Counted from the first letter of the stretch, positions 1 to 64,000 are shown. The stretch is DNA of 64,000 bases from Bdellovibrionota bacterium (GCA_044345405.1 JBIJBE010000001.1:32001-96000); one strand, 5' to 3'. Notes: generated by a model from the sequence alone, not told the origin. A program made the numbers and translations.

Positions 1-2
1 TG

Positions 3-464
3 GCGGGTCGTACCGGGGCGGCGTTCGCGGCGCAGCTCGGCACGATGCAGGTAAACGAGGAGATCGACGCGCTGAAGACCCTTGGAATCTCGCCCATGCA
101 GTACCTGGTGGTGCCTCGGGTCGTCGCGCTGATTATCATGATGCCCCTTCTGTGTGTCTACGCGGACGCGCTTGGTATTATCGGGGGCGCTCTGGTGAGC
201 TCGCTCACGATGGATATCTCGCTCGTGCAGTATTTCAATCAGGCTCAGACCGCTGTGCACATGCGGGACTTCTGGTTGGGGGTGAGCAAGAGTTGCGTCT
301 TTGGCGTCCTTATCGCTATCGCTGGATGTCTAAGTGGTATCCGGTGTGGCCGAAGCGCCTCCGCGGTTGGAGTCGCGGTGACCTCCGCGGTGGTTTCCGG
401 AATTGTAGCGATCGTTTTATCTGACGCCGTGTTCGCGGTTATCACGGAGATTCTAGGGCTCTAA
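3..464 (+). CDS. mlaE: MlaE-family ABC permease (5'-truncated by window edge)
   Basis: AGRTGAAFAAQLGTMQVNEEIDALKTLGISP...LVVPR motif; frame open to window start; followed by ATPase and MCE genes. Confidence 0.9.
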   Translation, partial: AGRTGAAFAAQLGTMQVNEEIDALKTLGISPMQYLVVPRVVALIIMMPLLCVYADALGIIGGALVSSLTMDISLVQYFNQAQTAVHMRDFWLGVSKSCVFGVLIAIAGCLSGIRCGRSASAVGVAVTSAVVSGIVAIVLSDAVFAVITEILGL

Positions 465-467
465 CGT

Positions 468-1229
468 ATGAACGCGCCACAACCGCACATCACCGTTGAT
501 AACCTCACCATGAAGTACGGAGATTTCCTGATTCAGAAGGACCTCTCGTTTTCTATAAATCGGGGAGATATCTTTATCGTCATGGGCGGGAGCGGGTGCG
601 GAAAAAGCACGCTCCTGAAACACCTCGTAGGGCTCGTCCCACCATCGGCTGGTCGTGTGTTGTATGATGACCAGAGCTTCTGGGAACTCTCCTCCTCGGA
701 TCGCGACGTGTTGCTTCGGCGGGTTGGGATCCTCTACCAGAAGGGGGCCCTTTGGACCTCAATGACACTGGCTGAGAACGTTGCGATGCCCCTTCGGCAG
801 TACACCAACTTCTCAGAATCGGATATTCGAGATATCGCGAGCTACAAGCTGGCGTTGGTGGGGCTCTCCGGATTCGAGGACTACTATCCATCGGAGATAA
901 GTGGTGGTATGCAGAAAAGGGCCGGGTTGGCTCGGGCTATCGCGTTAGATCCTGAGGTGCTCTTCTTTGATGAGCCATCAGCGGGACTTGATCCTATCAG
1001 TTCAAAGCTCCTTGATGATCTGATATTGGAGTTGAATCGAGGGTTAGGGGCGACCATCGTCGTGGTAACCCACGAGCTTCCGAGTATCTTCGCGATCGGC
1101 TCAAACTCGGTATTTCTCGACGCTGATGTGAAGACGATGATAGCGACGGGGGATCCGAAGGAGATGCTACGAAGCTCGAAGGACCCAAGAATTTTACGAT
1201 TCCTCACCAGAGGAGAGCGCGAAGCGTAG
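468..1229 (+). CDS. mlaF: MlaF/Mkl-family ABC ATP-binding protein
   Basis: Walker A GGSGCGKS, signature ISGGMQKR, Walker B FFDEPSAGLDP. Confidence 0.9.
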   Translation: MNAPQPHITVDNLTMKYGDFLIQKDLSFSINRGDIFIVMGGSGCGKSTLLKHLVGLVPPSAGRVLYDDQSFWELSSSDRDVLLRRVGILYQKGALWTSMTLAENVAMPLRQYTNFSESDIRDIASYKLALVGLSGFEDYYPSEISGGMQKRAGLARAIALDPEVLFFDEPSAGLDPISSKLLDDLILELNRGLGATIVVVTHELPSIFAIGSNSVFLDADVKTMIATGDPKEMLRSSKDPRILRFLTRGEREA

Positions 1230-1235
1230 AGACGT

Positions 1236-2123
1236 ATGAGTAAAGAACCCCGATACGCTTGGATAGGAACGTTCGTCGTTGGAGCGGTGTGCCTCATTGT
1301 GACCGCGGTACTGTTCTTTGGACGAGGGCGGCTTTTTGAACACACAACAACCTACATCGCCTTCTTTAGTGGCTCGGTGAAAGGTTTGCAGGTCGGAGCG
1401 CCGGTCAGTTTCCGAGGCGCTCGGGTCGGTAAGGTGAAGGACGTGTCGATCGTTTATAAGCCCGCCAAGGATGAGTTGATCATCCCGGTGCTGCTCGAGC
1501 TCGACGCGGATTCCGTGCGGGGGCTCAATACCGTCGATCACAAAAGAGGGGATGACTCTGAACCAGGATTCATCTCTCGCCTCATTGCTCGCGGCCTCAA
1601 AGCGCAGCTCGGTCTGGACAGTATCGTGACAGGACAGCTCTTCGTGCAGCTCGACTTCATGCCAGAGGTTCCGATACGGATGATGGCCGAGGACGATGAG
1701 GATTATCAGGAGATCCCCACAGCGCCATCACCACTTGAGAAGCTTCAAGAGACCCTCCAACAGATTCCTCTCGCTGAGTTGGCGCAAAAGACGGTCGCCG
1801 CTATTGAGAAGATCGAGGATCTTCTCTCATCGAACGATATCCAGGATGCATTCAGTAACCTTAACGCGCTCATGAAGGAGCTCGAGGTGGTTACGAAGAA
1901 CATAGACTCGAAGACCGATGGTCTCGCTCAGGAGTTTAAGGTGGCTTCCGCGCAGCTCACGACAACGCTCAAGACTTTGCAATCAAGCCTTGAGCAGAGC
2001 GATCCGTTGTTGGGCAAGACATCGGCGGCGATGGATGAGGTTTCTAATTCGGCTCGGGCGCTTCGGCGACTCGCTGATTACCTGGAACAGCATCCTGAGT
2101 CGCTCTTACGAGGAAAACGGTAG
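1236..2123 (+). CDS. MlaD/MCE-domain protein (PqiB-like)
   Basis: N-terminal TM, SVKGLQVGAPVSFRG MCE motif, helical tail ending LEQHPESLLRGK. Confidence 0.88.
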   Translation: MSKEPRYAWIGTFVVGAVCLIVTAVLFFGRGRLFEHTTTYIAFFSGSVKGLQVGAPVSFRGARVGKVKDVSIVYKPAKDELIIPVLLELDADSVRGLNTVDHKRGDDSEPGFISRLIARGLKAQLGLDSIVTGQLFVQLDFMPEVPIRMMAEDDEDYQEIPTAPSPLEKLQETLQQIPLAELAQKTVAAIEKIEDLLSSNDIQDAFSNLNALMKELEVVTKNIDSKTDGLAQEFKVASAQLTTTLKTLQSSLEQSDPLLGKTSAAMDEVSNSARALRRLADYLEQHPESLLRGKR

Positions 2124-2131
2124 GGAGAGAT

Positions 2132-2722
2132 ATGAAATTGGTACAACGAGCTCTCGTCGCGGTTATTATTGTTTCGTCGGTAGGTTGTTTTCGTTCCCCG
2201 CCCTCTCGCTTCTATTCGCTTCTCTCTCAACAAGAGGTCGAGTCGAATCCTCCTCTGTCGTCCGAAGGCATGCAGCTTGAGGTAGCGTCAGTTGTGTTTC
2301 CGCAGTATCTCAACGATCCCCGCATCGCCGTGAGAACTGGTGTTAATGAGATTTCGCGTGATGAGTACGAGCGTTGGATTGAGGATCCAGACGTCAACTT
2401 TAGGCAGGCGTTGCTCGATAACCTCTCCCGAGAATTGAAAAGTAGCAACGTGTTCTCATCGGATGTGTATCCCCAACGTCGCGGCGCTCAGGTTCTTCAG
2501 GTCGAGGTGCTCCAGTTTGATGTTACTGAAGAGGGAGCGGCGCTGTTGAAGGTTCGATGGGCGGCTGGCAGCGATCGCGCCGCGCTCGTTGGCGCTCCGC
2601 TAACGGTTTCAGAGTTTACCGCGCGCGCGGAGCGATCTGACAGCGAGGCGCGGGTTGAGGCTCTAAGTTCGCTCGTTCGTGATTTCGCGCGCAAGATGGC
2701 GGCGCAGCTCGCGCCAAAGTAA
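2132..2722 (+). CDS. PqiC-like ABC auxiliary lipoprotein
   Basis: Lipobox SVGC, RFYSL, FPQYL, ERW motifs; directly after MCE gene. Confidence 0.8.
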   Translation: MKLVQRALVAVIIVSSVGCFRSPPSRFYSLLSQQEVESNPPLSSEGMQLEVASVVFPQYLNDPRIAVRTGVNEISRDEYERWIEDPDVNFRQALLDNLSRELKSSNVFSSDVYPQRRGAQVLQVEVLQFDVTEEGAALLKVRWAAGSDRAALVGAPLTVSEFTARAERSDSEARVEALSSLVRDFARKMAAQLAPK

Positions 2723-2770
2723 GGGGGCCGTCGGGAACCGCGTCATGGCCTCTGATGAGGGGCTAGCTTT

Positions 2771-3199
2771 TTAGGCTGGCTCGACAGACACGATAGGGAC
2801 GCCGTGAGCTATCTCCTGTCCCTTGTTCACATGCACCTTGGTCACGCGTAGGTCGGTCGGCGCCTTAATCGGATTCTCCATCTTCATCGCTTCGATCACG
2901 ACGAGCGTTGCTCCCGCGGATACGATATCGCCCTCGCTCACCTTGATGTCCGAAATGATTCCCGGTAGGGGAGCTCTGACCTCTGGGGGAAGGGCGGTTT
3001 TCGAAGATGATGAGGTGCCGCCGGCGCGCTGTTTTGGGAGATGCTCTACGGTTACCTCCTTCGACGACATCCGAGTGGTCGAGTCGACGGATACGGTGTA
3101 CTCACGGTCATCGATCAGGAAGGTAAGGGAGCTTCCCGTCCTTCTCTTAAGGAATACGGTGAACGTATCGCCCTTAACCGTGACGGTGTACGCACTCAT
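2771..3199 (-). CDS. Biotin carboxyl carrier protein
   Basis: VRAPLPG...EAMKMEN biotinylation motif; start taken at ATG 3199, overlapping upstream stop. Confidence 0.9.
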   Translation of the reverse strand: MSAYTVTVKGDTFTVFLKRRTGSSLTFLIDDREYTVSVDSTTRMSSKEVTVEHLPKQRAGGTSSSSKTALPPEVRAPLPGIISDIKVSEGDIVSAGATLVVIEAMKMENPIKAPTDLRVTKVHVNKGQEIAHGVPIVSVEPA

Positions 3200-3447
3200 C
3201 GAGAGCTCCGGTCGATCGCCTCGAGCCGTCCGGAGGAACGCCACAGAGAGGGAGTTTCATTGCTTGTGTAGATGAGGTTGCCGGACGCGTCGACCGTAAA
3301 GTCTCCCGGGGGTAATCCGTTGCTGAGCGTCGACGCTATCAGCGAGAGCGTTTCTTGAGATACCTCGCCTGAACGAGTGGCACCGAGTACGAACCGAATG
3401 CCGTCATGGGAGAGTGGTGGTGGTAGGGGTGGGCGCAGTCCGCTCAT
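3196..3447 (-). CDS. Small protein, possible acyl-CoA carboxylase epsilon-like subunit
   Basis: Tightly packed between carboxyltransferase and BCCP genes; C-terminal SLWRSSGR motif. Confidence 0.5.
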   Translation of the reverse strand: MSGLRPPLPPPLSHDGIRFVLGATRSGEVSQETLSLIASTLSNGLPPGDFTVDASGNLIYTSNETPSLWRSSGRLEAIDRSSR

Positions 3448-3452
3448 AAGCC

Positions 3453-5003
3453 TTACAGGGGAATATTGCCGTGTTTGCGTTTCGGTGGGCTCTGTCGTTT
3501 GGTTGAGAGGGTGGCGAAGGCTTCAATGACCTTGCTTCGAGTCTCTCGTGGTTTAATGACCGAGTCGATAAAGCCAAGCTCAGACGCCTCCCACGGATTG
3601 GCGAACTTCTCTCGGTAGTCCTTCACAAGTTGGGCCCGCTTTTCGGCCTCTTTACCAACCTTAGCCGCCTCGTCGAGCTCTCGTCGGAAGATGATACTCA
3701 CGGCTCCATCGGATCCCATCACCGCGATCTCAGCCGATGGATAGGCGAAGTTCATATCGGCTCGAATGTGTTTCGACGCCATCACGTCGTACGCGCCTCC
3801 GTATGCCTTTCGGGTGATGACGGTGACCTTCGGCACGGTAGCCTCGGCGAACGCGTAGAGGAGCTTCGCCCCGTGTCGAATAATCCCTCCGTGCTCCTGT
3901 TGCACACCTGGCAAGAAACCCGGTACGTCAACGAGCGTGAGGAGCGGAATGTTGAAGGCGTCACAGAAGCGAACGAATCGAGCCGCTTTCGTGCTCGCGT
4001 TGATATCGAGACATCCGGCCAGGACCGATGGTTGATTCGCGACGACGCCGGTTGAGCGGCCGTTCAGTCGTACAAACCCGACAACGATATTCTGCGCGTA
4101 CGCCCCTTGAACCTCGAAGAAGTGATTTGAGTCAGCTATTGAGGTGATAAGCTCCTTGATATCGTACGGTTGGTTCGGTTGCTCAGGGATTAAGCGGTCG
4201 AGAGCAGGGTCTTCCCTGAGGGCGAGGTCTCCCGAGAACACCATCGGAGCTGGGTCGAGGTTGTTCTGTGGAAGGTACGAGAGGAGCTCTTTGCACATGG
4301 CGATGCACGAGGCGTCATCGGTCGCTTCGAAGTGCGCGACGCCACTGATCGAGGTATGGGTGTCCGCTCCTCCAAGTAGCTCTTTGGAGACATCCTCTTT
4401 GGTCACCGTCTTGATCACATCGGGACCGGTGATGAACATGTGGCTCTTCTCTTTCACCATCAAGATGAAGTCTGTGATTGCGGGTGAGTACACCGCGCCT
4501 CCAGCGCATGGCCCAAGGATGAGAGAGATTTGAGGAACGACCCCTGAGAGGAGGGTGTTGCGAAGGAAGATATCCGCGTATCCCCCGAGACTCTCAACGC
4601 CCTCCTGAATGCGGGCACCACCTGAGTCGTTGAGGCCGATGACCGGGCAACCGATGCGTTCCGCGAGATCCATGATCTTCACGATCTTTTTGGCGTGCAT
4701 CGCCGCGAGGGAGCCTCCAAAGACGGTGAAGTCCTGCGCGAACACGCACACTCTTCTGCCGTTAATCGTACCAGTTCCGGTCACGACGCCGTCTCCCAGG
4801 TAGCGCTTCTCCGCGAGTCCGAAATTAGAGGAACGATGGGTGACGAATTTATCGTATTCGGTAAACGAGCCCTCATCGAGAAGGGTTGTGACTCGCTCTC
4901 GGGCGGTCAATTTTCCGCTCTCATGTTGTCGGGCTACTCGTTCAGCGCCACCACCACTCTCGGCTTCGGCGTTTCGACGCTCAAGTTCATTCGTTTGACT
5001 CAT
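3453..5003 (-). CDS. pccB: Acyl-CoA (propionyl-/methylmalonyl-CoA) carboxyltransferase beta subunit
   Basis: [46 protein letters not shown]. Confidence 0.93.
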
Positions 5004-5186
5004 AGTGGCATGATGTTACCACGGAAGGTGGCTCGGGAAAGGACCTCTTTTGTGAGGGGAGGGCTCGGTCATGTGGCGCTTCAGCACGGCTTTGGATACG
5101 GGTTTGTATGACCCGGTCTTTCATAATGATGTTCGCTTCGAAATCCTTCTTTACTCCCAAAGTGTAGGGGGTCTATCTTCTCTTGT

Positions 5187-6014
5187 ATGGTTACAGTTAC
5201 GTCCCCAGTATCTCGCGCGCTCCGTTCCTTCGCTCTTGGAGCAGTTCTTGTCTTCTCAGGGTGTTCCGAAATGGCACCGCAGCCCCTTCGGACTCCGGAG
5301 CCCGCTGAAAAGATCGTCTTCAATGCCATGTCCTCTTTCTACTGCGCTGAGAAGCGGTGGCCCAAGAGTTGGGATGAACTCGCGCAGTTTGAGGGGCTTT
5401 CAATAGAGGCTCACAGCGCTGTCGGCGAGATGCTCACGCCAGATATCTCCTCGCCACGAGCCATCCTGCTCGTCGTTCGATATAAGAACGCGCAGGGACT
5501 CGATCGGCGGGTTGTCTACATCGCGCCCCCCGAATGTGATGGCGAGGCCGATGCGAAAAGGGTGTCGATGGCCGGCGGTCGGGTAAGCTTTGACCGCCTC
5601 CCTGGTTTTACGCAGCTTGATGGCGCGGCGGTGAAGGCGAAGTGGAAGGATGGCCCATATCCTGATGTCGCATGGCATGACGCGAGCCGTGGGATATTTG
5701 TGACGGTTCGCTTTGGCGAGGTTCCGGTCTCTCCGACGGATCTCCCCGCGCTCAAGGAGGAGCTTGAGGGCGCGTATGAGTCCTCTCTCCGTAATCTGAC
5801 CTGGATTGAGCGAAGTGTCGCCGCTGATGAAGAGCCTCCGAAATTGGTGCATATCCTCTCGAGTGACTCCTCTTCGGGCTCCACGATTTCGTACACTATG
5901 TCGATGTCCTTCGATGAGCGTTTGCTGACGATCTCCGTATCGGGTCCGGCGGAGAGGGAGAAGGGGATCGAACAGGTGGCTGGCTCCCTCCGTCGCTCGT
6001 TGAGGCTTCGGTAG
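5187..6014 (+). CDS. Hypothetical lipoprotein
   Basis: Hydrophobic signal ending FSGC; stop lies 3 nt before the mutase start. Confidence 0.6.
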   Translation: MVTVTSPVSRALRSFALGAVLVFSGCSEMAPQPLRTPEPAEKIVFNAMSSFYCAEKRWPKSWDELAQFEGLSIEAHSAVGEMLTPDISSPRAILLVVRYKNAQGLDRRVVYIAPPECDGEADAKRVSMAGGRVSFDRLPGFTQLDGAAVKAKWKDGPYPDVAWHDASRGIFVTVRFGEVPVSPTDLPALKEELEGAYESSLRNLTWIERSVAADEEPPKLVHILSSDSSSGSTISYTMSMSFDERLLTISVSGPAEREKGIEQVAGSLRRSLRLR

Positions 6015-6017
6015 TCT

Positions 6018-7592
6018 ATGTCCGAGCCACGAACGTACAAGACATCTTCCGGTATGACGATACGGGAGGTGTATGACTCCTCTGAAGCGAGACCTCGCTC
6101 CGACGAGCGTCCAGGAGAGTATCCCTATACTCGCGGAATTCACCGAAGCATGTATCGAGGGAAGGTCTGGACGATGCGGCAGTACGCCGGATTCGGTTCA
6201 GCCGCTGAGACGAACGCCCGCTACCACTTCCTGCTTAAGCAGGGAATTACCGGATTGAGCGTCGCTTTCGATCTCCCGACGCAGATGGGACGCGATCCGG
6301 ACCATCTTGTCGCGCGCGGTGAGGTTGGGCGTGTAGGCGTGTCGATCGCGACCCTCGATGATATGGATCGCCTCTTTCAAGGGATCAAGCTCGAGGATGT
6401 CTCGATCTCGATGACGATCAACGCGACCGCTTCGACTTTGCTCGCCTTTCTGATCGTGCTCGCTGAGCGTCGAGGAGTTCCGCTCACCTCTCTTCGGGGA
6501 ACCACGCAAAACGACATTCTCAAGGAGTATATCGCTCGGGGAACCTACATCTATCCCCCTCGGCCAGGGATGCGGCTCGTCACTGATATCTTCTCGTACT
6601 GCGCCAAACACGTGCCGAATTGGAATACCATAAGCGTCTCTGGGTACCACATTCGCGAAGCGGGGAGCACCGCCGTTGAGGAGGTCGCTTTCACCCTCGC
6701 TGATGGTATCGCCTACGTTGACGCCGCGTTGAAGCGGGGACTCAAGGTTGATGACTTCGCTCCACGTGTGGCGTTCTTCTTTAACTGCCACAACAACTTC
6801 CTTGAGGAGGTCGCTAAGTTCCGCGCAGCGCGGCGCATGTGGGCTCGGATTATGAGGGAGCGGTTCGGTGCGCAAGACCCTCGCTCCATGATGTTGCGCT
6901 TTCACACGCAGACCGCGGGTAGCTCTCTCACCGCGCAACAGCCGCACAATAACGTCGTGCGAACTACCGTTCAGGCGCTCGCGGCTGTGCTTGGGGGAAC
7001 GCAGTCCTTACACACCAACGGCTTCGATGAGGCGCTCGGTTTGCCGACTGAACAGAGCGCTCAGCTCGCGTTGCGCACGCAGCAGATAATCGCTGAGGAG
7101 TCGGGGGTGACCGCATCGGCGGATCCTCTTGGGGGAAGTTACCTCGTTGAGTCCATGACTGACTGGTTAGAGAGCGAGGCCCAGCGGCGGATCGACAAGA
7201 TCGATTCGATGGGTGGAATGCTTTCAGCGATTGAGCAACGGTATCCTCAAGGGGAGATTGAATCCTCCGCGTACGAAGCTCAACGAGCGATAGAGCAGGG
7301 GAGTTCGGTCGTTGTTGGGGTGAATCGGTACTGTGAGCAGAGTCGTGGTGAGGCTCCTTCAGTTTTGAGGATCGATCCGAAGGGAGAGGGTGACCAAGTC
7401 GCTCGAATCGCCGCGTACAGGGCCGGTAGAGACTCGACGAAGGCCGCTGGGTCGCTGTCCTCGCTTGAGGCGGTTGCGCGCTCGGACGCTGAATTGATGC
7501 CCGCGATAGTGGAGTGCGTTCGTTCCTCATGCACGTTAGGAGAGATCTCTGATGCCCTTCGAAGGGTATTCGGTGAGTACAAGGATCTATAG
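6018..7592 (+). CDS. Methylmalonyl-CoA mutase, catalytic large subunit lacking the B12-binding domain
   Basis: [19 protein letters not shown] (Tyr, mutase-type), [26 protein letters not shown]; no DxHxxG domain. Confidence 0.92.
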
Positions 7593-7765
7593 GGTTGGCG
7601 TTCCGTCGATCTTCCCGAGGTGATAGTGGTGTTCTGGTGAGGCCGCCGAGTTTAGGGCTGTGTTCGACCTCTAGTGTTCGCCTAAGTTCTTGAAAAGACC
7701 AGTTTTTATCCCTGGCGCTGCGTTGAGTATAGCCATCGTTTGGCCCATGTTTTGAAATTTTATTT

Positions 7766-7789
7766 ATATATTCTGATATTTGAATATAT
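7766..7789. promoter_or_regulatory. Palindromic ArsR-type operator ATATATTC-N8-GAATATAT
   Basis: Perfect 8-bp inverted repeat in an AT-rich stretch upstream of arsR; overlaps candidate TTGAAA-N17-GATATT promoter (7752-7780). Confidence 0.7.
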
Positions 7790-7847
7790 GATACTCTGAA
7801 TGCACGAATAGCTCGCCAGGTAGGTGGGATTGTCGTCAGGGGGAAAA

Positions 7848-8207
7848 ATGCCTCAGCAACTGCTCGTCGCTCAACAATTGGCGGAGATATTGGCGGTTAT
7901 CGCCCATCCGCATCGCATTCGAATAATTGAGGAGCTCGGTCGTCGAGAGCTCGATGTTCATACATTAGCGGAGAGGCTTAATCTGCGACAATCAACGCTC
8001 TCTCAGCATTTGGCCCAGCTTCGGGCGAAGGGGATTGCGGTCGCGGAGCGTGACGGTAGAACCGTGCGGTATCACCTGACTAATGTGTGGTTAGCGAGTT
8101 GGCTTGTGGACGCCTTTCAGCTTTTGGAGATGCAGAACGACCGGAGCTCTAAGGTCATGGAGGCCGCCAAGGCGGTCAAAAAGATGTGGCGTCTTAAGAG
8201 CCGATAG
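7848..8207 (+). CDS. ArsR/SmtB-family transcriptional regulator (no Cys)
   Basis: AHPHRIRII...LSQHLAQLR...RDGRTVRY winged HTH. Confidence 0.88.
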   Translation: MPQQLLVAQQLAEILAVIAHPHRIRIIEELGRRELDVHTLAERLNLRQSTLSQHLAQLRAKGIAVAERDGRTVRYHLTNVWLASWLVDAFQLLEMQNDRSSKVMEAAKAVKKMWRLKSR

Positions 8208-8227
8208 TCGAGTAACGGGGGAAAGTT

Positions 8228-9913
8228 ATGGGTAGTCAGACGAGCGCCAAGCGGAGTGAACTGCAGATAGCAATGCGGGTTCTTCGCATGCTGCATGGTG
8301 AGTCGCACGACATCGCGGTTGTATTTCTCTACGCTCTAGCGGTAGGTCTTTGCTCTCTTGCCATACCGGTTGGCGTGCAGTCGGTTGTCAACTCGGTAGC
8401 TTTCGGAGTTGTATTGCAACCGCTCGTGGTTGTTACCTGCCTCGTGGGAGGGGTGCTACTCTTCTCCGGCATACTTCGGATTCTGCAGCTTGTGGTTGTG
8501 GAGATTCTCCAGCGACGACTGGTTGTGCGAATCTCACTGGCGTTAGCTGAACGGATACCTCATGTCGAGTTTTCTCAGTTCCGAAGTAAGTACGGACCGG
8601 AGTACGTGTTACGGTTCCTTGAGAGCTTCTCGGCTCAGAAGAACGTCTCGGCTATCCTGCTTGACGGCATCGCGCTTTTTTTCCAGGTCGCGGTCGGTCT
8701 CGTTCTGGTCTCGTTCTACCATCCATTCTTTCTCGCGTTTTCCATCCTGCTGACGCTTCTTCTCGTTGTCTTGGTTGCGCCCCTAGGAGTTGGCGCCGTA
8801 CGCACCGCCATCAAAACATCGGACGCGAAATATGAAGTGGCGACCTGGTTACAGGATCTCGCTCGAGTGCCGATACTTTTTAAGTCTAATCGGGGAGACG
8901 CTTTTGCCATCGAGCGAGCGGATCAGTTGGTGGGTTCCTACCTAGAGTGGCGGCAACGGCACTTTCGCGTTCTTTTGCGACAGATAGTTGGTTCGGTGAC
9001 AATTCAGGTTCTCGCCAACACCCTCCTACTTGGATTGGGAGGATGGCTGGTGATTCGACAACAATTAACCCTCGGGCAGCTCGTGGCGGCGGAACTTATC
9101 ATCGGTGTGATTCTGAGTGGAGTCGCTAAACTTGGTCGGTACCTCGACAAGTTCTACGAGCTGTGTGCCTCGGTAGCGAAATTGGACGCCCTCTTTGACG
9201 TTCCGTACGAAAAGGAGTCCGGCTCGTTCTTCTCCCCAGGGGGTGAGCCCGCGAGTTTGGTGATTAGTAACTTGGTTGTTCGTCACGATGACCACATAGA
9301 TCCGATACTAAATGGAGTGTCGCTCTCAATCGCGCCGGGTGAGAAGGTTGCGATTTGGGGTCAAAACGGGTCTGGAAAGAGCACACTCGTTGATTGCGTC
9401 TATCGCATCACCTCACCTCGGTCGGGTCGAGTCGAGATCGACGGGCACGACGTTCGAGAGGTTCACCCCCTCGAATTAAGAAGTGAGATAGCGCTCGTGC
9501 GAGGTATCGACCTCTTCCACGGAACGATCGAGGAGAATCTTACGCTGTCGAACGGTGGGGCGTCTTCTTCCCGCGTGCGAGAGGCGTTGAGTTTGGTTGG
9601 GGTACTTGAGGATATCTACGCGCTTCCTGATGGGCTCCAAACGGTGCTCCAGGGACAGGCGGAGCCGCTCTCTCGAGGGCAAGTGACGAGACTGATGATC
9701 GCTCGAGCGGTGCTCATGGATCCTCGACTCATCATTATAGACGGCATGCTCGATGGGATCGATGAAAGCACGATCGAGGGGCTGCTTAATGAGCTCACAG
9801 GACCGAAGGCTCGCTGGTCTCTCCTCGTGCTCACGCACGAGAGCACTATCGCCCAACACTTTTCAACATCGTATCAGCTTCACGCGGGAAGCTTGGTGCC
9901 ACGCATACAGTAA
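8228..9913 (+). CDS. ABC exporter, fused permease and ATPase (T1SS-like)
   Basis: TM domain, Walker A GQNGSGKS, LSRGQ signature, atypical Walker B IIIDG. Confidence 0.85.
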   Translation: MGSQTSAKRSELQIAMRVLRMLHGESHDIAVVFLYALAVGLCSLAIPVGVQSVVNSVAFGVVLQPLVVVTCLVGGVLLFSGILRILQLVVVEILQRRLVVRISLALAERIPHVEFSQFRSKYGPEYVLRFLESFSAQKNVSAILLDGIALFFQVAVGLVLVSFYHPFFLAFSILLTLLLVVLVAPLGVGAVRTAIKTSDAKYEVATWLQDLARVPILFKSNRGDAFAIERADQLVGSYLEWRQRHFRVLLRQIVGSVTIQVLANTLLLGLGGWLVIRQQLTLGQLVAAELIIGVILSGVAKLGRYLDKFYELCASVAKLDALFDVPYEKESGSFFSPGGEPASLVISNLVVRHDDHIDPILNGVSLSIAPGEKVAIWGQNGSGKSTLVDCVYRITSPRSGRVEIDGHDVREVHPLELRSEIALVRGIDLFHGTIEENLTLSNGGASSSRVREALSLVGVLEDIYALPDGLQTVLQGQAEPLSRGQVTRLMIARAVLMDPRLIIIDGMLDGIDESTIEGLLNELTGPKARWSLLVLTHESTIAQHFSTSYQLHAGSLVPRIQ

Positions 9914-9925
9914 GGAGAACTGACA

Positions 9926-11035
9926 ATGGTTTTCGACGATGGCCGAGTTGGTGACTTTAGTGATGGTAGTGACTACCTCACCCTTGAAGAGGTAATCGCG
10001 GGGGCTCGCGTTGAGTTGCGGTCTCCTAAGCTTGTTGGGTCTCACGGTAGCTTGAGGTTTGGAGCTCTGTTACTCCTCGTGATGATAGTGCTCTCCGCCG
10101 TGGCGATGATATTCGCTCCTTGGACGCAGAACGTGCGTGGAGTTGGTAAGGTATCCGCCTACTCACCAGATGAGCGACAGCAAAATCTAACCGCCCCCGT
10201 CGACGGAATTATCAGACAGTGGTTCGTTCTTGAGGGGACAAGGGTCAAAAAAGGGCAGAACATCGTCGATGTCGCCGATATCGATCCCGACATTATCTCT
10301 CGCCTGGAACGGGAGCGCGCGGCGCAACAAGCTAAGTTGGACGCCGCTCAAAACGCTGTGGATACCTCTCGCAAAAATCTTGAGCGACAGAGGACCCTCG
10401 TCACCTCGGGGCTGAGCTCACAGCGAGCCGCGGAGTTGGCGGAGCTCGAATATGCCAAGTACCTCTCTGAGGTCTCCTCCGCGTCCGCGGAGTTAGCTCG
10501 CATCGAAACGAAATTAGCCAGACAGGCTTCCCAGTCTATTGTGGCGCCTCGGGATGGGATTGTTCACCGTATCCTTGCTCCGCAGGGCGGGGTGATGGTG
10601 AAAGCGGGGCAGGTATTATCGGTAATTGTCCCGGAGACCGCCAGTCGAGCCGTTGAGTTGACCGTGAGTGGGAACGACGCCCCACTTCTCTCAGTTGGGC
10701 GGCGTGTTCGGTTGCAGTTTGAGGGGTGGCCCGCGGTGCAGTTCGCTGGGTGGCCGTCGGTCGCGGTCGGAACCTTTGGCGGCGTGATTGGAGTGATCGA
10801 TCCGGGCGCAGGAGAGGATGGAACGGTTCGGGTAATCGTATTTCCTGAGAACGGAGAGGAGTGGCCTGACGTGACCTATCTGCGGCAAGGGGTGCGGGTT
10901 ATCGGATGGGTTTTGCTTGACACCGTTAAACTAGGATGGGAGTTGTGGCGACAGTTCAACGGCTTCCCGCCGACCTTGCGAAACGTCAATCCGAAAGGTG
11001 GGGATAGCGAACCCAAAATGGAAGAGGGGGCGTAG
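9926..11035 (+). CDS. HlyD-family membrane fusion protein
   Basis: N-terminal TM, lipoyl-like halves APVDG/APRDG flanking a coiled coil. Confidence 0.88.
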   Translation: MVFDDGRVGDFSDGSDYLTLEEVIAGARVELRSPKLVGSHGSLRFGALLLLVMIVLSAVAMIFAPWTQNVRGVGKVSAYSPDERQQNLTAPVDGIIRQWFVLEGTRVKKGQNIVDVADIDPDIISRLERERAAQQAKLDAAQNAVDTSRKNLERQRTLVTSGLSSQRAAELAELEYAKYLSEVSSASAELARIETKLARQASQSIVAPRDGIVHRILAPQGGVMVKAGQVLSVIVPETASRAVELTVSGNDAPLLSVGRRVRLQFEGWPAVQFAGWPSVAVGTFGGVIGVIDPGAGEDGTVRVIVFPENGEEWPDVTYLRQGVRVIGWVLLDTVKLGWELWRQFNGFPPTLRNVNPKGGDSEPKMEEGA

Positions 11036-11038
11036 CGT

Positions 11039-12529
11039 ATGCGCGCGCGGCGTAAGGTTTGGTGGAGTATGCTCGGTGTCCTCGCCGCGCTCGCCGTGTC
11101 CTCGGTACAACCGGGGCTCGCGGAGGAGTCGAGCGATGTGAAGGGGAGCAGTAAGGGGTCTAAGAGCGTCACGGGGCAGGTGCTCTCGCTCGACGATGTC
11201 ATCGCCGCTACCCTCGAACGCCATCCAGCGCTCAACGCGGAGAAGCAGGAGCGGGTGTCGGCTGACGCGGATGTCCTCTCCGCTGAGGGCGCGTTCGATC
11301 CGAGCCTCAAGGGGGACGCTCTCTCCTACGTCACGGGCGGATATTCCGGAAACTACGGTTCGGCGTATGTGGAGCAGCCACTCAAATTTTACGGAAGTAA
11401 GGTAGTTGGTGGATATCGAATCGGCGATGGAACCTTTCCCATTTATGATAACTGGTACGAGACCAATTCCGGTGGAGAGGTGGGCGTCGGTGTTGAGGTT
11501 CCGCTTCTTCGGGATGGCCCGATCGATCGGAGACGAGCTCAAATCGGAAGGGCGGAATCTGGTCAGGTGATCGCGGACTCGCTGATTGAGCAGCGAAAGA
11601 TTGAGCTCGCTCGCGCGGCCGCGCTAACCTACTGGGATTGGACCGCCGCTCGAAACAAGGTCAAGGTGTTTCGGCGATTGCTTACGGTCGCTGAGGAGCG
11701 TGATCGTCAGATTGCGGAACGGGTGGCGAAAGGGGACCTGCCGGACTTCGATCGAGTGGATAATCAACGGGCGGTGTTGCAACGTCGCTCGCAACTTCTC
11801 ACCGCGGAGCGCGCGGTAAAAGCGGCCGAGTTCTCGCTTTCCCTCTTCTACCGTAACTACGCGGCGGAGCCGCAGAGCGTTGAGCGGTTCCAATCATTGG
11901 ACCGAATCCCCGTTCCCCTGTTTGCGCCCGTACATCATCCCGAAGACCCCGTCGCTGCAGCCGCGGAGGCCCGACCGGAATTTAAAAATATCAAGGCGCA
12001 GAGCGAGCAGAACAAGATCGAGTTGGAGCTTGCTCGGAATCAGGTCTTGCCCCGCTTAGACCTCCGGGTCTTCTCGTATAATGATTATGGAACTGGGGAT
12101 CCCAAGCTCGAGGATCCTGAGGTGAAGGCGGGACTTCGGATCGAGATTCCACTCGCGACCCGAACCCAGAAGGGACGGATCGATTACTACGAATCTCGTC
12201 AGAAGAAGCTGCAGTTCACTGAGACCTTCCTTCGCGAGCGGATACGAGCTGACGTTCAGGACGCGCTCAACGCTTTGGATATCGCGCGAAGTAAGGTCGA
12301 GGTCGCCGCCGCGGAGGTGAAGGCGTCGGACGACCTGGCGCGTGGCGAGCTGAAGAGATTTAATCTGGGCGATAGTAACCTCATCTTTGTGAATTTGCGG
12401 GAGCAGAACGCGGCTGACGCCGAGGTGCGTGAAATCGAGGCGCTGCAGGATTATCAGAAAGCGTTCGTGACCTTTGAGGCGATCCTGGCTCGTATTCAGG
12501 ATGTGAAAGGACAAAAGCAAGCCAAATAG
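11039..12529 (+). CDS. TolC-family outer membrane efflux protein
   Basis: Signal peptide, AEGAFDP, VEVPLLR, NQVLPRLDL, RFNLGDSNL repeats. Confidence 0.88.
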   Translation: MRARRKVWWSMLGVLAALAVSSVQPGLAEESSDVKGSSKGSKSVTGQVLSLDDVIAATLERHPALNAEKQERVSADADVLSAEGAFDPSLKGDALSYVTGGYSGNYGSAYVEQPLKFYGSKVVGGYRIGDGTFPIYDNWYETNSGGEVGVGVEVPLLRDGPIDRRRAQIGRAESGQVIADSLIEQRKIELARAAALTYWDWTAARNKVKVFRRLLTVAEERDRQIAERVAKGDLPDFDRVDNQRAVLQRRSQLLTAERAVKAAEFSLSLFYRNYAAEPQSVERFQSLDRIPVPLFAPVHHPEDPVAAAAEARPEFKNIKAQSEQNKIELELARNQVLPRLDLRVFSYNDYGTGDPKLEDPEVKAGLRIEIPLATRTQKGRIDYYESRQKKLQFTETFLRERIRADVQDALNALDIARSKVEVAAAEVKASDDLARGELKRFNLGDSNLIFVNLREQNAADAEVREIEALQDYQKAFVTFEAILARIQDVKGQKQAK

Positions 12530-12838
12530 AACGGAAGGGAGCGATGAGATTGCGCTTGATGATCCACGGTCGTCTTGTGCCGTGAATTGGCCGGGGCGGG
12601 GGAGTGATGGTGGATGTGCCCCCGGTCCGATCGCTAGATAGTCCGAAACTCTCGTAGCGGGGTCTCTCAAGCATCTCTCTCATTTTCGGAATGTGCGCCG
12701 CGACATGGAGGTAGCCATATTTGAGGTCTAGGAAGCCCTATGCCCCTGCTTTCATGATAGAAAGAGAATTTTCCGGATGGGTAACATCGGGAGGCAGGCT
12801 CCGTTGAGTGGAAAAAACGTATGGTGGCTCATTTTTAC

Positions 12839-12867
12839 TTGTACCGGTTGTTGAGGTCGTCTATCCT
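12839..12867 (+). promoter_or_regulatory. Candidate sigma70 promoter of dksA
   Basis: TTGTAC-N17-TATCCT about 145 nt upstream of the start. Confidence 0.45.
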
Positions 12868-13012
12868 TCAGGATTACAAAAAATGTAACCCCCGTCCCAG
12901 GTTAGGGTCGGAGGTTCGTCGGAGTGACTGAGAGGATTTTCCCCTCGATCCGAGCACGCAGGTTTCAGTCGCTTGTATTTATCGCGGTAGGTCGTGCGCA
13001 GAAGGTGATGGT

Positions 13013-13429
13013 ATGAAAAAGAAAGATCTTGATACCTTGAAGAAGATCCTCGAAGACGAGAAGAAGCGTATCTTCCACCACCTTCAAGAGATTAGCGAAA
13101 CATCCGTAGCTGACCTTGAAACCCCGTCAGGAGATTCTGTCGACCTTGCGTCCCTTGAGATCAACCAAAACTCTCTCGCTAAGATCGGAAAGCGTGAACA
13201 GAATCACTTGAAGAAGATCGATGCCGCCCTTAAGAAGATGGAGGATGGAACGTTCGGAGAGTGCGAGAGTTGCGGGGAGCAGATCGCAGTGGCTCGCCTC
13301 ATGGCTCGTCCGGTAGCTCAACTCTGTATCGATTGTAAGACCGAGCAGGAGAACGAGGAGCGGAGGTACTCTGACCGCGCTGGTGATTCCGAGAACGACG
13401 GATTCCCAGAGGAGGGAGAGGAGTTGTAG
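13013..13429 (+). CDS. dksA: DksA/TraR C4 zinc-finger protein
   Basis: DSVDLA (DxxDxA) coiled-coil tip; CESC...CIDC. Confidence 0.9.
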   Translation: MKKKDLDTLKKILEDEKKRIFHHLQEISETSVADLETPSGDSVDLASLEINQNSLAKIGKREQNHLKKIDAALKKMEDGTFGECESCGEQIAVARLMARPVAQLCIDCKTEQENEERRYSDRAGDSENDGFPEEGEEL

Positions 13430-13439
13430 TTCCTCGATG

Positions 13440-13468
13440 AAAGGGCGCCTGGGGCGCCCTTTTTTATT
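13440..13468 (+). terminator. Intrinsic terminator
   Basis: AAAGGGCGCC-TGG-GGCGCCCTTT followed by T run. Confidence 0.85.
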
Positions 13469-13596
13469 CCGCATGAACCCGCGGTTGGGAGGGCGGTCAT
13501 TCCTGACCGCCGTGTCGCGTGCAGCCAAATACGTTTGTGATGCGTAACCTTCCCGGCGACCGAGGACGGTCGCCCTTCCTGTGTGCGCCTTCGGAT

Positions 13597-14436
13597 TTAC
13601 ACCCTTCCCAACTCCCGCATCACCTCCTCAAATACCCGTGGCGCGGCGACGACGATGTTGTCCATGAAGAGATCGTGGGCGTAGTTGGCGGTCTTTTTTT
13701 GTGATTCATGGTCGTAGGGATAGTGACCGACCTTGGCTCCCGCTTCTCGGGCGATCAGGCAACCGGCCGCACCATCCCACGGGCTCAAGCCCTCCTCGTA
13801 AAAGGCATCGAGTCGACCGCAAGCAACCCATGATATGTCTACTGAGGCCGCGCCGATTCGTCGGATATCTCGACAGGTGCGGAGCAGATGAAGAAGTCGG
13901 GCGCAGATGCGGTCGATGTTCACGCGGTCGTACGGAAAACCGGTCGCGATAAGTGCGTCTGAGAGTGTCTGGGTTTCGGTCGCGCGAATCGGCTCGTTGT
14001 CCCGGAACGCGCCGCCACCTTTCGTCGCGGTGAAGAGCTCCCCTTGAAAGGGCGCGAGGACTGCTCCTGCCTGCACAACTCCGTCAAGGGCGTAGGCTAC
14101 AGAGACCCCCACTTGATTGTGACCGTGCGCGTAGTTGGTGGTTCCATCGATCGGATCGATTACCCATGTTGGTCCCGTATTAAATGTCTCGGCAAGCGCG
14201 GCGTCCGATGATTCCTCCGCGAGGATCTTATGACCGGGGAAGTGTCCAAGGATCGTCTCTATGATCGCTTTTTCTGACGCGAGGTCCGCGGTGGTTACGA
14301 GATTTCTCGCCGCTTTTAGGGTTATGTTAACCGACTGGGAGGCTCGTTGGTCGCGGGCGATGGCGCCGCCCCGTTGAGCTGCTTCAATCGCTACCGCGAG
14401 GGCGTCGGCAGGTGAGGGGAGGTGTGGTGAGGTCAT
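13597..14436 (-). CDS. suhB: Inositol monophosphatase family protein
   Basis: LVTTAD, LAEE, WVIDPIDGTTNY, TGFPY, WDGAAG. Confidence 0.9.
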   Translation of the reverse strand: MTSPHLPSPADALAVAIEAAQRGGAIARDQRASQSVNITLKAARNLVTTADLASEKAIIETILGHFPGHKILAEESSDAALAETFNTGPTWVIDPIDGTTNYAHGHNQVGVSVAYALDGVVQAGAVLAPFQGELFTATKGGGAFRDNEPIRATETQTLSDALIATGFPYDRVNIDRICARLLHLLRTCRDIRRIGAASVDISWVACGRLDAFYEEGLSPWDGAAGCLIAREAGAKVGHYPYDHESQKKTANYAHDLFMDNIVVAAPRVFEEVMRELGRV

Positions 14437-14493
14437 GGCAGATTCCAATAGGCCGTTTCTGTTTTGGCTCTCTTCATAGTACTGTACCGAACT

Positions 14494-15483
14494 ATGTCAG
14501 GTAGCTCCTCAATCAGCAAACCTCTCCCGCCCGCTGTGTCGCGAGTCGCTGAGGCGTGGATAGGGCGTGAGGTGACCATCAATGCCCCCTCTAAGTTGAA
14601 TCTACGGCTGAAGGTCGAGGGGCGTCGGGGTGATGGGTATCATCTCTTAAGCATGATTAACTGCTCGACCTCTCGGCAGGACACTCTTCGTGCTGTGTTC
14701 ACCGCTGAAAAGGATTGCCTGGTTACGACAAAGCCAGAAGGCATTATTCCCCCGGGTAAACGAGAGAACCTAGTGACCCTCGCGTTTCGAGCGTTTTGGG
14801 GTGAGTTCGGTTTTGACCCGGTGCCGTTCGGATTTCGGTGTCAGATCAAGAAAAATATTCCTATCGGTGGTGGTCTTGGAGGCGGGAGCGCCGACGCCGC
14901 GGCTATGTTGCGCCACCTCGAGTCGGTTTTTGGACCGGCGCTGAGTGAGACGTTCGATGTGACACCTGAAGGTATCCGGTCCCGAGTCATGCGCGCCGCG
15001 CTCCTCTGCGGGGCAGATGTCCCGTATGCTGTTGAAGGTGGATTGTGTTGGGTGGGCGGGATAGGCGAGGAGGTTGTTTCGCTTCGCGCCCGCGCACTAC
15101 CTCGCACTACTAAGGCCCTCATTATGATTCCGCCGAAGCCCATTCCGACGGCCGCTTTTTATGACCGATTTCGTCGTGAGCGTCCGACGATAGCTACTGC
15201 CCCTGACGAAATCGGCAGAAACTTTATCACCTCCGACTCCGTCGATATCGCCTCCCTTGTGGAGAACGACTTTGAAGCGACGGCGTGCGCAATGGTCCCG
15301 GAGATTGGTGAGGGGCTCGTGGCTGCTCGCGAGGTTTTTCCTCGCGGAACGGCTCTTACCGGTTCCGGATCGGTCTTCTTTAGCCTCGTTTCAGAGGGTG
15401 AGGAACCTCGGGCCTATGAGTTATCGGCTCGATTGCTGGAGCGGGGGATTGAAAGTTACCTATGCTTCCTCATTTTCTCGTAA
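14494..15483 (+). CDS. ispE: 4-diphosphocytidyl-2-C-methyl-D-erythritol kinase
   Basis: APSKLNL, KNIPIGGGLGGGSADAA, GADVP, TGSGS; conserved ispE-tRNA-Gln-prs context. Confidence 0.92.
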   Translation: MSGSSSISKPLPPAVSRVAEAWIGREVTINAPSKLNLRLKVEGRRGDGYHLLSMINCSTSRQDTLRAVFTAEKDCLVTTKPEGIIPPGKRENLVTLAFRAFWGEFGFDPVPFGFRCQIKKNIPIGGGLGGGSADAAAMLRHLESVFGPALSETFDVTPEGIRSRVMRAALLCGADVPYAVEGGLCWVGGIGEEVVSLRARALPRTTKALIMIPPKPIPTAAFYDRFRRERPTIATAPDEIGRNFITSDSVDIASLVENDFEATACAMVPEIGEGLVAAREVFPRGTALTGSGSVFFSLVSEGEEPRAYELSARLLERGIESYLCFLIFS

Positions 15484-15576
15484 GATACCACGCATATAGT
15501 GTCGTGCCGCACTTGCCAAAGTGCGCTACTTGTTTTACTCAACAGGGGCGCATGTGAGGGTGTTCCACCCTCGTAC

Positions 15577-15648
15577 TGCCCGGTAGCCAAGTGGTAAGGC
15601 AGTGGATTTTGATTCCACCATACGCAGGTTCGACCCCTGCCCGGGCAA
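15577..15648 (+). tRNA. tRNA-Gln(TTG), CCA not encoded
   Basis: Acceptor TGCCCGG/CCGGGCA, D-arm GCCAAGTGGTAAGGC, anticodon arm GTGGA-TTTTGAT-TCCAC, T-loop GTTCGAC. Confidence 0.95.
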
Positions 15649-15781
15649 CTTTTCCTCTCTAAAGTGGCGTTGAGGGAGGTGTTGTTCTCAACACGGTCTG
15701 TGCTCCCTACACAACGTATTGAGTAAGCAGTTCAAAAAGGGGCCATTACTCACTGCCATTACTCTCTTCCAAGGAGCTTCC

Positions 15782-16726
15782 GTGTCTGGTCCACTTCTCG
15801 TTTTCAGCGGCCGTTCCAATCCTCTCTTTTCCCAAGCTGTTTGTAAGTCGCTCGAGATAGAGCCCGGTCGCATCGAGACAGTACAGTTCGCTGACGGTGA
15901 GCTGTCAGTAGAGATCGGAGATAACGTGCGCGGTGGCGATGTGTTCGTATTACAGAGCACGTGCAAGCCAGGTAACGATCACCTGATGGAGCTTCTGATC
16001 ATCATCGACGCGCTCAAGCGTTCAAGCGCGGGTCGGATCACCGCGGCGATTCCGTACTACGGCTACTCGCGCCAAGATCGAAAGGTAAAGCCCCGTGTTC
16101 CGATCACCGCGAAATTGATCGCTGATATGCTCACGGCCGCTGGCGCGGATCGAGTTCTCACGATGGATCTCCACGCCGGACAGCTGATGGGATTCTTCGA
16201 TATCCCGGTGGACAATCTCTACGCGTTGCCGACGATGATCCCGTACTTGAAGCAAAAGTTCGGGGTCGAGGACGTTACGATCGTATCGCCTGACGTTGGG
16301 GGACTTGAGCGCGCCCGCTTCGTCGCTACCCGCATGGATAACTCCCCATTCGCGGTTATCGACAAACGTCGCTCCGGCGCGAATCGTGTTGATTCAATGA
16401 CGGTAGTGGGAGAGGTGCAGGGACAGACCTGTATCATCGTTGATGATATCGCGGATACCGGAGGGACCCTTGTGAAGGCCGCTGAGACCCTGATCAAAGC
16501 GGGCGCTAAGCGGGTTGTGGCCGTATGCGTTCACGCGGTTCTGTCGGGTGAATCTCGCGCGAAGCTTCGCGCAAGTCCGATTGAGGAGCTCGTGGTTACC
16601 GATACGATCCCGCACGCGGAGCTCGACGCAACCGATCGAATCTCTGTTATCTCTGTCGCTCCCGTGTTCGCCGAGGCGATTCGACGCATTCACTCGGATG
16701 ACTCGGTGAGTAGCCTCTTTACGTAA
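15782..16726 (+). CDS. prs: Ribose-phosphate pyrophosphokinase
   Basis: FADGE, PYYGYSRQDRK, DLHAGQ, VSPDVGG, VDDIADTGGT; GTG start after AAGGAG. Confidence 0.95.
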   Translation: MSGPLLVFSGRSNPLFSQAVCKSLEIEPGRIETVQFADGELSVEIGDNVRGGDVFVLQSTCKPGNDHLMELLIIIDALKRSSAGRITAAIPYYGYSRQDRKVKPRVPITAKLIADMLTAAGADRVLTMDLHAGQLMGFFDIPVDNLYALPTMIPYLKQKFGVEDVTIVSPDVGGLERARFVATRMDNSPFAVIDKRRSGANRVDSMTVVGEVQGQTCIIVDDIADTGGTLVKAAETLIKAGAKRVVAVCVHAVLSGESRAKLRASPIEELVVTDTIPHAELDATDRISVISVAPVFAEAIRRIHSDDSVSSLFT

Positions 16727-16742
16727 GGATCCTCGGGCGAGG

Positions 16743-16777
16743 AAAAAAGGTGCCGATATATTGTAATCCCTATCGGC
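16743..16777 (-). terminator. Probable terminator between convergent prs and NUDIX genes
   Basis: GCCGATA...TATCGGC stem; T run on the minus strand. Confidence 0.5.
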
Positions 16778-16790
16778 TGGGGAAGAGGTG

Positions 16791-17519
16791 TTAGGTAACC
16801 TGAGCCAGATCCTCGAGGTTGCCAACGAAGCGACCTTGAGATTCGAAGGGGTTCAGTCTGTAAAAGATCTGAATAATCCCGTCCTTCATCCTTGCGAGAT
16901 AGTTGCCGTCATCGACGGGCATATACATCCAGTCGACGAGCTCGTACGGCAAATTGAGGCGCGAAGTCACAGCCACATCCGCAGGTCCGTCGTAGAACGG
17001 GCCCTTCGTGATCGAAAGGCCGTCGTACAACATGATTGCGGTCCGTCCGAAGACCCGCTTCGTCGGATCGGAGTCGTTCTTGAGTCCGACGATGGAGAAT
17101 CCCAACGCCGATCGTTCGTGCACGACCGCGATGTTGAGGGCCTCCTCCGTCGGCTCCGGGACCTCGGCGCCCGCCTCCATGATGTAGGCTTGCGCACAAT
17201 CAACCCGAACGATCTCTCCATCCCTTCGGATGGGGAGCCACAACGCAGCGCCAACGGCGATCGCCGTGGAAGGGTTGGTGCGGATTCCGACCTCCTCGAA
17301 CGCTTCCCTCGAAGCCGTCAGAGTGAGGGTTTCGTAGTCGTCACTGCTCATTCCTCCTCCGGGGAGGTCGAAGAGGTAAGGGGATGAGCCGTTACCGTTT
17401 CGTTGTTTTATGAGTACCCCCATTCCCTCACCGAATCGTTGAGGGAGGATCGCGAAACCCCCGTGGCTTCGTGGCATTCCGTTGAATTCATAACGATACC
17501 CGTACTGTTCGTACCTCAT
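16791..17519 (-). CDS. NUDIX-family hydrolase with C-terminal extension
   Basis: LPGGGMSSDDYETLTLTASREAFEEVGI Nudix box; AAGGAG RBS. Confidence 0.8.
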   Translation of the reverse strand: MRYEQYGYRYEFNGMPRSHGGFAILPQRFGEGMGVLIKQRNGNGSSPYLFDLPGGGMSSDDYETLTLTASREAFEEVGIRTNPSTAIAVGAALWLPIRRDGEIVRVDCAQAYIMEAGAEVPEPTEEALNIAVVHERSALGFSIVGLKNDSDPTKRVFGRTAIMLYDGLSITKGPFYDGPADVAVTSRLNLPYELVDWMYMPVDDGNYLARMKDGIIQIFYRLNPFESQGRFVGNLEDLAQVT

Positions 17520-17916
17520 TGCAAAACCGCTCCTTGAGACCTCCTCGGTCTCCCTGAAGGAATGTGAAAAACCGTAAACACCAGCCGGAAAGTATGGAAA
17601 AAAGTGGGTTTCTAAGCAAAAAGGGATGGGGATTTTCTTCTGGGGTGTTACTTTTGTCGGCCGCTTTGAAGGCGGTGATGGAAGATAGGCTGGAGCATTA
17701 TGTGCAATAGTGCTGTAATTGCAGTGTGTTGCGAGTTTCCGAAGGAGCGGGTGCCATCGCCCTCAGCGTGAACACGAGCGCCCGCCCCGCCACTTTACCC
17801 GAAGTGCCTGTTCTGCTACCTTCCACCGGTGCTTTTGTAAGCTGATAGCTTTTGCAGGCCAAGATTTGTAAAGAGAAAGCTCTCTATTCGAGAGATGTTT
17901 TTGAGGAAGTAACGTC

Positions 17917-18558
17917 GTGGAAAATTTCACAATCGAAGTATCAGAGCGTCCAAGCATCGGTAAGTCTTCTGCAAACCGTTGCCGCAGAGAGGGATTCATC
18001 CCAGCTGTCGCGTACCACAAGGCTGAGAAGCCTCTCGCTGTTCAAGTTCCTCTTAAGGAGTTCACGGCGCTTGCTTCTAAGGCTCGTCGTTCTCAGGTGT
18101 TCACCTTCAAGAGCTCCGTTCCATCTCTCAATGGGAAGGCCGCTATCGTGAAGGAAGTTCAGCAGGATTACCTCAAGGGTCGTGTTATCCACGTTGATTT
18201 CCAAACCCTCAAGGATGATGAGGAGATCACAGTTGATGTACCAGTGAAGCTCGTTGGCGAGGCTCCTGGCGTTAAGAACCAGGGTGGAGTTCTCGCGGTA
18301 GTTACGCACGAAGTTTCCGTAAGCTGCTTGCCGAAGTATATCCCTTCAGCTGTAATGGTTGATATCTCGGCACTTGGACTTGGCCAGTCGATTCACGCTG
18401 ATCAGCTTCAGCTTGGTGAGGGAGTGACCCTCGCTGACGACGCTTCCGAGACGATCGTGAGCGTTGTAGCTACCCGCGCTGAGGAAGAGGCTAAGCCAGC
18501 TGCTGAGGCTGCTCCAGCCGCTGCTCCAGCTGCTGCCGCTAAAGCTCCAGCTAAGTAA
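17917..18558 (+). CDS. rplY: 50S ribosomal protein L25/Ctc
   Basis: GFIPAVAY, HVDF, VPVKLVGEAPGVKNQGG; highly expressed codon bias. Confidence 0.95.
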   Translation: MENFTIEVSERPSIGKSSANRCRREGFIPAVAYHKAEKPLAVQVPLKEFTALASKARRSQVFTFKSSVPSLNGKAAIVKEVQQDYLKGRVIHVDFQTLKDDEEITVDVPVKLVGEAPGVKNQGGVLAVVTHEVSVSCLPKYIPSAVMVDISALGLGQSIHADQLQLGEGVTLADDASETIVSVVATRAEEEAKPAAEAAPAAAPAAAAKAPAK

Positions 18559-18574
18559 TCACTAAGTTCCCATC

Positions 18575-19240
18575 GTGAGCGCCGGATTTCAAACCATCGT
18601 AGGTCTTGGTAATCCCGGCGCTCGTTACGATTCTACCCGACACAATATCGGTTTCGCCGTTGTTGACGCCCTTCGATCGACAACTATCGCCGCTGATGGC
18701 AGTGGTGTTGAGGCTGACTGCCGGGCCAATGCTCGCGCAGGCATATCTGGTAATCTCGCTGGTTCGGGGTGGCTTGAGCGTAACGGATACAGCGAGGGGG
18801 CTCTTCGAGTAGGTGATTGGTCTGGAAGTTTGATTAAGCCTCAGACCTTCATGAACCGGAGTGGTGAGCCCCTCCAGTCCTTCCTTTCATTTAGAAAGAT
18901 TCCTATCGGTGACGTTATCGTTGTTCATGACGAGATCGACCTGCCGTTCGGCGTGGTTCGGGTCAAGTTTGATGGCGGGGAAGGGGGGCATAACGGTCTC
19001 CGGTCGATATCGGAGCGGTGTGGCGGCCGGGGGTACACCCGCGTTCGGGTGGGCGTCGGAAAACCCCCTCCTGGGTCCCCTCTTGCGATGGCTCCGGATG
19101 GTGTGGCTACGTGGGTTTTGGGTCGATTCTCTCAGGAAGAACAGCCTATTGCCGAGGAATTAGTCGGAAAGGCGTGCGGGGCGGTAGTGACGCTGCTGCT
19201 TTCGGGCCTGAAAAAAGCCCAGAATAAATACAACAGTTAG
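18575..19240 (+). CDS. pth: Peptidyl-tRNA hydrolase
   Basis: VGLGNPG, TRHNIGF, KPQTFMNRSG, HDEID, GGHNGLRS. Confidence 0.95.
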   Translation: MSAGFQTIVGLGNPGARYDSTRHNIGFAVVDALRSTTIAADGSGVEADCRANARAGISGNLAGSGWLERNGYSEGALRVGDWSGSLIKPQTFMNRSGEPLQSFLSFRKIPIGDVIVVHDEIDLPFGVVRVKFDGGEGGHNGLRSISERCGGRGYTRVRVGVGKPPPGSPLAMAPDGVATWVLGRFSQEEQPIAEELVGKACGAVVTLLLSGLKKAQNKYNS

Positions 19241-19262
19241 TCTTTTAAGGGGGCTCCGTCAG

Positions 19263-19290
19263 TTGTGTTTTGCCCCCGATCTGATACACT
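19263..19290 (+). promoter_or_regulatory. Candidate sigma70 promoter of rpsF-rplI
   Basis: TTGTGT-N16-TACACT with extended -10 TG. Confidence 0.4.
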
Positions 19291-19447
19291 TCGCCGGCTT
19301 TTAGGGTATTGGTCGATCTCGTGTTGCGACTCTCGTCGCGTTTGTCATGGGTCCCAAAACATGGTCGTTCGCGTCTCGAAGACGGGGGCATGGCTAAAAA
19401 GAAAAGCGATATCGAATAAGATTTAGTTAATGAAATAAAGGTGTTCA

Positions 19448-19831
19448 ATGGAAGCACGCCGGTATGAGTCAGTAGTGGTGTTTAACCCTCGTTTGAGTGA
19501 CTCGCAGATCAAGGATGAAGTGAAGAAGGTTGAGGCCTTGCTCGCGGCTCAAAACGCGAAGGTCTCGACCGTTGATACGTGGGGCAAGAAGGAGGCAGCG
19601 TTCTCTTTCGGCAAGCAGAAGTTTGGCTACTACGTGGTATTCAATTACGAGACAGCTAACCACCAAGCCGCTAACGAGCTTCAGGCTGTTCTTCGAATCA
19701 ATGAGTCTGTTCAGAAGTTCCAGACTCATCTGATCGAGTCGAAGACTCGTAAGTTCAAGGGGAATCCTAAGCGTCTCCAGAATCCTCGCTCTGAGGGTGA
19801 TGATGACTTCGGTATGGATTCATACGATTAG
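19448..19831 (+). CDS. rpsF: 30S ribosomal protein S6
   Basis: RRYESVVVFNP, DTWGKK, GYYV, LRINE; acidic tail. Confidence 0.92.
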   Translation: MEARRYESVVVFNPRLSDSQIKDEVKKVEALLAAQNAKVSTVDTWGKKEAAFSFGKQKFGYYVVFNYETANHQAANELQAVLRINESVQKFQTHLIESKTRKFKGNPKRLQNPRSEGDDDFGMDSYD

Positions 19832-19858
19832 TCGGAACGATTTGTAGTTTGCTGGAAA

Positions 19859-19898
19859 ATTCATAGGAACCAGCCCATATTCATAGGAGCCAGACCAT
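19859..19898. repeat. Tandem 20-bp imperfect direct repeat covering the rplI RBS
   Basis: ATTCATAGGAACCAGCCCAT / ATTCATAGGAGCCAGACCAT, 18 of 20 identical. Confidence 0.8.
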
Positions 19899-20487
19899 GG
19901 AAGTAATTTTGCGAGAAGATTTTCTCCCTCTCGGGTACGTAGGTGACACGGTAAAAGTAAAGCGAGGCTTCGCTCGAAATTTCCTCATCCCTCGTGGTGT
20001 TGCTATTGAGTCGTCATCTCAAAACGAGAGAGCTCTCAAGCACAAGCTCAGCGCCATCGTCGCTAAGCGAGTTAAGAAGAAGGCTGAGGCTGAGGCTTTC
20101 GGAAATACCCTTTCCCAGATCATCGTTGAGTTCACTCTCAAGATGGGAGCTGGTGGAAAGAGCTTTGGAGCTATTACAGCTCGAGACGTTGAGGGTGCTC
20201 TTAAGAATCTTGGGTACGGTGTTGATCGTCGCCAGATCCGCCTCCTTGAGGTAATCAAGACCCCAGGTCAGCACAAGGCTGAGGTTAAGCTTCACTCTGA
20301 GGTTACCGTTCCTCTCCAGATCAAGGTAATCGCAGCTCAGATCGTTGCGCCTCCTGCTGAGGGTGCCGCAAAGGGTAAGGGTAAGAAGGGCGCTAAGAAG
20401 AGATCTGAAGAGGGCGAGGAGGGTGTTGAGGCCGCTTCTGAGTCTGCTACTGATTCTTCGGTGGAGACAACTGAGACCGCTGAGTAG
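19897..20487 (+). CDS. rplI: 50S ribosomal protein L9 with charged C-terminal tail
   Basis: MEVILRE, LGYVGDTVKVKRGFARNFLIP, FGAIT, KLHSEV. Confidence 0.95.
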   Translation: MEVILREDFLPLGYVGDTVKVKRGFARNFLIPRGVAIESSSQNERALKHKLSAIVAKRVKKKAEAEAFGNTLSQIIVEFTLKMGAGGKSFGAITARDVEGALKNLGYGVDRRQIRLLEVIKTPGQHKAEVKLHSEVTVPLQIKVIAAQIVAPPAEGAAKGKGKKGAKKRSEEGEEGVEAASESATDSSVETTETAE

Positions 20488-20509
20488 TCGAGTTTCGGTG
20501 TAGCCGCTC

Positions 20510-20550
20510 AAAGCGCCGCTCTTCTGAAGAAGGAGAGCGGCGCTTTGTGT
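20510..20550 (+). terminator. Intrinsic terminator after rplI
   Basis: AAAGCGCCGCTCT...AGAGCGGCGCTTT followed by GTGTTT. Confidence 0.8.
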
Positions 20551-20660
20551 TTGGAAGGAACTATCTTGTTCTGCCGAGGCTAGCCGTAGGAAAATCGGGG
20601 GGATGGTCTCCTCGGTTCTGCCGCCGTAGGGAGATGTTTTTGGTATCAACTGAACCCGCA

Positions 20661-21494
20661 ATGAATGACTCAACGCGAACCCGACCGATCTATCTCGTCG
20701 GCGCTTTCTTCGCCGCTTTCGCGGTGTCGTGGTTGGCGGTTGTCGCTGTGTTCTTCTCCTTCAAGTCCGCTCAAGTCCCGTCGTCGCCTACATCGTCTAC
20801 CACCGATAGCGCGTTCGCTGACGCTGTAGCGATTTCGCGAAGTGGAATGGTGCTTACCGTCGCTCACCATCCACTGCTCAATCCAACTGAATCGGATTTT
20901 ATGCTGTTCGTGTGGTTCAAGTTGAAGTCATCCCTCGATCTCAAAGAGCGGTCCTCCTTTCTTGGAAAGTTTGACACTCGTGAGGCGAATCCAGAGGGGT
21001 ATTCATTAGCGCTTGTTGGCGGGGCTGACGGAGTGCGACCACACATCTATTGGCAAAATAAAGCTGGAAATGGGCGCTGGTTCGCCTTCGCCTCGACCAC
21101 TATCGAGCCTGGCAAATGGTACGTTATGGGAGTGACGTTCAGGGCGCAGCGGTATTTGGGGGTTCATATAGCCCCATACGGGCCAGAGGCTAATCCTGAG
21201 GTTCTTGGCGGTTACGATCTTGATGGAGCGATTATCCCCGCGAGCGCCGCTAACCTCTCAGTCGGCCAGTTTAAGAAGAGTAAGTTCAAGGGGCATGTTG
21301 GTCCGTTTGGCGTCTTCCGAGATATCGATATCTCCAAGGACGCGACCCGCATCCTCAAGAGGATCGCGCGCAATCCCTCGTTCGATGCCGAGCCTGTGGA
21401 GGAATCACAGATTGCGCTCTGGGCCGACCCGACGGTCGATCGAGGACCGCTACACCTTCCTATTACAGAAGATGGTGATGGAGAACAGCCGTAG
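20661..21494 (+). CDS. Membrane-anchored LamG/concanavalin A-like protein
   Basis: N-terminal TM; FMLFVWFK, PGKWYVMGVTF, LSVG, FKGHVG pattern; start uncertain. Confidence 0.6.
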   Translation: MNDSTRTRPIYLVGAFFAAFAVSWLAVVAVFFSFKSAQVPSSPTSSTTDSAFADAVAISRSGMVLTVAHHPLLNPTESDFMLFVWFKLKSSLDLKERSSFLGKFDTREANPEGYSLALVGGADGVRPHIYWQNKAGNGRWFAFASTTIEPGKWYVMGVTFRAQRYLGVHIAPYGPEANPEVLGGYDLDGAIIPASAANLSVGQFKKSKFKGHVGPFGVFRDIDISKDATRILKRIARNPSFDAEPVEESQIALWADPTVDRGPLHLPITEDGDGEQP

Positions 21495-21661
21495 TCGTTG
21501 CTGATGGCGAGAATTTTCGTCTTCCCTTGGATACCTAATTTCACAAAGAAGACACCGCGGGCGGCAATTCCTTTCCTCCTCTCACCGTTCTCTATGTGAA
21601 GATTTACGTATTCGTTATTGGAACACTCGAGGGCGTCACATTATCAATACGCTCCTAGAGA

Positions 21662-22546
21662 CTAGGGATTGAGCGCGGCAGACGCGGCTATTTCTCGCAC
21701 ATCTCGGTAGATCTTCTCCGCCAGTTCATCCGTCGGAAGGTCGTTCGCTTCCGTTCCAAAGGGCTCCTCGACCTCCTCGGATACGATCTCAAGTGAGGCG
21801 AAGGTATAGAAGATCACCATCACCGCGAGTACCGCCCAGTAGCCGAATTCCGCCGCGAATGGCACCGGCATCGTTACGATGTACACAAAGAGACTCTTTT
21901 TGAGGAAGAGGCTGTATGAAAAAGGAATCGGGGAGTTCTTAATCCGTTCACACGCCCCGGTTATATCGATAAGGGAGTAGAGCTCGGAGTTGATGAAGAG
22001 CATCTGTTCGTGAGTGAGGATCTTCTCATCGCGAAGTCTCTCGACGTTTCTCATGATAGAAGTGAAGGTGTAGAGCGGCTTGTGGCGGGCGTGAAGGTAC
22101 TCTCCATTATTCTTGTAGAATGGTTCTGTCGGTGGAATCGGATAGACCTCACCTCGGAGGTAGTCTCGAAGAATTGCCGGAAAGAGGGCGATGGCGGAGA
22201 GGAGTTCCTCCAGTTCTTGGGGGGCGCGAGCAGCGAGAGACGCCTGTAATTTGGTGGCGAGGCTCCTGCTGTTGTTGACAAGAGACCCCCATAATTTCCG
22301 ACCCTCCCACCACCTGTCATAGGCGGTGTTAATCCGAAACACGAGGAGCATGGAGAGGGCGAAGCCGAGTATCTGGTGAAAAACGGTTGACGACTTCACC
22401 TGCATCACTTGTTGGATCTGAAGATAGGCGAGTCCCGCCGTACAGATTCCAAGGAGGGTCATGGTTGGAAGGAGGATACGAAAGGTGTCGCTCCGGTGGA
22501 ATTGGAAGATGAGTCGAAACCAATCTTTGGGATTGTAGGTGATCAT
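21662..22546 (-). CDS. Bestrophin-family (YneE-like) channel
   Basis: LLVFRINTAYDRWWEGRKLWG, CERIKNSPIPFSY, EEPFGTEANDLP. Confidence 0.92.
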   Translation of the reverse strand: MITYNPKDWFRLIFQFHRSDTFRILLPTMTLLGICTAGLAYLQIQQVMQVKSSTVFHQILGFALSMLLVFRINTAYDRWWEGRKLWGSLVNNSRSLATKLQASLAARAPQELEELLSAIALFPAILRDYLRGEVYPIPPTEPFYKNNGEYLHARHKPLYTFTSIMRNVERLRDEKILTHEQMLFINSELYSLIDITGACERIKNSPIPFSYSLFLKKSLFVYIVTMPVPFAAEFGYWAVLAVMVIFYTFASLEIVSEEVEEPFGTEANDLPTDELAEKIYRDVREIAASAALNP

Positions 22547-22695
22547 AGAGCCGCCAGTATCGGACGAGGCGCATCGGCGGGCAATTGGAGAGTTGAGGGA
22601 AGCGCGTCGGAACGCGCGGAGGGGGCTGTCGCAAGTAATGTAAGATATTGGATTGGTGCGTGTTTTTCTGTTTTTTCCCCCTTCGTAAAGGCCGC

Positions 22696-22723
22696 TTAAG
22701 ATTCGCAACGGAAGTGCCGATTC
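22696..22723 (+). promoter_or_regulatory. Candidate sigma28-type promoter
   Basis: TTAAG-N15-GCCGATTC just upstream of the large secreted protein gene. Confidence 0.6.
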
Positions 22724-22757
22724 CCCATTTCGTATGACAACGTGTCAGGAGCTTGGT

Positions 22758-25178
22758 ATGTGGGTCTCTCTCTTCAAGCGGCGGTACATCGTACCGGTGT
22801 GTGGTCTGATCGCGGTAGCGACGAGCGTGACGGCGGTGGCCGATCCATTTTCCGCGGCCTTTACGAGTCGAGAGAGCAAGCGCATCTCGAGTATCTTGTC
22901 GGTCGCTCCATTCACCCGTACCTATCAGGCTTTGACCGACGATAGTAAGGATCTTACCTTTCAGGAGGCGACTAATGGTCGCACCGTAGTCGTGTATGCA
23001 TCAAAGGATGAGGCGCTCGACAACGCGGGCGCGGACAAGTGTAGGGGATCCGGGACCTATTCCATTTTTTGGGCGGATAGATATCAAAACCTGCCGGCGG
23101 AGTGCTTGAGCTTTTCAGATTCCACGGGCGATACCGCGAATGCCCATTCAGAGAGGCCTGTTATCGGTGGAACTGGTAGAGACTTCGGCCGATATGTGGC
23201 CTACGAAACTGACGCGAGCGATATTGCCACCTTCGCGGGGACCGCTGATCCGCACCAAGTGATACTTCACGATCGAAAGTGGACGAAGAATTTTCCATCA
23301 TCTTCAAAGTGTGACGTTACGGGGTTTGCCGTTAAGGGTGCCAATGCTCCCCTCCACGTGTGGCAATTGAGCGATGATGGCAAGAACATGCTCATGACCA
23401 CGGCGGCTACTAACATGCGTGACAATCTACTTCCGACCTGTGAGGACGAGTATTCGTATTCTGACCTGTTCATTAGAGATGGTTCGGACTGTAATGCGAG
23501 CATGCGAGGCGCGTGCAAAACATCCATTTTATATGACCGGTATGGCTACCACGCGGATCCGAATCTGAAGGAAACGCTAAACGCCGACTCACAGAACGCG
23601 CGAATGACGCCCGACCAGGCGGTGGTGGTATTCGATACCGCCGCGACCAATCCTTTGTACTTCAGCGCCGATATTAAGGGTTTTAGGGATGTCTATTATC
23701 ACATCAATAATACATTCACTCGGATTACAGAGGCGGTGATTCCGTTCTGTGATGTGTTGGGCAATGTACGTTCACTTACGAACGAGTACGGTCCAGCCAA
23801 CAATCACAGCGAAAATCCTGATGTGGACCAAACGGGCCGGTATGTTGTGTTCGAGTCATTAGCGACAGACCTCGTTGTTTGGGAGGGGAATCCAGCGATG
23901 AGGTGCGTGACGCCAGGCGCTCCGCATCCCGCGGATATTCAGTATCTTCAGACAAACGGGCTTAGGCAGATTTACCTCTATGACCACCTCACGAAACGAA
24001 TTGAGCTGATCTCCAAAAAATATCGGAGTAGTTCGGCCACGCGCGCGCAAGGAGGCAACGGCAACAGCTTTAATCCGCGAATAAGTAGGGACGGGCGATT
24101 TATTATTTTTGAGTCATTTTCTACCGACTTTTTGCAGGCACCCACCACAAGTGTGAAAAACATCTTCATGTATGATCGGTATTTAGACAGCGCATTCCTG
24201 GTTACTCCGGGAGTGGCGGGAACCGGGCTCGACAAGAACGCCACGTTGACTGATATCAGTCCGGCTGGATTGACCGTCGCGTTTGAGACGAAGGCGAAAA
24301 ATGTTCTCGTCGAGGGGCCTGAGGAAGGAACTACCGCTGGTGGTACGCTCGCGAACTGCGGCGCTACGGCAGAAGCGTGTAATCATGTGTATCTCGCGCG
24401 TAACAGCTGTCCACTTGATACCGATGGAGATCTGGTAGCGGATTGTCTTGATGCGTGTTCGAATGATCGAGGAAAGACCCAGCCGGGGCTCTGTGGATGC
24501 GGTGTTGCCGAAACCGATACGGATAGAGATTTCACCCCTGATTGTATCGACGGCTGCGATTCAGATGCGAATAAGGTGGTGGCCGGGGTGTGTGGATGTG
24601 GAGTCGCCGATACAGATGCTGATGGTGATGGGACGCCGAACTGCGTTGATACCTGCCCGACAGATAATCAGAAGACAAGGCCTGGTATTTGCGGATGTGG
24701 GGTAGCCGATGCCGATAGCGATGGTGATGGGTCTTTTAACTGTAATGATAGTTGCCCGACCGATCCGAACAAGAAGGGAACCGATGGATGCGCCTGCGGC
24801 ACGTTGAAGGATACGCCTGGCGTGTGCGGTTGTAACGTTCTTGACACTGACGCAAATGGTAACGGTCAAGCGGATTGTCTTGACCCGGGTGCTGCCACTG
24901 CGCCGGCGATACCGAGCTATGATGTCTCGAGGCTGGGTATCGGTCGAAGTACCCTCACCATCCTCCGGATAAAGATGCAGGGCTTTGGTGGAAAGGTCAC
25001 CTACTCGTACTCTTTGACGAGAAACGGATACAAACTCCAAAAGACGAGTAAGACGAACACCGTCGTTGTTCGTGGCTTGCGGCCAGGAACGTATTCCTTT
25101 AGCTACTCCGTCACAGTTGGTTCGGGAGCCACGAAGGCAACGACAAAGGTCACCAACTCATCTATTCAGGTGAAATAA
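22758..25178 (+). CDS. Secreted protein with TolB-like beta-propeller, thrombospondin-3-like Cys/Asp repeats and C-terminal beta domain
   Basis: Signal peptide; GRYVVFES/GRFIIFES propeller repeats; DxDxDG-C repeats; AGGAG RBS before ATG 22758. Confidence 0.75.
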   Translation: MWVSLFKRRYIVPVCGLIAVATSVTAVADPFSAAFTSRESKRISSILSVAPFTRTYQALTDDSKDLTFQEATNGRTVVVYASKDEALDNAGADKCRGSGTYSIFWADRYQNLPAECLSFSDSTGDTANAHSERPVIGGTGRDFGRYVAYETDASDIATFAGTADPHQVILHDRKWTKNFPSSSKCDVTGFAVKGANAPLHVWQLSDDGKNMLMTTAATNMRDNLLPTCEDEYSYSDLFIRDGSDCNASMRGACKTSILYDRYGYHADPNLKETLNADSQNARMTPDQAVVVFDTAATNPLYFSADIKGFRDVYYHINNTFTRITEAVIPFCDVLGNVRSLTNEYGPANNHSENPDVDQTGRYVVFESLATDLVVWEGNPAMRCVTPGAPHPADIQYLQTNGLRQIYLYDHLTKRIELISKKYRSSSATRAQGGNGNSFNPRISRDGRFIIFESFSTDFLQAPTTSVKNIFMYDRYLDSAFLVTPGVAGTGLDKNATLTDISPAGLTVAFETKAKNVLVEGPEEGTTAGGTLANCGATAEACNHVYLARNSCPLDTDGDLVADCLDACSNDRGKTQPGLCGCGVAETDTDRDFTPDCIDGCDSDANKVVAGVCGCGVADTDADGDGTPNCVDTCPTDNQKTRPGICGCGVADADSDGDGSFNCNDSCPTDPNKKGTDGCACGTLKDTPGVCGCNVLDTDANGNGQADCLDPGAATAPAIPSYDVSRLGIGRSTLTILRIKMQGFGGKVTYSYSLTRNGYKLQKTSKTNTVVVRGLRPGTYSFSYSVTVGSGATKATTKVTNSSIQVK
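24416..24884 (+). repeat. About five 33-aa coding repeats DxDGDxxxDCxDxCxxDxxKxxPGxCGCGV
   Basis: Visible in the translation; 99-bp periodicity. Confidence 0.85.
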
Positions 25179-25313
25179 AGCGGTCTGGTGGGATGAAGCC
25201 CTGTCTCTGTTCCTAACAAGCAACTCCGACCTGTAATCGTCGATACGGGGATCCTACTAATCGTATCGTGCTTCCTCGCGTTTTTGTGAGAGGGGCGCAA
25301 TCTTCTCGAGGGC

Positions 25314-26876
25314 ATGGTTTTGCGAGCCTCACTGCGCCGACGTCTGGTGTGCTTGCGGAGTTACGTACCGGGCCTCGGGGTGACGGTTGCCGTATGTGGG
25401 GGGCAGGTCGCCGCGTGGTTTATGCCCCCGCTCTTGCTTGCCATACTCGTGTGCGCCCTGGGGGTGTCATGGGCTATCGGATTCCCTGGTCGACGTGGCC
25501 CGGTCGTAGGATTTATCGTGGGCCTCGTGTTAGGCGGATGGGAGGTCGTGACTCATCCCTCTCAGGTTGGTGGAACCGATGTCGCCATGCTCGTCCAGGT
25601 TGAGGAGATCCCTCGTCGGCGACTCCCTGGAGAGATCGTTTTTATTGGGCGAGAGGTGCTGGCGTCACAGGGACGACTGATTCGGTGTAGAGGTGTCGAT
25701 CTACCTTGGCGGAACCTCTCTGCACTTGAAGTTGGGGATATCGTTTGGATTAGAGGGCGATTGCTCCCGATATCTCGACCGCTGAACCCATTTTCTTGGG
25801 GCGCATGGATGTGGAGAAGGGGGGTATCTGGCGAGATGAGGGTTCTTTTCGGATCTCTACCAGTTGCGCGCAGGTCATCGCACCTCCAACGCGCTCGCGC
25901 GAGGATCGTCGAGGAGGTATCTCGAGTAACCGATGAGGGGCGTGGAGGAGCTCTCTTTCTCTCGATGGCGTTTGGAGTGAGAGATGTGTTGAGCCCACCA
26001 GTTGAGTCGCTTTTTAATGATTTGGGGCTCTCTCACCTTCTTGTGGTGTCAGGGTATCAGGTCAGTCTCGTGTTCGGGTTGACACTGACGGTGTTGTTGG
26101 GAGTAGGGCGTTCGTTGCGCTCCTCACTTGGGACGCGCAGATTGGCGGTTGGGTTGTCATTCGGGTGCGCGACGGTGTACGTCCTCGCGATTGGAACAGA
26201 GATGTCATCTGTTCGCGCGCTTCTCGCCGCGCTCTGTCTCTGCCTCTCTCTTCTGGCGCAGCGGCGACATCACTTTGTTCAAAGGCTCGTTACGACCTTT
26301 CTGTGTATGCATCTTCTGTGGCCCTGGGCGATGTTTGAGGTCGGAGTGGTGCTGACTTTCGCCGCCCTCGCGGGGATCGGTATTGGATCTCGTCTAGGTG
26401 GGGAGAGCCGTTGGAGATCCATAGCATGGGTGACCGTTTCGGTGTGGGCGCTGACATCGCTTGTCACCGTGGTGTGGAACGGAACCTTGTCGGTTAGCGG
26501 GTTGTTGCTGAACCTGGTAATGGCAGGGCCGTGGTCGGTTCTAAACTGCACGGCTGGGGTGGGAGGTCTCGCGTTCGTGTTCACCGGGCTCCCCGGCGCT
26601 GAGATGCTCTTGAGGTCGGTGGGGTATACTAACGAGGTGATAGTGTCGGGACTATTTTGGATCCAGGGGGTCATTGGGGCAGCGCCGGAGTTGTCCCCGC
26701 TTCAGAGGGGGCTGACGGGGATGGTGTTGTTACTCGCGATCGGAGCGCTTGCTCAAGGGGCATCTCGGCGCAACCGAGCGCTATCGCTTCGGGGCATGGT
26801 TCAAGGCGTTGTGAGACAGGTCCGAGAGGAGTCCACAAGGCTCTCGTCCCCGACGCTGGGTAGTGAGTATCGTTAG
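25314..26876 (+). CDS. comEC: ComEC/Rec2-family competence membrane protein (no C-terminal metallo-beta-lactamase domain)
   Basis: NPFS..GAWM, GLSHLLVVSGYQV, SSVRA, many TMs. Confidence 0.78.
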   Translation: MVLRASLRRRLVCLRSYVPGLGVTVAVCGGQVAAWFMPPLLLAILVCALGVSWAIGFPGRRGPVVGFIVGLVLGGWEVVTHPSQVGGTDVAMLVQVEEIPRRRLPGEIVFIGREVLASQGRLIRCRGVDLPWRNLSALEVGDIVWIRGRLLPISRPLNPFSWGAWMWRRGVSGEMRVLFGSLPVARRSSHLQRARARIVEEVSRVTDEGRGGALFLSMAFGVRDVLSPPVESLFNDLGLSHLLVVSGYQVSLVFGLTLTVLLGVGRSLRSSLGTRRLAVGLSFGCATVYVLAIGTEMSSVRALLAALCLCLSLLAQRRHHFVQRLVTTFLCMHLLWPWAMFEVGVVLTFAALAGIGIGSRLGGESRWRSIAWVTVSVWALTSLVTVVWNGTLSVSGLLLNLVMAGPWSVLNCTAGVGGLAFVFTGLPGAEMLLRSVGYTNEVIVSGLFWIQGVIGAAPELSPLQRGLTGMVLLLAIGALAQGASRRNRALSLRGMVQGVVRQVREESTRLSSPTLGSEYR

Positions 26877-27940
26877 GCCGCGATGCACACGTTCTTGAGT
26901 GTATCGAGATTCTCGATGACCCGCCCAACTCCACGAACAACACAGGTGAGGGGATCGGAGTCGCAGATAAATCGAATTCCGGTCTTCTCGGTAAGCTTCT
27001 CCGCGAGCCCACGAATGAGCGCTCCACCTCCGGCGAGGTGTACGCCGTTGGCGAGGATATCTTGGGCGACCTCTGGGCTGATGTTCTCAAGCGCTGTGTA
27101 AATAGCGCCTACGATAGCGCAGAGTGGTTCCTGAAACGCTGCCCGAATTATCTCGTTGTTGAGCTCCATCGATCGGGGCATGCCGGTGCTAACATCACGT
27201 CCGAAGGTCTTCATGGTGAGGGGGGGCGAGTGGTGCAGCAGCGAACCAATCGTTATCTTGATACGCTCCGCCTCGAAGATGCTGATCTCAAGACCGCACC
27301 GTTGCTTAACGTAGCGCTGAATGGCCTCATCCATCTCATCGCCAGCGACGCGGATTGCGTGCGTGTACATCGTACCGCCAAGGCTCAAGATAGCGATCTC
27401 GGTGGTTCCTCCACCGATGTCCACAACCATGCTTCCGATCGGCTGCTCGATTGGAAGACCACTACCAACCGCGGCGGCCATTGACTCCTCAACGAGATAC
27501 ACCTGTCGCACTCCCGATGAGATCGCCGCGTCGAGTACGGCGCGCTTCTCAACTTGGGTGATATCCGATGGGACCCCGATGACAGCCCGTGGTCGCACGA
27601 GGGACCATCGATTGCGAACGACTCGAAGCATGTGACGAATCATCGCGGTCGTGACTCCGAAATCGGCGATAACGCCGTCTTTGATCGGACGTACGCATCG
27701 AATGGCGCGAGAGGTTTTGCCGTACATCTGCTTCGCCGCGAGGCCTACGGCGAGGAGCTCTCCTGTTTCAGCGTCGAGTGCTACGACCGATGGCTCGTTT
27801 AACACGACACCTTCACCTTTCACGTACACGAGAGTGTTCGCCGTCCCTAGGTCCATGGCGATATCAGCGCTCATGAACGCGGACATCTTCTTCCATAGTT
27901 GCGTACTGATGGGCGAGTTCTTCTCTGGTAGTTTAAGCAC
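26873..27940 (-). CDS. mreB: MreB-family actin homologue
   Basis: DLGTANT, NEPSVVA, PIKDGVIADF, VDIGGGTTE, AGGGALIRG; GTG start after GGAGG. Confidence 0.9.
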   Translation of the reverse strand: MLKLPEKNSPISTQLWKKMSAFMSADIAMDLGTANTLVYVKGEGVVLNEPSVVALDAETGELLAVGLAAKQMYGKTSRAIRCVRPIKDGVIADFGVTTAMIRHMLRVVRNRWSLVRPRAVIGVPSDITQVEKRAVLDAAISSGVRQVYLVEESMAAAVGSGLPIEQPIGSMVVDIGGGTTEIAILSLGGTMYTHAIRVAGDEMDEAIQRYVKQRCGLEISIFEAERIKITIGSLLHHSPPLTMKTFGRDVSTGMPRSMELNNEIIRAAFQEPLCAIVGAIYTALENISPEVAQDILANGVHLAGGGALIRGLAEKLTEKTGIRFICDSDPLTCVVRGVGRVIENLDTLKNVCIAA

Positions 27941-29003
27941 GTGAGCCTCCAACCACTTTACCAATCGTTGATGTCACCGGCGCAGGGAGCGCTTGCAGGA
28001 TAGCGTCGATATCGAAGCCACGCGCGCGACTCGCTTTTGCCGAGAAACTTTTCCCTGAAAAATTCTGAAGCCGAATGACGAAGGGTTTTACCTGATCATT
28101 AAGGTGATTTGCCAGCGTTCGTATCTTATTTTGAAAGAACGCTGTCATCATGTTGTCGAGGGCCACGAGGATATCACCGTTTGGTAAGCGAACAAGGGGA
28201 AAGTGCGGCGGAAGAGCTTGCTGGATCAATCGAACGAACTGCTCGCTTTGATGCACCGCGGCTGTTATTCCATGAGCAGCCTCAAGGTCAGCGAAGGAGT
28301 CGATCCAGATCCGTACCATTTCGATCGAATCGTGCCCGATTGCCTCGCTCAGTTGGGTTGTTTTAGTGAGGAAGCTATCCCAGGAGTTCTCCGTTGAGGT
28401 CGTTTCCTTCTTGAAGAGGGTCCAGAAGAGGAGGCGCGAGATGAGGGTCGCCAGCTCCTCAAGGTGCTTCATCTGGGGTTTAGTGAAGGAGAAGGCCTTG
28501 CGGCTGTCGCACATGAGCACGCCGCTAAAGGTGCGAGCGTTTGGGTTCTCGGTCGGCATGGGGATGGGAACCGCTACGAGGCTCTTGAGGGGCTCCGTTT
28601 CGGTGTAGATGCCGAGAACTGAGCTGTCCATATCGAAGGGCGCTACGTGAATGGAGCGGGAGTTCTCAGCCACCCAACCGATGAGCCCGTTCCCCACCTG
28701 GATGCGACAGTCGCGAACGAGGCAGGAAGACGCTGAATGGGTCGCGACCATCTCAACGCTCCCGACCGCTAGGTCCGGTCCGAGATGAAAGACCTTTTTT
28801 AGCTCGATGGTGTCACTCTGGCCGGTTTGATGATGGGAGGCATGAGTGGGAGAGGGATATGATGCGCTCTCCGAGGGGCGTTGAGGAGTCGAAGAGGTGA
28901 GGAGTCCCGTCGGTAGAAAAACCGTGCAGGTGTGAGCGTCGCTAACGTTTGCCGCCAACTTGGCGAGTTTTTTGAGGTCTTCCCGAATCTGGCCGATCGA
29001 CAT
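27933..29003 (-). CDS. GAF-domain protein
   Basis: GNGLIGWVAEN, KSLVAVPI, GVLMCDSR; stop overlaps mreB start. Confidence 0.75.
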   Translation of the reverse strand: MSIGQIREDLKKLAKLAANVSDAHTCTVFLPTGLLTSSTPQRPSESASYPSPTHASHHQTGQSDTIELKKVFHLGPDLAVGSVEMVATHSASSCLVRDCRIQVGNGLIGWVAENSRSIHVAPFDMDSSVLGIYTETEPLKSLVAVPIPMPTENPNARTFSGVLMCDSRKAFSFTKPQMKHLEELATLISRLLFWTLFKKETTSTENSWDSFLTKTTQLSEAIGHDSIEMVRIWIDSFADLEAAHGITAAVHQSEQFVRLIQQALPPHFPLVRLPNGDILVALDNMMTAFFQNKIRTLANHLNDQVKPFVIRLQNFSGKSFSAKASRARGFDIDAILQALPAPVTSTIGKVVGGSRA

Positions 29004-29410
29004 GAACTTAAAACAACTAACAAAAATCTGGACCTTACCGCGAGCGATGCCTGGGTACACGAATCCCGTCACCGCAAAACGTCACGTTTTCCGGTCAGCC
29101 CCTCCCTGTTTTCGCTTTCGCTCGAAGCTTGAAAAGGGACAGCTGTGATTCAGACTGATTGTTACTTTAAGCAAACTAAACTTACCAGAAGGTCAGGAGA
29201 ACTTCAACCGGTAATCGCTGAACTTTGGGATGGAATGGGGAAAAAGGCGCGGGGTCCTATGTGAGCGTCTGCAAGCGGGAGGGCGACCGTCCTCCCGCGA
29301 CGTTACTCGGAATAGGCCGGTCGCCGGAATGGCACACATCGCGAACGATGATTGCCCAGCGCAACACGGCGGTCCAGGACGACCGCCGCTCCCATGTGCA
29401 TGACCTGCGG

Positions 29411-31045
29411 CTACCTCTCCGACGCCGCGCGGCGAGGGCCTTGGCTCTCGCTCGACTTGCGTGGGGATCTGGCGTTGCTCGGCGCGGGCGCAGTCGGTGC
29501 GGATGCAGGACGAGGTTCGGGTTGACGCGCGGTTTCCACCGTCGCTCCGTCCGCCCCTTGCTTCTTCGTATCTCGAACGCCTTCCATTTCGAATTCATAC
29601 TCGTCCGGTCTGAGTCGACCGTCTGGTAGGATGAGGACCTGAACGCCGTGCTCCTTCTCAAGATCCGCGATGAATCCTCTCTTGTTATTCAAAAGGAAGA
29701 ACGCAGGAACGGAGGGCAGGCGGGCCTTTACCTTTGCCACATGCCCCACGACTACCGCGGCCTGAATCTTTCGGAGTGCCTCAAGGGCCACAAGCTCAGG
29801 GTTTTTGATATCTCCGGTGCCGTGACAGTGTTCACACCTGATATGAGCGTGACTCGTCAAGGATGCTCGCAAACGCTGCCGGGACATCTCAAGGAGCCCA
29901 AACTTTGAAAGCCTTCCAAGCTCGATTCGAGCCTTGTCGGTCGCGACCGCGTCTTGAAGCCGTCGCTCAACCGCGTTGCGATGTCGCTTGTCGATCATGT
30001 CGATGAAGTCGATAACGATCAGTCCGCCGAGATCCCGCAGTCGGAGCTGTCGGGCAACCTCTTCAGCGGCCTCAAGGTTCGTCTTATAGGCGGTTTCTTC
30101 GATGTTGGATGTGTCGGTCGCTTTTCCTGAGTTCACGTCGATCGCTACGAGCGCCTCGAGTTGCTCGATGACAATTGATCCACCGCTCTTGAGCTTGACC
30201 TCGCGAGCAAGTGTGTCGTGAACCTGCTGATCGATTCCGTGGTGGGCGAAGATCGGTTGATTCTCCTCGTAGAGGCGAACACGGGATCGATAGCGCGGCA
30301 TCACCTGACCAACGAACTCCTTTACCGTCTGATAGGTCTCGGGATCGTCGATGATTATCTCGCGCACATCTGGTGTGAAGTAGTCCCGGATAACTCGGGT
30401 AGCGAGATCGTTGTCTTTATAGAGAAGGCATGGCGCCCCAGCGCTCTGATTCGCGACGAGGATGCTCTCCCATAATTTCAGTTGCAGCGACAGGTCGCGC
30501 GAGAGTTCGCTCTGCGAGCGATCGAGACCGGCGGTTCGGATAATCATCCCGATACCCGCTGGAACCTCGAGCTCTCGGCTCAAGCGACGAAGGCGAACAC
30601 GTTGGTCGCTGTCGCTGATCTTACGGGAGATCCCTCCGCGATCACTACCGGGCATAATAACGAGGTAGCGGCCTGGAAGTGAGAGGTAGGTAGTCAGGGT
30701 CGCGCCCTTCATGTCGCGCTCTTCCTTCACGACCTGAACGACGAGCTCTTGGCCGGGTTCAAGTACATCCTGAATGCGAACTTTTCCGGATCGTGGGGGA
30801 GGGTTCTTAAAGCACGATGGGTGCACGTCGTTGATTTGAAGGAACCCGTTCCGATGAGTTCCGATATCAACGAACGCCGCTTGAAGGCTCGGTTCTATTC
30901 GCGAAATGCGTCCGCGGTATACGTTGCCCTTCGCTTTCTTTCCGATATTTGATTCGATTTCGAGTTCAGCTAACGCCGAACCTTCCACAATCGCGATGCG
31001 GCACTCTTCCTGATGTACCGCGTTGATTATCATTCTCTGATCCAT
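29411..31045 (-). CDS. rne: Ribonuclease E/G family
   Basis: GNVYRGRISRIEPSLQAAFVDIG, IDVNSG, LRDLGGLIVIDFIDM, CEHC Zn-link; short disordered tail. Confidence 0.93.
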   Translation of the reverse strand: MDQRMIINAVHQEECRIAIVEGSALAELEIESNIGKKAKGNVYRGRISRIEPSLQAAFVDIGTHRNGFLQINDVHPSCFKNPPPRSGKVRIQDVLEPGQELVVQVVKEERDMKGATLTTYLSLPGRYLVIMPGSDRGGISRKISDSDQRVRLRRLSRELEVPAGIGMIIRTAGLDRSQSELSRDLSLQLKLWESILVANQSAGAPCLLYKDNDLATRVIRDYFTPDVREIIIDDPETYQTVKEFVGQVMPRYRSRVRLYEENQPIFAHHGIDQQVHDTLAREVKLKSGGSIVIEQLEALVAIDVNSGKATDTSNIEETAYKTNLEAAEEVARQLRLRDLGGLIVIDFIDMIDKRHRNAVERRLQDAVATDKARIELGRLSKFGLLEMSRQRLRASLTSHAHIRCEHCHGTGDIKNPELVALEALRKIQAAVVVGHVAKVKARLPSVPAFFLLNNKRGFIADLEKEHGVQVLILPDGRLRPDEYEFEMEGVRDTKKQGADGATVETARQPEPRPASAPTAPAPSNARSPRKSSESQGPRRAASER

Positions 31046-31380
31046 GATCTACCTCCCGATGAGGAGGTGCTTGAAGAGAGAGAGTATGTGCGCAACGCAG
31101 GCACCCAGCGGACACGGGTCGCGCTCGTAACACGTCTTCACGTGTATATCGCTGAGTATCGTATGGGTAATTAAATCTACTCACAGGAACGCTCGCCGAA
31201 CATTGTCGTGATGTCGGCCTCCATCTCTGTACTACCTCAAGGCTTCTTGCGTGGCCGGGAGGTAGCGTGCTCAAAGCACCATCCTAAACTTGTTTAAAAT
31301 CTGTTGGCCAGTTTCCCTAGCCCTTCAGTTGTTTACCACATAAGGGTGGTAAGGGGTACCTTTTACTTCAGAACGGGACT

Positions 31381-31746
31381 TTAGGAATTCTCCAGCAGGT
31401 TTTGAATTCCTTTTACTAAGTCCTTGGTTTTGCAGGGTTTTGTTACTACCAGGTCGCATCCTGCCTCTCGGGCGTCCTGATGAACACTCGGATCATCGAG
31501 GGCGGTGAAGGCCACAATCGGTACCTGAATCCCCTTGCTTCGAATCTGTCGAATCGCCTCTTGACCACTCATATGGGGCATCATGAGGTCGATAAGAATG
31601 AGGTCTGGATTTGCTTCTTGAACGCCGGCGACGGCGGATTGTCCGTTGGTAGCGCGAACGACATCGTATCCAGCACCCTCAAGAACGAGGTCTACGATAT
31701 CGAGCGATGTTACGTCGTCATCTACCACTAGTATTTTGTTGCTCAC
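31381..31746 (-). CDS. Single-domain response regulator (receiver)
   Basis: ILVVDDD, IDLMMP, FTA, KP; GTG start. Confidence 0.9.
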   Translation of the reverse strand: MSNKILVVDDDVTSLDIVDLVLEGAGYDVVRATNGQSAVAGVQEANPDLILIDLMMPHMSGQEAIRQIRSKGIQVPIVAFTALDDPSVHQDAREAGCDLVVTKPCKTKDLVKGIQNLLENS

Positions 31747-31930
31747 GATTAATCCTTGGAAAATTAATCACTTAAAATTGAATTGTCAGCACTGCCGGGC
31801 AGTGGTCTCTCATAAGGTGGCAGGGGGTCGGGGAACTCTCTCGCTCTTTAGGAACGTCGAGCGGTCGATCTGCGAACCCTGTCATAGGTGTTGATGAGCA
31901 AAGTGGTTCCAGGGATCCAAGTATATCTTC

Positions 31931-31957
31931 CTATCGGGACTCTCCCCGGGTGTTTGA
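31931..31957 (-). promoter_or_regulatory. Candidate sigma28-type promoter for the response regulator
   Basis: TCAAA-N14-CCCGATAG on the minus strand. Confidence 0.45.
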
Positions 31958-32010
31958 AACGACGTTTTGCGTTAAGGGTGCGAAATCTTTGCTTTCTTTG
32001 ATGATTAGGC

Positions 32011-32085
32011 TCAATTCAGTGATGTTTCCGTCCGATGCTCCATTTAGAGCTAAATCCTTACAAAGAGTTGGGGAGTGTCCGATAC
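32011..32085 (+). promoter_or_regulatory. Two tandem candidate sigma28-type promoters for the FHA-SctJ operon
   Basis: TCAAT-N15-TCCGATGC (32011-32038) and TTACA-N15-TCCGATAC (32058-32085). Confidence 0.45.
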
Positions 32086-32118
32086 CCACCTGCGAGGGAT
32101 TCTTAGATAAGGGAAGCG

Positions 32119-33465
32119 ATGTTCGCGCTTGAGATAGGTTTCAAAGGTGAGAGTCCGGTATCGGAGACGATCTTCATTCGTCGTCCGACCGCGCTGATAA
32201 GCGCGAAGGATTCGGCGCACGTCGTGGTTGAGGACATGGCGTCGCTTGGTTATGGGATATTGATTACTCGTGATGTAGGTCGGCGATTCCGTCTCTCTCC
32301 CGTGTCAGATAACGCCGGCGCGTATACCCCACAGTTCCTGGAAGGTCTGTACGAAGGTGAGGCGGTGGTCGATCTCGGTCCGTTGGTGCTGCGATTGACC
32401 GCGCTCGATAACGATCTTTTGCCGAAGGAGGCGGAGTCCCCTGACCGCGCGGGTATACGTGTGCTGCGGCAGGCGTGTGCCGGAGATGGTCCGAAATTTC
32501 CGGCGGTTCTTCTTGTGTCAAATCCGCCGGCGACGATCTCGTTCGTCCCTGAGCAACCGTTGATGGTAGGACGTTCTCGGCAGTGCTCGTTGCGAGTGGA
32601 TACGCCGAGCATCTCATCTCGCCATGCGCGTATCGGTTTTGAGTCCGGTCAATTCTGGGTGGAGGACCTTGGGTCTACAAATGGTACCTTCGTCAACAAA
32701 CAGCAGATCTCGGGACGTGTAAACGTGCAACCGGGCGCGCCGATCTCGCTTGGTCGTGATGTGACCCTTGTCGGGATACTCTCGCCGGAGGAGGTGACTG
32801 GTGCTCTCCAAACGCCAGAGATACGCTTGGCCAAGCCGGTATTCCATGAGAAGCGGTATCCCTTGCTGGTGTCGCTCTCCGAAACCGCCCGCCCCGCTCA
32901 GTTAATGCTGACACCCGGTACCTCGGTCGTATTGGGTCGCGATCCCTCAAGCGATATGTGGCTCGGTGTGCCGCATGTGTCACGTAAGCATTGCCTCGTT
33001 GAGGTCACTATGTCGGGTGTTGTTCGTGTTACCGATACGAGCACGAACGGTACGAGTTACGATGCAGGCATTCTTCACAAGGACCAATCGTTCGAGTCCA
33101 CGGAGAAACCGCACTGCCTCGACTTCGGTGGGGGTGTTACGGTCGGCATATGCTTCTCGCAAGCGGATGAGGAACGTTTCGTCGCTTCAGGCGGGGCTCC
33201 CTCGACCTTTGTAGACGCGAGCAACGGGCTCGCTGTCGGTGAGAGCGGCGCGTCGTCTCGCTCGAACAGAAAGAAGAGTCGAACGACCTTTTTGCGCACA
33301 CCAGATGATTTGCGTCGCGCCGCCGCGGGCGCGAGCGCTAATCCGCTGCGAAGATTTTTGGGAAGGTTGTCAACCAAAGGGCGCCTAGCTCTCTTGGGAG
33401 TTGTGGGGGGCGTTCTCGTCGTCACCTCACTCATCGTTGGTTCTTTAGTATCAGGGATGAATTAG
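32119..33465 (+). CDS. Double-FHA-domain protein with C-terminal TM helix
   Basis: VGRS...SISSRHA...DLGSTNGTFVN and LGRD...VSRKH...STNGT; terminal hydrophobic helix. Confidence 0.85.
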   Translation: MFALEIGFKGESPVSETIFIRRPTALISAKDSAHVVVEDMASLGYGILITRDVGRRFRLSPVSDNAGAYTPQFLEGLYEGEAVVDLGPLVLRLTALDNDLLPKEAESPDRAGIRVLRQACAGDGPKFPAVLLVSNPPATISFVPEQPLMVGRSRQCSLRVDTPSISSRHARIGFESGQFWVEDLGSTNGTFVNKQQISGRVNVQPGAPISLGRDVTLVGILSPEEVTGALQTPEIRLAKPVFHEKRYPLLVSLSETARPAQLMLTPGTSVVLGRDPSSDMWLGVPHVSRKHCLVEVTMSGVVRVTDTSTNGTSYDAGILHKDQSFESTEKPHCLDFGGGVTVGICFSQADEERFVASGGAPSTFVDASNGLAVGESGASSRSNRKKSRTTFLRTPDDLRRAAAGASANPLRRFLGRLSTKGRLALLGVVGGVLVVTSLIVGSLVSGMN

Positions 33466-33519
33466 GAAGGAGCGGGTTGAGCGCGGTGGATGTGGAAGGA
33501 GATTTGAAAGGAGAGAGAT

Positions 33520-34917
33520 ATGGCAAGTGAATCAAGTGAACTTACCTTTGTGCGATGCCCCTCGTGTCGTAGCCTCGTGCCGGTGAGCGCGTCGCGGTGC
33601 CGTATCTGTAACAATCCCCTTGATGGTGGGGGAAAGCCCGCGGAGAGCGACCCATCGAAGCAGGGCGGGCGAGTTCGTCAGAAAACTATCTCCGCTACCG
33701 CGGAGGAACTGATGAGCATGGACGCGCAATCTTCAGAGAGCGTTCCATCTTCAGTCGCTCCAGCGGCGAACCAATCTCAGCCGAGCTTCGGTGATGATGG
33801 TGATCACGAGGAGGTTGATCCTTTGGCTGACTTCCTTCAGGAGTTCGAGGCTGAAGCTGAGGTGGCGAAGCCCGTGGTGTCGGCGCCTCCGCCCCCAACC
33901 GAGAATCCGGTCGCGGCGGCTAATGATGATGAGGATGATGACTTCGACTCCTTTTTGGACGAACTCGATTCCTATGACGCGTCGGTGGAAGCGCCAGCTC
34001 CTAAGCCTCAACACGTCCCCTTTACCGCGCCGGTCGCGGAGCCGCCTTTGAGCTCCGTCTCCGCCGAGGAAGACCCTCTCGAATTCGACCATGGCACCGA
34101 TCCCTTGGCGAATTTTATGACAACTGAGGATGAACTAGATCTCGATATAGCTCCTGAACCGGTGGTCGCTGTTGCTCCACCGGAACCTGAGCCCCAGTAT
34201 GTTCCGAAGCCACCACCGCCGCCGCCGGTTCGACAGGCTCCGCCACGTCAGCAGGTTGAAAAGCGTCCTTCACCTCCGCAGCAGCAACAGCCTCCGAAGC
34301 AACAGCCTCAGCAGCCGGCCGCGAAACAGGCCCGTCCCGTTCATGAGCAGAAGGGGAATCGCGAACAGAAACAGCACAGCTCCCACAATGAACGACGCGA
34401 TAACGCTCCTCGTGATCGTGGGGAGCAACCCCGTCATGAGCATCGGGCTGAGGATGCTCGAAAGGGTGGACACCACGGCGGTGGAAGGCCCCACGAGCGG
34501 TCGCCGGAGCGACCGCAGGAACGGGCGGCAGGTATCTCCGAGGCTCAATCGTCCGGTCCGAAAACTGGAAAGATGAGACCTGGACGCCTCTTCGGTTGGT
34601 TGGTGAGCTTTGAGAGTCCCGATGGTCGAGCGATCGAGCTTCGAGAAGGAAAGTTCTTCGTTACCGGCTCTAGTATAAGGGGAACTGATCTAGTGATCGA
34701 GGACGCGAGTATCTCAACGCCTCACGCCCTCATGTCGGTGAGCGCTGACAAAGGGCTTCTCATTCAGGATCTCATGAGTGAGCGGGGCGTATTCATTCGT
34801 CCAGGTGAACGGGGACAATACAAGCGGGAGGATGGGGTGATTGAGCTCAAACACGGCGATTGGGTTCGATTTGGGGATGTTGAATTTTTGGTAACGGTAG
34901 TGCCGTCAGGAAAATAA
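33520..34917 (+). CDS. Zinc-ribbon, long disordered linker and degenerate FHA-domain protein
   Basis: CPSC...CRIC; acidic, Pro/Gln and Arg/His-rich linker; ISTPHA...QDLMSERG...LKHGDWVRFG. Confidence 0.8.
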   Translation: MASESSELTFVRCPSCRSLVPVSASRCRICNNPLDGGGKPAESDPSKQGGRVRQKTISATAEELMSMDAQSSESVPSSVAPAANQSQPSFGDDGDHEEVDPLADFLQEFEAEAEVAKPVVSAPPPPTENPVAAANDDEDDDFDSFLDELDSYDASVEAPAPKPQHVPFTAPVAEPPLSSVSAEEDPLEFDHGTDPLANFMTTEDELDLDIAPEPVVAVAPPEPEPQYVPKPPPPPPVRQAPPRQQVEKRPSPPQQQQPPKQQPQQPAAKQARPVHEQKGNREQKQHSSHNERRDNAPRDRGEQPRHEHRAEDARKGGHHGGGRPHERSPERPQERAAGISEAQSSGPKTGKMRPGRLFGWLVSFESPDGRAIELREGKFFVTGSSIRGTDLVIEDASISTPHALMSVSADKGLLIQDLMSERGVFIRPGERGQYKREDGVIELKHGDWVRFGDVEFLVTVVPSGK

Positions 34918-34922
34918 ATCGC

Positions 34923-35744
34923 ATGAAAGCGCGCTACGCTATCACCTTAGGTTTGTGCATCGCCCTCTCGACGGGGTGCGGTTCGTCACCTGTGGCGGAT
35001 GACCTAGGTCAGCGCGAGGCGAACAAGCTTGTCGCGGTTCTCGGTGAGCACGGCATTCAGGCGCATGTTGAGAAGGGGCGAGGATCTAAGGCGCGGTACT
35101 CAGTACAAGTCGCCTCGGGTGACTTCGGCGGGGCCGTCGCGTTGCTGACGAAGCTCGGACTTCCGGCGGAGCGTGGTGCATCGTTTCAGGACCTGATGGC
35201 TCCGAGCGGGATCTTGCCACCTTCTCAGGACGTGGAAAATCTTCGAATGGATCGGGCGATCGCCTCGGAGGTCGAGGAGCTTCTCCTCGGGCACGGCGCT
35301 ATATCCTCGGTAAGCGTGATCGTGCGGTCTCACGCGATCCCCAACGGGACCGAGCCGTCGGTTTCGATCGTCGCCCAAGTTAAGAAGGGGTCGGTGTTTG
35401 ATCAGGATAAACTGCGTGAAGCGGTAACTCGCGCGGTTCCGGGGGTCAAACCCTCGACCATCTCTTTTTCTGTCAGCGAGCAAGCGTTTGGTGGTGGCGG
35501 GGTGAGTGAGGAGCCGCTCGTACCCTTTCTCTCGTATTGGAAGGTGCCGGTGAGTGAATACAACAGCCTCGCGTACCTACTGATTGGTTTAATGAGCGTA
35601 GTCGCGTTCTTTACCGGAGTGGCTGGATACATCTACGGGCAATACGACGCTACGAAGGTTGGTGAGTCGTCTTCGAGCTCGACATCCGCGGCTCAAGCGC
35701 GCGCTCGAACGGTTCGTACTCGCGAGGAGGATGAAGGGGTATGA
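34923..35744 (+). CDS. sctJ: SctJ/YscJ-family type III secretion inner-ring lipoprotein
   Basis: Lipobox LSTGC, LGQREANKLVAVLGEHGI, LGLP, PSVSI, VTRAVPGV, C-terminal TM. Confidence 0.8.
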   Translation: MKARYAITLGLCIALSTGCGSSPVADDLGQREANKLVAVLGEHGIQAHVEKGRGSKARYSVQVASGDFGGAVALLTKLGLPAERGASFQDLMAPSGILPPSQDVENLRMDRAIASEVEELLLGHGAISSVSVIVRSHAIPNGTEPSVSIVAQVKKGSVFDQDKLREAVTRAVPGVKPSTISFSVSEQAFGGGGVSEEPLVPFLSYWKVPVSEYNSLAYLLIGLMSVVAFFTGVAGYIYGQYDATKVGESSSSSTSAAQARARTVRTREEDEGV

Positions 35745-35962
35745 GTTTGGGAACTTGGAGATCCTTGAGTCCACGAGAGCGCGCGTTGGTCGCGGTCGCC
35801 GTGTTGGTTGATGGAAACGATTCGAGGATCTACCTCGAGTGCGACGCCGATAAGTCGGAGCAGCTCAAGAGAGCGGCTGATGAGTTATGTAGTCTCGAGG
35901 TGGACGCGCGTCTCGCGTTCGTTGGAACGGTTCTACGACTTGCTCTTGAGGAGGGTGAGTAA
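35741..35962 (+). CDS. Small protein, possibly FliG-N/SctK-like
   Basis: ATGA overlap with sctJ; LSPRERALVAVAVL recalls the FliG N-terminus; occupies the SctK position. Confidence 0.45.
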   Translation: MSLGTWRSLSPRERALVAVAVLVDGNDSRIYLECDADKSEQLKRAADELCSLEVDARLAFVGTVLRLALEEGE

Positions 35963-35963
35963 T

Positions 35964-36332
35964 GTGGCAACCACCAAAGAGGAGTTGGAACTGTATCGAG
36001 AGAAGGTTTTCGAGGAGCTCAAGGCGCGAACGGTGCGGCTCCAAGAGATCGACACCGCGATCGCCTCAAATCGTTACCTTCTTGAGCGCGCGGGCCCCTC
36101 AAGCGGGTTACGCTCGGGGAACACCCTGCGTATCCTCGCCGGAGCTTCGCACAAGGCTCGCCTCCTCCGAGAGCATGAGCGGTTGGAGCGACAACGACGG
36201 GAGGCCGCGGCGGACCTCAAGCGAGCGGAGGAGCGACTTGCCGATGTGGATCAGGAGCTCGAAGAGTTCGAGATGGAAACGGCCAGTGATGGTGTGAGCG
36301 ACGGGGACGAAGGAAGAACGGGAGAGGACTAA
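35964..36332 (+). CDS. Coiled-coil protein, SctO/FliJ-like
   Basis: GTG after GGAGG; two long charged helices; lies before the SctQ-like gene. Confidence 0.5.
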   Translation: MATTKEELELYREKVFEELKARTVRLQEIDTAIASNRYLLERAGPSSGLRSGNTLRILAGASHKARLLREHERLERQRREAAADLKRAEERLADVDQELEEFEMETASDGVSDGDEGRTGED

Positions 36333-37367
36333 GTGAGCGAACGGGATATGACAACGTCAGGAGAGGGGCACGATGTGCAGCTCTGGGAGCCGCACCGAGC
36401 GCTTCGTCGCGTGCAGCCGAGCGACGCTCAATTCTCCCGTGGATTTTTGAGATGTCGACCGGAGAAGTGGTTCCCCGGATTCGCCACGCATTGGCTGCCT
36501 GTTCTCCACGCCCTTGGGGTTGAGGCGAAGATCTCCGAGATTCGACCCGTGTTAGCGAAGCCCCCAGTGAGTGATGTCGCCTTTGTCGGTACCGTTGCTG
36601 GTGAGCAGATGGTTATCGCGATGGAGGGCGCGGACGCCGACACCTTATCTGATGAATTGGTTCCAGGCGCGGGTCCTCGGGCCGCTAGTATCGTGCTTGA
36701 GTATTTCATGCGGCGATTTGTTGGAAGTCTCGGTTTGTCCTGGAGTGGTCCGGAGGCAACGACGGTGACGTTCTCGCGGGATGTTGAGGTCTCAATGGTT
36801 CCCGTTGTGGGATCTATCCGGATATCGTGTACGGTTAACACCGTACCACTCACCCTTTGGATCGGCTTAGGCGCGCGGATGGTGGAGACGCTTGACGGAT
36901 TGTGGCGAAGGCAGGTTCAACTCCTCTCGAAGGTCGCGGCGGGCAGCTCCGTTGTTCGGTTGGAGATCGCGCAGCTCGGAGTCCCTCCACAGATGTTATC
37001 TGAGTATCTCAGTAAGGGGACTGTAATTGATCTCGAGGTAAAGGCGTCGGAATCCATCACGATAAAGGTCGGCGCTAAGCCGTGGATGCCCGCCCGTGTG
37101 CTTGATGTTGGCGGAAAACTAGGTTGCGAGATGACCCCTGGAGCGTTAACCGTTCCTCAGATAGCCGAGGGGGCCACGCAGCTCTCGGTGGAATTTGGAT
37201 CTTTTGAGCTGGACGCCGCTCAGTTGGCGGAGTTGAGTCAGGGGGGCTCTATCTTGACGACCGTTCTTCCAGTTTCGGGATTGGTGAATCTTGTTATTAA
37301 CCAGGAGAAGGTCGCTGAGGCTCGGTTATGTGTGTACGAGGGCCGATTCGCGATAGAGGTTCAGTAA
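36333..37367 (+). CDS. SctQ/FliM-FliN-like C-ring protein with two SPOA domains
   Basis: LSKGTVIDL and LSVEFG...LAELSQG...VNLVINQEKVAEARLCVYEGRFAIEV SPOA patterns. Confidence 0.72.
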   Translation: MSERDMTTSGEGHDVQLWEPHRALRRVQPSDAQFSRGFLRCRPEKWFPGFATHWLPVLHALGVEAKISEIRPVLAKPPVSDVAFVGTVAGEQMVIAMEGADADTLSDELVPGAGPRAASIVLEYFMRRFVGSLGLSWSGPEATTVTFSRDVEVSMVPVVGSIRISCTVNTVPLTLWIGLGARMVETLDGLWRRQVQLLSKVAAGSSVVRLEIAQLGVPPQMLSEYLSKGTVIDLEVKASESITIKVGAKPWMPARVLDVGGKLGCEMTPGALTVPQIAEGATQLSVEFGSFELDAAQLAELSQGGSILTTVLPVSGLVNLVINQEKVAEARLCVYEGRFAIEVQ

Positions 37368-37378
37368 GGTAGGGGACT

Positions 37379-37627
37379 ATGTCAGGAACGATAGGTGGTC
37401 CGCCGGATTCATTCTCGCTCTCGCCGTTACTCGCGCTGTTGCCAGACGGGGGAAGTCTTTATCGCCTGGAGACGCTGGTGTCATCCCTTTACGCTCGGCA
37501 GGAAACGGTAGAGGCGTTGCGTGAGGACGCTCCCGACAGAGACAGTGAACGCAGGTACGCGAGCGAGGCCGCGATGCTGCGCCAGATCCTTGAGTGGCTC
37601 TCAGAGAGACCTGGGGAGGGGGAGTAG
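37379..37627 (+). CDS. Hypothetical small helical protein
   Basis: RBS present; tightly packed in the operon. Confidence 0.6.
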   Translation: MSGTIGGPPDSFSLSPLLALLPDGGSLYRLETLVSSLYARQETVEALREDAPDRDSERRYASEAAMLRQILEWLSERPGEGE

Positions 37628-37628
37628 G

Positions 37629-38066
37629 ATGGACTCAACCCAGCGGCGACCGGTCGATACCCCGAGACGAAAATACTCAGAGGATGAGGTCAACGACATC
37701 TATCAGCTTGGCAAGCTGTGGCTTGAGACGGGGCAACACAAGCGAGCCGAGTCAATCATGAGTGGCCTTAATGAGGTCGCGCCCGATTTTGCGCCCGCCT
37801 GGTTGGGAACCGCTTTTCTCCGGTCCATCAGCGGCAACTACGATGGAGCGCTCATTGCGGTGAATACCGCCCTTCGCATTGAGCCTGAGAGCGCCGAGGC
37901 GATGGTCTACCTCGTGGCGATCTCTCTAACGGTTGGCGACGCCAGCACGGCTGGTACCTACCTGGGCGAGATTGGAGAAGCGATAGAGCAGGGAAAGGTA
38001 GCGAACCAGAACGTGATCCGATTCTACAAGATGCAACTCGCGCGGTATCAGGCGCGGGGGAGGTAG
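37629..38066 (+). CDS. TPR protein resembling SycD/LcrH class II T3SS chaperones
   Basis: IYQLG...GQHKRAESIMSGL...AWLG...GNYDGA...ALRIEP, three TPRs, about 145 aa. Confidence 0.65.
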   Translation: MDSTQRRPVDTPRRKYSEDEVNDIYQLGKLWLETGQHKRAESIMSGLNEVAPDFAPAWLGTAFLRSISGNYDGALIAVNTALRIEPESAEAMVYLVAISLTVGDASTAGTYLGEIGEAIEQGKVANQNVIRFYKMQLARYQARGR

Positions 38067-38122
38067 GGCGACGCGGCGACAGGCGACGGTCGCCGGAATG
38101 CCGCGAATTTGAATGCGTCCAC

Positions 38123-39484
38123 CTACGCTGGCTGCGCCACCACCTCTCTCACCGGAACATCGATCACGATTCCAGACTCCACCAGGTACTTGAGTAGGTG
38201 TTGATTGACGTTGTTGAGGCTCAAGGAAGCGGCTGTTACCATACCGCTCTGTGGATATGAGATCTGCTCGATGCTAAATTTAATCAGCTCGAGGTAGAAG
38301 GTGAAGAGGCTTGACTCTACCGGATAGGTGAGGAGCCTCACGTTCTGTTGAAAGAGACGAGCGGATGCTTCAAGCACACCACCCTCAAGGAGTTTGTATC
38401 GTTCATCCTCCAACAGAAGGGGCAAGAGGTTTGCGCTCACAATGAATCCGATTGGTGACTTCGAGAAACGACGCAGGTACTCCGTCAATCGGAAGAACTC
38501 TGAGTAGTTGCTCACCAGGATATTGTGTCCGAATTTGCACAACTGCTCGACAACGGTCAGAACCTCATCGTCGGTTGATTGCTGCGCTCGAAGGATGTTG
38601 TTGAGGGTTAGCTCAAGAACGTACACCGCTTCTTGGTCCCGCTCTCCCGACACGGCCCGTAGTTGATTCTTACAGGACCCAACGAGATCCGGAAACATGT
38701 GGTGGAGCGCGCGGAATGAGCCGCGCTCAAGGAGGATCGGTCGCTTGTGAAAGAACTCCGTCGGAGGGATCGGCTTTTGGTCGACGTCGAACAAGATCGC
38801 GCTCGCCAGCCCCTTGCGGAGAAGTGATACCGTTAGGAGTTTATGATCGACCTTTTCGAACGCGGGGCCGCTGAGCTCGACATAATCCACCTCAAGTCGT
38901 TTGTTCGAGATGCCGTCAAGGAGATGCTCGAGGAAGAGATTCATGTCGTGGTGGAGGTAAAACGCTCCGTAGGTAAGGTTGACCCCGATAAGCCCTAGCG
39001 CTTCCTGCTGTCTAACGTTATCCGGGTCCATCATGTGAACATGCAGGAGGATCTGATTGGGCTGAGACTTCGGTGTCGCTTGAAAGCGAATGCCGAGCCA
39101 TCCGTGACACTCATTTGTGCCGGCGAAGTTACGCGCCGATACGGTGTCCGCAACCGTGAAGAATCCTGTGGTCGCGCCTCGAGAAGCATCGAGTCGCTCA
39201 ATGAGCAAGCTGTACTCATGATTGAGCATCGAGATGAGTCGCTCTTTGGAGACGTATCTGCCGGTTCTTCCGTAGATGCTGTCGCTCACCGTCATGTCGT
39301 AGGCCGACATCGACTTCGCGACCGTTCCTGAGGCTCCGCCGACGTGGAAAAAGAGGCTGGCGATCTCTTGTCCCGCGCCGATCTCAGCGAAGGTGCCGTA
39401 GCGTGAGGCGTCAAGGTTGATGTGCAGAGCCTTTTGGTGAGGATCTTTAAGGGGCTGGAATTCGAGGGGGACGGCGGTATTCAT
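38123..39484 (-). CDS. Conserved uncharacterised nucleotidyltransferase-like protein
   Basis: KALHINLD..RYGTFAEIGAGQE..GGASGTVAKSMSAYDM..SD.IYG family motif; ERGSFR segment. Confidence 0.7.
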   Translation of the reverse strand: MNTAVPLEFQPLKDPHQKALHINLDASRYGTFAEIGAGQEIASLFFHVGGASGTVAKSMSAYDMTVSDSIYGRTGRYVSKERLISMLNHEYSLLIERLDASRGATTGFFTVADTVSARNFAGTNECHGWLGIRFQATPKSQPNQILLHVHMMDPDNVRQQEALGLIGVNLTYGAFYLHHDMNLFLEHLLDGISNKRLEVDYVELSGPAFEKVDHKLLTVSLLRKGLASAILFDVDQKPIPPTEFFHKRPILLERGSFRALHHMFPDLVGSCKNQLRAVSGERDQEAVYVLELTLNNILRAQQSTDDEVLTVVEQLCKFGHNILVSNYSEFFRLTEYLRRFSKSPIGFIVSANLLPLLLEDERYKLLEGGVLEASARLFQQNVRLLTYPVESSLFTFYLELIKFSIEQISYPQSGMVTAASLSLNNVNQHLLKYLVESGIVIDVPVREVVAQPA

Positions 39485-39761
39485 GTTCCGGAAGGTTACT
39501 CCATACTCACGGTACGCAAAAGCGGCAATTTGGACGAGAATCCGTGTAAGCCACTCGTATTCCACATGATATGACGGCGGTTTTTATACGCTCTCGAGCG
39601 TGCTCGCGTTACTTTCAACCGTCCGAGCCGGGCTGAGAGGGTGTGTATGGTGAGTTTGCGCGAGTTCTTTTTAGGGAGGTTGAGATTTCTTAAGAACCGA
39701 GTTCATGGGACGACGGTAAAAGTGCTTCCTCCTTGAAAGGAAGTGCGCTACGAAACGAGCC

Positions 39762-42062
39762 ATGTTTGACCCTGATCGTCGCGAACAAGACCCCACCAAC
39801 TCAGAGCCACGAAACCCAGCGCCCACGAGGAGCTCCGTTCTTGAGAGCCCTTCACTATTTGTGGCCTCGGTTGTTGAGGCGTTGCGTGGTAGGCGATCAG
39901 CCACGGCGCAGGTCTGTGCCGAGCATCTTTCCCGACGGGGTACGCTTACCGGCACCGAGTTTTCCGCGCTCATCGACACCTTGCCACATCCCTCCCAAAC
40001 CTCGGAGCTCGTGTGGGCATACTCTTACCTCACGCGGGAGCCGGTAACTGTGGAGCTCGGGCAGGGGCTGCCGGCGTTCCTAAAGCTCGCTCATAAGTGT
40101 CTGAACGATTCTTCTGATGATAAGGGAGTTACCGCTCGCCGCGTGGCTCGGGTCCTTGATCGAATGTTAGACGCTCGTGTCGGTTCCGCCGATATCGAGG
40201 AGGTATTTGACGTCGTTGTTGGTCATGGTGAGCGGTGCCTTCTTCAGAGCATTCTCGAGAGGGTGGATCAAGCGAGGGCTGGCTATTGGGAATGCGTAGA
40301 GCTACTCGGAGCGCTCTTCCCCGATCCTGAGTCTTTGGAAGATCTCCTGCGCGCTGTTGATCGACTGGGACCGGGCCCACACCGAAGGGAGGCGCTGATG
40401 GGGGTCCAACGAACGATAGCCGCGATCGGAGCCGCTGAGTTCGTTGCGTCCGCTGAATTCGTCGCGCAAGCTCTGGGTGAATGTCAGAGGATCGGCGATA
40501 TCGCGCTTCTGAGAGCGGCGGCCGATGGTCTTTCCTCTCACTTGGTGGGTCGCGTCGATGAGTTGATCGATCTACTTCACTCGTTTCACGAAAACCTCTC
40601 GCGATTCGCGTGCCGAATATGTGTGAGCGCCGACCGGGGCAAAGATGTGGAGCTTGACGAGGCGCTGCGACATACACTCGCGAATACACTCAAGGTCGTT
40701 CGGGTCCGCTTTGAATATGTTTCCTCTGGGGGTCGTTTTGTTGAAGAACCGCTTACAGCCCTTGGGCATATCTCGCCGCAACATTCCGACATCGAGCAGC
40801 TGGGAGCGGTGATTCAAGAACGGCTAGAGCGAGGCAAGGCGGTGAGTTCGGAGTTGGTTGGCGCCTACGCCTCGGGGCTTGCTCGTATCGAGAAGGAGGA
40901 TGGGATTGTCGCCTTACCGCCGTTGTCGGTGAAGCGATTCAAAGCTCTTGATGGTAATCCATCACAAGAGCGATTTCTCGACCGTCACCCGCGGGTTGTA
41001 ACAGGACAGGAGACTGACGATGATCTTGAATGTCTCGCGTTAGACATCTCCGACCAAACCAACTTTGAGAAAGCCCTCAAGCTGTGTCGAGAGATGGAGA
41101 ACCTTCTCGATGTACGTCTCTTAAGCAGCCGGAGAGGCGAGACCGCTACGTTGTTTTCTGACGTCGACCAAGCGCTGCGGTTCGCCCGCCATCACGCTCG
41201 GCTTGCCGCTGAGGGCCCAGCGGAGTTCGCGGCGGTATTGTTACCGGAGCTCCTGTCGGCCGTAGCGTGTGGCCGCGCGGCGCATAAGCGAGGAGGTGGA
41301 GAGACTATTGGCGAGTGCGCGGTGCTTTCGTTGGCCTCTCTCGCGAAGCTTGCCGCCCACGATACAAATATTCGTGAATTGGCATTGGCGCGGCTCTCGT
41401 CCGTCGATTGGGAGTTTCTGGGCCGTCTGCACAAAATGAATCCGAACTCGTTCTCCCGCTCCTATCCAGAGCTAGGGCTCTCAGGAATCGCCGTTCGAGC
41501 CGTGCTCGATGAGGATGTGACGTGGCAGAAGGACCTCTTGGATTGGTGGGGCACGATCGATCCTCGTGCTCGACACCGAATGGAACCCAACGGCCTCGCG
41601 TTTATCACGGTTGTTGCGGAGCGAGGGCGACCGGGAACGGTGTGGGAGCTCCTCCGCGCGCTGCCCCTCTCGTCGGGGCCCGCCTATGAGTTTTCGGATA
41701 TCGGACTCGCGCTCCTCGCGAATCCCGAGGATTCGGTCTCTCGTGTCTGTACAGACATTGTATCACCAAAAGGGGACGACCTCGGTCGAGCGTTACGTTT
41801 GGCGCAATTGATGGCGCCCCATTGCGATGAAGCTCAACGGGAACATCTTCGAGTCGCTACGAAAACGCTTTTGGATGAGATGGGTATCTTAGGAGTTGAG
41901 GCAGTCGCAACCCTTGGCGCGCTTTCTCGCACTCGAGAGGACGCGCTTCTCTTGCTGACCCGCGAGCCGGCGCTGGGTTTTGATGAGAAAGTCTATCGGA
42001 TCTCATGCGCTCGCGCGGCCGCCAAGATTCTGCGAAATATCGAACGCTCGGCTAATCGGTAA
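39762..42062 (+). CDS. Large helical hypothetical protein (766 aa)
   Basis: Long ORF rich in Leu/Ala/Glu/Arg; no recognised motif. Confidence 0.7.
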   Translation: MFDPDRREQDPTNSEPRNPAPTRSSVLESPSLFVASVVEALRGRRSATAQVCAEHLSRRGTLTGTEFSALIDTLPHPSQTSELVWAYSYLTREPVTVELGQGLPAFLKLAHKCLNDSSDDKGVTARRVARVLDRMLDARVGSADIEEVFDVVVGHGERCLLQSILERVDQARAGYWECVELLGALFPDPESLEDLLRAVDRLGPGPHRREALMGVQRTIAAIGAAEFVASAEFVAQALGECQRIGDIALLRAAADGLSSHLVGRVDELIDLLHSFHENLSRFACRICVSADRGKDVELDEALRHTLANTLKVVRVRFEYVSSGGRFVEEPLTALGHISPQHSDIEQLGAVIQERLERGKAVSSELVGAYASGLARIEKEDGIVALPPLSVKRFKALDGNPSQERFLDRHPRVVTGQETDDDLECLALDISDQTNFEKALKLCREMENLLDVRLLSSRRGETATLFSDVDQALRFARHHARLAAEGPAEFAAVLLPELLSAVACGRAAHKRGGGETIGECAVLSLASLAKLAAHDTNIRELALARLSSVDWEFLGRLHKMNPNSFSRSYPELGLSGIAVRAVLDEDVTWQKDLLDWWGTIDPRARHRMEPNGLAFITVVAERGRPGTVWELLRALPLSSGPAYEFSDIGLALLANPEDSVSRVCTDIVSPKGDDLGRALRLAQLMAPHCDEAQREHLRVATKTLLDEMGILGVEAVATLGALSRTREDALLLLTREPALGFDEKVYRISCARAAAKILRNIERSANR

Positions 42063-42063
42063 T

Positions 42064-42408
42064 TTAGCGCTTCTTATCGTCAGAGGTCTCCTCGAGTGAC
42101 GCGTCGATAACCATCTTCACGGCTTGTTCGACTATCTCTCGCTGGTTCTGGGGAATGACTCCCTGCGCGGCGAGCTTGGCCGCCTCTTCGGACACGATAC
42201 TCATGAGCCTATCCCGTTGATCGAGAGTGATCCTGCCGATTGCGCCCGCGGCGCCAACACCGCTCACCGCGGTGACCCGACCAACCGCTGAGGTTGCTTT
42301 CACCTTATCGACATCTGAGACCGCCTCAGTAGATTTCACGCCCTTGGTTGAATCGGACGCTCCTACTTTGCCAACCTTTTTATCCTTGTCGTCTTTTCCC
42401 TTCGTCAT
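42064..42408 (-). CDS. Hypothetical protein, possible anti-sigma or secreted substrate
   Basis: GGAG RBS; follows the sigma gene; low-complexity N-half and helical C-half. Confidence 0.65.
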   Translation of the reverse strand: MTKGKDDKDKKVGKVGASDSTKGVKSTEAVSDVDKVKATSAVGRVTAVSGVGAAGAIGRITLDQRDRLMSIVSEEAAKLAAQGVIPQNQREIVEQAVKMVIDASLEETSDDKKR

Positions 42409-42442
42409 CTCAATTCTCCGAGCTCAAGTTCTTGTGGTTGTA

Positions 42443-43264
42443 TCACGCGGTAGACGCCAGAACATCTGTAAAAGGCCCCTTACCGCTCGCTGTCTTAAAT
42501 TTCGCGACCAGTGGTTTTAAGCCCGGTCTCACCTTTGGAGCCGGGGTCGGTTTTCCTTGCGCGAGACTCTTTTGCAGATATCCCATGAGCACTTTATGTT
42601 CGCGCATGACGTTCAACCCGTCGGTCTCCCACTCGGTCGCTACGTTGCGTAGGGAGGTTCCATCCCAGTATACCTTGTAGAGAAGCCATTGGTGCACGGG
42701 CTCAAGTCCCGCCATGACCGTCACAACCCGTTTGTAATCCATGAGCTCATCGGGAGCCGGACCGGTCGCGATCGCTTCCTTGGTTACGACGAGGCTGGCT
42801 CCCATAAGGAGCTCTCTAATCGCCGCTCTCGCGTCGGCGTCGTCGTTTCCTGAAGATTCATAGATCGGGAGTTGTCCATCACGGAGCTCTGGGAAGACCC
42901 CGTACAGTTCCGCGGAGAGCTCTCGAGCCTTGACCTCAGCGGCTGGTCTGTTGGACGCGGCGCGCGCCCACCCTTTGGATTTGCGAGCGGCGTCGGTGCT
43001 CGCTTCGTGGATCCGTCGACGAGCGTACCCTTTGAACGGTATTCCACGGCTCGGATCGAATCTTCGTGAACAGAAGATCAGAGCCTCCATCGCCGCCCCG
43101 TCGAGGCCATCGAGTCTCCAGTCAAGGTTCCAGGCGCGCGCCACAGACCGGGCGATGCTCTCTGCCCATCCGTGATGCTCCACCACGAGGTTGTTCGCCT
43201 CCTCTTCCGAGAGGCGCTGTGATTCCGTTTCTGCTTTTCCCACGTGTCTCTGTAAGGGGCCCAA
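42443..43264 (-). CDS. Divergent FliA/WhiG-like sigma factor
   Basis: Region 2 RRFDPSRGIPFKGYARRRI; degenerate region 4 LEPVHQWLLYKVYWDGTSLRNVA. Confidence 0.75.
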   Translation of the reverse strand: MGPLQRHVGKAETESQRLSEEEANNLVVEHHGWAESIARSVARAWNLDWRLDGLDGAAMEALIFCSRRFDPSRGIPFKGYARRRIHEASTDAARKSKGWARAASNRPAAEVKARELSAELYGVFPELRDGQLPIYESSGNDDADARAAIRELLMGASLVVTKEAIATGPAPDELMDYKRVVTVMAGLEPVHQWLLYKVYWDGTSLRNVATEWETDGLNVMREHKVLMGYLQKSLAQGKPTPAPKVRPGLKPLVAKFKTASGKGPFTDVLASTA

Positions 43265-43291
43265 ACGGGACTCCCCACTCCCCGTAGAGAG

Positions 43292-43320
43292 GTATCGGCA
43301 CGTTCGATTCAGAGGGTTAG
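43292..43320 (-). promoter_or_regulatory. Candidate sigma28-type promoter of the leftward sigma gene
   Basis: CTAAC-N16-GCCGATAC on the minus strand. Confidence 0.55.
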
Positions 43321-43478
43321 CTCCTTTTTGGGGCTAAAAAGGCCAATTAAACCAGAGGGTTAAAAATATCTATTTTTTCTGAAGCACGAGCCACCCTCAG
43401 GTGGATAAGGGGGTGTCTACCGCGCACTCCGGTGCCGAATCTGACGGGTTTTGGATGACTTTTAAAGGGCAAAACACC

Positions 43479-44354
43479 ATGACTGTAGCAACAGGACAAT
43501 CAGCAAAGGCCAAAGGAAAGAGCGCAGCGATCGCCGCTCGTGCCGCTAAGAAGAACGCCAAGGTGATTAAGCTCTCGGACGCTCGCAAGGCCAAAGCAGC
43601 TCCTCCAACACCGTACCAACAAGAAGCTCTTATCGTTAAGTACCGTCTCAAAGCTCGTAAGCTCGGTCGCAGCATCCTTCGTCGGTGGCATGCCCGCATG
43701 GATCTCGATGAGGTTGATTCAATCGTAGACCTCTCGTTGTGTGAGGCTGTGAAGCGATTCGATCCAGCGAAGGGCGCAAGCTTCATGACCTTCCTCTTCT
43801 ATCACCTTAAAGGTAACTTGGTTCGCGCGGTAACGACTGCCGCCGCTTCCAATAGCATCCCAGTGTTCAATAGTGACGAAACGGAGACTCAGGTTGGGGA
43901 GCCTGATCACCTCTTCGGTCACCAGTTCCGAGCGATGAACTCAGCCGAGGTGGCTGATGCTGTCGCGAGTCAAGACGCGCCACTTCCAGATGAGATGTTG
44001 TGGCGTAAGGAGCTCCACAGCCAGAGCACGCTGGCGTGTGACAAGCTTGATCCACTTGAGCGAGAGATCATCAAGCGGATATTCCTTCAGGAGCAGCAGA
44101 TCATGGATATCGCCGCTACCCTCGGGTATAGCCGATGTCACATCTCGCGAGTGAAGAAGAAGGCGCTTGAGACCCTCTACAACGAACTGAGCGGATCGAT
44201 GAACGACATTGACCTCGGCAAGAAGCCGTCGTTCGATGACGATGGTGAGGAGGAGGTTAAGCTCAAGATCGTTGGTCGCCGTCCGATTCATCGACGTCGC
44301 CCACGTTCTAAAGTTAACCGCGCTGAGCGCTTCCTTACCGCGAAAGCGGCGTAA
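43479..44354 (+). CDS. FliA/SigB-like (group 3) sigma-70 factor
   Basis: EAVKRFDPAKGASFMTF region 2; LDPLEREII...IAATLGYSRCHISRVKKKAL region 4. Confidence 0.85.
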   Translation: MTVATGQSAKAKGKSAAIAARAAKKNAKVIKLSDARKAKAAPPTPYQQEALIVKYRLKARKLGRSILRRWHARMDLDEVDSIVDLSLCEAVKRFDPAKGASFMTFLFYHLKGNLVRAVTTAAASNSIPVFNSDETETQVGEPDHLFGHQFRAMNSAEVADAVASQDAPLPDEMLWRKELHSQSTLACDKLDPLEREIIKRIFLQEQQIMDIAATLGYSRCHISRVKKKALETLYNELSGSMNDIDLGKKPSFDDDGEEEVKLKIVGRRPIHRRRPRSKVNRAERFLTAKAA

Positions 44355-44375
44355 CCTAACAACCAGTGGTGAACG

Positions 44376-44412
44376 AGCCCTGACGGAGCGGTGAGCTTTG
44401 TCGGGGCTTTTT
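44376..44412 (+). terminator. Intrinsic terminator
   Basis: AGCCCTGAC...GTCGGGGCT followed by T run. Confidence 0.7.
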
Positions 44413-44504
44413 CATGTGTATCGTGCACGTTAGAGTTCGCCAGGGAGCATGGTTGAGTAAGGGACCCATAGGCGGGTAGACTCGTGAGGTGAGGTATCCC
44501 CCTT

Positions 44505-44807
44505 ATGATGTCACTCATTCAAAAGCCCATTACACTTCCCCCGGATATGACGTTGCGGAGGGCCGCTGAGCACCTCCGAGCTAAGGCGGAGGAGATCGCG
44601 GAGCAGCGCTGCTCCGCGTCGCCCCTCATCCAGATCGGGCATGAAAGGGTCGCCAACGCCTTGGACGCGCTCGCGGGTGACTGCCTCTCCACATCTCAGT
44701 TGCCGTCATGCGAGGAGGCCCGCGCGCTGTGGGCGACAGGACAGTTGCCCCGGATAGAAGTTTCGCGGGTCGGATGTATGGTTCCGGGTCGAGAGCGGAA
44801 TAGGTAG
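44505..44807 (+). CDS. Hypothetical protein
   Basis: GAGGT RBS; fills the gap between genes. Confidence 0.45.
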   Translation: MMSLIQKPITLPPDMTLRRAAEHLRAKAEEIAEQRCSASPLIQIGHERVANALDALAGDCLSTSQLPSCEEARALWATGQLPRIEVSRVGCMVPGRERNR

Positions 44808-44840
44808 GGACTTCCCGCAGACTTGTGTCGCTTGGACAAC

Positions 44841-45425
44841 CTATAGTGATTCCGGTTTCTGAGAGCGGTGCTTTCTCCACGCCTCTTTAGTCAGTATCCA
44901 TTGTTCGCTGTGTTTATACTCACTCGATACGTAAGAACTTGGAACGACCCTCACCTTGACCGCCCCGAACTTCTCTTTCAGCCGTCCCGACGCGGGATTG
45001 CCGGTCGCGTTGTCTAAAAGGAGCTCTTTGAAGTCGAGGTTGTCAAAGGCGAGGTCGGTGACTGCGAAAACGGCTTCGCTCATAAGGCCCTTGCCCCAAA
45101 GATGACGCGCAAGCCAAAAGCCCCTATTTGATGGATTCCCGTCTCTCCACAGGTCGATAGCGCCAACAAGTTCTGACGGATTCTCTTTGAGCGTTATCGC
45201 CCATACCCATTTATCCCTTCCCTGATGCGGGATGACAAATGTTGTGATGTAGTTCAAAGCGCCGTCTTTAGGGTAGGGCCACGGAATTGCGCTCGTTAAG
45301 GTCTTTACGACCTCCCAATTCGCGAAATGCTTCTGATACCCTGGCGCGTCGGTTTCGACCAACTCTCTCAAGATGAGTCGTTTTGTCTCAAGGGTCGGAA
45401 CGGTGGGAGAGGGAAGTTTCGTCAT
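44841..45425 (-). CDS. GNAT acetyltransferase (RimJ/RimL family)
   Basis: LETKRLILR, PWPYP, GFWLARHLWGKGLMSEA, NPASGRL. Confidence 0.9.
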   Translation of the reverse strand: MTKLPSPTVPTLETKRLILRELVETDAPGYQKHFANWEVVKTLTSAIPWPYPKDGALNYITTFVIPHQGRDKWVWAITLKENPSELVGAIDLWRDGNPSNRGFWLARHLWGKGLMSEAVFAVTDLAFDNLDFKELLLDNATGNPASGRLKEKFGAVKVRVVPSSYVSSEYKHSEQWILTKEAWRKHRSQKPESL

Positions 45426-45546
45426 GGTTTGATTGCCCTGAGCTCGGTCAAACATCGGGGCATTGTAGCACGGTGCAGGGATGGTGAGTTGGGGATTGAT
45501 GGTATTTTCTGAATCCAATTCTAACGAGGAGTGTGTCTCTGCCTGG

Positions 45547-46749
45547 CTATCTTTTCGCCTCATCGAATCGAGCCGCATAGCCCTCAAACGAAGCTATTGA
45601 AGCCTCATTTCTATCCTCACAGAACCCAAGCAGCGTTGTTCTCAGACACGGCGCGCTAATCACAGGGTCGTACCCACCTTCGAGGACTCCGCAGAGCCCA
45701 GCATTCGGAAGCGCGTGGCGCACTCCCTTGATTAACGTATAGAACGCGTCGGGGGTCATGCCGAGCCCGCCCAGGGGATCGCCGACAGCGGAATCTAGTC
45801 CAACCGACCAAATTATAAGGTCAGGCTCAAACTCGATAAGTCGGGGGAGCGCCTCGTTGATGAATCGGGTGATGAGGGTGTCCGCGTTTTGAAATCCTTC
45901 GTGCTCAAGGCGAATGATGTTCGGAGCGTCAACCACCGGGTGCGCGGAAGCGCCGATAGAGGCGTCGTCACGGGTGTAGGGGTATTCCTTGCCCGCTCCC
46001 GCATACTGTCCTGTTGCCGGATTGTGCGTTCCGTCCGTGTATCGCCTCGTTCCCTCATCGTATGAGGATCGATACACCTGATCGATGAAGAGGATCTCAG
46101 ATTGGTTCGCGAGTGTTGAAGCGCTCCCGTTGCCCCGGTGGTGGTCGATGTCGATCAGTGCGACACGGTTTCGGTGGTCCACGTTTTTTGTAGTCACGTG
46201 GTCACGAGCGTAGAGCGCGGCCAGCGCCGCGGTCGAGAGGTAGCAGAATCCCATCGCGTGGGTAGGTTCGGCGTGATGCCCCGGTGGCCACACGAGGGCG
46301 AACGCTGTGGCGTCTCTGTTGGTGAGCACAGTGTCAACGGCATCGAGCGCTGTGCCGACGGAGCTGATTGCGGCTTCGTAGGTGCCGGGGCTAGCGTCAG
46401 CCTCTTTACCAAAGGGCGCGATGGCGGTTTCGCCTCTCTCAACTCTGGCTCGCGCGGCCAGCGAAGCCGCCCGAAGCTCCTCAAGATATCCTTCGGAGTG
46501 TCCTCGCAGCAGAAGTGAACGGTCTGCGGTTCGATGAGATGTTGAGATCGAGAGCGTTGATGGCGGGCGAGAGCTCTCAAGGCTTCGCGCGAGCTCTCGG
46601 GTGGTGGCGAGAAGCGCCGATGTTTTTCCGGGTCGGTCGTACCGAATCGTTGGGTCTTCTCGGTCGCATGTTCCTAGATGGCCGTAGCGGCGATTCTCCT
46701 CGGTGTCGCTCCAGATGTGATCGTTCGTGAAGATGTAGAGTTTGCGCAT
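45547..46749 (-). CDS. Histone deacetylase-family Zn amidohydrolase
   Basis: PPGHHA, GFC, DIDHHRGNG, GLDSAVGDPLG, LEGGY. Confidence 0.9.
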   Translation of the reverse strand: MRKLYIFTNDHIWSDTEENRRYGHLGTCDREDPTIRYDRPGKTSALLATTRELARSLESSRPPSTLSISTSHRTADRSLLLRGHSEGYLEELRAASLAARARVERGETAIAPFGKEADASPGTYEAAISSVGTALDAVDTVLTNRDATAFALVWPPGHHAEPTHAMGFCYLSTAALAALYARDHVTTKNVDHRNRVALIDIDHHRGNGSASTLANQSEILFIDQVYRSSYDEGTRRYTDGTHNPATGQYAGAGKEYPYTRDDASIGASAHPVVDAPNIIRLEHEGFQNADTLITRFINEALPRLIEFEPDLIIWSVGLDSAVGDPLGGLGMTPDAFYTLIKGVRHALPNAGLCGVLEGGYDPVISAPCLRTTLLGFCEDRNEASIASFEGYAARFDEAKR

Positions 46750-46882
46750 AGGTTTTTCCTGAATCCTAGCAAGAGGGGCGCCGTGTATTCAAGGAATGTG
46801 TGAAGGGGAGAGTCTCGGCTACCCCTGGTGGGCTCCCGAGGTTCTTGGTAGCGTGTCGAGGGTGTATCGCTTGAAGGTTGCT

Positions 46883-47149
46883 ATGATATCCAAAAAGAGT
46901 ATCGTTTCCACGCTCGCTATTCTCTGCCTCTCCACACCTCATGTTGTCCGCGCCGATATCGATCCAGATACGTTGGCGACCCTAAAAACTCGCTTCGCCG
47001 CGGCTGACAAAAACGGAGACGGCAAGCTGACCCGTGAAGAGTGTCAGGCCGGTATGCCCCGCATCTACAGAGGCTTCGACAAGATCGACGCCGACAACAA
47101 GGGCTACATAACCCTCGACCAGATAATTACCTTCGTCGCCAATCGATAG
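46883..47149 (+). CDS. Small secreted EF-hand protein
   Basis: Signal peptide; DKNGDGKLTREE and DADNKGYITLDQ. Confidence 0.85.
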   Translation: MISKKSIVSTLAILCLSTPHVVRADIDPDTLATLKTRFAAADKNGDGKLTREECQAGMPRIYRGFDKIDADNKGYITLDQIITFVANR

Positions 47150-47196
47150 CCTGTACCATACCGGTGGACGTCTGTGCGGGCGGCGTAAACCGCTCT

Positions 47197-48678
47197 TTAG
47201 GAGAGATGCGGGTTCTTGGTGATGCCACCCTTGTGGAACGCGAGAAGATGGTCCGCGCTGATCTGCTCTTCGTCTCTAAAGTGAGTCCAGCTTACCGCAA
47301 GGTTCTCAGCGGAAAGTCCTGATACTCTGGCGGCCTCAGCGATCCAAACCCCCTCTCGTGGTTCGTGCGCGAACTGCTCTTGGTTAAACACGAGGATCGG
47401 CTCAGCGTTAGGGTCGTTCTTGTTGATGACGTAGAACTTCGCGTCGACAGCGAGGATCGTCCTGTCGATGTCGTTGAATACCACTGACGGAGAGGCGCCC
47501 ATAAGGAGTGGCTTATTCTCCTGGAATATCGCTCGAAGCGTATCAATGGACGGCCCGATCTCGAGAGTTCTTCCGTCGTAGACACGAATGGTGTCGGGCA
47601 TCCACCGTTTGTCGGCGATAAGATCGGCGATGAGCTTGTCTCGATCCTGATAGAGCCCGGTCTGGCGAGTATACTCAGAGAGCAGGGTATCGATCAGGGA
47701 GCTCCAGAAAGAGAGGTCTCCTGTACGGGCGACTTTGTTCGTGGCGAACTCCGCCTCGGTAAGGGTATCCGCTTTCGCGTTGAGGAGGGTCTCCATCTGG
47801 GGTGTACGGTAGACCCAGCCGATCTTGTCGAAGACATGCGTGATGACCCCGCGAACAAGACACCGCAGAACCTCTTTAAGGTTCTTGTCCTCATCGTCGA
47901 TGAAGTGAATCTGATCGAATGGTTTGCCCACCCTCATGGGAACAACGAAGCCCTCGTCGTTCTCCTTCAGGCCGCACGCGAAGTTGGTAAGTACGGCGGC
48001 TTTCCGCGAGGCTGTTCCGGAAAACCTCCCCGCCAAGCGCTTACTAAGGAGTGGATCGTTGACGTAGTACGTTAATTCCGCAATCGGTGCGTGCCCAAAG
48101 ATCTGGCTGATCGTTTCAAGTTGAGCGCGGTGTTGGTGGTCTCGCCCCTCACGGGCCGTGAGGAGTCCGTAGAAGCCCCCCGCATAGAGGTGCGCAAGGG
48201 TAAATGCCACCGCTGGGAGCTGACTTCGCAGGTCATCAAAGCATCGTTCAAGAACAAACTGGCGAATTTCCGGCTTGCGGATCTCGCGGGCTAGGAAGAG
48301 GCTCATCTGGTTTGGAGGAAAGTCGAGAAAGAACGAAGTCGCCATCTCGGCGGTAATCGGCGTGTCGCTCGGGAGGGCAAGCTTTGCGCGGAGCGCCCCA
48401 AGGAGAAGCGGGGGCTTGGTGGCGGGAGATAGCTCTGCTTGTTGTTTCAGGGCGATATCAGCGAGAAGGGTCGCTTGTCCCCGAGCTGTGAGATTGGTGA
48501 ATCGGTCCTCGCAAAACTTACTGGCGGGATCTTGTATGATGATCCGTTCATGCGCGGGCAGCGAAGCGTTGTCGAGAGGCACGGATTGATAGAGTGTTTT
48601 GACCGGCACAAGTGGCGGGTTCGCCGACGCGGCGGTTGCTTGGGCGAAAGGGAAGAAGAGCTGAGAGGGAGCCGTCAT
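47197..48678 (-). CDS. HAD-like phosphatase with permuted motif order
   Basis: LLTARE, SRKA, HFIDDEDKNL, then VFNDIDRTIL near the C-terminus. Confidence 0.6.
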   Translation of the reverse strand: MTAPSQLFFPFAQATAASANPPLVPVKTLYQSVPLDNASLPAHERIIIQDPASKFCEDRFTNLTARGQATLLADIALKQQAELSPATKPPLLLGALRAKLALPSDTPITAEMATSFFLDFPPNQMSLFLAREIRKPEIRQFVLERCFDDLRSQLPAVAFTLAHLYAGGFYGLLTAREGRDHQHRAQLETISQIFGHAPIAELTYYVNDPLLSKRLAGRFSGTASRKAAVLTNFACGLKENDEGFVVPMRVGKPFDQIHFIDDEDKNLKEVLRCLVRGVITHVFDKIGWVYRTPQMETLLNAKADTLTEAEFATNKVARTGDLSFWSSLIDTLLSEYTRQTGLYQDRDKLIADLIADKRWMPDTIRVYDGRTLEIGPSIDTLRAIFQENKPLLMGASPSVVFNDIDRTILAVDAKFYVINKNDPNAEPILVFNQEQFAHEPREGVWIAEAARVSGLSAENLAVSWTHFRDEEQISADHLLAFHKGGITKNPHLS

Positions 48679-49036
48679 GGTCGCAAGTGTACCTGTATCG
48701 TTCGGTTGAAGTAAGTTCCTACCCCCGAACAGCAGCGACCTATCCGAGTATTCATAGACTATTTCCGACAGGTCCGGTCTGAGAGAATTTGGTTAGAGAG
48801 GGAGCGGTCTGGGGTCGGCGGAGGCTGCTCGCCTCTGGTTCTAGATTATGGGTTGGGCGGATAGTATGGTGTGTGCGCTGGGTGTTACAGAGTTGGTATG
48901 ACCGTCTTCCCTCGAATACGGCGGATAGAGAGCGTTCCCCCACGCTCGCGCCGTACTAGGAATCCACCAGGAGGTCGAACGGACCTCCTGAAGAGATGGT
49001 TTAAGGTCGAGACAAGCAGCTTAAGGGGGAGCCCTC

Positions 49037-50698
49037 ATGATTGAGAATCGTCAAGATGCGAGAGATGGTGACCGACACGATCGTGAACCGCGCGGTCAAT
49101 CCCTCGAGGGAATCTCCCTCAATCGCCCTGACTGGAAGGAACACTGGGCATCACTTTCTCGCATTGGTTGCTCGAGCGAGCTTCTAGAATCCAAGATCTT
49201 TCGCCTTAGAGAGCTTCAAGAGGCACTCGCGCTGTATCACGTGACCGCCTCCACTGAGGCGGCTGCCCCACCATATAATCTCGACGACCGAGAACGGCTT
49301 CACGCAGAGATTCTGAAGCTTGATGAGAGTCTTTCGACATTTTCGAATTTCATGAAGGAGGTTCGACGAATGAATCTCTCCCCATCGCGGATGGGACTGG
49401 AGTTTAGTGACCCGCTTTTCAGCTACTATTCTTCAGAGCGGAGGTTGGCGGATTTCGCGGCATTTAAGGAGGGCGCGCCTCTTCCTCCAGGGTGCGAACA
49501 CCTCCACGCAAAGCTCTTCTGTAGGGAGATCGGACGATATGTAGAGGAGCTCAAGACGCTTCTCGCGGATCCTGTTGGAGAGGCTCAGAGAATTCCAAGT
49601 GTGCAAGACATTGATCTCTTCATGGGTATGATTATCGATCCTGTGGTGTTCCTCCCTTCATCCGAGTGGTGTGGGGTCATTCAGGTATGCAGAGGCCTCA
49701 CCGACGCTGGAATACTAACGCCCTCGAGGTTTCTCGATTTCGCAAACTCTTTCATCGGGCGAGATCCCGCGAGTGACACGACCATTGAGATGGTCTGTGG
49801 ATCTCTTCCCTCGCTTCGGGGAGGGTTTGCTCCAGAGGCGGATGAATCCCTTTATCGTCTTGGGGTATCGCTCGCTCAGAAGCGAGGTTGGGAACACCTT
49901 TTTGAACGCCCCTTTATATCTTCCCATCCGATAACTGAGTTCGGCTATTTCTCAGAGTTGCTCCACCGAGCGGCGGATTTTAATGTGGAGAGCCGAGAGA
50001 ACCGGAGGGTTATCATGTCGAGGGTTCTGTATCATCACGCGATCCTCCGTGTTAGTCCAAGTGAGGGTAAATGGTATAGCGAGGGTACCGCGCGTGCGCA
50101 GGCCGCGATGATAAAGATCATGGAGCATGATCCGGCGGACTTCGCTATCGAGTCCCTTCGGTTAGCTCACCGTGTGTTGTGGCGGAGGTGGGAAGACCTA
50201 GGACACCTCTGGAGAGGAGCTACTCTCGGGGTAGGGTTCGGGGATCCCTCGGTACAGCACACCTTTCTGCGTTATATTCTCCAAGATCGATACGCGGTCG
50301 GTGCGCTGAAGGGAATCCTATCGGAGGGCGCTACCTCGTTGGGCGCCAACTCCCATTTGGTACGGGGGCTGCGGCAGATCCTCAAGGATAGAAGAAGCGG
50401 GGATTCGGATATATTGTTTCCCGACAACGCCGTGCGCGCGCTTGAGTTGTTGGATCATACCGGCTCGCTCGGCCTGGCCGCTGCCCCTGAGGTGCTCTCG
50501 CTACTAGGCATCTCCGCCTACGAGATTCCGTTATTCGGGGGGCTGATATCGGCTCCGTGGCCGTGCTCAATGGACCCCGATAGTAGCGTCCAGCGAAGGG
50601 CGCGAGCGCTCGTCGCGCGGTGGGAGGCAGAGTACGGTGCTCTCAGTCCCGCAATTCAGTCGAAGCTCGCTCGATACGATGCCAGGTTTGCCTCCTAG
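49037..50698 (+). CDS. Large helical hypothetical protein (553 aa)
   Basis: GGGGGAG RBS; long ORF; no recognised motif. Confidence 0.7.
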   Translation: MIENRQDARDGDRHDREPRGQSLEGISLNRPDWKEHWASLSRIGCSSELLESKIFRLRELQEALALYHVTASTEAAAPPYNLDDRERLHAEILKLDESLSTFSNFMKEVRRMNLSPSRMGLEFSDPLFSYYSSERRLADFAAFKEGAPLPPGCEHLHAKLFCREIGRYVEELKTLLADPVGEAQRIPSVQDIDLFMGMIIDPVVFLPSSEWCGVIQVCRGLTDAGILTPSRFLDFANSFIGRDPASDTTIEMVCGSLPSLRGGFAPEADESLYRLGVSLAQKRGWEHLFERPFISSHPITEFGYFSELLHRAADFNVESRENRRVIMSRVLYHHAILRVSPSEGKWYSEGTARAQAAMIKIMEHDPADFAIESLRLAHRVLWRRWEDLGHLWRGATLGVGFGDPSVQHTFLRYILQDRYAVGALKGILSEGATSLGANSHLVRGLRQILKDRRSGDSDILFPDNAVRALELLDHTGSLGLAAAPEVLSLLGISAYEIPLFGGLISAPWPCSMDPDSSVQRRARALVARWEAEYGALSPAIQSKLARYDARFAS

Positions 50699-50730
50699 GG
50701 AGGGCTGTACTAGACCGAGCGCTCCAAGCC

Positions 50731-53502
50731 CTACTTTCGCGCCTCCCACTGGTACGTGAGCTTCCTGTCGCCAGGCATGGACTCGGTGGTCTTGCCTGAC
50801 AGGATTCCCTTCTCAAGATCGAACTCAGCCTCTGATGAGGTCATGGCGTCACCGTGAGCGTCTCTGAGGAGTGAGGTGAAGGTAACTCGATACCGTGTGC
50901 CCTCGCGGGATGAGATCGTACCGGTGAAGGGGCGCATGGTTTGAATGACCTTGACCGTACCCGATACATCTCGAACCGGGATCTCTGTGACCGAGAGTCC
51001 TGAAACCGCTCTACCCGTGCGCGCCGTAATAAGAAGCATGCCGCGAGGTAAGGTGTCCTTATCCTCCTTTGCTTTCCAGAACCATGCGCCATTGAGGCGT
51101 GGGTCATTGGCGAGGGCCGAGGTAGTTCCGTCGGGCACAGTTGAGGACGTCTCCGTTGTATGTTCGCGTTCCTTCACCAGTCCCTCGGGTTGGGTAAGCT
51201 CTCGTGCGGCGAACTGTTGTCGCGCGAGGAGCTCCGCCTGTGTGCGGGCCCCTTCGCTAAACCAGTCGACGGTCTCGCCGATTCGCTCTGTGCCGTCGGA
51301 GGAGACGGCGTAGCCCTGTTTCACATGGATGTTTCTCGTGCTGGCGTCCTGCGTACGTGGTCCAATGAAGAGTTTCGTCACTCCCAGGTCGGTGATCGTT
51401 CGCACCTCACCAGCGCCGACCACCGCGTCCGATCCACGATCGAACCACAAGGCGAGTGGTTCGAGCTCGGTGCCCGATATCTCTCCGTCCCCGTTATGAT
51501 CGAGTGTTTCCAGCGCCTCGTAGCCATCGCGCCATGGTCGTGGAGCGGTTGCCGCGTCGAGCGAGGTGGTTGCGCTTCGTTGCCCACCGAAGGTCCAGTT
51601 TCCAAAGAGTTGGTCCGCCGAGGTGACCGCTCCCTTGTGGGCAGGATCGTAGACTAAGAGTGGAGTCTCTTCAGAGCCGTGCCACATGTACCAGTTGTCC
51701 GAACGACTCTTGTCGAGCGCGAACTGGACGATCGAGCCGTGAGCGGTTATCGGTCGGGAGGTGTTCCACATGAGGGAGATAGGGGATGATGGATAGAAGG
51801 TAATCTTGGTCGCGCCGCAGGTTCTCTTCGAGGCTACCTGAGACACAGGAATCACGTTACAGGCGGCGTCTAAGTAAATCTTTGTGTCGATGCATGCGCC
51901 CTCCCAATGCACATACCCAGGAGCGCCCACAGGCGCGCGTTTTACGCACTCGATCTTTCCTGGATCCTCCGCCGGTACCGCGCCATATGCCCAAATTCTT
52001 GCCTCCGGATTGCACCAACATTGTGGTGTTCTCGGAGTGTTATCTTTTGTGCACGGTGAGCTGCAATTCGGAGCGGTGTTTTTAAGGTCGTTGTAGAATA
52101 CGCCGTACCGAACTTTGGCGAGGTCGTCGAGGAACCAAATAGCCCAGTAGTCGTCGTGATAGTGGAAGTTGCCCTCGATGTCCCAAAACTTCGGATCTTT
52201 TTCGGTGTACACGGCCATCTTCGATATCTTGTCCCGCCAATGATTGAGGCAGCTTGGGGTTCCTGATTTGAGCGGAGGAAAGACCTTGTCAAACGAGTAG
52301 TGCCCGAAATCCCCGATCGGATCGTCGATTTTTTGTCCCTCAACCTCAGCGACGAAGAGGTCGCATGGTGCCGGTTCGTCCTGGCACATAACTTCTGTCT
52401 TGATTGAGAACGCTGCCCAATCGTGCCAGCCTGACGTGCTCGGCACTCGAGCCTCTCCTTGGATGGTCGCGGTGCTATTCATGAGTGAGCCCTGGCGAGC
52501 TGAAACCGTCACATTGCGGACCTCTCCACTCACGGTCACGCCGTTCGGGCGTAGCAGCTGTACACTCACGTTTGGAGTAGCCCCGTTGCTCCACGAAACC
52601 GCCAACGTCGCGCGATATGACCATCCACCAAGTGAACCGGTCGCGCTTCCTGAAATTGTTGCGCTTCCACCTCTGATAAGGCGGGAGCCGGATTGACTAT
52701 CCACCATGACCATTCCGGTGCCGGTTGCGCTGCGCATCGCCCATCTGTTGCCGGACGGCACGGTGCCGCCATTTACAGTTGCGGTAAATGGAACCTCAAA
52801 TGTGCCCTCCGTGCACTGTGATGGCGGGGTTGGTGTACATGGTGAAGCTTCACGGGTCGTAGTCTCAGTGTCACCCACACGGTTCGTGCAGCAAGGGTCC
52901 GATATCGCTGTGACCTTCCGTATTATCCTCTGCCCACACGGTGTTGGTTGATCCTGCCAGGTAACCACACAGCTGTTTGGATCTTTTGTCTGAACCACCT
53001 TACATGTGCCGGGATTTGCGGGATCGCACTGATAGGTCGTGCATCCATCAGCGGAAGGTGGACACGTCGCTGGTGCCCCTGTCGCTCCGCACTTACCGGT
53101 TGAGGTGGCGCAGCTGTACGCTTGGCACGCGTTGACGCCGCTAGTAGGTGTGCACGGTCGCGGACTTGATGGCAGGACATTCTTTGACTGCCACGATGCC
53201 GTGCTGCCGCTCGCGACGCACTCTTTGACATAGTCCATGCAACTACCCGGTACTGGCTCAGGCGCTGTTTCATATCCGGCCGCGAGTCCGTCGCACGACG
53301 GGCCGATGGTGTTTACGGTTTCTGGGCTTTTGAGAGTGATGCCACCACCCTTGGATTGAGCCGCGAGTTCCTGCGTTTGAGGAGATAGAACGGAGATAAG
53401 AATATACGCTAGAGCGAACGCCAGCATGCCCCTACGTGCGGAGTGCGCACGCCGCAGACGTGGGTGGTGCCCCATCTCTAGGGGGGCTCTTTGATTGTTC
53501 AC
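50731..53502 (-). CDS. Large secreted Cys-rich protein with an FrpC SPM-like Ca-binding module
   Basis: Signal/TM, Cys-rich N-part, SPISL...LLVYD...QLFGN...GYEALETLDHNGDGEI...LWFD...GEVRTITDLGV; GTG start after GGGAG. Confidence 0.72.
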   Translation of the reverse strand: MNNQRAPLEMGHHPRLRRAHSARRGMLAFALAYILISVLSPQTQELAAQSKGGGITLKSPETVNTIGPSCDGLAAGYETAPEPVPGSCMDYVKECVASGSTASWQSKNVLPSSPRPCTPTSGVNACQAYSCATSTGKCGATGAPATCPPSADGCTTYQCDPANPGTCKVVQTKDPNSCVVTWQDQPTPCGQRIIRKVTAISDPCCTNRVGDTETTTREASPCTPTPPSQCTEGTFEVPFTATVNGGTVPSGNRWAMRSATGTGMVMVDSQSGSRLIRGGSATISGSATGSLGGWSYRATLAVSWSNGATPNVSVQLLRPNGVTVSGEVRNVTVSARQGSLMNSTATIQGEARVPSTSGWHDWAAFSIKTEVMCQDEPAPCDLFVAEVEGQKIDDPIGDFGHYSFDKVFPPLKSGTPSCLNHWRDKISKMAVYTEKDPKFWDIEGNFHYHDDYWAIWFLDDLAKVRYGVFYNDLKNTAPNCSSPCTKDNTPRTPQCWCNPEARIWAYGAVPAEDPGKIECVKRAPVGAPGYVHWEGACIDTKIYLDAACNVIPVSQVASKRTCGATKITFYPSSPISLMWNTSRPITAHGSIVQFALDKSRSDNWYMWHGSEETPLLVYDPAHKGAVTSADQLFGNWTFGGQRSATTSLDAATAPRPWRDGYEALETLDHNGDGEISGTELEPLALWFDRGSDAVVGAGEVRTITDLGVTKLFIGPRTQDASTRNIHVKQGYAVSSDGTERIGETVDWFSEGARTQAELLARQQFAARELTQPEGLVKEREHTTETSSTVPDGTTSALANDPRLNGAWFWKAKEDKDTLPRGMLLITARTGRAVSGLSVTEIPVRDVSGTVKVIQTMRPFTGTISSREGTRYRVTFTSLLRDAHGDAMTSSEAEFDLEKGILSGKTTESMPGDRKLTYQWEARK

Positions 53503-53527
53503 AGTGCGGCTCCCGTTTACTAGGTGC

Positions 53528-53555
53528 TTATCGGGACGGACGGCACACGGCTTCA
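53528..53555 (-). promoter_or_regulatory. Candidate sigma28-type promoter
   Basis: TGAAG-N15-CCCGATAA on the minus strand. Confidence 0.55.
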
Positions 53556-53701
53556 AGGACTTAAGGTTTTATCTCTCAATTTGTCCGAAAATAGTTCGCA
53601 GGGATTAAAAGGGGTAGAAAGAGGGGGTTGGGTGGCACGGTGGGCTCAGAGCGGGGCGGCGATAGGGAAGCAGGGGATGGGTTAAAGGGCGCCTCACATC
53701 C

Positions 53702-54376
53702 TTAGGCCGCCCCCCTGTGCTCCTTTCGAACGATAATGAGGTGCCGTGTAATATCGGTCCCCGGCAATGGAGTTGTGATGACCCGCTCGATCTTTCCGCC
53801 GAGGCGCTTGAGAAGGGGGTCGCTCCCCTCAACTTCTTGCTCGTAACCGCTTCCCTTCATCGCCACAACGATCCCGCCGACCTTGGCGAGAGGAAGGAGC
53901 CACTCCATCAATTTCGGAAACGCCGCGACGGCGCGTGAGACAACCACGTCGTAGCCGTTTCGGTGCTGTGGCATGGTGGCGAGCGTTTCAGCGCGGGAGT
54001 GAACACCGATGCAGTTTTTGATGCCGCACTCGTGCGCCGTAAACTCGACGAACTTCACCTTCTTGAGCGTTGAGTCGAGAAGGGTGACGCGCGAGTTCGG
54101 AAGGAGCGCCGCGAGCGGTACTCCCGGGAAACCGGCCCCCGTTCCTACGTCGATTATCTTTAGGGGACTGTCCTTCGGAAGCGCCAGGAGCGCGGTGAGC
54201 GAATCCAACAGGTGGAGGGTAACGTAGTCCGTTCGAGGTATACGGGTGAGGTTAAAGGATCGGTTCGTGACGTCGAGCGCCTCGAGGTAAGCGATGAGCG
54301 ACGTCGTCTGGTCAGGGGTGATCTCAAATCCGAGCTCTTTCAAGCCGTCGGCAAGTTGTTCGTGTTCAGGTTTCAT
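53702..54376 (-). CDS. rsmG: 16S rRNA m7G527 methyltransferase
   Basis: FNLT, HLLDSL, DVGTGAGFPG, RAE, SRAVA, MKG. Confidence 0.95.
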   Translation of the reverse strand: MKPEHEQLADGLKELGFEITPDQTTSLIAYLEALDVTNRSFNLTRIPRTDYVTLHLLDSLTALLALPKDSPLKIIDVGTGAGFPGVPLAALLPNSRVTLLDSTLKKVKFVEFTAHECGIKNCIGVHSRAETLATMPQHRNGYDVVVSRAVAAFPKLMEWLLPLAKVGGIVVAMKGSGYEQEVEGSDPLLKRLGGKIERVITTPLPGTDITRHLIIVRKEHRGAA

Positions 54377-54387
54377 AGAGAGGTTCG

Positions 54388-55605
54388 TTAGGGGAGTCGC
54401 TCAGCGACGATGACCCACGGTTTGTCATGGTAGCGGAAAAAGAAGACAACTCCAAATGGGGAGGTATGGGTGTGTTTCGGGAGGTCGAGCTCAGCTCGGA
54501 TCTGTTCGATCTCACCCGAGAAATTTCGCTTCTTCAGCTCGGTCCTGTTGCTCCATCCCAGGCGTGTTAGGGTCTCTTTGAGTTTTTTCTTTGAGAAGGG
54601 GAGGTTCTCCAGCACTCGGTACGCGGTGTAGAGGGGGGAGGGGGCTGGCTGGGTTGAAGAGATGCCGTAGGCGACATCGTGCGCCACTGGTTGAATGTTG
54701 TGTTCAAAGAAGAAGGCCTCAAGCTTCTGACATCGGTTGAGCGTTCCGTGCGCTTCGACGAGGTAGCCCTCAAGATCGTCGGCGATGAACGGTGTTCCTC
54801 CGTTGTCTGATGGCTCCCACGCTGCCGCTCGGTCGGTTACAACGATGCTCGAATCTTTAATTGGGCTTCCGTACCACAGCGTCTGCTCAAGGCACTCCTC
54901 GCCGAAGCCGACGAACTGCCGAACCCACCCCTCGAGTGCCTCGGGGCTGGTCCCTGAGGGACTCGGCTCAACGAAGAGGCCCGGACTAATCTTGAGAGCT
55001 CGCAGTGAGGCGATGTTCAACGAGAGGAGAAAAGAGAGAGGAGGTGAGTAATCCTCACCGCTCTTGATGCGTTCCCCGGTCCGGGTTCTTCGGGCGGGAT
55101 CGGCGTAGAGCGCGTCAAATGATTCGGTGAGCGTTGGAACGATCGCTTGCGCGTCTCCAACGAGAAAAGTCACGTTCGTGATCCCTTGGAGCGCGAGGTT
55201 TCGCCTCGCCAGTTCCGAAGCGACCGGATCTCCATCGATCGTTGTGACATGCTTCGCTACCTTGGCGAGCGCCGCGGTGTCGGAACCCGTGCCCGTTCCG
55301 ATCTCAAGGACGTGTGTTCGTCCGGCGAAGAACTGCGCTCGATAGGATGCGATCGAGTGTCGAGAAGCTTGTTGGAGGAGGCTTAGGGAGAAGTGCCCAT
55401 CTTTGGCCCACTCGCCGAGTTTGTCGGCGGCTTGTCGACGAGCGATGAACGTCTCTACGGCTAGGTTAAGTTCGCGCGTGTCAGAGTTCGGAAAAGCCTT
55501 TCGCAATTTCAACACCAGCGCAGGGGCATCCAGCTTCGATGAGCTCTCTGAGAGGCTTTGTAGCGCCTGCTCGTAGGTTGTCCATGTGTTGTTTGAGGTG
55601 CTCAC
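54388..55605 (-). CDS. Class I SAM methyltransferase with THUMP-like C-terminal domain
   Basis: LQQAS, EIGTGTGSD, YADPARR, KISPG, KKRNF. Confidence 0.8.
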   Translation of the reverse strand: MSTSNNTWTTYEQALQSLSESSSKLDAPALVLKLRKAFPNSDTRELNLAVETFIARRQAADKLGEWAKDGHFSLSLLQQASRHSIASYRAQFFAGRTHVLEIGTGTGSDTAALAKVAKHVTTIDGDPVASELARRNLALQGITNVTFLVGDAQAIVPTLTESFDALYADPARRTRTGERIKSGEDYSPPLSFLLSLNIASLRALKISPGLFVEPSPSGTSPEALEGWVRQFVGFGEECLEQTLWYGSPIKDSSIVVTDRAAAWEPSDNGGTPFIADDLEGYLVEAHGTLNRCQKLEAFFFEHNIQPVAHDVAYGISSTQPAPSPLYTAYRVLENLPFSKKKLKETLTRLGWSNRTELKKRNFSGEIEQIRAELDLPKHTHTSPFGVVFFFRYHDKPWVIVAERLP

Positions 55606-55737
55606 GAGGCGCGTTTGTCCGATGGTGTCGTAGTGTTTGTTCGATTAGTCCTGCGTTTTGGAAAGAGTGTCAAGTCTGAGGAATATCACATCCTCTCATA
55701 TTGCTGAGGCCTCCTGAGAGGGGATACTCTGCAAGCT

Positions 55738-56406
55738 ATGGAAGTTCCTCTCAAAGCTCGACATCTCACCAAGATCTTTCGCAACGGCGGAGCGGAGACG
55801 GCGGTCCTTCGCGGGGTAACTCTCGATATTCAGCAAGGCGAATTCGTCGCGCTCATGGGGCCCTCAGGGTGTGGGAAGAGTACGCTTCTCAATATCCTTG
55901 GGCTCGCGGATCGTCCTACATCAGGGGAGGTCGTTATCGGAGGCTCCTCTACCGAAGGTGCCTCCAACCATACTCTTCAGCTGCTCCGTCGTCAGAAGCT
56001 CGGCTACGTCTTTCAACAATTCAATCTCCTCTCCACACTCACCGCTCGCGAGAATGTCATGGTGCCGCTTATCCTGAATGGTGCCATCGTCGAGTCCGCC
56101 GGAGAGCGCGCGGATGAACTATTGGCTCGGGTCGGTTTGGGGGGCCGTGGAGACGCGATGCCCTACAGTTTATCGGGAGGTGAAATGCAGCGGGTGGCGA
56201 TAGCTCGGGCCGTAGCGCACAGGCCACTCGTTATCTTGGCGGATGAACCGACCGGAAGTCTGGATTCTAAGACGGGGGCGCGGGTGCTTGAGCTTCTCAA
56301 GGAGCAGACGGGCCATGGCATCGCGGTTCTCATGGCGACTCACAGTGACACCGCGAGCGCGGTTTGCTCACGAGTGCTTCATATGCGGGATGGCGTTCTG
56401 GAATAG
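55738..56406 (+). CDS. LolD/MacB-type ABC ATP-binding protein
   Basis: [31 protein letters not shown]. Confidence 0.92.
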
Positions 56407-56416
56407 GTGAGTCGCG

Positions 56417-58918
56417 ATGCCCTCCTCAACCCTCATGCCCCGATGGCTCTTTGAACGCTTCATACTGAGAAGATCTCTGCGCAATCCTGTTCGGCTGTTG
56501 TTGCTTCTGTGCGCGATCGCGGTTTCTACCACTCTGGTGTCCTCTGTTCTCCGCGTGAGTTTGGCGAGCGTTACTTCGTTCGAGGAGTCCCTTGGTTACT
56601 CCGGCGATGAGTATCCGCTGATCGTGACACCGCGGGGAGGCCGTCTTTCGATGCGCGAGGTTGGGAGTTGTCTCTCCGCACTGAGGAACGCGTTCACTAT
56701 CGTGACGTATCGTCGGGAGGTCGGTGAAGCGCAAACGCCAACAGGGCCACGAGCGGTGTCGGTGATCGGCGTCACCGGGATTGAGGATCTCTCAACCTCT
56801 GAGCTCGGTCAGAGCGGAGTCGTGACCTCTGAACGAATAGCGAAGTTGCTTGATCACGGGGAGGGAGAGACCCTTCGCCTTACGGTCGCTGGACGGTCGC
56901 TGGAGGGACCTATTGCTATAGAATCCGCTAGCACAGGCCTATCACTAGAGGGCGTTGTTGTTCCCCTCTCATGGCTCTCTCGGGGTGAAGGTGAGGTGAT
57001 CGCCGACGCGATCCTTCTTAAGCCGCGGCGGGCCGCTCCCCTGGAGCAGTACCAACGCTCGTTGGGAGAGTTCCTCTCCTCATGCGGCTCGCTCTCGGTG
57101 CCGCTGCAGGTTGATTCCGTAACGAGTCGGATTGAACGGGGCGAGAGCCTCGTCGCCGCGTATCGTTTTAACATCATGATCATGGCGGGCATGACCCTGC
57201 TGGTGTGCGCGTTGTTGATCTCCCAGGCGACCCAGCTCAGTTTGCGGTCACTCGCCCGGGAGCTCTCCGTGTTGCAAACGCTCGGTGTCGGAAAGACCGG
57301 CTGCTTCGCCGCCATCGTGCTCGAGGCGGCGATCGTGGGTGGTGTCGGCGCGGTGCTTGGTGTCACCGTGGGAGAGCCTCTCACCGTGCGCTTGACGGAG
57401 CTCTTTCTTCAGACGGCCCATGATATCTATAACCTGAGCTTGGGTGGTAGTGATTCGCTCCATCTCGCGCAGCGCGTTGTCGTTGTTGTTGGAATGGTGC
57501 TCATGGCGAGCGTTGGATCGGCGCTCGGGACGTTCGAGGCGTTACGAGTCTCGCCATCCGTGGGGACACGTATCGAGCACCTTCATGTGAAACCTATCCC
57601 CGTTAGGTGGGCCGGGTCTTGCGCGGGTGTTAGTTGCGCGGTGTTTGCCGTGGCATACGCCGCGGCAACCCTTACTACCTCACCGGTCTGCGCCTATCTT
57701 TTTATCGCGGCGTGTCTGGCATTGGTCGCCGGGTGTACCCCTGCAGCGCTCGCTATCGCTCCCCGCGCGTTGCGGTGGTCTCGGGGCTCACTGCTGATGT
57801 GGTTCGCGCGTGGAGGGATTCAGGTTGGCGGGCGTGGTTTCCTGTTAGGGGCTATCGGCGCCGCGTTGAGCATGACACTTATCTGCTCCCTTTCGCTCAT
57901 GGTAGGGAGCTTCCGGACCACGCTTGAGCGGTGGACCCTTCAGCGCCTGCAAGGCGATCTCTTTGTTTCCGCCGCGCTCGAGGGAGCGGGAACTAACACC
58001 CGCATTCCCACAGATCTCGCCCCCCGCGTTCGAGGTCTCCCGGGGGTTCGGCGGGTTATCCCCTATTATGAGACGATGACGACCTATCAGGGGCTTCCAC
58101 TGGTCGTGAGCGCTTCTCGGATGGAGGATCAGCTCGCGCGAGGGATCTACGTGGTACGGACGGGTGCTCTTGAGAAGGAGGTCCTTATCTCGGGACGTGG
58201 AGCGCTCCTCAGTGAGAGTGCCGCTCGGAAGCTTCACCTCTCGGTTGGAGATTCGATGGTGATTGAGGGGAGACGGGTACTTGTCACCGCCATCATTCAA
58301 GAGTTTGGGACGGAGCATCCCCTCGCTCAGATTGATGAGGGGCTTTTTCTGGAGATCTATCCCCGACAGCAGCCGGAAAATCTCACCATCGACCTGGAGG
58401 GGAATGTGAGTCCGCGCGTGGCGAAAGGGGGCCTTGAGGGCGTTGTGGGCACGGTTGGCATTGTGCGGGACAATCGAGAGCTTCGAGAGTACGCCCTCAC
58501 TCTTTTCGACAGAACCTTCCAGATAACGCTCAGTATTCGATGGATCGTGTTCGGTATCGCCTTGCTAGGGATGGTGTTGAGCGCTCTTCAGAATCTGTGG
58601 GAGCGGCGGCGTGAGATAAAGACGATGAGAGTTCTTGGCTTCTCTTCAAATCAGATCATGGGCGCTCACGTCCTTGAAAACACCGTGGTGTGTGCCCTTC
58701 CGGTCATCCTCGGTCTTGTGGTTGGTGTCGCGCTAGGATGGGGACTCACCGAGTTTGTGAATCCTCGCGCGTTTGGTTGGTCTATCGATTTCACCCTCTC
58801 CGTTATGCCGGCTGTGGTCGGATTCGCGTTTATTGTTGGAGTCGCGCTTGTGACGTTGGTGGCTATAGGCGTTGTGTTGAGAGGATTACTTGAGGAGGCT
58901 ACGTTGTCCGATGAATAA
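56417..58918 (+). CDS. FtsX/MacB-like duplicated ABC permease (AttF/G-like)
   Basis: Two repeats each with RELSVLQTLG / ERRREIKTMRVLG; VNPRAFGW. Confidence 0.85.
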   Translation: MPSSTLMPRWLFERFILRRSLRNPVRLLLLLCAIAVSTTLVSSVLRVSLASVTSFEESLGYSGDEYPLIVTPRGGRLSMREVGSCLSALRNAFTIVTYRREVGEAQTPTGPRAVSVIGVTGIEDLSTSELGQSGVVTSERIAKLLDHGEGETLRLTVAGRSLEGPIAIESASTGLSLEGVVVPLSWLSRGEGEVIADAILLKPRRAAPLEQYQRSLGEFLSSCGSLSVPLQVDSVTSRIERGESLVAAYRFNIMIMAGMTLLVCALLISQATQLSLRSLARELSVLQTLGVGKTGCFAAIVLEAAIVGGVGAVLGVTVGEPLTVRLTELFLQTAHDIYNLSLGGSDSLHLAQRVVVVVGMVLMASVGSALGTFEALRVSPSVGTRIEHLHVKPIPVRWAGSCAGVSCAVFAVAYAAATLTTSPVCAYLFIAACLALVAGCTPAALAIAPRALRWSRGSLLMWFARGGIQVGGRGFLLGAIGAALSMTLICSLSLMVGSFRTTLERWTLQRLQGDLFVSAALEGAGTNTRIPTDLAPRVRGLPGVRRVIPYYETMTTYQGLPLVVSASRMEDQLARGIYVVRTGALEKEVLISGRGALLSESAARKLHLSVGDSMVIEGRRVLVTAIIQEFGTEHPLAQIDEGLFLEIYPRQQPENLTIDLEGNVSPRVAKGGLEGVVGTVGIVRDNRELREYALTLFDRTFQITLSIRWIVFGIALLGMVLSALQNLWERRREIKTMRVLGFSSNQIMGAHVLENTVVCALPVILGLVVGVALGWGLTEFVNPRAFGWSIDFTLSVMPAVVGFAFIVGVALVTLVAIGVVLRGLLEEATLSDE

Positions 58919-60014
58919 GATAGGTCGTGTCGCGACACTCATGGTGTGCGTTCTTTTTGGTATCGGCTCGGCCATATCGGACGAGCGGAGCTCCTCCCAA
59001 ACTTCGACGTTCCAACGCGCGCGTCCGGGATACTCGTGGTCCTTCCCAACGGACCACGGCCCTCATCCTCAGTTTCAAACCGAGTGGTGGTACTACACCG
59101 GGCATCTCTATCGAGAGGGAAGGGAGCCGTTTCGTGATCCTCCCGCCTATGGCTTTCAGCTTACCTTTTTTCGACGGGCCGAGACCCCTGACGGGCAGTC
59201 TCAGAGTGAGTTTCTCGCTCATGCCGCGGTAACTGATATCGCGACAGGGGCTACCACCTTCGCCTCTCGAAAGGGGGGCGCGCTTTTAGGCGCCGCGGGC
59301 GCTACACCATCGACCCTTGAGGTGTGGTCGGGTGATTGGTTAGCTGAGTTGGTCGGGGACGCGCACGTTTTGCGCTTTTCGCCGAGTAGGGGCGGGGACA
59401 CCTCCGTGAGGCTGCTCGGAAAAGCAACGGGAGGGCCTTGGCTACAGGGAGAGGGAGGTTTCAGCCGCAAGGGCACGTGTGAAACTTGCGCGTCTCACTA
59501 CTATTCAATCCCTCGTATCAGGATCTCCGGAGAGGTGCGCGACGGCACGAGGCTCACGCCGCTAACCGGGCTCGCCTGGATGGATCATGAATTCATGAGT
59601 AACACCCTATCCGCTGACCAGGTTGGATGGGATTGGATGGGGCTCATGCTTAAAGATGGACGGAACCTCACCGTGTTTCGGCTTCGCTCAGCCGATGGAG
59701 GAACGTCATACGCGTCCGCGACCGTTCAGCGAGAGGGGGAATCCGTAGTGGTTAAGGGCGAGGACCTAACGCTCACACCTGGCAAGGTGTGGGAGAGTCC
59801 TCGCACGAAAGCTCGGTATCCACTTGAGTGGCGGGTTCAGATCCCGGGCCACGGTATCGATCTCGTCGTGAAGGCGAGGGCTCAGATGTGCGAGGTGGGA
59901 GAGGGGGCTTCAGAGGTTGAGCCGCGATATTGGGAGGGTCCGGTTGTATCGGATAAAGAGAGTGCCATTGGGTACCTTGAGATGACGGGATACGCCGGGA
60001 AGATATCCCTGTAG
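58911..60014 (+). CDS. AttH/CrtC-like secreted lipocalin-fold protein
   Basis: FPTDHGPHPQFQTEWWYYTG, WMDHEF, GWDW, YWEG, GYLEMTGY. Confidence 0.88.
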   Translation: MNKIGRVATLMVCVLFGIGSAISDERSSSQTSTFQRARPGYSWSFPTDHGPHPQFQTEWWYYTGHLYREGREPFRDPPAYGFQLTFFRRAETPDGQSQSEFLAHAAVTDIATGATTFASRKGGALLGAAGATPSTLEVWSGDWLAELVGDAHVLRFSPSRGGDTSVRLLGKATGGPWLQGEGGFSRKGTCETCASHYYSIPRIRISGEVRDGTRLTPLTGLAWMDHEFMSNTLSADQVGWDWMGLMLKDGRNLTVFRLRSADGGTSYASATVQREGESVVVKGEDLTLTPGKVWESPRTKARYPLEWRVQIPGHGIDLVVKARAQMCEVGEGASEVEPRYWEGPVVSDKESAIGYLEMTGYAGKISL

Positions 60015-60022
60015 CTGAATGA

Positions 60023-60877
60023 CTAGCTCTGTCCTTTAACGGCCCACCGCTTGAGTGCTCGCCCCATCTGTTGTTCGAACTCAGTGGACGAGATGTTGAA
60101 GGCGGTTTCGAATGCCGCGTCCTTGTCGATTCCATCTCGAAGGAGCATGAAGTAGGCGGCAAGCGCCGGGAATCCGTACTTCTCGGCGACGAGTCGAGTG
60201 GCGAGAAGCGATTGCGCGTAGGCAGCTGGTACCATCTCGGGTTTGAGCTTCGTGAATCCGCCCTGCAGGAGGCTTAGCGAAATCGGCTCATGAGTCTTAA
60301 GCCACTCACGAAGCGCTTCCCGTAATCCCGGACTCTCCTCCCCCTCAAACCATTGAGCCAGGCCCTCATCGAGCCAACCTGGAAGATTTCCCGCCGAGAG
60401 CGCGGAGAGAATTGCGTGCGTGTACTCGTGGCGCACGGAGCGGTTGAGGTTCTCGATGTCGATCGCTTTCCCTTTCGCGAGAGGAAGGATGATCTGTCCT
60501 CGAAAGAACATCGCGTTGGTCCACTTCGGCGCGCCGGTGAGTTCGAAGAACTCCTCTTCGTCCATCAACCGAATCGAGGTGCTAAAGGCCGGAAGGTCAG
60601 CGAAGAGTCTGGTGAAGTGATCGTGCGTGGTGTTGAGAACCGTGATGAGGCTTGAGGCTGTCTCAGACCAACGGGTCGGCGCGATCAGGGTCAACTTGCT
60701 CCCGTTGGCTAGGTTGATCGGGGTAAAGCGAAGCGGTGAAGTTTCGTCCGGTTGCGCGTAACGGGCACGCTCGCCAGGTTGGTTTTCAGCATGAGCTGGC
60801 GCGTGCGAGATGAGAACCGCGGCGACGGTGCTCGCCATAAGCGGCGTGGTGAGCTGTCTTAACCTTGTTAGGAACAT
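60023..60877 (-). CDS. Secreted peptidase MA-family zinc metallopeptidase
   Basis: RHEYTHA, PGWLDEGLA, AYAQS; signal peptide. Confidence 0.85.
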   Translation of the reverse strand: MFLTRLRQLTTPLMASTVAAVLISHAPAHAENQPGERARYAQPDETSPLRFTPINLANGSKLTLIAPTRWSETASSLITVLNTTHDHFTRLFADLPAFSTSIRLMDEEEFFELTGAPKWTNAMFFRGQIILPLAKGKAIDIENLNRSVRHEYTHAILSALSAGNLPGWLDEGLAQWFEGEESPGLREALREWLKTHEPISLSLLQGGFTKLKPEMVPAAYAQSLLATRLVAEKYGFPALAAYFMLLRDGIDKDAAFETAFNISSTEFEQQMGRALKRWAVKGQS

Positions 60878-60948
60878 AGTCCTGGTGCCTCATCGTTCGC
60901 CGTTGCTCCGCACCGGCGTAGGGCTGAAACGTCAGCCTCTGGTGTATG

Positions 60949-60976
60949 TTTTCGGCACGTTCGGTGTTTTTCATGA
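60949..60976 (-). promoter_or_regulatory. Candidate sigma28-type promoter
   Basis: TCATG-N15-GCCGAAAA; shares the 12-mer CGAACGTGCCGA with the sigma-gene promoter. Confidence 0.45.
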
Positions 60977-61252
60977 GCGGTTCCTGAAGCCAGAAAGGGT
61001 ATTTAGAAGGTGCTGTTGGGGCAGTACGTTAGGCTGGCGATGAGTGCCTGGGTCGCACTAACTTGTTGAATTACGTAGCTTTAGTGCGACGAGTGGCGAA
61101 TCAGCGGTCCTTGCGGGGGCTGAAATAGGGTGAAAGGGGGCTCCATCCTTGTGAAAGGAGCCTATTCCTTAGTACAATAAAGATTAGTAAAACTCGTAAC
61201 ATAAAAGCGTCGCCCCTCAATCATGGGCGCTCTTTGTTCAAAGGATTATTCT

Positions 61253-61666
61253 ATGTCGTGTTCAACAACTGGTTCGTGTGGCAGCGGTAGCGGAAATAAG
61301 AATGTAGCGGCAGCTGACACCGGCTTCGCGGCTACTGATGAGATGCCTATCCTCCTTACCCCTTCAGCTATCGACGCTGTGTCGAAGGCTCTCACCGAAG
61401 AGGGCGAGGCTGGTGATTTCCTTCGTATCTCCGTCGTTGGCGGTGGATGCTCGGGATATCAGTACGGTCTTGATTTCGATAAAGAGGAGCGCATGGGAGA
61501 CCTCGCTCTCGACTTCGGCGGCGTGAAGGTCGTTGTCGATCCTGTGAGCGCTGGCTACCTTCGTGGCACGGTCGTTGATTACGTGACCGGGCTTAATGGA
61601 ACGGGATTTCAATTCAAGAACCCGAACGCTAAGCGGACCTGCGGATGCGGAAGCTCCTTTAGCTAA
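61253..61666 (+). CDS. A-type Fe-S carrier (IscA/ErpA/HesB)
   Basis: GGGCSGYQY, NPNA..TCGCGSSF. Confidence 0.93.
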   Translation: MSCSTTGSCGSGSGNKNVAAADTGFAATDEMPILLTPSAIDAVSKALTEEGEAGDFLRISVVGGGCSGYQYGLDFDKEERMGDLALDFGGVKVVVDPVSAGYLRGTVVDYVTGLNGTGFQFKNPNAKRTCGCGSSFS

Positions 61667-61690
61667 ATCTCTCTGACGAGAGATCGTGTG

Positions 61691-61734
61691 ACGCCAACCA
61701 TCGCCTGAAAGGAAGATGGTTGGCGTTTTTATTT
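61691..61734 (+). terminator. Intrinsic terminator
   Basis: ACGCCAACCATC...GATGGTTGGCGT followed by T run. Confidence 0.85.
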
Positions 61735-61823
61735 CGGTTTACTATAAGCTCGATCATGAGACTGCGTAGCGCGAGTGACACTCGTGTGTACTACAGAGCG
61801 GTCGCTCTCAAGGATGGAGCCCT

Positions 61824-62318
61824 ATGAAGACCAGAAACTCCCTTTTTCTTCTCTCGATACTCGCCGTCTCGGGTTGTTCGGTAGAGAAAGTTCGTGACGG
61901 CTCTATCGCCAATCTTTCGCACGCGAACGCCTTTGAAAAATTAGAGGTTGCCGCCACTCCAGAGGATCAAGCTCGCGATGAGATCCTCGCCGCCCCGACC
62001 GAGTTTGTTGTCGCTATTGAGCAGGATCGCTTCGCGTGGGAGCGAGCTCGATTCTTCCTCGAGAACTATGGTGGCGGTAGCGGCACTCCGAGCAATGCCG
62101 TCGTGAAGGTTGTCGGCTCTCGCAGAGGACTCTCAAGCGCTCCAGGTCCTAGCCCCTACACCTATGAGGTGTTCAAAGACTTCACACCTGAGGGATATCG
62201 ATATTCGGTACGGTGCGTGACTACGAACGGCGATGGATCCGACGCCGCCCTTAACGCAGGCAACTTCGCCCGGTTCATCCGCGAGGGGAAGCTTGAGAGG
62301 TCGTTGATCGTGCGGTAG
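61824..62318 (+). CDS. Hypothetical lipoprotein
   Basis: GGAG RBS; lipobox VSGC. Confidence 0.7.
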   Translation: MKTRNSLFLLSILAVSGCSVEKVRDGSIANLSHANAFEKLEVAATPEDQARDEILAAPTEFVVAIEQDRFAWERARFFLENYGGGSGTPSNAVVKVVGSRRGLSSAPGPSPYTYEVFKDFTPEGYRYSVRCVTTNGDGSDAALNAGNFARFIREGKLERSLIVR

Positions 62319-62524
62319 GGAGACTCTGCCCCGAGGTCCGGGAGGGTGGTCAGCTTGCCTCGACGTAGCAAAGCGGAGGCGGGTCCTGACCGCCGCGTTA
62401 CGTAGGGCGATTGTTATCCACGGTTCTCGACCATCCCACCACCCCAAATACCGTGATGCCCCCCTCGTTGACGCGTGCTATGTGGCTCTTCATACGCATA
62501 GATTTTTGCGAAGGGAGAGGAACG

Positions 62525-63799
62525 ATGCAAAGCGAATTAGATAGTTATTCTCAGGGGTTCAGAGAGAGGCTTGAGCGATACGCTGACCTCGTTATCTCCT
62601 ATGGGCTTAACGTCCAGCCCGGGCAGCTGGTGAATATCTCTAGTGAGGTCATTCACCGCGCCTTCGTGGGCTTGTTGGTTGAAGCCGCATATCGACGTGG
62701 CGCGGGGTATGTGCACGTCGAACTCGTGGATCCCCTCAACGTTCGATCGCGAGTTTTACATAGTCGTCCTGAACATCTGAACTCTCTCCCGGCATTTTTT
62801 TCCGCCAAGTTCTCCGAGCTCGTCGATGTGAGCGCCGCGAACCTCAAGGTGCTCGGGCCGGAATATCCTGACTACCTCTCTGATCTCGATCCGACCGCGG
62901 TCAATGATGTGAGGAAGGCCACATACGTCGCCGCAAAACGCTTTTACACTGAGGGGATCGGGAAATCGACGGTGCATTGGTGTGTGATCGCCGCAGCCAC
63001 TCCGGCGTGGGCGGAGAAGATCTTTCCCGACCTTCGAGGTCGCGTCGCGGAGGAGATGTTGTGGGGAGAGATCTTCAAGATCTGTCGAGTTGATCAGAGT
63101 GGTTACCTCGAGCGATGGCGTGAACATAACCTTCAGCTCAAGCGGCGGGCGGAGCGACTCACCTCGCTTCGGATTCGCGAGTTGAAGTTCTCCGGACCGG
63201 GCACTGACCTCACCGTTGGGCTCTCCCCGAAAGCTCTCTTCAAGGGTGGGATGGACAGGACGCCGGCGGGTCATGAGTTCGAACCGAACCTTCCGACGGA
63301 GGAGTGTTTCACAACCCCGGACTGGCGCAGAACCGAGGGCGTCGTCACGGCAACGAGACCGTTTTATGTGAATGGAAAGCTCATTAAAGATCTCACAATA
63401 ACCTTTAAAAATGGGCTTATTTCGGGCTTTTCGTGTAGTGAGGGCGCGTCGACCTTGGAGTCCTACCTGAAGAGTGATGAGGGGGCGAATCGTCTCGGAG
63501 AGGTCGCGCTCGTTGGGATCGACTCCCCAATTTTTGAGAGCGGTTTGACCTTTCAAGAAATACTCTACGATGAGAACGCGGCGTGTCACATCGCTGTGGG
63601 GTCCGCCTATAAGGGATGTCTCCAGGGAGGAGCCTCGATGTCCGATGAGGAGTGCGCCGCGCTCGGATGCAATACCAGCTCCGTACACACGGATATCATG
63701 ATTTCTAATGAGGAAATCGACGTTCAGGCTGTGCTTGAGAGTGGTGAGATGATCGATCTCCTTGTGCGTGGGAGATGGGTTGGTGAGTTCGCGATCTGA
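62525..63799 (+). CDS. Aminopeptidase, M29 (AmpS/AmpT) family
   Basis: GLNVQPGQ, PNLPTEECFTTP, LGEVALV, LYDENAACHIAVG, SSVHTD. Confidence 0.93.
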   Translation: MQSELDSYSQGFRERLERYADLVISYGLNVQPGQLVNISSEVIHRAFVGLLVEAAYRRGAGYVHVELVDPLNVRSRVLHSRPEHLNSLPAFFSAKFSELVDVSAANLKVLGPEYPDYLSDLDPTAVNDVRKATYVAAKRFYTEGIGKSTVHWCVIAAATPAWAEKIFPDLRGRVAEEMLWGEIFKICRVDQSGYLERWREHNLQLKRRAERLTSLRIRELKFSGPGTDLTVGLSPKALFKGGMDRTPAGHEFEPNLPTEECFTTPDWRRTEGVVTATRPFYVNGKLIKDLTITFKNGLISGFSCSEGASTLESYLKSDEGANRLGEVALVGIDSPIFESGLTFQEILYDENAACHIAVGSAYKGCLQGGASMSDEECAALGCNTSSVHTDIMISNEEIDVQAVLESGEMIDLLVRGRWVGEFAI

Positions 63800-64000
63800 T
63801 CGTCGCGTGATCATGATCGTGATGAGTGAGAGATCGCCTGACGATGCGCGCGGAGAAAATTTTCACTCTCTTGAAACCATCTGGGGATCTCGTGTCATCA
63901 AAAAAGGGCTTGTCAAGAATTGCAAGCGGTGTCAACCTGCAGTCAATGAGGTCTCGTTCGTTGCTCACTGACTATCTGAAAGGGTAGTGAGTGAGCGGCG

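What the first reader, a model, noticed from the sequence alone, without database searches (positions are those of the whole stretch)
32119..38066. Minimal, FHA-led type III secretion-like operon
Seen: eight tightly coupled + strand genes: double-FHA with TM, Zn-ribbon/FHA, SctJ-like lipoprotein, 73-aa protein, coiled coil, two-SPOA protein, 82-aa protein, TPR. Known: SctJ, SctO, SctQ and SycD-type chaperones are injectisome parts, and Myxococcus has an atypical needle-less T3SS* used in prey killing. No SctC, SctF, SctL, SctN, SctRSTUV or flagellar genes are visible in the window. Inference: a divergent, split or repurposed T3SS-derived ring/sorting platform under phosphothreonine (FHA) control, possibly for contact-dependent predation or host interaction. 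Best candidate for an undescribed system here.
Basis: partly seen in the sequence, partly recalled or inferred. Interest (0 to 1): 0.85.

Follow-up and report, generated by a model that had tools for sequence, protein, structure and literature searches.

The report
Split needle-less T3SS tied to Tad pilus

Summary
Eight tightly coupled + strand genes at 32119-38066 encode a triple-FHA tail-anchored protein, a Zn-ribbon/FHA protein, an SctJ lipoprotein, a 73-aa helical protein, a coiled-coil protein, a two-SPOA SctQ, an 82-aa protein and a TPR protein.

The operon is not a minimal stand-alone system. The same genome carries SctR/S/T/U (contig C78), SctL/SctN (C22) and SctV (C67), plus a separate flagellar set. 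No T3SS secretin or needle gene was found.

In other orders of the same small uncultured phylum the parts form one locus: PP2C, FHA, Ser/Thr kinase, CpaE, Flp, CpaB, TadABC, SctV, pseudokinase-HEAT, then these genes, with SctRSTU between SctQ and the 82-aa gene. SctQ occurs in 112 of 124 genomes and the pseudokinase in 117 of 124. dN/dS is 0.04-0.12.

Best reading: the inner-membrane ring and sorting-platform module of a Myxococcus-T3SS*-like machine, coupled to a Tad pilus and phosphothreonine signalling. A predatory role is inferred, not shown. This is a new variant of a known kind.

The parts
32119..33465 (+). g1: tail-anchored triple-FHA protein (448 aa). It has an FHA-like N-terminal beta-sandwich at aa 1-95, canonical FHA domains at aa 128-220 and 249-345, a disordered linker and a TM helix at aa 419-447 with no periplasmic domain. 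It occupies the SctD position.
   Evidence: Pfam FHA scores 104.8 bits in 2 stretches and PF16697 (YscD cytoplasmic domain) 56.1 bits. The model has pLDDT 87.6. Invariant residues G273, R274, S288, H291, N310 and G311 are kept in 35 orthologues. The best fold matches are generic pThr-binding FHA domains; the tandem FHA of EssC ranks first and the Chlamydia CT664 FHA ranks 29.
33520..34917 (+). g2: an N-terminal four-Cys zinc ribbon, a long acidic/Pro/Gln-rich low-complexity middle and a C-terminal, partly degenerate FHA domain (465 aa).
   Evidence: Pfam FHA scores 26.6 bits at aa 383-452, with weak zinc-ribbon hits. The CxxC...CxxC motif is kept in 38 of 38 orthologue hits. Its FHA domain resembles that of the 410-aa FHA protein of the Tad operon on C67 (blastp 3e-12).
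34923..35744 (+). g3: SctJ-type inner-membrane ring lipoprotein (273 aa), with a lipobox Cys19, a C-terminal TM segment at aa 214-240 and a tail of about 33 aa.
   Evidence: PF01514 scores 37.1 bits (cut-off 24.4). TIGR02544 gives E 6.2e-19 over profile positions 5-187 of 193, below its equivalog cut-off.
35741..35962 (+). g4: a 73-aa helical protein that follows SctJ and serves as the signature gene of this system. No family is known for it.
   Evidence: It was found by tblastn in 42 of 45 representative loci. The model has pLDDT 91.7 with four helices. No informative fold or profile match was obtained. dN/dS is 0.04-0.11.
35964..36332 (+). g5: a charged helical (coiled-coil-like) protein of about 122 aa. 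It is a lineage-restricted insert between g4 and SctQ, and its start codon is uncertain (35955 or 35964).
   Evidence: It has no family hit. It is present in 22 of 23 loci fetched from own-family genomes (22 of own genus, one of the sister genus) but in only 3 of 45 representative loci. dN/dS is 0.09-0.12.
36333..37367 (+). g6: SctQ-type sorting-platform protein (344 aa) with two C-terminal SPOA domains (window 37008-37136 and 37179-37364).
   Evidence: PF01052 scores 51.4 bits in 2 stretches and TIGR02551 gives E 3.5e-8. It is present in 112 of 124 genomes of the phylum.
37379..37627 (+). g7: an 82-aa protein with a conserved PLxxLLP segment and a C-terminal helix. It is the predicted ligand of the g8 chaperone.
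   Evidence: The predicted g8-g7 complex scores 0.84 against a best control of 0.00, with g7 residues 14-27 and 59-73 at the interface. P16, P22, R40, E63 and M66 are invariant in 17 orthologues. One relative reads g7 and g8 as a single ORF (L060:6655-7362).
37629..38066 (+). g8: a TPR protein (145 aa) resembling T3SS class II / SctY-type chaperones.
   Evidence: TPR_19 scores 29.6 bits. TIGR02552 (LcrH/SycD) gives E 1.4e-5 and NF052415 (SctY) E 1.6e-4, both below their cut-offs.

Best explanation
[quoted passage not shown] In this genome the genes of that system are dispersed over at least four contigs.

Proposed roles:
- SctJ (g3) forms the lipoprotein ring around an export gate made of SctR/S/T, a C-terminally truncated SctU, and SctV.
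- SctQ (g6) builds the sorting platform, working with SctL/SctN encoded elsewhere.
- g1, a tail-anchored triple-FHA protein, takes the place of the cytoplasmic half of SctD and tethers the platform to the membrane in a phosphothreonine-dependent way.
- g2 (Zn-ribbon/FHA) and g4 are system-specific adaptors.
- g8 is a TPR chaperone holding the small protein g7, a candidate early substrate or regulator.

The machine is coupled, genetically and probably physically, to a Tad/Flp pilus and to a Hanks kinase / PP2C phosphatase / pseudokinase signalling set. In other orders of the phylum all of these lie in one locus. Having no outer-membrane conduit of its own, the T3SS* most likely exports cargo to the periplasm or hands it to the Tad pilus, as proposed for the Myxococcus Kil/T3SS* predation machinery.

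What is shown (computationally): gene content, architecture, conservation, synteny and the predicted g7-g8 pairing. What is inferred: the assembly, the pThr switch, the hand-over to the pilus and a role in contact-dependent killing.
For: Domain content of the eight genes.

Rest of the machine in the same 99%-complete genome:
- SctR/S/T/U on C78. In each case the best NCBIfam hit is Sct rather than flagellar, for example SctR NF009438 at 187 bits, above its cut-off.
- SctL and SctN on C22 (TIGR02546 450.7 bits against FliI 434.9).
- SctV on C67 (hrcV 562 bits against FlhA 515).
- A separate flagellar set on C9, C32 and C45.

Absent parts:
- There are only two secretins. One is a GspD inside a T2SS operon and the other an AMIN-bearing PilQ type.
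- No PF09392 needle hit at E <= 0.1.

Synteny in 45 loci from 45 genomes of 35 families:
- All five core genes (g1-g2-SctJ-g4-SctQ) were detected in 33 of 45.
- SctR follows SctQ in 29 of 41 loci with at least 1.5 kb downstream.
- SctV and the pseudokinase-HEAT gene lie directly upstream of g1 in 11 of 12 loci from other orders (with at least 3 kb upstream), but in only 1 of 22 loci from other families of the own order and not in the one own-genus locus (L064).
- TadC precedes SctV in 9 of 13 loci with SctV. The other 4 loci end within SctV.
- PP2C, FHA, STK and CpaE were found upstream of the Tad genes in 7 of 7 extensions.

Own contig C67 reads PP2C, FHA, STK, CpaE, Flp, CpaB, TadA, TadB, TadC, SctV, pseudokinase-HEAT.

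Conservation across the phylum:
- SctQ in 112 of 124 genomes.
- The pseudokinase in 117 of 124, with SctV adjacent in 24 of 30 fetched loci.
- Purifying selection, dN/dS 0.04-0.12.
- FHA pThr-binding residues invariant.
- SctU truncated: 9 of 10 tested ORFs of 203-248 aa match only positions about 1-240 of the 341-position profile.

The g7-g8 complex scores 0.84 against a best control of 0.00. The tool's mark was reached by 58 of 80 solved complexes and 2 of 110 mismatched pairs. Partner pLDDT is at least 79 and at least 79% of contacts agree between runs. My own alignments were used.

Literature: the Myxococcus T3SS* lacks secretin, needle and translocon and works with the Kil Tad pilus (PMC12075869 passages; PMC3459982 section 9). 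Kil clusters are rich in FHA proteins (PMC8460266 passages).
Against: - No experiment and no expression data exist for these genes.
- No phylogeny with reference Sct families was made, so kinship with the Myxococcus clade is untested.
- Every Sct equivalog score except SctR is below NCBI's cut-off.
- g1 lacks the periplasmic ring-forming half that defines SctD, and its folds match generic FHA domains no worse than the SctD FHA. 'SctD substitute' therefore rests on position and topology only.
- No secretin for the Tad pilus was found, which is odd for a surface pilus.
- In this genome the modules lie on different contigs, so co-regulation here is not shown.
- Which gene order is ancestral was not established with a rooted tree.
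- Family f28 has no SctQ hit in 0 of 6 genomes, so the system is not universal in the phylum.
- The needle search is a single Pfam profile whose controls rang in only 1 of 14 genomes and never above the cut-off. A divergent needle protein could be missed.
- A weak SctI-like hit (E 8e-4) hints that some rod-like part may exist.
Confidence: 0.75

Rival explanations
1. Stand-alone minimal module. The eight genes would form a repurposed ring/sorting platform that works without an export gate, for example as a signalling or scaffold complex.
For: In this genome and its nearest relatives no export-gate gene lies in the operon. Loci L032-L035 and L037-L040 (8 of the 23 loci fetched from own-family genomes; 22 own genus, one sister genus) read SctQ, g7, g8. 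g1 has no periplasmic domain.
Against: SctRSTU lie between SctQ and g7 in most relatives, with SctV directly upstream in other orders. The genome keeps exactly one non-flagellar SctR, SctU and SctN set. More distant species of the same genus still have SctQ followed by SctR, so the excision is recent.
Confidence: 0.07
2. Accessory or second flagellar export system. The genes would be divergent FliF/FliN-type parts serving the flagellum.
For: PF01514 and PF01052 are shared with FliF and FliM/N. A FliA/WhiG-like sigma factor lies at the end of the locus in some relatives (L055, L062, L089, L090). The organism is flagellated.
Against: A full separate flagellar set exists, including a 589-aa FliF frame, FliG, FliM/N, FliP, FlhB, FlhA and FliI. 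g3 is a 273-aa lipoprotein that scores as SctJ (E 6e-19), not FliF. For all of SctR/S/T/U/V/N/L the Sct model outscores the flagellar one. No FliG_N hit lies near the operon.
Confidence: 0.04
3. Decaying relic of an injectisome that has lost its secretin, its needle and half of SctD and SctU.
For: Core parts are missing or truncated. The genes are scattered in this genome.
Against: dN/dS is 0.04-0.12, even for the small ORFs. Frames are intact. SctQ is kept in 57 of 64 genera and the pseudokinase in 62 of 64. The same truncations recur across the phylum, which points to design rather than decay.
Confidence: 0.04
4. A machine aimed at eukaryotic hosts (Chlamydia-like scattered T3SS) rather than at bacteria or at periplasmic export.
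For: Chlamydial T3SS genes are also scattered (PMC3459982 passages). That CdsD carries FHA domains is recalled; here only the Chlamydia CT664 FHA structure was seen, among the fold matches (rank 29).
Against: No secretin, needle or recognisable translocon was found. The organism is free-living-sized (3.6 Mb) and flagellated, with T4aP, T2SS and Tad systems.
Confidence: 0.05

Closest known systems
Myxococcus xanthus needle-less T3SS* (mxan_2434-2464) acting with the Kil Tad-like pilus
   Same: - Export apparatus, ATPase, SctJ and sorting platform are present, while secretin, needle and translocon are absent (PMC12075869 passages; PMC3459982 section 9; here).
- It is partnered with a Tad-type pilus.
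- FHA proteins are abundant around the Tad genes (PMC8460266 passages; here).
- A possible SctI-like protein exists here too (weak).
   Different: - Here the Tad, T3SS* and kinase/phosphatase genes form one locus in other orders of the phylum. In Myxococcus they sit in separate clusters (mxan_2434-2464, MXAN_3102-3108, MXAN_4648-4661).
- The lineage is different. A 2025 review states that Kil/T3SS* co-occurrence appears restricted to Cystobacterineae (PMC12428579 passage).
- g1 has no periplasmic domain and SctU lacks its C-terminal domain.
- No short Kil-type secretin was found.
- No FHA domain was detected on TadA at E < 0.01, whereas KilF has one.
- Sequence kinship with the Myxococcus clade was not tested.
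Canonical injectisome (Ysc/SPI-1-type NF-T3SS)
   Same: Homologous SctJ, SctQ, SctR/S/T/U/V, SctN and SctL. A TPR chaperone is encoded beside a small partner protein, as with SctY/SctX or class II chaperone pairs (that comparison is recalled, not tested).
   Different: No SctC and no SctF. The SctD equivalent lacks the ring-building periplasmic domains. SctU lacks the autocleaving switch domain. All equivalog scores but one fall below their cut-offs.
T6SS threonine-phosphorylation pathway (PpkA / PppA / Fha1)
   Same: A Hanks kinase, a PP2C phosphatase and FHA proteins are encoded with a secretion machine. Seef et al. offer this as the analogy for Kil.
   Different: The machine is different. 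There are several FHA proteins, one of them membrane-anchored, plus a conserved pseudokinase-HEAT protein. No phosphorylation target is known.
Chlamydial scattered T3SS with CdsD (CT664)
   Same: The genes are scattered, and the SctD-position protein has more than one FHA domain. The CT664 FHA is among the fold matches.
   Different: Chlamydiae keep a secretin and needle (PMC3459982 states that a secretin was recruited in 'Chlamy'). CdsD has a periplasmic part (recalled).

Membership tests
Non-flagellar T3SS (core SctC,J,N,Q,R,S,T,U,V as listed in PMC3459982) | SctJ inner-ring lipoprotein | tested here: met
   PF01514 scores 37.1 bits against a cut-off of 24.4. TIGR02544 gives E 6e-19, below its equivalog cut-off. 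A lipobox is read from the sequence.
Non-flagellar T3SS (core SctC,J,N,Q,R,S,T,U,V as listed in PMC3459982) | SctQ with SPOA domains | tested here: met
   PF01052 scores 51.4 bits in two stretches.
Non-flagellar T3SS (core SctC,J,N,Q,R,S,T,U,V as listed in PMC3459982) | Export gate SctR/S/T/U/V and ATPase SctN present in the genome | tested here: met
   They lie on contigs C78, C67 and C22. SctU is truncated.
Non-flagellar T3SS (core SctC,J,N,Q,R,S,T,U,V as listed in PMC3459982) | SctC secretin | tested here: not met
   PF00263 finds two secretins only. One is a GspD in a T2SS operon and the other an AMIN/STN PilQ type. The genome is 99.4% complete.
Non-flagellar T3SS (core SctC,J,N,Q,R,S,T,U,V as listed in PMC3459982) | SctF needle subunit | tested here: inconclusive
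   PF09392 gives no hit at E <= 0.1. It is a single profile for a small, fast-evolving protein, and the controls gave no hit above the cut-off.
SctD (large inner-ring protein) | N-terminal cytoplasmic FHA-like domain, one TM segment, then periplasmic ring-building domains | tested here: not met
   g1 has the FHA domains and the TM segment, but the protein ends at the TM helix (aa 419-447 of 448). A hydrophobic C-terminal tail is seen in nearly all 39 orthologue ORFs printed.
Myxococcus-type needle-less NF-T3SS ('Myxo', T3SS*) | Gene set: export apparatus, ATPase and SctJ (with or without SctI, SctD), and no secretin, needle or translocon | tested here: met
   The SctI-like hit is only weak (E 8e-4). 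The definition is taken from PMC3459982 section 9.
Myxococcus-type needle-less NF-T3SS ('Myxo', T3SS*) | Phylogenetic grouping with the Myxococcales clade at the base of NF-T3SS | not tested
   No named reference sequences could be brought in. The 150 SctN representatives carry no names, and only 2 of the 10 looked up had any.
Tad/Flp pilus (Kil-like) | TadA ATPase, TadB/C platform, CpaB, CpaE and Flp pilin in one operon | tested here: met
   Contig C67: T2SSE, T2SSF twice, RcpC/CpaB, a ParA-like AAA_31 domain, and Flp_Fap at 38.5 bits.
Tad/Flp pilus (Kil-like) | Dedicated secretin (CpaC/KilC) | tested here: not met
   No third PF00263 hit exists in the genome.
Phosphothreonine-binding FHA domain | Conserved Gly-Arg, Ser-x-x-His and Asn-Gly residues (this motif definition is recalled) | tested here: met
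   In g1, G273, R274, S288, H291, N310 and G311 are invariant, and G151, R152, H169, S186 and G189 are invariant or nearly so, across 35 orthologues. In g2 the Gly-Arg and Asn positions are changed (sequence).
Flagellar MS/C-ring (FliF, FliG, FliM/N) | FliF-length ring protein and a FliG partner | tested here: not met
   g3 is 273 aa, while the true FliF frame (589 aa) is on C32. FliG_N hits lie only on C45. hhalign of g4 against the organism's own FliG gives probability 0.1.

The most novel reading that the evidence does not exclude
These bacteria build a single hybrid envelope machine, encoded as one super-operon in other orders of the phylum. In it a Flp/Tad pilus replaces the needle and secretin of a type III secretion system.
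- The T3SS* core, with a switch-less SctU and a tail-anchored triple-FHA 'half SctD', would load cargo onto or through the pilus.
- Firing would be gated by a dedicated kinase / phosphatase / pseudokinase / FHA circuit.

This would be a distinct, phylum-wide secretion or predation apparatus. It would also be a living example of how a needle-less T3SS can reach a target. It would give the genetic proof of coupling that the Myxococcus Kil/T3SS* work currently infers from co-localisation.
Probability: 0.35. Interest if true: 0.85.

Novelty: new variant of a known kind. Interest (0 to 1): 0.72.

Why it matters
How a needle-less, secretin-less T3SS delivers anything is an open question in Myxococcus. 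There, T3SS* and the Kil Tad pilus co-localise, and T3SS* recruitment and most pilus-tip killing functions link the two, but they are encoded apart. A 2025 review says their co-occurrence seems confined to one myxobacterial suborder.

Here the two machines, together with a Ser/Thr kinase, a PP2C phosphatase, a pseudokinase and several FHA proteins, form one conserved locus in a different, uncultured lineage whose MAGs are titled Bdellovibrionota and the like. That has four consequences.
- It is independent comparative evidence that Tad and T3SS* form a functional unit.
- It supplies candidate coupling and regulatory parts to test: the g1 tail-anchored triple FHA, the pseudokinase-HEAT protein, g4, and the g7/g8 pair.
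- It shows a natural SctU without its switch domain.
- It widens the range of the early-branching, secretin-less T3SS forms discussed by Abby and Rocha.

The searches found no paper describing such a locus. The library lacks most subscription journals, and supplements were closed.

Tried and rejected
- **g4 as a FliG_N remnant: rejected.** The FliG_N profile hits only the true FliG on C45. hhalign of the g4 family against that FliG gives probability 0.1. The profile search against PDB gave only a chance-level hit (E 0.06). Foldseek found nothing at E <= 0.001. VIA-align's best Z was 5.6, on unrelated helical proteins. The Atlas feature search topped out at 0.81, noise level.
- **The 824-aa protein with a single sequence.** Only a chance hit came back. 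A 13-sequence profile was needed to see the kinase fold.
- **Promoter/terminator scan of 31300-38400.** Counts were at or below the shuffled expectation and uninformative.
- **SctN representative search.** It returned 150 unnamed proteins. A look-up of 10 gave 2 names, one of them a MAG titled Candidatus Dadabacteria. No tree was built because the clades could not be labelled, so the phylogenetic placement remains open.
- **RNA evidence.** No RNA holder was listed, and read laying was not used.
- **Thiery et al. 2022 (Cell Rep).** The paper is not held. Its content is known to me only through citing papers and recall. Its gene table, Supplementary file 1 of Seef et al. and Figure 5 of Abby and Rocha could bear on whether Myxococcus has g1-, g4- or g7-like genes. 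I could not see them.
- **Two ORFs after SctN on C22 (174 and 90 aa).** They look like spurious frames and are not counted as SctO.
- **Phylum name.** I guessed 'UBA10199' from memory. A paper search with that word found nothing and the guess is unverified, so I do not use it.
- **Direct comparison with a Myxococcus genome.** This was not possible, because no handle outside the phylum could be obtained.
**The look-up of encoding contigs** is marked closed and was not called.

Full report
**1. The observation**

The interval 32119-38066 holds eight + strand ORFs. Spacers are 0-11 nt or the genes overlap by 4 nt, apart from 54 nt between the first two. This assumes g5 starts at GTG 35964 and g8 at ATG 37629, each behind a purine-rich Shine-Dalgarno-like stretch.

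Pfam and NCBIfam give the following.
- g1: FHA at 104.8 bits in two stretches, plus the YscD cytoplasmic-domain family at 56.1 bits.
- g2: FHA at 26.6 bits, with weak zinc-ribbon hits.
- g3: YscJ_FliF at 37.1 bits (cut-off 24.4) and SctJ TIGR02544 at E 6e-19.
- g6: FliMN_C at 51.4 bits in two stretches, and SctQ TIGR02551 at E 3.5e-8.
- g8: TPR_19 at 29.6 bits, with weak LcrH/SycD and SctY hits.
- g4, g5 and g7: nothing.

Further detail on individual genes:
- g1 carries a single hydrophobic segment at its very end (aa 421-448).
- The g1 model (pLDDT 87.6) shows three beta-sandwich domains (aa 1-95, 128-220, 249-345), a disordered linker and a terminal helix.
- g3 has a lipobox and a C-terminal TM segment.
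- The four cysteines of g2 are kept in 38 of 38 orthologue hits.
- Against three same-genus relatives, dN/dS for g3-g8 is 0.04-0.12, with dS near saturation.

The only correction is that g1 is triple- rather than double-FHA-like.

**2. The rest of the machine is in the genome**

The window is part of contig C76 of a 3.59-Mb, 85-contig, 99.4%-complete assembly. Family searches of the whole genome found three FHIPEP genes, three YscJ/FliF genes, two FliP genes, two FlhB genes plus a free FlhB C-terminal domain, two FliI/SctN ATPases above the cut-off, and two secretins.

Annotating the neighbourhoods sorts these into five groups.

(a) A flagellar set on C9, C32 and C45.

(b) C78: a 119-aa protein with a weak SctI C-terminal hit (E 8e-4), a 348-aa unknown, SctR (187 bits, above its cut-off), SctS, SctT, and an SctU covering only profile positions 1-258 of 341. 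These are followed by a hybrid histidine kinase and a separate 126-aa FlhB-C-like protein.

(c) C22: SctL-like and SctN proteins (SctN model 450.7 bits against FliI 434.9).

(d) C67, on one strand: PP2C phosphatase; a 410-aa protein with a C-terminal FHA (20.1 bits, just under the cut-off); a Ser/Thr kinase (Pkinase 184.6 bits); a CpaE-like ATPase; a Flp pilin (38.5 bits); CpaB; TadA; TadB; TadC; SctV (hrcV 562 bits against FlhA 515); and an 824-aa protein.

(e) C18: a FliA/WhiG-like sigma factor, a second SctJ, a 70-aa protein, a second SPOA protein, a 138-aa protein and a second SctV.

The two secretins are a GspD inside a T2SS operon and an AMIN/STN-bearing PilQ type. No needle profile hit was found at E <= 0.1.

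The organism therefore has a complete inner-membrane and cytoplasmic non-flagellar T3SS core without needle or secretin. The window holds only its ring and sorting-platform part.

**3. The 824-aa protein is a pseudokinase**

A single-sequence search found nothing. A profile of 13 orthologues matched bacterial Hanks kinases (StkP 4.6e-27, PknB about 1e-20) over its first 280-330 positions.

In the printed alignment and consensus:
- the catalytic Lys position is a nearly invariant Trp;
- HRD reads LGD;
- the DFG Asp is absent.

It is therefore most likely a pseudokinase, followed by a HEAT-like repeat region (weak HEAT_2 hit).

**4. Relatives show one locus**

SctQ (g6) has homologues in 112 of 124 genomes of the phylum held in the collection. 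That is 68 of 73 high-quality genomes and 57 of 64 genera. Family f28 has 0 of 6.

I fetched about 20 kb around the hit in 45 genomes. Ten were chosen for long contigs, and 35 so that every one of the 35 families with a hit is represented. I then mapped this genome's proteins on them by tblastn.

- Hits to g1, g2, SctJ, g4 and SctQ were all detected in 33 of 45 loci. The misses are mostly at contig ends or in very divergent loci. In the gene orders printed the hits keep this order.
- SctR follows SctQ in 29 of 41 loci with at least 1.5 kb downstream. ORFs of SctS, SctT and short-SctU size come next, then g7 and g8.
- In genomes from other orders, the pseudokinase and SctV lie directly upstream of g1 in 11 of 12 loci with at least 3 kb of upstream sequence.
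- Within the own order this holds for 1 of 22 loci from other families (family f11); a second f11 locus shows it with less flank. The single own-genus locus in the set (L064) also lacks it.
- Of 13 loci with SctV, 9 show TadC in front. Eight of these also show TadA, TadB and CpaB. The other 4 end within SctV.
- Seven upstream extensions all show PP2C, the FHA protein, the kinase and CpaE (7 of 7).
- The pseudokinase is in 117 of 124 genomes, with SctV beside it in 24 of 30 fetched loci. The other six flanks do not reach far enough to tell.
- In own-order genomes the pseudokinase and SctQ can be far apart on one contig. In one single-contig genome they lie at about 1.55 Mb and 0.12 Mb. The split is therefore not an assembly artefact.

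One search examined 23 loci from own-family genomes, 22 of the own genus and one of the sister genus. Eight of them (SctQ 66-90% identical) read SctQ, g7, g8 as here. A ninth locus ends at SctQ. Nine more distant loci, eight of the genus and the sister-genus one, still read SctQ, SctR. In five no SctR hit was found in the short flank.

The excision of sctRSTU is thus recent. The operon in the window is a derived fragment of a locus of roughly twenty genes or more. Which order is ancestral was not tested on a rooted tree. The joined form is the more widespread across families.

**5. Features that fit a needle-less design**

- SctU is short throughout. Of 10 ORFs in the SctU position (188-248 aa), 9 (203-248 aa) hit TIGR01404 over positions about 1-240 of 341 and then end. 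One (188 aa) had no hit. None of 17 loci scanned had an NPxH motif in the ORFs after SctQ.
- g1 orthologues end in a hydrophobic tail with no periplasmic extension. They keep the FHA phosphothreonine-binding residues invariant (the motif definition is recalled).
- The g1 fold matches generic pThr-binding FHA domains: tandem FHA of EssC first, mycobacterial FhaA and GarA, Bdellovibrio DgcB, and Chlamydia CT664 at rank 29. Structure alone therefore does not tie it to SctD. Its position before sctJ and its topology do.

**6. g7 and g8**

The complex prediction supports binding. The median score is 0.84 against a best control of 0.00. The mark was reached by 58 of 80 solved complexes and 2 of 110 mismatched pairs. 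Partner pLDDT is at least 79 and runs agree in at least 79% of contacts. My own alignments were used, so these counts hold only roughly.

The contacts involve g7 residues 14-27, which form the invariant P16...P22 segment, and residues 59-73. In one relative the two genes read as a single 235-aa ORF (L060:6655-7362).

TPR chaperone-ligand complexes of T3SS have been solved, so part of this pass may reflect likeness. I recall that class II chaperones bind a short Pro/Leu motif of translocators. The g7 motif has a different spacing, and no test of that was made.

**7. What it most likely is and does**

The operon supplies the SctJ ring, the SctQ platform, a membrane-tethered triple-FHA adaptor in the SctD position, two system-specific small proteins, a second FHA adaptor and a chaperone-ligand pair. 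These belong to a T3SS* whose gate and ATPase are encoded elsewhere in this genome.

The conserved linkage with Tad genes and with a kinase, a phosphatase, a pseudokinase and four FHA-bearing proteins argues that the T3SS* and the Flp pilus work as a unit under phosphothreonine control. This parallels three published observations:
- the Myxococcus Kil/T3SS* pair, which co-localises at prey contacts and whose pilus tips need the T3SS* (PMC12075869 passages);
- the FHA-rich Kil clusters (PMC8460266 passages);
- the secretin- and needle-less 'Myxo' systems placed at the base of NF-T3SS (PMC3459982 section 9).

A predatory or contact-dependent role is an inference from that parallel and from the labels of related MAGs. 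Full-length g1 homologues were found in 22 of the 80 best loci of the species-genome collection. All 22 lie in MAGs titled Bdellovibrionota, Bdellovibrionales, Deltaproteobacteria, Pseudomonadota or 'bacterium', and all with enough flank have Sct neighbours. The other 58 are single FHA-domain matches in unrelated taxa with no Sct neighbour.

**8. Against this reading**

- No phylogeny with named references was possible.
- No expression data were found (reported only as a blank).
- Almost all Sct scores lie under the curated cut-offs.
- No secretin is available for the Tad pilus.
- Family f28 lacks SctQ with this query.
- The needle search rests on one profile.
- The weak SctI-like hit on C78, and the Gln-rich C-terminus of the 138-aa C18 protein, leave room for a short rod.

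**9. Novelty**

A needle-less T3SS paired with a Tad pilus is known from Myxococcus. A 2025 review says the co-occurrence appears restricted to Cystobacterineae (PMC12428579 passage).

The following were not found in the papers I could search:
- a phylum-wide occurrence in another lineage;
- Tad, T3SS* and a kinase/phosphatase set in one locus;
- a tail-anchored triple-FHA protein in place of SctD;
- a switch-less SctU;
- a conserved pseudokinase-HEAT protein.

The library lacks most subscription journals, and supplements were closed. I rate this a new variant of a known kind, with interest 0.72.

Noticed in passing
G000 contig C18:17112-22179 (locus L030:5112-10179): A second, partial T3SS-like cluster lies here: a FliA/WhiG-like sigma factor, SctJ2, a 70-aa protein, an SPOA protein (SctQ2), a 138-aa protein with a Gln-rich C-terminus, and SctV2 (44.6% identical to the C67 SctV over about 300 aa). 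SctQ2 is found in 34 of 34 other genomes of the own genus and in 0 of 63 other genera at E <= 1e-5. It evolves fast, and 5 rows carry an in-frame TGA. It recalls the 'short' and 'long' loci of Myxococcus.
   Followed up: partly
G000 contig C78:439-4853 (locus L029): SctU is encoded without its C-terminal autocleaving domain. A separate 126-aa FlhB-C-like protein (TIGR00789, E 1.9e-13) lies 3 kb downstream, behind a 1030-aa hybrid histidine kinase. The truncation of SctU is phylum-wide (9 of 10 ORFs tested). Whether the free C-domain is conserved was not tested.
   Followed up: partly
G000 contig C67:42397-44871 (locus L028:6397-8871, minus strand): A conserved 824-aa protein is a Hanks-type pseudokinase fused to HEAT-like repeats (profile against StkP, E 4.6e-27). 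The catalytic Lys is replaced by Trp, HRD reads LGD and there is no DFG Asp. It is present in 117 of 124 genomes and sits next to SctV wherever the fetched flank reached far enough (24 of 30 loci).
   Followed up: yes
L060:6655-7362 (minus strand; genome G043): The g7 and g8 equivalents read as one 235-aa ORF, an apparent natural fusion of the small protein and its TPR partner. Sequencing error was not ruled out.
   Followed up: no
G000 contig C78:7290-7649 (locus L029, minus strand): A 119-aa ORF two genes upstream of sctR has a weak match to the C-terminus of the inner-rod family SctI (PF17001, E 8.4e-4, 20.2 bits, below the cut-off). No tblastn hit to it was found in the 45 representative loci.
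   Followed up: partly
window 38123-39565 (-) and 39762-42062 (+): Two large ORFs (480 and 766 aa) immediately downstream of the operon have no Pfam hit at E <= 0.01. Upstream lie a single-domain response regulator (31381-31746, -), RNase E/G (29411-31045, -) and a weak GAF protein. None was tied to the system.
   Followed up: no
phylum-level tallies: Family f28 has no SctQ hit (0 of 6 genomes, five of them at least 91% complete), yet 4 of 6 have a weak pseudokinase-like hit. This may be a lineage that lost or replaced the T3SS* part.
   Followed up: no
G000 contigs C61:66947-75190 and C34:2145-8089: The genome also has a T2SS operon (GspD, E, F, G) and a T4a-pilus PilQ-type secretin locus, while the Tad operon has no secretin of its own.
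   Followed up: partly
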